Of a stretch of DNA of 64,000 nt, positions 1 to 64,000 are shown piece after piece; within the stretch, counting starts at the first letter, position 1; every line of letters starts with the position of its first letter. Position numbers and translations under genes: made by a program. Origin of the DNA: Amoebidium appalachense (Eukaryota; Protista; Ichthyosporea); contig CAVNZM010000016.1 in assembly GCA_963693365.1 (NCBI GenBank), positions 6,927,029 to 6,991,028 of the forward strand. The letters are read 5' to 3'. The notes beneath the pieces are model-generated. The model ran no database searches, was not told the DNA's origin, and worked only from the letters and a program-made list of their open reading frames with translations.

Positions 1-592
1 TTTTATTTGCGAGGGATGCGTGCACCAGTCAGAGAAGAAGAAAAGGGCAACGGAAAGAAGATAAGAGAGAGGAGGGTGTGCTGTGGGTGTTGTTTTGTGT
101 CACGAGGTGTGGCGTACAAACCCACAACTTTTATGTGAGGAGTCAGAAGGGAACACGTAACAGAGAGTATGCAACAGGACTATCCCTAAAACAGAACCTA
201 GGGGGAGGATAGAACAATGAATCTCTGCACACGACTGCGATTCAAGACACCAAGAGAAGAGGAACATAAAGCATGGGGCAAAAAGGATGACTGCGACACA
301 GAATTAATAGCCTGGCAGGGTAGGGGTGAGTTTGGGCGGGAGGGAGGGAGAGAGGGTGGGTGGGTGGGTGGGGAGGGGGACAAGGGGTTGTTGATTCGAG
401 GCCGTGACACCCGTGGTGGTGGGCACGCATGTCTGTCTGTGTGTGTGTGCGTGTGTGCCCGAGAGAGGGGAGGGGCGGGGGAGGCCGGGGGTGGTGGTGG
501 GGGGGGGGTTGGAAGGGAGGTGGTGTGTGTGTGTGTTGGGGGGGGGGGGGGGGGAGGGGGGGGGGGACTGGGGGGAGGGAGGGGGGACATAC

Positions 593-2238
<1,646 letters not shown>

Positions 2239-3204
2239 GGCTGCGTGTGTGTGTTGTTCATGCACTTAGAAAGCTATTTCATTTATCATGTTGCAAATCA
2301 GAGTCGTTGACTTGCTTGTTGGCGTACCTGCAGGATCACAGTTCGTGGCGGCGAATTGCGTAATCGCATATAAAGCACTCCTGATAAAGCATTTCGATTA
2401 CAAACCATTTATAAAAGCGACATAATAGACAATTAGAATTATTAAACTATAAAGTCATTACACAATATCGGTGCCCAGCCCATACTCTGGCAGGTGACGA
2501 CTGATGGAGGCTCAGGTGTGTGTTGACCTTTTGCAATTATAGAAAAATGTGTTGACCTTTTGCAATGATAGAAAGTCTTACAGCCATAATGTCGGTAATG
2601 CACGCGTATGATACTGCATGGCCACCCTGTTACTACCGTATGGCATATATCAGTATACGTGTATGTATGAACAGCTGGCAGTATGTGCTTGTGTTGTTGT
2701 GTGTCTTTAGAGGAAGATTAGTCGGTAATTGTGACTCTGATGCCTGCTGGAGGAGGAAGGGAGGGAAGGGGGGAAGTTATAGCTAAGGCCTAGGGACTCA
2801 AGCTCCGCGTACGGATATTAAGGGGTTTTAGTTTTGGTTGAAATTGCCCGTTGAATAGCAAAAAGCACACTTCTGCGACAATGAAGAGAGAAATCTCAGG
2901 TGATGCTTCTGCATTGCCGACATGCCTGATGCCGCTAGAGGTACACGATGATATACAAATATACTGTTATAGTTTTAGAAGCCAAGTGACTGATTGTGCT
3001 CCCACTTTCGTCATACTACTGGAAGGGATACTGCCAACTTCAAAAAAATCTTCGAAGAGACCACCGACCCCCCAAAGTAACATCATTACTGCTGTATTAC
3101 TACATAATCTTTTCATTATTCAATCATTATGTTGGCAACAATCAACATATGCATGCCAAGACTATACTATACCATAATACCCGTGTCTTTTTTTGTAATG
3201 ATTT

Positions 3205-3672
3205 CTACAGCAAGTATTGGGCAACAGCCACCATGCCCACCACCACCATCATCCTCCCATCCACACCATTCCTCTGTGCGCTGCTTGGCTTTGCACTCTG
3301 TGATGCCCCCGATGCGGTTGGAGCCCCGCTTGAAGCCGAAGATGCACCAGAAGACACAGAGGTGGCCTGGCTAGCACTGGTACCGGTACCCACCACACTC
3401 TTAACCCCGCTAGCAGCAGCGCCAGCAACACTGGTTGCTTTGGCCGCGGCATTACTAGCAAGGCTACTTGCCCCCCCGACGGCCTGTGAGCCTGCGCTAA
3501 CAGCTGCGCTAGCCGCATTTGTGGCTACGCTAACGGCGTTGCTGGCGGCATTCTGTGCGCCCTGAACAATACTTTTGACGGGGCCGGTGGACGTGGGTGT
3601 GGGCTTTGCTGTGGTCTCGGCGGACGCGGTGGCGGCAAGCGCGAGAATGGCGAGTGTGGCGGCGACCTTCAT
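3205..3672 (-). CDS. Secreted, probably GPI-anchored Ala/Ser/Thr-rich surface protein (155 aa, single exon)
   Basis: N-terminal signal peptide MKVAATLAILALAATASA, a low-complexity A/S/T core and a hydrophobic C-terminus (MMVVVGMVAVAQYLL). CCAAT/ATTGG boxes lie upstream at ~3833-3963. Confidence 0.8.
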   Translation of the reverse strand: MKVAATLAILALAATASAETTAKPTPTSTGPVKSIVQGAQNAASNAVSVATNAASAAVSAGSQAVGGASSLASNAAAKATSVAGAAASGVKSVVGTGTSASQATSVSSGASSASSGAPTASGASQSAKPSSAQRNGVDGRMMVVVGMVAVAQYLL

Positions 3673-4475
3673 TTTGGTATATATGTGGAGGGGAAGAGTG
3701 GGGTGTGTGCTGGTCGTTGGATTGGATATACTGTATGGACAGAAAAGTGAGAAACGAAAACGGCAAGGTTTCTTTTTAGGGCGTTGGAAAAGCCTGGACG
3801 TCGCGTACTGTGCTGTAGACTTACGCCTCTAGCCAATAGGAAACGTCAGCGATGTTTCACCAATTTGTTCTACTGTGCAATGTGCATAACAAAAGTCTTT
3901 TTGATTGGCTATCCAAAAAAAGACTGTATATATATGGATAACGATGGTGAATGATTGTCCAATCAGATCTTAAGTCTACACAAGTCCTACTCCGATGATC
4001 CGGCCAAATGGTCCCATGATAACGCAGTACAGTAACAGTAGTAATGATATTTTTGTAGAATCATGTATATACATATGCACTGTATGTATACGCTGAGAGC
4101 CCCTATATTATATAATTGCGATTAGACTGTGTGCTGTGACCGTCACACAACTTGTGACTTAGGGGTTGACACATGACTCCTCGACATCATTGTGACTGAA
4201 TCAATACTCACAGCACGGCCATCTACAGTAGAAACACCGTGACTCACAGCAAGCTCATCATGCCCTGCCACGTGCGACTGTGGCCTCAGCCCCCTCTGGC
4301 GGTTGGCGCGTGATCACGTCGCTTCGGAAGAGAAGTTTTGTCAGCCTTGAAAAATAAGAGCTACCTCCAAAGGTAGCAGAATTATGCAGCAAGCCTTCTC
4401 CTATTTGTCTGACACAGTATACGCTTTTTGTAGGAGGTCTTTAGCGCTAGCGCAAGCTCATCATGCCATATTATT

Positions 4476-5835
<1,360 letters not shown>

Positions 5836-5970
5836 TGTGCAGCAGATGGGAAAATTCAGTGCGCGTTGGGGAATTGCATGTTCACAGGGGTTTACACACT
5901 TTTTATTGCGTGGACACTGCCGGAGGCCCAGCCATATTCGACGGCCTACTGCGTTTTCCAGCACAGCCAA

Positions 5971-7401
5971 TCAAATGCAGCCAGTGACATATGTACATGC
6001 TAGGCAACAATGAGCGCCATCGTAGTATATGACACCCCTATTACATATTATGGGTAAGCAGAGGCTAGCATCGGTACTAGCTCCGAAAGAAAGAAAGTTA
6101 AGGCACCGGATCACAATATCATACTGTGCAGCATTAATAAGGTGATCTAGGATAGTCATCTTAAAACGGATATATTGAGGAAGAGAGGAAGAAAAGAGAA
6201 TAAAACCGCCAATAACCTCCGGTTCTAATACATTAGCTAACAGGTTGCATTTATTAATAGATATGCAGCCGCGAGTAAACCGCCCCCCACACATATTACA
6301 CATACGAGCAGGAGACACCAGAAACCGATTACACCGCCAAGCCATAATCATCTTTGCGTTTTTACACCACACCACATTACGAATAAACGAATATAGTATG
6401 TATGAACGAGACTCTCTAACCGTATCCGCCATATAGGCTACTAGTAGTTGGTGTTTTCGCGGTCCTAACACCGGAAGGGACTCAACACGTAGAGTAAAAA
6501 GATATCTATCAGCCATAGACTTGAAACTATTCATATTCACACTATGATCTAGCCGTACCTCCGGTGGGGTCGCCAGCCATTCCACATAACGCTCGGCAAT
6601 GGGCAGAGACGATGGGGAAGGGAAGAGGTAGAGGGGCGAGTCCGGCGGGGATGCGTGTAGCCGGAAGAGCGGGTGGTCCGGGGCACAAGCGGACAGGCGG
6701 GTGATGTGCTCGTGAAATTTAAGGGCTAATTCGTGTACGCGTTGTGATGGTGGTGTGAGTGCGTAGAGAGAATCAAAAAGGCGTCTAGGGATAGGTGTGG
6801 AAAGACCAGTGAGAAACGTACAACAAGTTGTGTAGTGGAAATTATCTATTGATTTGAGGACATTAGTAACAGTATCAGGGGGTGCCATAGCTAGTAAGGG
6901 CAACCCGTATTCAGACAAAGGGCGAATATATGTGCGAAATATACTAAGACGGTTGTATAGGTGGACAGTATGGAAGTAGCAAGATACACATCCCTAAATA
7001 ACCGAAGACACCTGCCTGCACTCTCCACCCGACGGTCGATCATCCGTTTGAAACATATGCCCCATTCGTCCACCGGAATCCCCAAATACTTGTATTCGAT
7101 TGGGCGAGGGAGGGGACTGCCGAAAATACAAACGCCGTCCCATGCCGGTATCGATTTTGATAAAAGGGCAGGCTTTTTGACATTAACCTTCATACCGTTG
7201 CGCTGGCACCAATGTTCAACCACACGAATGTATTGCCGTAGTTCGAGAGGATCGGATGACAATAAGCACAATATCATCGTCGGCAAAAAAGAGGGCGGGG
7301 GGAGCCTGGGATGGCAACCCCCCGTCAATTTGTGCCGCAGAAAGAGTGTCGGCTAAATCATCAATATACAGGTTGAAAAGAAGAGGGCTTAGCTCTGCTA
7401 C
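5971..7401 (-). mobile_element. 5'-truncated, frameshifted non-LTR retrotransposon (RT C-terminal half plus Cys-knuckle region)
   Basis: RT motifs LSPLLFNLYIDDL, LFFADD, W..NGMKVNVKK, YKYLG and IRPLSEYG are spread over three frames. A C-terminal CNMC..C cluster follows. Confidence 0.88.
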
Positions 7402-9098
7402 GCGGCGATCAGCTACGCCTGACTTTCCACAAACCAAGGTGCGCTCTAAATCTGGAAACCAATCATAATCAGAGAAACTACTACATTCCCCAATGAAATT
7501 ACCGCGGCGTCACGGTCATCCTTTGCAAGACCAATGCACCCCTATCCGTGCAGGTCTATCTGTTCGAAGAGAGGGGCTGTAGGACGAGAAGCTTCGCTCA
7601 TCCGTTGATATTACTGTGGTGTCATCCTTTGCGGCTCCCGCCAAATCGGCTCTCGCCAAATCTGACCATCCGCGAACCAAAGGCCCAGCACGTGATCGGC
7701 GACTTATCAGGGCCGAGCCATCACAAACACAACGTTGTAGCTCGAATAGAACTCCCCTTGTAGCATAGTATATGACATTGTCCACGTGTTACCTAGACAT
7801 TATTGGTTTTTTCAATAACTACCCACAGAACAGCTTCTAGCACGAGACATTTACCACAAAGTTTATGGGGGGGATGGTGAATGTGCCTCTGGAGTACGAG
7901 GGTCACACGAAAAAAAACACAACATTGTAGCCCGGATTGAAACCCCCCTTGCATCATATATATATAATATATAATGCGGCATGTGTTACTTTCACGTTAT
8001 TGTTTTCCTAGCACGAGATATTCAGCACACAGTTGGTGTTGTGGGGGCAGTGTACACCTACAATATCAGGGGTACCGCGCGGCAAAAACACCCCCCGGGG
8101 GGGGGGGGGGGGGGGGGGGGTCATGCGTGCGATGGTGCACTAATTATTACGTTAACTAGGCAGGGTATAGCATCAACGTTATTATATGCCATGCTGCTGA
8201 GTTTCTTTGTTTGTACACCCGTCACCAGTCAATTTATTGGTGTTGGCGCCCACCTGTGACACCACCTCGGAAGACTGGGGTCACAAGTGGTGCACACGGC
8301 GGATAAATATCATCAAACTGTAGCTGCAAAAGAATGTGCAATTTTGCATCACTGTCTGGTATTTGCCTATTCCCCTCCCTCCCCCCCCCCCCCCCCCCCC
8401 ACCCCCGCCCCCCTTTTTTTCCACCCCCCCCCCCCCCCACACCGGGCCCCTCCCCCCCCCCCCCCCCCCCCCCCCCCCCAGGCCTCTCCACACCACACAC
8501 ACACGCACCACACACACACACTGCTGCAGAGCTACATGGATACCATCACCATCACACGTGACGATATTTAATTAGTATTGGTGATATTGTACCAATACGT
8601 AACGTATATTGGTAATACATAGTACATAGAATTTATATATCACACGAATATAAATAATACGAGAGCCATATATATGGGGACCCCATCCCGAATCGCACGC
8701 ACGCGTGTATACGTCGCGTTGAAGATGTACTCCATCAACCAACAATTAACATAACAACGAGTACACAGACCTGCCCGGGTGTACATACACGTCTGGGTGT
8801 TCACATCTTCCCCTGGCCAACACATGACCTTTCTACGTAAACCGGGGATGGGCCTTGAGTAAACAGCGTTAACATTATAACTTATTAATAAGCTCCTTCG
8901 GAACGTATGGCAACGGTGTCCGAAATATGTCCACCATATCGCCAACCTCACCGATCCACCGAGAATCGATCCAATCACATTATGTACACCATGGGAATCC
9001 GCTTCTGATAGCAAATAGTGATTGGCTAAAACCAATCCAGTTTGCAATTTTTTGTCCGTTTAAGCCTGTGCGCACGCTGTTTGCTCCATTTCTCTTCC

Positions 9099-9222
9099 CC
9101 CTTCCCGCAGGTCCGCAGGTCCTTTCCCGCAGGTCGCCTGGTCGCAGGTCCCTTCCCGCAGGTCGCCTGGTCGCAGTTCCCTTCCCGCAGGTCGCCTGGT
9201 CACAGGTCCCCTCCGCAGGTCG
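9099..9222. repeat. ~29-bp tandem minisatellite (CCCTTCCCGCAGGTCGCCTGGTCGCAGGT)
   Basis: About 3 full copies plus partial copies are visible. Confidence 0.9.
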
Positions 9223-9839
9223 CGCAGCCACCGTGCTGAATGGTTTCGACCATGCTGCATGCTGCAGCTTCTTCCCCTAACGGCTGAAAGGCCGTTTGAA
9301 GGTTAGTTTTGTGTTGCCTGCTTTTGTGCATGTGGCGTTTGTCTGTCTGGTCTGTGTCCGTACCTGTGATCATTATCATCAGATGTCTGTGTCTGTGTCT
9401 GTGTCTGTGTGCGTGTGTGTGTATGTGTATGTGTGTGCGTGCGTGTGCGTGTGTCTGCTGGCTGCAGATGCACGTTGCCTTTTCACGTTCATGAACCAGC
9501 GACTGCCGTGGGCACTACTTTTGCTGTTAGCACTATAGCTATCATCCCCTCCACCAATCGTTCAAGCTATTTTCTGCTTCTCTAGACTTCATAAGTTCTG
9601 GTCCGGGTTTCCGTCCTTACTATGTTTGAGGTTGGTTCTGTCAACTCTTTTTTTGCCACTCTCAGTCAGCCCCCTCAGTCCCCGCCCCCCCCCCCCCCCC
9701 CCCCCCCCCCACTTCTCGCAAGTAGGATGAGCTAATTCGTAGCTCGAGTTCCTTTACAGGTTTTGCCAACTTGACTTCATGGGCCGTGACGTTGGACACA
9801 CGAGACAATCAGCAGCTCCAAGGCTACCTTATCATCTAG

Positions 9840-10361
9840 AGGTGGGTACCGGCTCTTTGTCCTATGGCTGCTGTTGTTTCCGTTTTTCGTTTCTGTGTTG
9901 CTCTTATAGCACGATGACTGGTTCTTTGATCTGTGCATGTTTAGCATCCATAGGTGGGTACCGGTTCTTTGTCCTATGGCTGCTGTTGTTTCCGTGTTTC
10001 GTTTCTGTGTTGCTCTTATAGCACGATGACTGATCATGTTGGCTTTGTTCAGATTTGCCTGCTTTGATCTGTGCATGTTTAGCACCCAATGGCATAGGTG
10101 GGTACCGGCTCTTTGTCCTGTTAAGGTAAATAAAGTATGGAGGCAAGACCCTGTGGGTCTGGGGCTCTTTGTCCTATGGCTGCTGTTGTTTCCGTGTTTC
10201 GTTTCTGTGTTGCTCTTATAGCACGATGACTGATCATGTTGGCTTTGTCCAGATTTGCCTGGCAGTGCTTTGATCTGTGCATGTTTAGCACCCATAGGTG
10301 GGTACCGGCTCTTTGTCCTGTTAAGGTAAATAAAGTATGGAGGCAAGACCCTGTGGGTCTG
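9840..10361. repeat. Composite modular tandem repeat (~110-200 bp units)
   Basis: GGTGGGTACCGG(C/T)TCTTTGTCCT occurs 4 times and ATGGCTGCTGTTGTTTCCGT...GCACGATGACTG 3 times. GTTAAGGTAAATAAAGTATGGAGGCAAGACCCTGTGGGTCTGG occurs twice. Confidence 0.9.
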
Positions 10362-10420
10362 GCACCTCGTCGTCGTCCTCGATCGTCAAAGGTTTATGTG
10401 GGGTGGGTGGTGGTCCCCGG

Positions 10421-10454
<34 letters not shown>

Positions 10455-10815
10455 TAAGATATCATCACGACATCCTCCAGCCATCCAACAGATGACTTTA
10501 AGGTTGACCACGGTCTTTTTAGTGTGACTTTTAGAACATCCTGAAAGATGGCTTTAAAATTGCATCAAGAAATCTTCCGGTGCTCTTACCAGAACTATGA
10601 AGATAAAATTATTCTATCTATGGGAGCGACCATATATAAGGACTGCTGTTAACAACCATGTGTGAGTTATAATCTTTCGGGAAATTCATGGTTCACAACA
10701 ATTGAGGCGCTTTTGGGGGTGACAACATCGCTTCAAATTCGGCCAGTTCAACATTCCAGAAAAAAAATATCTTTTTTTTTTAGGATGGGTGGGTGGTGGT
10801 GGTGGTGGTGGTGGT

Positions 10816-10875
<60 letters not shown>

Positions 10876-11309
10876 GGGGGCAGGGTGACCCAATCATTTG
10901 TCCAGAACCACTAAGATGTTAACTCATTTTCGATTCTTCCTTTTTTTTCCCGAACGTTTTATTCCATACTGCCGCCTTCGGGTAGGTCGTACCGGCCCTG
11001 GGACACAACTATACCAACCGTACAGACTGACTATAAATAGATTCTGAAGTAAACGGTTACCGGATGATATTTCGGAAAGAACGATAATTATCTAGCATTG
11101 CAATGACATGAGTGCTCTTTCGGGACATTCGATCATGCCAGGGCGTCAAAAATTTGGATATGAGTTACACGCACAGGTAAGGTGGTGTGGCTGCACAGAT
11201 AAATAAGAATTGCCTGTTTGTAGGTAGGGCTGTGTAGACATGTGCATGAGTGCACGCGTGTTGACCTGTGTACGACAAATTAGGGGGACGGTGTTTGCGG
11301 GTGTTACAT

Positions 11310-12022
<713 letters not shown>

Positions 12023-12296
12023 TCTTGGTGTTGGTGGTGGTGGTGGAGGGGAGGGGGGGAGGGGGGACGGGAGAGGAGGGAGGGGTTGCCCTGTGACCGG
12101 TTGGAGGAAGCCGTAAACTTAGAGGGAACCGATGCCAGAGAAGAAAGAGGTTGGGGGGGGGGGGGGGGGGGGGGGGAGACTGGGATGACTGGGTATAGAT
12201 GGCTAGACGATGGATTTCGGAGTCAAATGTTGGAGCTGGATAGGGGGTGATGTTGGACTGGAAGGGTTGACGTGGGGCCGCCTGGATGGGGGGGAA

Positions 12297-12344
<48 letters not shown>

Positions 12345-13890
12345 AATTGGTTTTTTTTTTTATGGGGGGGGGGGGGGGGGGGGTAATTGGTTTTTTTTTT
12401 TTTTTATCGGGGGGGGGGGGGGGGGGAGGGGTTTGTTTGGGGGAAGAGGGGGGGGGGGGGGGTTTGAGGGGGAGGGGAGGGGGTGGGTGGGTGGGTGGGT
12501 GGGGGGGGGGGGGGGGGGGGGAGGTATTTTTAGTTTCTTTGAAACTGGTGGGAATCATTGAAACAATTGATTTGTTATTTTATTCCTTGGGGGAGGTGCA
12601 GAAAAATTGAAGCCAGCAGTGGGGGTAAATGGAACGGGGGGGGGGGTACTAGGGGGGGAAGGAAGAGGGGGTGTTGTTTTGCAAGTGTTGGTTTTAATCA
12701 CATCATATCGAGGGATGGGTGGGGCCTGGCCGACACAGAAAAGGAGAATAGATGTTGTCAACAAGGTGTGTCGTCTCCCTAGACTGTTTAGAAGCGGCTA
12801 CCTAATATGGATATTAAGAGTATCCGTGTTCGAAATTCTATCTAGATCTCTGTTCTGTTTTTCTGAATACTTTTTGCTCTGTCTAAGTGCTTATGTGTTT
12901 CTCTGTAGGATTTCAGCTCTATGTTGAACATTTCACTAAGTCGACTCCCTGAGTTCAGCTTCCACCAACATTAATCCCCCCCCCCCCCCCCCCCCCCCCC
13001 CCCACCACCACGGGCCCCTCCCCGTTATGCCGTAACGGGGGATTTAGGGGGACATAGAAGCTGACTTTCTTAGACTGGTCAAAAAATGCTTGAAAATTGA
13101 AAAAAACAGCAGCTATTTCTAAGGTGTTATTCATATTTAAATCTAACCCCCCCCCCCCCCCCCCCCCCCCCACCCCCCCACCCCACCACCCCCTCCTGGG
13201 GCCGCGTGATTCCGGGCCAAACATCCCTTTTCCACCCACCTAAAGCAGTATTCTGAACGGTGAACTTAGGCCAAAGGTAACTATGATTGTTGAGGTTAGG
13301 CTTTTATCGTGCTCACCGTGCAGTATTCTTGTAATGATCTGCGTGGTGGGATGATGTATATACATGTGTGACGGTGCACGTGTGGTGTGGGTGAGTGTTT
13401 ATTTCTTGTGCATGTCGCTGGTTTGTGCACCTCGGTGCTTGTATGGTACATGTGTGTGCATTTGTGTGTGCGCGGTGGGGGGGATTGGAGACGAGTCCCA
13501 CCCAGGCCCGCAAAGAAAGGGACGCCCTTCGTGATCGGGGGGGGGGGGGGGGGGGGGGGGGGGGGAGGGGGGGGGGGAGGGGGGAGAGGGGGAAAGGGGG
13601 GGGGCTCGAGCATGACCGTACTGTGTAGCTATTATAGCCTGGGTTTCAGGTTTTCATTATCATAATCAAGGACTCCTGGATATATCACATCGGACTAAAC
13701 CATTTTTTGAAGGTCTGAAGGTCTGCCGCTGTAGCGGGTTGACTAAACCGCTGGGAAATCATGATCAAAGTAGTCACTTATCATACGGTATAAAGACCAG
13801 ATTACCCGGCGTTTAAGTTATATAGTAGTCGTGCCAAGCTGTGGGGTGTGTGCACTTTGAGTAACCACCAACTCAGGTGGGTGGTGGTGG

Positions 13891-13933
<43 letters not shown>

Positions 13934-14317
13934 TGCTCCCCATGTTGGCAATTATAAAACATGCAGTTTATCAAAATCCCCACCACAGCAGATTTGGGAT
14001 GATCTATTAATTCGGCCATTGAGTCAGCGAGGGAAGGTTGGGAAAATCTAAGGTTATTCCTGGGAATAACGTATGTTCTGTGTGCTGACCATCGGATAAG
14101 CAGGACCACAGTCTGTTAAGGGTAGCACTTTTAGGCCGATTAATTGTCCCCATTCCAGCACATGCGGGTCAAGCCATTTGCTCAGCCTGAAATCGAAATT
14201 TGGAACTGCAACCTTCTTCCTAACGATTTATCATTATTTTCCCCTTCTTTCTTTTTTTCCTCTTTTCTTTTCCTTTTTTGTTGTGTCATGGCCGCGTCTG
14301 TACCTTGCTGCCGGCAA

Positions 14318-14348
<31 letters not shown>

Positions 14349-14385
14349 CGGGCCTCCCCCCCCCCCCCCCCCCCCAGCCACACAC

Positions 14386-14447
<62 letters not shown>

Positions 14448-14450
14448 CGT

Positions 14451-14591
<141 letters not shown>

Positions 14592-15042
14592 AAAAAAAAA
14601 AGGCCTATAAAACTTGACTCAGAAACAGGCTTCATAAAACTTTCACGTGAGAAAAAGAACTTTGACTCACACCAACACACACACCAGGAAAACATAGCTT
14701 GCAAAGGAGTCCTTGTTGTCAAGAAATAATGATTAGTCCTAGACAAACAAAAGGACAGTGCATGCGCAAAGTGAAATTGTAAACTCCAGAAGGTGCATGC
14801 CTTGCCTAAGTTTTCCCATTGGCCATATGCTGCTATTAGGCGATCAGCTCACAGAACACTCTATCTTATTTTGGGACCCGCCTAAAGCTTGCCTAAATGA
14901 CTGCCCTTCTCCTCAACCCTTTTGAAATATTAATAAACACTCTTTTTTCATCTCAGGCCAGGCCACACCTCATCCCTTTGAGCTGTGTTATTCCCTCCTC
15001 CCGACCCCCCTCCTCCCCCCCCCCCCCCCCCCCCCCCCCGGG

Positions 15043-15085
<43 letters not shown>

Positions 15086-15601
15086 ACACACACACACACA
15101 TACCAAGACCAAAAAAAACAACAAATAAATAAATAAATAAATAAATAATCAAACAAAAATATAATGCCATGTGTAAACTGAGTGGCTGGCTTCAAGAAAG
15201 TTTACCAGGCACTTCAAGAAAGTTTACCAGGCACTTATATTTACCACTTAACTACCCCATGACCACGGCCATCTAGAAACACCCTAGATGGCCGTGCCCA
15301 TGACCCAGTAGTGGCTTTGGACGAAAGTCTGTTTCCTGTGGGGCAAATAAAAAAAAACTGGCACAATTGCAACTGGCAGGGACTCGCGGAAAGCTTTCAA
15401 CGGAACTTAAAAATAATGACAAAAAATGTAAATGAGGTTCTCGTGGAACATGAGAAAACACGTTATTTGCACGTGGTTTGTCACATGCTGTAACTCACGA
15501 ATTAACACTCGAAAAGTGTACACACGTGTACTGTAAGGACCGTGAAGTAGTAAGAAGTGTACTTTAACCATTATATGCCATTTGGCACCCTAATCTACAT
15601 C

Positions 15602-15674
15602 GGGGGTGTAGCTCAGATGGTAGAGCGCTCGCTTAGCATGCGAGAGGCACGGGGATCGATACCCCGCACCTCCA
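15602..15674 (+). tRNA. tRNA-Ala-AGC: tRNA-Ala (anticodon AGC)
   Basis: 73-nt cloverleaf. Acceptor stem GGGGGTG/CACCTCC carries the G3:U70 Ala identity pair. D-arm GCTC-AGATGGTA-GAGC, anticodon arm CTCGC-TTAGCAT-GCGAG, T-arm CGGGG-ATCGATA-CCCCG. A TTTTT Pol III terminator follows. Confidence 0.97.
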
Positions 15675-15792
15675 TAGTTTTATTTCTTTTATTTTTTTGT
15701 GTTAGTTTCGCCCCGTTTATCGGCCTATGTAGGTACTGCGAAGCTAACGGGGTATGGCTTTGGGTGAGAAAAAGGAGGTGTTTTTTCAAAGG

Positions 15793-16537
15793 GGCTGAGG
15801 GGAGACACTTGTCGATGTCGGCCTACCACCAACATTTTGAGGGGCCACCCGCACCTACAGCCTGCAATGTTGTCCTGCTCTTCGATCACAAAGCCACATA
15901 CATCCACACAATCAGTGGTGTGCTCTTGCCTCTCAAAGATCTTACCCGCTGGGAAATCCCACTCCAGAACCGTATGCGCTGCCCGGATGATTGCCTGAAG
16001 TACCCGTGTTGGTTCTCAGCTGGGCACCGCAGTCAACAAGCAGTGGCTTCCTACTGAGAAGGGAGCTCATGAGACGATTGCATGCGCATGCCCACGCCTC
16101 AGCAAAGGCATACTTCACAATCCCACATCCAACCCTAGGCTTGTACCCGTGTTGGTTCTCAGCTGGGCACCGCAGTCAACAAGCAGTGGCTTCCTACTGA
16201 GAAGGGAGCTCATGAGACGATTGCATGCGCATGCCCACGCCTCAGCAAAGGCATACTTCACAATCCCACATCCAACCCTAGGCTTGACTTCAGGCAATCA
16301 TCCGGGCAGCGCATACGGTTCTGGAGTGGGATTTCCCAGCGGGCAAGATCTTTGAGAGGCAAGAGCACACCACTGATTGTGTGGATGTATGTGGCTTTGT
16401 GATCGAAGAGCAGGACAACATTGCAGGCTGTAGGTGCGGGTGGCCCCTCAAAATGTTGGTGGTAGGCCGACATCGACATGTGTCTCCCCTCAGCCGCTTG
16501 TTGACTGCGGTGCCCAGCTGAGAACCAACACGGGTAC
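15793..16537. repeat. Foldback: 209-bp inverted repeats around a 2 x 143-bp tandem duplication, plus a 42-bp inverted partial copy
   Basis: A is 15793-16001 and A' is 16287-16495 (2 mismatches seen). B is 16000-16142 and 16143-16285. Segment 16496-16537 is the reverse complement of 16000-16041. Confidence 0.93.
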
Positions 16538-17112
16538 ACCGTATGCCGACTCAGTGAATCATGATGAGGCTGGTAACATATTTTGTGCGGGTGGCCTACA
16601 GTAATATAATCCACCACGATGAATTCCGCATTAAAAGATTTGCTTTCAACACATTCATGTATGGGGTGGTCATAATACGATGAGCTCCGTCTTAAACACA
16701 TACATGTATGGGGTGGACATAATACACAACGAATTTGCATACAACTGTGTCAACGCAACAGCTCGTAAATCCACCCCCCCCCCCCCCCAGGGGGTGACCA
16801 AAGTTCGTGTCCATCAGTTGACATAGTTGTGTTGGGGGACATGCTCAATCGTAGACACATTGTGTTTTGTTACTGCAACACACGACAAGCAGGGTCATGC
16901 TCCTGGCGCTCCTCGGAAGAGGGCATTGATCGGTCTCGTGTACCCGCCCATGAGCGTTCTTTCGTTCTCTCACTTTTTTGGGTGATGGGGGGGAAAGGGA
17001 GGGACTCCGGGAGGGCTAAGAGGGAGCAGGGGGGGGGGGGGGGGTAACAATTAAGACACAAAGAAAGCAATATGATTGTGTTGTGTGCGGTGGCACGTTG
17101 CCCCATGGGCAT

Positions 17113-17939
17113 TTACTTGTCCTCCTTGACGAGGTCCTTCTTGAGCACACCCATGAAGCTCTTCTTCTCGGCGTGCGTCTGGAAGCGACCGTGGCCGAAC
17201 TTGGACGAGGTGTCGATGAACTTAAGGGTGATCTTCTCGAGGGCGGCACGCTTGGTGTGTGTGTGCAGGCACTTGCGCAGAGTCAGAACGCGCTTCTTGG
17301 GGCCCACCACGCAGCCCTTGAGCAGGACAAAGTCGTTGACCACCTCACCGTAGTGGGGGAACCCACCCATTGGGGTGATGGACTTGTCCGTAAGATCGTA
17401 CTCGGTGGAGGCGTTGTTCTTGATAGTCTGTGGGGATGTCGTGTGAGATCGTGCAATGCATGGAAATAAAGTGTCATTCAAGAACCCCCCTTTCCCCCCC
17501 CACCCACCCAAAAAAACAAGCACATACACACAACCCTGGATCACGAGCACATCTAGAACTCCAAATTGTGGTTGAATCGCATCCATTCCCCGAGAAAGGC
17601 AGCCATAGAAAATCCATCATCGAAAGCTATCCGTCCTCCCCCCTCCATACCACCCACATAAACCGCCCTTTCCCTCAAAACACAGACGTCTCCCCCATTG
17701 TTTACTTAGAGCCAAGGAGGAACCGAAACACATGCTTTGTGTTGACCAGGGTACACAAAAGCATCCACAGAACAAAACAGTATCCACCCCCCCTCCCCCC
17801 ACCCCTTCACTGACGTGCCTGAAAACAAACAACTGGCAGCCACCCCTCCCGCAGAAAACCGACTCCTAAACCTCTCAGCCGTAAACCCAGAATAGTATCT
17901 ACAGTCCTTCAATGCATGAGCCCAAGCACGGGTACAGGA

Positions 17940-17980
<41 letters not shown>

Positions 17981-20743
17981 CACACACACACAAAACCTCC
18001 CACACACTAACCACCACAACACACACCTTGCCGTCCTCGGTGCGGATGGCATCACCGATGCGGTAGATCTTCTTGTTCTGCTCGGTACGGTGGTGGTAAC
18101 CGTTCTGACCGGCGCGGGGGACAGTGAAGCCCACGCGGGCAGGGTGCCAAGAGCCAATGCAGGCAACCTGAAGGTGGGAGGAGAGTAAGCATAACATGCA
18201 AAAACAAGGCAGCAGGATGTGGGCAAGGTAATAACCATGCACGAATCACTACTAAGCAGGCACGGAGAGAATTATGCATCAGGAAGGCTAAAACTGACCA
18301 GTAACAGTGCCACTAAAGAACATTTCCCCTCCCACTCCCGATGCGACGTACGTGTCACATCAACCTCCAACTCCCCCCCCCCCCCCCCGCACACCAACAT
18401 TTTGATACCTCGGGATACGGGAACCAAGTCCTGCCTCAAGGAACACACCTTCCAGAAACCATTACCCCATCCCATCTCTATTATTAGCACACCGAGCTAT
18501 TTATATACCTTGCGCAGACCACGGTGGGTCTTGCGGCGCAGCTTCTTGGTGCCCCAGCGGAAGGTCACACCCTCGTACCCGTGACCGGTGGTGACACCGA
18601 TGATGTCAATCATCTCGTCCTGGGCAAACACGTTCTTGACGGGCACCTCCTTCTCGAACAGGCCCTGGGCAAAGGCCACCTTGTCGGCAATGGAGCCGCC
18701 GTTGACCTGGATCTCCATGATGTGGGCCTTCTTCTGGCCCAGGTTGAGCTTGGACACCTGCGTGTGGGCCAGCACGCGCACGACCGTGCAGTACTTCTTG
18801 ATGCGCTCAAGGTCCGCCTCGAGCTCCTTCTTGCCGGCCTCGTCCTTCCACTTCTTGCTGCTCATGAAAATAAGTCAGTGGCATGTTCACCACAACCATG
18901 AAGCCAACTCTGCTGTTTCACACCGAACAAAAAATACCCAGAGCCTCTAATCCACTGGCAGTTGTCAGATCCTTCCCCTTTCCTCACCCCCCCCCCCCCC
19001 CAAAAAAAAAACACCCTTGAAGACAATCCTTGGGTACAAATAGAGCTCATGGCAATTATTCACCAGCAGCAACGTAGGCTGGGACCGTGCCCTTACAGCC
19101 ACCTGAGGCTCTGTTAAACCATTCAAAAACTCTTTCACGCACTAATGCAAGCTGCTTCGACACATTCAGGATCCTTTGCCTGCTCATCGGCCCCAGACAA
19201 TTTTCTTGCCACTATGCGGTGCACAGCCAAAAGTCATCAAGAGCTTCACCCCTCCTCCTTCCCGTTCAAGGACTTTCAGACAACAAGCACGTTCCAGGCT
19301 GTTATTGAGATCCCCATCCGTTCTCACACTCTTTCCCCACACTGCCTGTTTATTCCCGTCCACCCACACAATGTGCCCTAATCTCCAACGCACCCTTGCT
19401 CATGCACAAGCAAACATACACACCTGTACTTGGTGAAGGCCTTCTTCTTGGAGCGGTACCAGTTCTTGTAGAAGCGGCGCTTGACCTCATCAGTGAGGTT
19501 CTGTGTCCACACCGTGGCCAGGGCACGCAGGCCGCGGGGGGTGGCAACGTAGCCCACAACACCCACAACAACCATGGGGGGTGTCTCGATGACCGTCACG
19601 GCCTCGACGACCTCCTTCTTGTGCATCTCTGTGTGGAGATGTGGTTACATGGTGCACAAAATATTCCAAAATAAAAAGTACCTCCAAGGAAAAAGTTCAT
19701 AAAACGCTTTCAAGTTGGGAATACCTGTACGGCAGCACCATATTTTAACACGAGCACAGGCTCTACACGAGGCAAAAGAGTGCAGAGGCCTGTGTGTGGG
19801 AACATTTTTGTGTACGTGTGGGCCGTCTTTCTTTGCATGTGTGCGTGTCTGGGGCGGGGGAGGGGGGGGGGGGGATACGTACTGGCGCCGATTCTGTCGA
19901 CCTCACGCACGATGTGGGTCATGCCGGCCTTGAAGCCCATGAAGGCCGTCAGGTGGCACGGCTTGGAGGCATCGTCGCGGGGGAACGACTTCACCTTACC
20001 GCGGTGGCGCTCAGCGCGCTTGCGCGGCAGGAAACCGAGAGACCCGTGGCGGGGCCGTTCGAACTTTCGGTGACTGTGTGTGTGTGCGCGTGCAATGTGT
20101 GTATGTGTGTGTATATGTGTATGCATGCGCGCGCGTATTTGTGCGTGTATGTGCAGGTGTGTATGTGTGTGTGTGTTTGCAAGTATGTGTATGTGTGTGT
20201 ATGTGTGTGCGTTTGCGCACGTGGATGTGTTTGTGTGTGTGAATGTGTATGTGTGTTTAAAGATTGCGTGTGTGTGTCAGAAAGGCTAGAGTTCGGATAG
20301 CATCAGTCGTGTGGTTGCATGTGTTAAAAAATGCACAAGAATTTAGACGAGTCGCCATACTCACGGCGTGTAGTGAACCTCCCAGTGCCTCTTCCTCATG
20401 CAACACCATCAGCTTGGTTGGGTCACACCACAATAAGTGGCCTAGGGTGTGGAAAATTTAAACCCTGTTGTTGTTATATATTTCCGTTCCAGCTCTGTCG
20501 ATGTTCCCCCACCAGCAACCATGTCTCCGTCTTTCTGGACAACGTCAACGTTTGAACTCATCGCTCCAAACATGACTTGCTGGGCTCACACTTGCTTGCC
20601 CACCACCACCATCATCCTCGTATCCATCCATCCGCATCCTCTCCAATTTCCGCCCATCCATCACCCCAACATGAAACTAGCCTTGTAAACTGTGTCTTTT
20701 CTCGCCTAAAACGACATCAGACCAAAAAAAATTCTCACCTCAT
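17113..20743 (-). CDS. RPL3: 60S ribosomal protein L3 (uL3), 6 exons, 401 aa
   Basis: Exons 20743-20739, 20073-19883, 19628-19424, 18857-18509, 18167-18027 and 17427-17113; all introns are GT-AG and in frame (1206 nt). The protein reads [21 protein letters not shown]...KAGMTH...[14 protein letters not shown]...[16 protein letters not shown]. Confidence 0.97.
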
Positions 20744-21269
20744 GATGATGATCCCCGAAGGAAAGGACTGAGAAAGAGGCTTCAACGCGCAATAAATCGG
20801 CCGCACAAACGAGAACTGTGTGCTGTGCACGTGCGGCGTGCTGGTGTACGCTTGCGCAAATCAGGAATGTAGATGGTAAATTAAGCCAATCAGAATGAAA
20901 TTGCTTAGCCAATAGATTTGGCTCAGTAGATGACGGTGTTACGTCATCTTTTGCGGACGTGGAAGAAGGAAAAAACGCAGGAAAACCATGAGACAAATGT
21001 CGGGTGTGGAAAAGTATGACAACAGAGATCTTTAATGTAAATAACTGAACGGAGGTGCTCTACTTTCGACAACTGTATTTCCTGTGAATGGGCACTCCAA
21101 CACAAATCCACAATTCTTTTCCATTACCAGCACACAAAAGTCAACCTTCCGCGGAGGTGGCACCAGCACGAAGCACTAAAGCTCGTTTCCACTATTCGGC
21201 GAGGCTCAAGCCCGCGTAGGTGAAGCTCTACACGGTGGAAATTCCTTAATAAACAGGCATGAAGTGCAC
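20744..21269. promoter_or_regulatory. Probable bidirectional promoter of RPL3/ALKBH5 with CCAAT boxes, CRE half-sites and a TOP-like pyrimidine tract on the RPL3 strand
   Basis: CCAAT at 20886 and 20909; TGACG..CGTCA at 20931-20946. The minus strand reads CCTCTTTCTCAGTCCTTTCCTTC at ~20779-20757, just upstream of the RPL3 ATG. Confidence 0.55.
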
Positions 21270-27025
<5,756 letters not shown>

Positions 27026-27164
27026 GGGATGAACGATTATGTGTGTGTGTGTAGGGTGGGAAGGGGGTAGGTAGGAGGGTTGGGGGCCCTGGTTGGAGGG
27101 GGGAGGGTGTGTGTGTGTGGGGGGGGGGGGGGGGGGGGGGATGGGGGTGTTGAGTGTGTGGGTG

Positions 27165-27219
<55 letters not shown>

Positions 27220-28277
27220 CGGACAGCGTTGAGTTCTAAACCTTTTCTTTGGGTGATTTTCCCCTGTTCACCTGTCTGTACGTGTTTTTGGCTGAACGAA
27301 TGATTTGCACTTGGGGGCTTGTTTGAGAGGGCCATTGGTGGCTGGTGGCTGTTTGGGGCGAAGAATGAGGTGGCGTGTGGCTGCTGTGGTTTGGATGTGT
27401 GTTTGGGTAGTTGGGGGGGGGGGGGGGGGGGGGGGATGACATGCTGACGGTTAACTGGATTTATGTGGACGATGTGAATGTATATATAGTAATATCACAA
27501 TGCAAGTATGTGCTTGAGAGCAATGGATATTGATCTGTGTGATCTGCCCTTATTTGTATTTATATGCCCACACTTTTTGTATGAGGGTTAGTGCCACAGG
27601 ACTGTATATAGACATAATGAAATTTATGAAATCAAACCCCAGATCCTAGTAGAAGGATATCGAATCTCCCCAGGGTTCATATGTACTTACGTGTTGGTGA
27701 AGGGGGCATATGCATGCATGTGCACAGTATGGCTTGTGGGCTTTCAAGCTTTGGGAGATTGGGATGCAGAGGAAGATGATATATGTTGGGACACGGGCAG
27801 TATGTGCATGAAACAAGTGCTTGTGTACGTGCAGGTCACGTGCATGCTACCATATCGGGCAATAATAATAAATTAGTACATGAACACCTTGGAATCCAAG
27901 ATCATGAAGGTGCTTTGTGATCATATCGAAAGGGTTTACAGCCGAGTTGGCATCCTAGGGTGTGTATTTTTGGTGATCACATGACTATGTACTAAGATTA
28001 TATTTCGTGATCAGATCTGCTTCGGCGGCAAAGCACACTTTTGTGTGGCTATAGTATGCAGTCATAATGCATTCAGTTAAGGCGTATGGTGCACTGAGTG
28101 ATCACATGAACACGTGTGGCTGTGAGAACAGTTGCGAACATGCAGATTTGGACAAGAAGAGAAGGGGGGGGGGGGGGATGCGCCATGCATAAGAGCTACG
28201 AATACACATTCACAATCAGATGTACATTGGACAACACAATTTTGAGTACAAACGTTTAAGCACACAAAGGACCGGTA

Positions 28278-28446
28278 TGCAAAATATATGCATAGCCCAT
28301 CATCAGGGGGGGCCCACGTCATAGACAGGTACCCGAGTTTCGATCGACCCATTCACCTCGTCGACGAAACCCAACTCAGATGTACTGTTTCACTTGAACA
28401 TGGGTGGGTCACCCGTCTTGATCAGGCGAGCAGGGTTACTTTTGCA
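28278..28446 (-). ncRNA. Candidate structured RNA / SINE-like core; diverged solo copy of the element in the 453-bp array
   Basis: Colinear similarity to 42712-42872 with compensatory substitutions in three stems. Family unidentified; strand inferred. Confidence 0.45.
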
Positions 28447-28616
28447 AACAGGCAACATGCAAGGGCAGTGGGAAAGGCCTGGGGTTGAAGTTGCAGCAGT
28501 AAACAGAAGCAAGACAATTATGGTATGGGGTACCATGAATTTCAGCAAGCCACAAGCAGTAAGCATGGCACATATTACTAAAGTGCACCTGTGTGTATGC
28601 CTTGGACGCGTGGGGG

Positions 28617-28653
<37 letters not shown>

Positions 28654-29540
28654 GGATGGGCATGATAATTATGCATTAGAGGATGATTTCGAAAAGGGAG
28701 AAAGAGTGTAGCTCCAACAAAGAACACATACACACAACACGACACATGCATGTACTTGGAAAACAGGCAGATGGCCATTAAAACATGGCGACGATTCAAC
28801 AGTGCAAACATCATATGTTTATACATTTGCGGATAAGTGTGTTGTGTTTTGTGCGGGTACTTGTACGTTTACGTGTTTGTGGTGATTGTGGTGGTGGTTT
28901 GAGTGTGTATGTATGCGCGCGCGTGAGCGTATGTATGTGCTTTTGTATGTGGCAGTGCTGTTCATGAGTAGAAGGGCTAAGAGCGCAGCAGTTTTTGTGT
29001 GAGGGGCCCAAGCCCGTACATAAACCAGAGTTATGTTGATATAAACCAATAAATATTCATCACCAATATTAATTCTGTTTCATTCACCACCGGTGATGGG
29101 CTGAATTATAGCTCACGACCTGAGGCCCATTCAATTACACATTGAGGATTTGTGTAGCGAAATGATTATCCAAATCCCGCCCTCCCCCATACACGGACCA
29201 ATATCGAATATTTGCTGATATTGGCAGGCTCTCACCACTATATATATACACAAACACAGAGAAATAAGATAGGAGACAATTCATAATACGGGAATATTAT
29301 AGTATCAACACCGTTCATCCGGCATTATCCACTATAGGGCCAGTGGCATAGATACCACTACTCTTAACATAATTACATGGGAGCGACGGTTTTTGTTATA
29401 CACGTGTGTGTGCATGTGCACACATGCTAATGTGCCTATGTGTGCTTCCGCGTGGGCGCGGCGCATGTGTGTGGGTGTGTGGGTGTGCGTGTGCAGGCGC
29501 GCCCGTGACGTGTACTTTTGTGCGTGTATTCCCGAGAGAG

Positions 29541-29614
<74 letters not shown>

Positions 29615-29640
29615 ATGCACGTGTTTGCACGTGCATATGC

Positions 29641-31095
29641 CTAGCAGTTAGCAGTAGGCAGGGTAGCTTGCCCGGCCTTCATCCTCTTAGCATAGATGGT
29701 ATCGAGCCGTCTGGTGTATAAGTGCACCCCCCTGTAGAAGGTCACCGCCGCACAGATAATCCCCAGCATGGCCCCTGCACACACAAACCCTTCCGTTAGA
29801 ACCGGCAAATAGGAATACTTATTGGCCCACTTCTCCCCCCTCCCCACCCTTGCCTCTCCCTCTCCCCCCCCCCTCCCCCCGGCCCTGCATCTTGCCCACC
29901 AACACACAGACACATAGACACCATTGCGCACAAACCTATCCATTTCCCAACAGTATAAGATGCATGTAGATATGCACATGCCCCGAGTGTCTGTCCCTCA
30001 AACAGAGGACAAGGGGAAGACAGTGGGAAGAAAAGTGAGGGGGCTTTGCAGGCGACCAAAACGAGACGAGCATCAGCAAGGAAGCGGAGGGAGAGGCGCG
30101 GCGGAGGGGGGGAGGGGGGAGGGGGGTGGAGAAGGTGGGAAGGGAGGGGGCTTTACAACATGTTACAGTACGATTGGGGGGGGGGGGGGGAGGGGAGGGA
30201 TAAAGGGTGGTAGGAGAGGGGGGAGGGGGGGACCAGTCATTCCAGTGGTAAAGTTTCGAGCAATTGACCTCGAACATGAGGGTAAAGGAAGAGGACGGCG
30301 AAGAGGGGGCTTGTGTGTGTGGGTCGGGAGGTGGGGGGGGGGGAAGGGAGGAAGGAGGAGGATAGTGAGTCATTGTAGCGGGCCTCAAGAATTTCTTATA
30401 ATGATCTTGTGAGTGTGGTAATGGGGGGAAGGTTTCGAAGATTACAGTGAGAGCACACTCCCGTGGGTGGGGAAAGTGGGATTCGACAGTGATCATTGTC
30501 TTGCCGGGGGGGGGGGGGGGGGGGGGGGGGGAGGGGGGGGGCTGAGGGCATGGGAAGTGCGGAAGCAAATTTCATCTTGGGATACTCGCAAATAAGGGCA
30601 GAAAGCAGAAACAATATATGCAGAGACAAGAGGGAAGGCACTTGAAAACAAAGCATCATCTGGGGGGGTTTCTATGCATCCATCAAGCAAAGTGTTTCAA
30701 TTCCTTATCCTCTCGAACCCAGGTTAAGTCGGGTCAATCCGTCTTGGGTAAAGATGGGCTGAGTCGTTCAAGAAGCAGCAATCCAAACACAAACAAGCAG
30801 ACCGTAAGTCGGGCTCTACCAGGCACGCATATTTCTACCGGGTGGTGGGGGGGAGAAGGGGGAGGGGGAGACAGAGGGAACAAAGGAGGAGGAGAGAGGG
30901 GATGGATTGGAAGGTTAGGGGGAGGGGGGAGGGGGAAGAAGTGAGATGGGGGTGAGGGGAGGGGGGGGGGGGGGGGGGGAGATGATGGGGGGAGGGGATG
31001 GGGGGAGGAAATGACGGGGAGATCATCTCAACTGGGCATAAGGAGCTGAGAGAACGGGGTGGATGGGGTGGTGGTGCGGAGGTGGAGTGGGGGGG

Positions 31096-31138
<43 letters not shown>

Positions 31139-32330
31139 TTAAAACACAAAAACAGAACAGAGACAGCGTAAAAAAGAAAAGAGAATACCTTTGAAGAGGT
31201 GGGGAAGGGAGGGTGTCTGTGGGAAACGGGGGGGAGGGGGGGGGGGGGGGGGGGGGAGAGAGAGAGAGAGAGTGTGTATGCTTTAAGGTGGGGAAACTTG
31301 ATGTCGTAAAGCAGAACGAAAAGACGAAAAGGTACAAGGGCACGAGAACAAAACCGTCCTAAAGGGAAAGGGAGGGGGGGGGGGGGGCGGGAAGGGAAAG
31401 GTGTGGGGTGAGGGGTGTGAGGATGCACCAACCAGCGTTCACATCAGAAGGGTGGTGCTTGTAGTCGATAAGGCGGGAGGCTGCAAGGAACAGTGCACCA
31501 GCAGGCCCAATAAACAGCGCTACACCACGTGCAATGTCCAAGCCCTGCTCGGCAACGTGCCCTCTCTCTCTGCGCGCTGCCAGAGTGCGTGGGTCTTCTG
31601 GACGCACATACAGTGACCACATGGTGTAGAACATCATGTAGAACCCTTGGCAGAAAGCCATGCTGGTGTGACCAGAAGGGTAGCTCACCCTCCCTTCCTT
31701 CAGCTCCGCAGAATCTTGGTTGGTGCACTTTGACGTGTCTGTCCCAGCAAACCGAATGTAATAATCCTGGGGAGTCTCTGGAAGATCGCAGCGGGAAAGG
31801 AAGTCTGGACGAAGGCGACCAACAAAGTACTTTAGCCACACAGTAAGGGCAACCGTGATAGCCATTGCCACGGCAAGGTCGATAGCATAGTATAGAAACG
31901 TGTAAAAGCGGAAACCGTTGTTTTGCTTGGCATGCCGGCACAGGAACTGCTCAAAAAGAACAAAGTAGAGAAGGATGGCGATGTATGTGACAACAAACAG
32001 CATCATGTTAAAAGAATCCTGGTTGGGGCCTGGGTAGGAAATTGTCGCATCCCACGAGGCAAAGAAGCGCTGACGTGGCTGCAGAAACCACTTATCCCCG
32101 CAGCCTGCAGGCAACAAGATGACAATCAACACAAAGAGAAGAACGAGCCACGACTGTTTCTTGATAGCCTCCGTGTATGTTAGGTGGAGCTCGTTAACAC
32201 CATCTACTGCCAGAAGGGATGTTTTGCCCTTGGGATCGTCCGATTCAGAGGGTCCTACAGCCCCCATTTCTATCCCCTTTCCTTGGCCGGTGGCGGCCTC
32301 CGTGCTATAGTCGACTACCTCTGCAGCCAT
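29641..32330 (-). CDS. PAP2-family lipid phosphate phosphatase, 2 exons, 343 aa
   Basis: Exons 32330-31433 and 29774-29641 join through a phase-1 GT-AG intron with a CTAAC branch point. Catalytic motifs are KYFVGRLRP, SYPSGH and SRLIDYKHHPSDVNAG, with multiple transmembrane segments. Confidence 0.92.
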
Positions 32331-33196
32331 GTTTGTTGTCAACTCTCGACCCTACTATGTAATGTGTTAGTTACAAGAACATGAAGAAACGAGAAGTTTT
32401 TCTAAAAGGAACATGACTGAGCATATAGGTGAAGTGAAGCTCTTCTGGGAAAAAAAATCTGCGAATTTTTTTTGCTTGCAATTTGTTTGCCAGCTGGCCG
32501 GCGCGCAGGGGAATCGACGATCGGATCGACAAACACACAAAAAGGCGTTAGCTGTAGCGTGATATTCAGCGAATAGGTAGAGTTATAAATATCATAAATG
32601 TTGTAGGCGATTGGTTGCCAGCGGCATTAGACGAGTGTCGGCTCAGGCAGCTGACGGCCCTGAGCCCCGCGAGGGCCCTGTACATGTGGGAAGCATAATA
32701 CACAAACAAAGAGTGCAAAAGGCAGCAGATGCATATAAATCCACCATATGGGTATGTATGTTTTGTTTTTTCCATTGTGATAATCTAAGCTACCTCAGGA
32801 AAGCTTCTAAATATCAATGCCTTGAAGTTGCCGGCTTTGCTGGTTCTAGATCTCGGGCCCGGACCCGGCAGTTGCCAAATTTGGTAAGCAATGATTGGTT
32901 GACCAAGCACCAGCTAGAACGCGGCGTTCTCACTCTTCCAAGCATTCGTGTGTCACGGGTTGCGTGTTGCTGTGTGTGTTTTTAAGCAAGGTTGTTTATG
33001 TACTGTACGCCACTATGTATGCCCCTACTATACATATAGGAGTACGCTAGCACCTCGCCCGTGCCCACATAGAATAGTGCGAGGTTTGTGGGAGTGTGAG
33101 ATCGAGGGATACACGGACACTCACTCGAACAGGCACACACACATTTACCAAACAACCTCCACACAAGCACACACCAAACCAATTAAAAACCTCGCA

Positions 33197-40260
<7,064 letters not shown>

Positions 40261-40316
40261 CATGGCCACCTGGTTATTCCATCGATCTGATGTGGAATTT
40301 TCTCCCGTCAGTCACA

Positions 40317-40356
<40 letters not shown>

Positions 40357-40434
40357 CCAACACACACACACACACCACCACCACCACCACCACTCCTTAG
40401 AATTTATTTTAGCACGGGGTGACCTTCCTGGTTG

Positions 40435-40465
<31 letters not shown>

Positions 40466-40870
40466 ATGGCCGAAGATTCGAAATGAGAAATATCAACACA
40501 ACTCTATTGAAACTTGCGCACCTGACATATGCAATGCCTGCAAAGTGCAATTAATTAGCATGTGTCATGATATGTACATAGTGAATTAGTTAGGTGTATG
40601 CTTTGTTGATATCGGGAGACTGTACATATTGAAGCCCGTTACCCGTACACGCATACATGCACCAATGAATGGTTCCGCCTTGCGTGCATGTGTGCACATA
40701 CAAAGCCCTCGTTCGCATTACCAATCTTGCATCTTTTTTTTTGTTTTATATGGGTGTTCGAATTCCGATCGAACTGGTTTCGATCGGATTCGAATGTTCT
40801 TTGACAAAGTGTTCAGTTCATATTACTCAACAGCTCGTTTTTGGCTGTATACCGGTGCCAATTCCGCCCG

Positions 40871-40916
<46 letters not shown>

Positions 40917-41463
40917 ATATAACAATTTGATCATGAGGGGCCAGCTAATTAATGCATGCGAGGACGGGGAGGATCGTCAGGGATAACGTGCAAAACCTTC
41001 AATTTCTCCGGGCTGGTCGCCCGGGAAATCAAAAAGTGTCACCTCAGACATGCACCCCAGGCCCGCACCACAGCTGATCGTGATTGTGCACATGTGGACA
41101 TCTAGATGAGAAGTATCCTGTGTGGACGAAAGCTACACAGCTGCAGCTGCATGCAGAAGCCGGACCGATCCGGGCAATACATACATGTGTTATAACGCAT
41201 ACACACTACAAAAGGACATCTACACACACACACACACACAGTCATGTGTGCACGTGGACTCGTGACACAGTCACATGTGCACAAGCACGCGGACATAGAA
41301 TATTATCATACAAACACAGTCGCACACACGTGCACACAGTCACATGTTCAGATATTTGCATGTACACAGTCACACCCACACCCACACACCCACACACAAA
41401 CACCGTCCTGTACATGTGCACACCGTGCGCGCGCACACACATGTACTCACACACACACATGTA

Positions 41464-41519
<56 letters not shown>

Positions 41520-42326
41520 ACGGGTGCATGCACGAGTCTGCACAATCCGTGCATACTGATGTGCATGCATGTGGGGGGTACGAGCAGCAACGAACCGCCT
41601 TCTTACACTGAGATTGCTTTTGTTTTCTGTATCCTGATCGGTCACTACAGCACCGTGGACCAGCCACATCCATGCCTTACGTAACCCTTACGTAAGCACA
41701 TCATACCAATAGTACCAACAAAACATCCAAAGTCAATGGCAGAAACAAAAGCAATATTTGGACCAGAAAATACATAAAGTAGCCACACCATGTGCCTGTA
41801 GGAATCGACATTCGCAGTTTGATTCAAAACAATAAAAAAGTGGAACACAAAGGAATGGAAAAAAAAACAAAAAAAAACAACAGAAAGAACACACTCGATT
41901 GGGACAGAGATTGAAAAGACTAAAAATAGAAACTTCTACGGACGAAGAGGGGAGTAAATCATTCGCACACACTGCTCTGCTGAATCTAATGCCACCACCC
42001 CAACCAATAGAATGCTAACACTCATACCCAAAAAAGGCATGTCGACAGCGAATGTTGCCTTAAAGTGGCATGCTTAGTCTTAACCCTGATAACCAACTAT
42101 AAACCAACAAGGGTGTATTGATAGGAACAGTAGGTGACACACCCAAATTTGGCAATTTATGTCACCAAGACTGTAAAACCTGGCGCCCGTCCTAAACCGT
42201 TTACCGGTGAAATATAACACGGCCACACCCAATATCCCAACTGCACTCCCTCCCTTTTACTTCATATAGAGGTACACGTTCATGCAATCAAACGACCCTA
42301 TTAAGCATGGACTTACGTAAGTCTTG

Positions 42327-50054
<7,728 letters not shown>

Positions 50055-51150
50055 GGTCTACTTAGGCTTGGCAACTAAACGTATACCTATAATGAGACGT
50101 TGTTGCTGATGTTAATGCCTTTTCACAGTACACAAGGTGACTGGCCTGCGTGTGCAACGGTCTACAGGCCTGTCTACAGGCTCTCTGGTCCACATATGGT
50201 TCGGCGCTGAAATCGAAAATGTCTTCCTCGAAAGCTTCTTGAACAAGTTGCTGGATTTTGGGGCTCCTCTGTAATGTCTTCCAATCCTACACCGACGATA
50301 TCGAGGGACACTACATAACGCAAACGCGTTTGCCCGTGCACAGGACATAGCCCATATGTGCATTGTGCACTGCTGAACACACAACACGTCAACATTACCT
50401 ATCTGGATAGGAAGCTTGTCTGGAGCTGCAGTGATGCACACCCACAAGCAACTTGCAGCATATATAATATTGATCCAGCTACAGCCAAGTGGTACCGTGT
50501 ATGTTAGCAACGGGTATGCTTTTGGGATACAAGAATGCGTACCCTAAGGGCATTGCATCCCTGCATTTCGCTTTATCGATAAGTGCCTGTCTGTTTGTGA
50601 TGCGTCAGCACGACTCTGCCCAGTAGGCACCCTTCACGCAAACTGCATAGCAGCTGCAGGGAACTTAACCAGCCAGTACAACGCCCGTGCACACAGCACA
50701 CATCTCAGTTGCGTTGTGCAAATAAATGCACTGGCCCGCTTTTCTGAGTCGCACACCCCATGGACTGATGGAAAACGGAGTACGTGCAGCTAGTTAACTA
50801 TGATGTACGTGTTCATTGCTCTAAGGGACTGGGTAGTATAATTACTATACATAGGCCGGAGCACCTGCCAAGTGGCATGGCCTACCACTAAGGCTTTTGT
50901 CAACGTCAGAGCTATACAGCACTACATTGCTTTGCTGTAGCCAGAACCAGGGAGGGGTTATTTTCAGGAATGCCCCCACATGCTCCGTTTGGCCTGCATG
51001 TTGGTGTGCAGCAAGCCCCGCCGGACCTGCACCCAAAGGCTTGTGAGATCACGTGCGGTCCGACTTGAGCCTGTCGCGAACGCTTTGCGAGGAAATGTAG
51101 CTTCATTGCCACACAAGGTTCTGTTTAATGTAGTAAGGAATATTGAAAGT

Positions 51151-51197
<47 letters not shown>

Positions 51198-52225
51198 CAC
51201 ACAGGCGCAGTCGCACGCAGACAGACGCACGGCGTCGCACGCGCATCGTGTTCTCCTCAGTCAAGAGACCAGTGCTGCCACCTACTGAAATGGCTCCTTA
51301 TTTTTCCTTACACATTCAGCGAACACTGGGCTCTATCGAACCGTCGAGGCGCCGCGACAGAAAGCATGCACGCGGTCGCGAGAGTGTCAGTACGTGTGAG
51401 CGACCAGTGCACATTTTTCCAAAATCACGCTGCCCAAGGCACGGCCCGGGGCCCACATGCGCGATGCGTTCCGGACCAATCAGGTATTTCTACCTTCTGG
51501 TACGGTACTAGCTCATCGGGGGCCTAGCCGAAGAAATGACTGTTTGGTTTCTCTTCTTGTACAATTAATAACATATTTTATTTGTCTTGTCTCTACCCCT
51601 TATAATTTTTTTTCAACACTTGCAAGTAAGTTTGTGTAGATGGTAAAACAAAGAAATGGGGGGTCGTAACATTTAGAACGCACTTATCAGTGATTGGTCG
51701 ACCTGGCGCTATCTTTCCCGTTCGGCAAAACAAGGCATTTTTGTGCTTGATTCTGATTCGTTCAAGCGTACGTCATCCGGTTTTGGGCAGCCGCTGATGC
51801 GGGCGAGAAGCCAAGACTAAAAATAGACACAAGCATTTTTATTGAATGAAACTCATGTACATTAAAACACCACGGCTCACGGACACTCTATATAAGCTGC
51901 CCCATGCCACTTTTGTCAGGTTTGTCAAGGCAAAAGGAGCAGCCATTTTCGTTTTGGCGGGAAAAGAGTTCGAAAATGCTGTCTAGCGCGTTCAACCCCA
52001 CTGTTCGGTAAGAAGAAGGCTCTCTTTAGCAAAGCAAAAGATTTGAAATTGGGTGGTATGCTCCAGCTGGGCACGCATTGAGGGACACTTGTGAGAATAT
52101 GCAACAAAATGAAGTGATGATGTACACGTCAGGCCGTTTCCATGTTCCCATGAACGAGAGGGTCACACCAAGCAACCACGCTATGCTGCATTTTATAACA
52201 GCTCGATGACCTCTTGTTATTTCAT

Positions 52226-58916
<6,691 letters not shown>

Positions 58917-60245
58917 TTAGTGTGTGTGTACGTGTCCGTGTGGGTGTGTGTGTGCATGCAGGCAGTCTGTGCCTGCATGTCGACGGGCTTGCAATACTGC
59001 GTGTGTGCGCAGGTGTGTACGTGGATGGCAGTCGGAGTAAGAATACACTTGTGTGTGTGTGTGTGTGTGCCCGTTATGTGTTTTTTCGAATGTGCCCTGT
59101 AGTGATAGGGCAACACAAAGTTAAGAGCATGTAGTTGTAGGTTGGAGCATAAAACCAACGAGAAGAGCATGTACATAGGCGCCATTAAACCTTATGGAGC
59201 TGCAATCTGTACTAATCCACCAATGAAAGTGATCTATAAAAAATACCATTATTCTGAAACTCCCTCATGCCCAGTTTTGGTACATCCCCCCCCCCCCCCA
59301 AACAACAACACACACACACACACACACGTCACACGCTCCTCCTCCCCCAGGCAAGAACGTGCACACACACACACACTAGTCGGTCTGACCAAAGCAAGTT
59401 TGGCCACAGAAGAACGTTAGCAGGTGGTGGCCATGCATGGCCTGCGGTGCAAAGGCTGGGCGTGCTCGTGTTTGAGGCGTAACGGTTGTGGTTTGGGATA
59501 TGTGTGAGTTGTTGTTGGGGGGGGGGGGATATCACGGGAGCTCAGTACCGTATATACATGTATGTCCCGAACTTAGTAAACTGCCCACGTTACTGACACG
59601 GGCCAGATGTGTACAAAACACATGTAGGGCTACCCACATGATACCTGGTCCGAATGTACACACATCTACACCACAGATCGTGTGCGCACACTGTGGGTGT
59701 CACCTGAAGCGGGTGTACACCGTGAGTCTTATACGGCATAACATTATCAACAGATCTAGAAATGGATGAGGGGGTTGACGCTATTTACTCGAGGAAAAGA
59801 GAGACCAGTCTCAGGTATGAGGGTTTTTGCTCGGAATATCCCCTCAGCGGTATATCATGATCAAGTACATAGATGTCGGGTGATGATTATGTATCAGGGG
59901 TTTCTTACTCTACGAAGCACCATAAAGACTAGTACTAAGAAAATCAATTAGTTGGGTTCCCCGTTTTTTTTTTTTTTTTTTTTTTTTTTTGATGGATGAT
60001 GGGGGGAAATGTAGATGAATATCATAGCATCAACGCTTCGTTCGTTTATTCTATCGTTGGGGAGAGGAGTGAGGAGGGGGGGAGGGGAGGGGGAGGGGGG
60101 GGGGGGGGGAGGGGGGGGGGGGGGGGGGGGACTCAAATCATGTGCGCACATACTCCCGAACCAGCTGCAGACGTACAGCAAGTACGTGCACACACACAAA
60201 CATACACACACGTACATGAACACGAACACACACACACACATACGT

Positions 60246-60321
<76 letters not shown>

Positions 60322-61346
60322 TACCAACATGTGCACATTCTCACACGAGTAACACCTCACCACACGCACACATATGTACTTGTACCCGGGAAAGTCATTC
60401 TGACTGACTGTGCAATTCGGGCCAAGAGACACTATTCTGACTGACTGTGCAATTTTGCACTCCATATGTGCTATTGTAGCTCCTTGCTCTTCAATGGGTC
60501 TTTAACCGGAGTGAGTCAGGCTGGCAGTGGCTAGAGTGAGCTCATTACCTTGCATTTCCAACACACATACGCGAGTCCCTTAGATTGTACTGGGAGTTTT
60601 TCTTTTTCTTTTCTTTTTTTCTTTCTTTTATTTATTTATTTATTTATTTTTGGGGGGTGGTTGTTGTTGTTGTTGTTGTTGTTGTTGTTGCAGGGCCATA
60701 ATTTCACCGCACCACAGACATGCATATGATCGCGGGCCCGACGTCTTACAGCTGCAGGTTTAACACTTCCATGTCGACAGCATCATGGACATTTTATTTC
60801 TCGGGCATTCTATTATGAGTATATTTTATTTCTCACGCCGCGGGTATTCTATTGTAGGAGAATATCTGTGTGTGGTGGCAGCATGACATACACGTGTAGG
60901 GCGCCATATAAGACCCTTCCCGATGACAACCGATTCAATAATAAGAACACAGCATAATTCTGGTACTTTGGGCTATTGGACTCGAACGTTTTCTTCGATT
61001 CCAGATACGATTCAATCGATTCCAGATAAGATTTAATCTGAGTCAGTAACATGGATAACTTCAATATGCTATATGATGCTTATTTCAATACCACACATAA
61101 GCCGCCCTTACAAGAACCATTACTCTGCTCTAAATATCGATATCCACAGCATAAGTTGCAATTGTTTCTCGCCATAGCTCCCTTGACATACTGATGTCCC
61201 CGCACGTTACAGTATCTAGATCACCGAAACGGATTCGTCCTTGCTCACTTGTCTCTAGTAATTATTCCCAACATTCCTCCACTTTCTTGCCCCACCTTTC
61301 CCTTCTCGTCTCCGTAATCTCCGTCTTACACTCGTGTCTGCGGACC

Positions 61347-62444
61347 TCAATCCCATCTCTTTTCGTCGTACCCATCCTCGTCGCGCTGCCGACTCTTCTC
61401 CTCCTCCTTCTCCTCGTAATCATCGTCGTCATTTTTTCCCTCGATCATATTCTTCTCCTCCTGCTCCTCCTCCTCGTCTGCATCGTCATAGTCGACATCA
61501 TTCCCCTCGATAATAGCTTTTTCCTCCTCGTCCTCCTCGTATTCATACTCGTCATCCTCGTCTTTCTCTTCGGCCCACTGGGTCTTACCCCCCCGCGGTG
61601 CAATGGGAGGACCTGTGTACACGGGAACCCCCACGAACATCTCGGCCATGCTCCTAGCTATGGGATCCCCCGCGAACATCTCGGCCATGCTCCTAGCCTT
61701 GGCTATGGGAATCCCCGCGAACATCTCGGCCATGCTCCTAGCCTTGGCTGAAACCGTGCACTTGCCGTTGACACAGTTGTTGAGGCCGTCGAGGCACGAC
61801 GTCCAGTTCTCACACGGCCCCCCCACGGGCGATTTTGCGGCACATTTGCCCACGACGGTGCCGTCCCTGGAGCCCATACACCACATCTCGACGGAGGACG
61901 AGTCACAGTCGTCTGAAGTCACGCACGGCCCACCCGCCTTGCTCGTCTCCCCGTCAGGCCGGCATCTGCCCAAGCGGCAGGAGAACCCGGAGGCACACTG
62001 GTCGTTGTTGATATCGCACACCCCGTTGAGGCCGGGCCGGGGAGAACACTTTCCCGTCTTGCCGTCCTTGCCCGCTTGGCAAATAGCGTCCGACTTGCAC
62101 CTTTGGTTGTAGTCGTATCCCCCGACCACGCACGCACCCCCAAGCGGCACCTTCAGCTTTTCAGCCTCCGCCTCTTGGATGTCTTCCTCGAGCACACACT
62201 TGCCTTTGAAGCACCTACTCTCCTCCATGCACGCATACGAAGTCGTGCATGCCTCCCCGTCTTTCTTCACTGCGGCGCATTTCTTCGTTTTGATGTCACA
62301 CCACAGCCCACGCTCGCCTCCGCATCCACCGTTTGCGCTACAAGCAGTTCCGACGACAAATGTCTGGGTGGGTTTGGCCAGCGCAAGGTTGGCAAACGCG
62401 AGAGCGACGACGGCAGAAACAATCATTCTCGTACACCGACACAT
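61347..62444 (-). CDS. Secreted cysteine-rich repeat protein with three ARSMAEMF(A/V)G repeats and an acidic C-terminal tail (365 aa, single exon)
   Basis: Uninterrupted GC-rich ORF with a signal peptide (MIVSAVVALAFANLALA) and about 6 G-x-x-C..C..C..C modules. Nucleotide repeats start at 61634, 61673 and 61718, followed by a D/E-rich tail. Confidence 0.82.
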   Translation of the reverse strand: MCRCTRMIVSAVVALAFANLALAKPTQTFVVGTACSANGGCGGERGLWCDIKTKKCAAVKKDGEACTTSYACMEESRCFKGKCVLEEDIQEAEAEKLKVPLGGACVVGGYDYNQRCKSDAICQAGKDGKTGKCSPRPGLNGVCDINNDQCASGFSCRLGRCRPDGETSKAGGPCVTSDDCDSSSVEMWCMGSRDGTVVGKCAAKSPVGGPCENWTSCLDGLNNCVNGKCTVSAKARSMAEMFAGIPIAKARSMAEMFAGDPIARSMAEMFVGVPVYTGPPIAPRGGKTQWAEEKDEDDEYEYEEDEEEKAIIEGNDVDYDDADEEEEQEEKNMIEGKNDDDDYEEKEEEKSRQRDEDGYDEKRWD

Positions 62445-63087
62445 TTGCTACTGTGCGTGTGTCGATGAATAATGAAGTGGGCTGTTGGGCTTTGTAAAGG
62501 CGATCAAATTGTATGGTTATTTGGGACAAATAAGTCCATGCGTTTGATTGGTTGAAAGCCTGAGAAACGGCTCTCCATGTATCATATAATATGCACCAAT
62601 ACAGGTATAAGAAATTGATCTGTTTAGGCAGAAATATATATAAAAACACTCTTTCTAGGTAAATGTGCTCTATACGTTTTATAGCTGGATTAAATACATA
62701 CACACAAAGCCGGCCACCGGCAGCTTTAAAGTTTCACGATATCCACTGTCATTCAATGAAAAGAGCAGAGCTGAGAGCTGTTCGACATCGTTGATCGGAT
62801 AGGCTGAAGGTCCATTGCTGCTTCAATAAATGCGAATAAATTTTGGCCCCTGGCTTGCGGCCATGGGCCAGAATAACCACTTTTTTATGCGGCCTTAGAC
62901 ATTAGATAATACAAACAAAAGCCGAAAATTTTGCATATTCAGAAACACAAAATGTGCGGTTTCCATTCCCCCGCCCGCCCTCCCCAACTACATAATCGCA
63001 GAGGGCGGGCCGGGCCTGTGTTGCGTAACTGCCAGTACTGTTCGACCAAGGCCTTCTGCGTGTCGGACTCGCCCCGATAAATTCCAC

Positions 63088-64000
63088 GTGATAAAAAACA
63101 CCACTCCCGCTAGACTAGGTGAACCCCTGTCTCAAAAGGAAAGCTTGCGTCGGCTTGCTAGTATGAATCGATTTGGCCCCCCTGCTCGTTGTATTATTGG
63201 TGATACCACTGGAGACTCCCTCATAGACTCTGATAAGTATTTCTCGGAACTGTTTAAAGATAGGACCCCCGCCCAGAAACCTATTGTGTGGCCTGTAGAC
63301 CCATCTATCCCCATAGAATCGATCCTCCCCTTTTTCAGTCCCGATACCATATGGTCTGTGATATCTAGTTATAGCTCTAATAAGTCTTGTGGACCTGATG
63401 GACTCCCTGCTGGGTTTCTTAAAATCCTTGTTCCCTCCTACCCACAAAAGGAAAGTGATCGTGCTATTAAACCTGATCTTACTATCATGTTAAGCTCTCT
63501 CTTTTCTTGGTGTGTTAAATGTGGACATGTCCCGTCATCTTGGTTAGATACCTTAGTGATCCCCATAGTTAAGGACTCTGAGCACGGCCCTCTTTTTTTC
63601 AGAGGGCCGTGCTCTGAGGGCCCCATATCATCCTTTCGCCCCATCACACTAACCCAGGTTGTTCGTAGATTCTTTGAAGCTTGCTTACTTAGGTTATTTG
63701 CACATCACCCTAGGTTTCAATCTATTCTTCACATACACCCATGCCAATCCGCTTTTCGTAAAAACAATTGATGTTATGTTCAAATAATGGCACTGCACGA
63801 TTCTATGCAAGTTGGTGCACGATATGTTGGCTTTATTGATTGGAAAACTGCTTACGATTCTGTCTCCCCTGGTCTCCTATGGGAAAAGCTTGCTGCACGG
63901 GGTGTACCTCACTGCATTGGTGTTCTGTTAGAAGCACTCTTGTCTTAAACCTATGGTAGAGCTGTGGTTAATGGGCATCTTTCATGTGGTTTTGCTCGTA
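63088..64000 (+). mobile_element. Decayed non-LTR retrotransposon reverse transcriptase, N-terminal half, running off the right window edge
   Basis: KSCGPDGLP, VPSSW, FRPITL, QSAFR, FIDWKTAYDSV, LWEKL..RGVP and VNG lie in one frame. Stops interrupt it at 63769-63771 (TGA) and 63946-63948 (TAA). Confidence 0.9.

Follow-up and report, generated by a model that had tools for sequence, protein, structure and literature searches.

A candidate split-core hammerhead ribozyme in a tandem, G-run-bounded repeat of a likely ichthyosporean genome

Which RNA, if any, is encoded by the conserved stretch at 28278-28446 of the window, the 64-kb piece of DNA that was analysed as a whole? A preliminary description made from the sequence had reported a foldable element of about 160 nt with five conserved motifs, a diverged relative at 42712-42872 on the minus strand, and no resemblance to any known ribozyme. 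We agree that it is a conserved structured RNA read from the minus strand rather than a MITE. We propose, with a probability of roughly two in three, that its intact copies would constitute a family of active hammerhead ribozymes whose core is split, a reading that depends on a structural model. The coordinates of all features are collected in Table 1.

The repeat unit and its genomic setting

The relationship between the two copies is clear. The solo copy (28286-28450) aligns with 42713-42878 over 172 columns at 72% identity (E 1e-14), and three further copies match the solo stretch equally well. The relative is indeed homologous, but it is not a single copy: it belongs to a tandem array of 4.1 copies of a 453-bp unit, composed of four full units with 0 differences among them and a 55-bp partial unit. 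The solo copy had been described as an entity of about 169 bp, and its extent also has to be revised, to a whole unit of about 430 bp bounded by G-runs. Compared with the array unit, this one is 71% identical across the core, with identity falling to 55% and 51% in the two flanks.

G-runs mark the boundaries of the family. The array is flanked by them on both sides, with no other duplication there, and a C7 run closes each unit on the minus strand. The three 3' ends that can be recognised all lie next to genomic G-runs (37, 14, and 34 nt long, 7 of the counted G's being the unit's own) at a distance of 0-1 nt; the background is 0.4% of positions within 3 nt of such a run. At these true boundaries there is neither a terminal inverted repeat nor a target-site duplication, the two features that the preliminary description had named as marks of an ordinary MITE. 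Among the truncated ends in the window, none starts at the predicted cut.

The additional fragments mentioned in that description were recovered by BLAST at 53856-53888 (E 6e-4), 46816-46840, and 44981-45012, the first two also by nhmmer. A weak 3'-end-like fragment was seen at 45402-45498 (66%, E 6e-4). Two other weak matches, 30730-30777 and 24617-24634, were discarded as chance; they sit in open frames resembling coding exons. The intronic copies had been said to share one orientation relative to host transcription, and all four intronic loci do lie sense to their host genes; this is not statistically significant because three of the four share one gene.

The window is eukaryotic DNA and carries GT-AG introns and dense microsatellites. 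The array occupies, in sense orientation, the intron 45231-42462 of a minus-strand RRP40 gene, which was called from RRP40_S1 and KH_6 Pfam matches on three exons; the next in-frame exon was read from the sequence and has no Pfam match by itself. RRP40 (42462-47514, minus strand) is an RNA exosome subunit, and three pieces of the family lie sense in its introns. The solo copy lies downstream of a minus-strand PAP2 gene in the same orientation, as reported before. The PAP2 protein has five matches at E up to 1e-20, including one identical transcript product; three of the others carry the prefix Ihof (48-54%) and one the prefix CFRG (38%), which we take to be Ichthyophonus and Creolimax. The host is likely an ichthyosporean, one of the single-celled relatives of animals. 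A multi-exon gene at 21300-27030 on the plus strand, which resembles an AlkB/ALKBH5-like dioxygenase, converges on PAP2; its single exons have no Pfam match.

The unit reads as non-coding, with no Pfam match in the scanned frames of its ~450 bp. A Pfam scan of 114 of the 224 listed non-repetitive frames, chosen or added, returned no reverse transcriptase and no GIY-YIG domain, and within the 64-kb window there is no LINE sharing the unit's tail and no Penelope-like partner. Two open frames are recorded here in their own right. At 62899-63768 (plus strand) there is a frame of 290 aa (P0007) with no Pfam or PDB match; its motifs GPDG, IPIVK, FRPITL, and Q.AF are, we assume, those of the N-terminal part of non-LTR reverse transcriptases, and the frame is possibly a LINE running past the window end. 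At 5974-6993 (minus strand) lies a frame of 340 aa (P0006) with no Pfam match and no hammerhead pattern downstream, which to our eye resembles the C-terminal part of a non-LTR ORF. Its atlas neighbours are eukaryotic clusters at 0.93-0.94, and the nearest named family is zf-RVT (27% of members, 0.90). Diverged repeats surround P0006 (4476-4718 vs 5330-5555; 5086-5281 vs 7402-7725).

Other repeats in the window include a 200-bp x2 tandem at 9966-10362 (repeat region 9829-10362). In the region 15602-16499, a tRNA-Ala(AGC) is followed by a 213-bp inverted repeat of 99% identity (15789-16001 / 16287-16499) which encloses an exact 143-bp x2 tandem. A 366-aa intronless cysteine-rich protein (P0008; 61350-62447, minus strand) has a likely signal peptide, a short tandem repeat, an acidic tail, and a weak Dickkopf_N match below the cut-off.

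Table 1. Positions of the element copies and of the predicted ribozyme parts, numbered along the window.
Feature	Position	Strand	Remarks
Solo monomer, second subfamily, apparently decayed	28178..28607	-	Between G-runs 28164-28177 and 28620-28652; intergenic
Structured core of solo copy	28278..28446	-	
Solo block S: stem III 5' strand, G16.2-U16.1-U17, stem I 5' strand (3 G-C)	28370..28380	-	
Solo predicted cut	between 28373 and 28372	-	
Solo block G: stem II 3' strand, GAAA 28341-28338, stem III 3' strand	28332..28351	-	
Solo block C: stem I 3' strand, CUGAUGA 28306-28300, extra U 28299, GGG	28294..28312	-	
Solo putative upstream stem II strand	28405..28410	-	G10.1 at 28410
Putative kink-turn, non-bulged strand	28322..28324	-	Broken in solo copy
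Tandem array	42591..44457	-	Between G-runs 42561-42597 and 44458-44474; RRP40 intron
Intact predicted ribozyme domain, first unit	42712..42872	-	Repeated at +453, +906, +1359
Array block S: GUU triplet, stem I 5' strand	42795..42801	-	
Array predicted cuts	42799/42798, 43252/43251, 43705/43704, 44158/44157	-	
Array block G: stem II 3' strand, C11.1, G12 A13 A14 A15.1	42764..42772	-	
Array block C core: stem I 3' strand (4 bp), CUGAGGA 42733-42727, extra U 42726	42726..42737	-	
Closing helix P1	42872-42861 / 42725-42712	-	
Hairpin P2, 9 bp, self-complementary loop	42837..42859	-	Pair probabilities 0.83-0.99
Putative upstream stem II strand GACCC (10.1-10.5)	42831..42835	-	Pairs with 42772-42768
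I-II interaction helix (predicted)	42829-42820 / 42748-42740	-	
Predicted kink-turn	bulge 42819-42817; G.A 42816/42749, A.G 42815/42750	-	
Stem III	42807-42800 / 42764-42757	-	
3'-end fragment	44981..45012	-	Adjoins G-run 44947-44980; same RRP40 intron as array; BLAST E 0.08
Short weak fragment	46816..46840	-	Upstream RRP40 intron; BLAST E 0.22, also nhmmer
Fragment opening at block C	53856..53943	+	Acyl-CoA dehydrogenase gene intron

A hammerhead core and the proposed wiring of its stem II

On the minus strand, each copy carries all five motifs named in the preliminary description, and the three best conserved of them can be recognised as the blocks of a hammerhead ribozyme. On that strand they run in the order cleavage site, GAAA, CUGANGA, which is the non-circular order S-G-C. 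Block S comprises the 5' side of stem III, a GUU triplet, and the 5' side of stem I; block G comprises a C, GAAA, and the 3' side of stem III; and block C comprises the 3' side of stem I, CUGANGA, and an extra U. Both variants keep every core letter (C3-U4-G5-A6-N7-G8-A9, G12-A13-A14-A15.1, U16.1-H17, and C11.1), and the only core position that differs between them is N7, which is free to vary. In the array, the A15.1-U16.1 and G10.1-C11.1 pairs can form, and stems I, II, and III have 4, 5, and 8-9 bp; stem I is reduced to 3 bp in the solo copy and shows a double change at 1.3/2.3 (A-U vs G-C). Stem III differs between the variants by two U-A vs U-G changes. The linker between blocks S and G is about 22 nt long, and G12 stands 34-35 nt ahead of C3.

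A descriptor run over six block orders and both strands matched five copies in the window, all of them S-G-C, and gave no match in 40 block-shuffled windows. Over 1000 shuffles, the chance rate per window was 0.004 for the core with stems I and III, 0.001 once the upstream stem II described below was added, and 0 with the I-II helix as well, for descriptors that were composed post hoc, after the motifs had been seen. The circular orders CGS, GSC, and SCG (hammerhead types I, II, and III) had no match in the window, and neither unit has a CUGANGA on the plus strand that would indicate a second hammerhead. At gathering score, Rfam finds only tRNA-Ala in the window and leaves both copies blank; up to E 10, the sole entry at either copy is a low-complexity match at 28538-28643. 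Resemblances to 5S rRNA, U1, HDV-like, twister, and pistol RNAs were dropped, being without Rfam support.

The unusual feature is how stem II is made. The bases directly after CUGANGA-U form two pairs with the strand before GAAA and then meet a G.G mismatch, in both copies. A conserved upstream GACCC can form 5-6 Watson-Crick pairs with the same stem II 3' strand (-10.2 and -10.8 kcal/mol); the contiguous strand with its mismatch reaches -7.2 and -5.1 kcal/mol. The contiguous GGG is held in P1 by a 5' CCC with a pair probability of 0.82 in the array, and GGG pairs with the 5' CCC in the solo copy too, while GACCC is left unpaired in the minimum-energy fold of the array. We infer from this modelling that stem II would be formed by the upstream GACCC and not by the bases after CUGANGA, and that block C is likely split between A9 and G10.1 by an inserted P1/P2 junction. 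Such a split would explain why the 5' motifs are conserved.

The predicted surroundings of the core fit together. A single purine separates the upstream stem II strand from a 9-bp I-II helix, and the other strand of this helix leads into stem I. We read the mid stem of the preliminary description as this I-II interaction helix because its spacing matches that of the I-II helix of HRIMA-1. In the array, a 3-nt bulge followed by G.A and A.G between the I-II helix and stem III gives the signature of a kink-turn, with U.U at 3b.3n and an irregular helix beyond. Pair probabilities in the array are 0.81-1.0 for P1, P2, the 6-bp mid-stem arm, and stem III, and 0.44-0.62 for the 3-bp arm. The hairpin in the S-G linker contains a 10-nt palindrome (42782-42791 in the array, 28358-28367 with a different sequence in the solo copy). 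The P2 loops, at about 42844-42851 and 28419-28424, are self-complementary as well, so that both terminal loops have this property in both variants; they are possible dimerisation signals. A strand-swapped dimer held by the palindromes was rejected by reasoning, as the crossing stems would remain.

The main competitor keeps the hammerhead and dispenses with the split: it would be an unsplit type-SGC ribozyme in which GGGCU directly after CUGANGA-U makes stem II and the 5' hairpin has some other role. We consider this improbable, though it fares best among the rivals. A G after the extra U is what marks published SGC ribozymes, as far as they are set out in PMC10085705. The contiguous strand offers G-C, G-U, and four more pairs past the mismatch, one of which (10.6/11.6) is C-G in one variant and A-U in the other, and with the letter that is common among contigs at 28350 a U-A pair would form in that register. 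Against it stand the G.G at the third pair in both copies and the weaker duplex, the sequestration of the strand by the 5' CCC with no I-II helix after it, and the conserved upstream GACCC, which would be left without a role.

Folding statistics add little to the choice of strand. The minus strand of the solo copy folds no better than its shuffles (z -1.17, 25 of 200 as good) and that of the array copy modestly better (z -2.5); folding energy does not give the strand because the plus strands score z -1.96 (solo) and -3.16 (array). Folded as a circle, the whole unit gains no stability over its shuffled versions (z -0.55, 60 shuffles). In the two-variant alignment, double changes affect 6 of 36 consensus pairs, some of them in poorly aligned columns. 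The covariation signal comes from two genomic variants, too few for a covariation statistic, and from contig differences within a single sample. Of the three stems said to covary, the mid stem pairs in both copies with one clean double change (A-U vs U-G) and the apical stem pairs in both with two U-A vs U-G changes. The claim falls for the closing stem: the two stems are out of register in the alignment and absent from the shared consensus fold, so they occupy non-homologous columns and are not covariation.

Decay of the solo copy and the remaining alternatives

A comparison with contigs helps to separate subfamily differences from decay. These contigs come from two runs (X1 and X2) of one sample in one study, are RNA by guess only, and were scored for differences away from contig ends only; X3, a third run of that sample, gave no aligned contig. 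They differ from the solo copy consistently: four letters are absent at 28340, two at 28381, and one at 28328, and two letters are added at 28425-28426 in P2. Contig letters at 28323 and 28324 restore the kink-turn pattern (G.A, A.G, A.G), with a bulge unlike that of the array. We place the solo copy in a second subfamily because the contigs share these consistent differences, the bulge included.

Within this subfamily, the solo copy itself appears from its letters to be decayed. A 4-nt TCGA duplication at about 28343-28346 displaces stem II from GAAA; it corresponds to the four letters that the contigs lack at 28340. The exact solo core has no match among the contig pieces listed. Not every contig letter favours the model. 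With the letter most common at 28350, pair 10.5-11.5 becomes a C.A unless 28406 changes too, a pair-restoring change seen in one loose contig end only, and at 28435 a letter of low depth disrupts a pair of P1. The divergence of the solo copy from the array is thus in part subfamily covariation and in part decay, and the solo copy is probably inactive.

In the array core, four of the four listed contig differences leave the model intact or improve it, a tally short of significance (p about 0.13), and core and flank differ at similar rates (4/161 vs 14/285; p 0.32). Contig cover is absent over 27943-28250 and 28559-28789, and the solo unit's 5' flank (28459-28521) is matched by many contigs. Summed contig depth is far higher over the element than over flanking sequence, a measure that cannot rank expression. 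The contigs cover the whole unit, and an X2 contig bridges the head-to-tail joint by 59 letters and X1 contigs by 20; circle and tandem are indistinguishable in them, and the joint is explained equally by tandem DNA or by read-through.

The fold might be derived from a hammerhead and no longer cleave, serving as a protein-binding site or as a dimerisation or packaging signal for the reverse transcriptase that mobilises it. A short stem I, the sense position in the RRP40 intron, and a window in which no element end falls at the cut site would suit such a role, as would two hairpins with self-complementary loops; one Penelope-like element is reported, in the part of PMC11167929 drawn on here, not to have required hammerhead cleavage to insert in vitro. 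We think this distinctly unlikely, somewhat more so than the unsplit ribozyme: all catalytic letters are kept and N7 is the one that varies, in copies whose flanks have drifted to 51-55% identity.

Further behind comes a vault-like or tRNA-derived product of Pol III, either a small RNA or a SINE, whose A and B boxes are internal; to this reading we give very little credence. The preliminary description had seen an A-box-like and a B-box-like motif that pair with each other, as in vault RNA panhandles. The pairing exists, as hammerhead stem III; the B-box does not stand up, since at 3-4 mismatches in 11 positions of the strict pattern it is better seen as the GAAA strand. By the consensus patterns applied here, the A-box-like match has 1-2 mismatches and each copy has two loose B-box matches, one of them in the P2 loop. 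There is no Rfam match up to E 10 to such an RNA, ARAGORN gives tRNA-Ala only, and the unit is a 450-bp, tandem, G-run-bounded repeat. The boxes do not account for CUGANGA or for the pseudoknot pairs, and the vault-like panhandle is what remains as a nested scaffold once the two pseudoknotted stems are omitted.

The last alternative, a DNA element (MITE or satellite) with an incidental hairpin, has in its favour a 7-bp terminal inverted repeat in the solo copy and a folding z-score that is not significant, and we regard it as largely refuted already, with homology that extends far past the inverted repeat to the G-runs, inverted repeats out of register between the two copies, G-U pairs kept on one strand, and the low chance rate of the hammerhead pattern (0.004 per window).

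Relation to known ribozymes and retroelements

The split-core reading places the element closest to type SGC. The S-G-C order was validated as that type by Eckert 2023 (PMC10085705), where the extra U is part of the default descriptor. The portion of that paper used here draws its SGC examples from metatranscriptomes and from no genome of a known organism, bar one weak GCS candidate; they are up to 104 nt long, with an S-G linker of 2-3 nt. Its descriptor allows linkers of at most 8 and 15 nt, and sets minima of 4 bp for stem I and 3 bp for stem II; the paper assumes that block C is uninterruptible. The element shares with SGC/HRIMA-1 the block order, all core letters, and the extra U after CUGANGA; GUU triplets also occur among the SGC variants presented in PMC10085705. 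A further resemblance to HRIMA-1 is the succession of a 5-nt stem II strand, a single purine, and an I-II helix; a count by eye gives this layout for about 38 of 52 rows displayed in the part of the PMC10085705 supplement at hand.

The differences are several. The element is a genomic eukaryotic repeat with a palindromic hairpin in the S-G linker, an inserted P1/P2, and a predicted kink-turn. Its stem II strand would lie upstream; a contiguous block C gives the two pairs and G.G noted above. Both linkers are longer than the descriptor allows, and the solo stem I of 3 bp is below its limit. In our model, the P1/P2 junction would take the place of the single extra U of published SGC at the A9-to-G10.1 link, and the kink-turn would fold the I-II helix back alongside stem III, bringing block C to the core. 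PMC10085705 raises, in the passages considered, a geometric puzzle over direct links between the I-II helix and stem III, and a sharp kink-turn bend would address it.

The kink-turn itself is predicted from a sequence pattern. In the relevant parts of PMC5061560, PMC4382518, and PMC5689011, the motif (Kt-7, box C/D) consists of a 3-nt bulge followed by G.A and A.G, and a G at 3n permits ion-induced folding (PMC4382518). By its contig letters the second subfamily has 3n = G, unlike the array with its U.U at 3b.3n; in the solo copy the motif is broken.

The unit also recalls two groups of mobile elements. Non-LTR retrozymes, as characterised in the available parts of PMC7229834 and bioRxiv 10.64898/2026.07.22.740005, are animal elements with type I hammerheads, a GC content <50%, and highly self-paired circles. 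Plentiful monomer RNAs, linear as well as circular, are a further mark of that group. Common to them and to this element are non-coding tandem units (150-450 bp in theirs, by the same portion of PMC7229834), one hammerhead per unit, solo monomers, and a proposed course of cleavage, circularisation, and reinsertion (for theirs, the sections used of PMC7229834 and bioRxiv 10.64898/2026.07.22.740005). Unlike them, it has a non-circular hammerhead that is not type I, and its unit is not unusually stable as a circle. The Naiad/Chlamys elements of Craig 2021 (PMC8557442) show, in the portion used, a (C)n target bias and head-to-tail non-autonomous copies such as MRC1; for these elements the same portion gives no clear target-site duplication or canonical hammerhead and eight half-core cases with halves 35-50 nt apart. 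Non-autonomous Penelope-like elements insert into (C)n or (CA)n tracts as partial tandems. Our element likewise forms a head-to-tail partial tandem at G-runs, with half cores 34-35 nt apart; unlike Chlamys/Naiad, it has no autonomous partner or shared 3' end in the window. The main text of Craig 2021 (PMC8557442) has no mention of ichthyosporeans.

Relatives were sought with pattern scans, which returned 0, 1, and 5 loci in viral contigs, 1 in metagenomes, and 4 in prokaryote genomes. We dismissed these 11 loci (L001-L011) as chance, as they had stems only as forced by the pattern or were without CUGANGA. In the literature covered, which excludes subscription journals, we found no paper on split-core wiring or on ribozymes in ichthyosporean repeats. 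The element would behave as a type-SGC hammerhead carried by a retrozyme-like unit, and it is outside the published definitions of both SGC and non-LTR retrozymes.

A life cycle can be proposed on this model. The transcript would be cut after GUU once per unit, yielding 453-nt monomers that a host ligase would circularise. The C7 of the unit would anneal to a nicked genomic G-run, and a borrowed reverse transcriptase would then round the circle 4.1 times and stop at random. The unit would fit a non-autonomous retrozyme or Penelope-like element. A point against the model is the sense position of the array in the RRP40 intron, since rapid cleavage there ought to damage the transcript of the host gene.

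A bolder version, which we hold as a conjecture that is probably wrong in at least one of its parts, combines three ideas. The core-split, non-circular hammerhead may be a fourth opening and an ancient, pre-animal retroelement ribozyme, with the kink-turn acting as a switch gated by an L7Ae/15.5K-type protein. The switch may be silent in the host intron and active in the element's particle, with the circle reverse-transcribed from a poly-G primer. The same split-core fold may be the missing ribozyme behind the half cores of Naiad/Chlamys.

If the split-core reading is true, it would extend the SGC class to eukaryotic chromosomes outside animals and would break the assumption that block C is indivisible. 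It would also provide a natural kink-turn-containing ribozyme for structural work and switch design. Standard descriptors and Rfam miss such split wiring, and this bears on Penelope-like elements that seemingly have no ribozymes.
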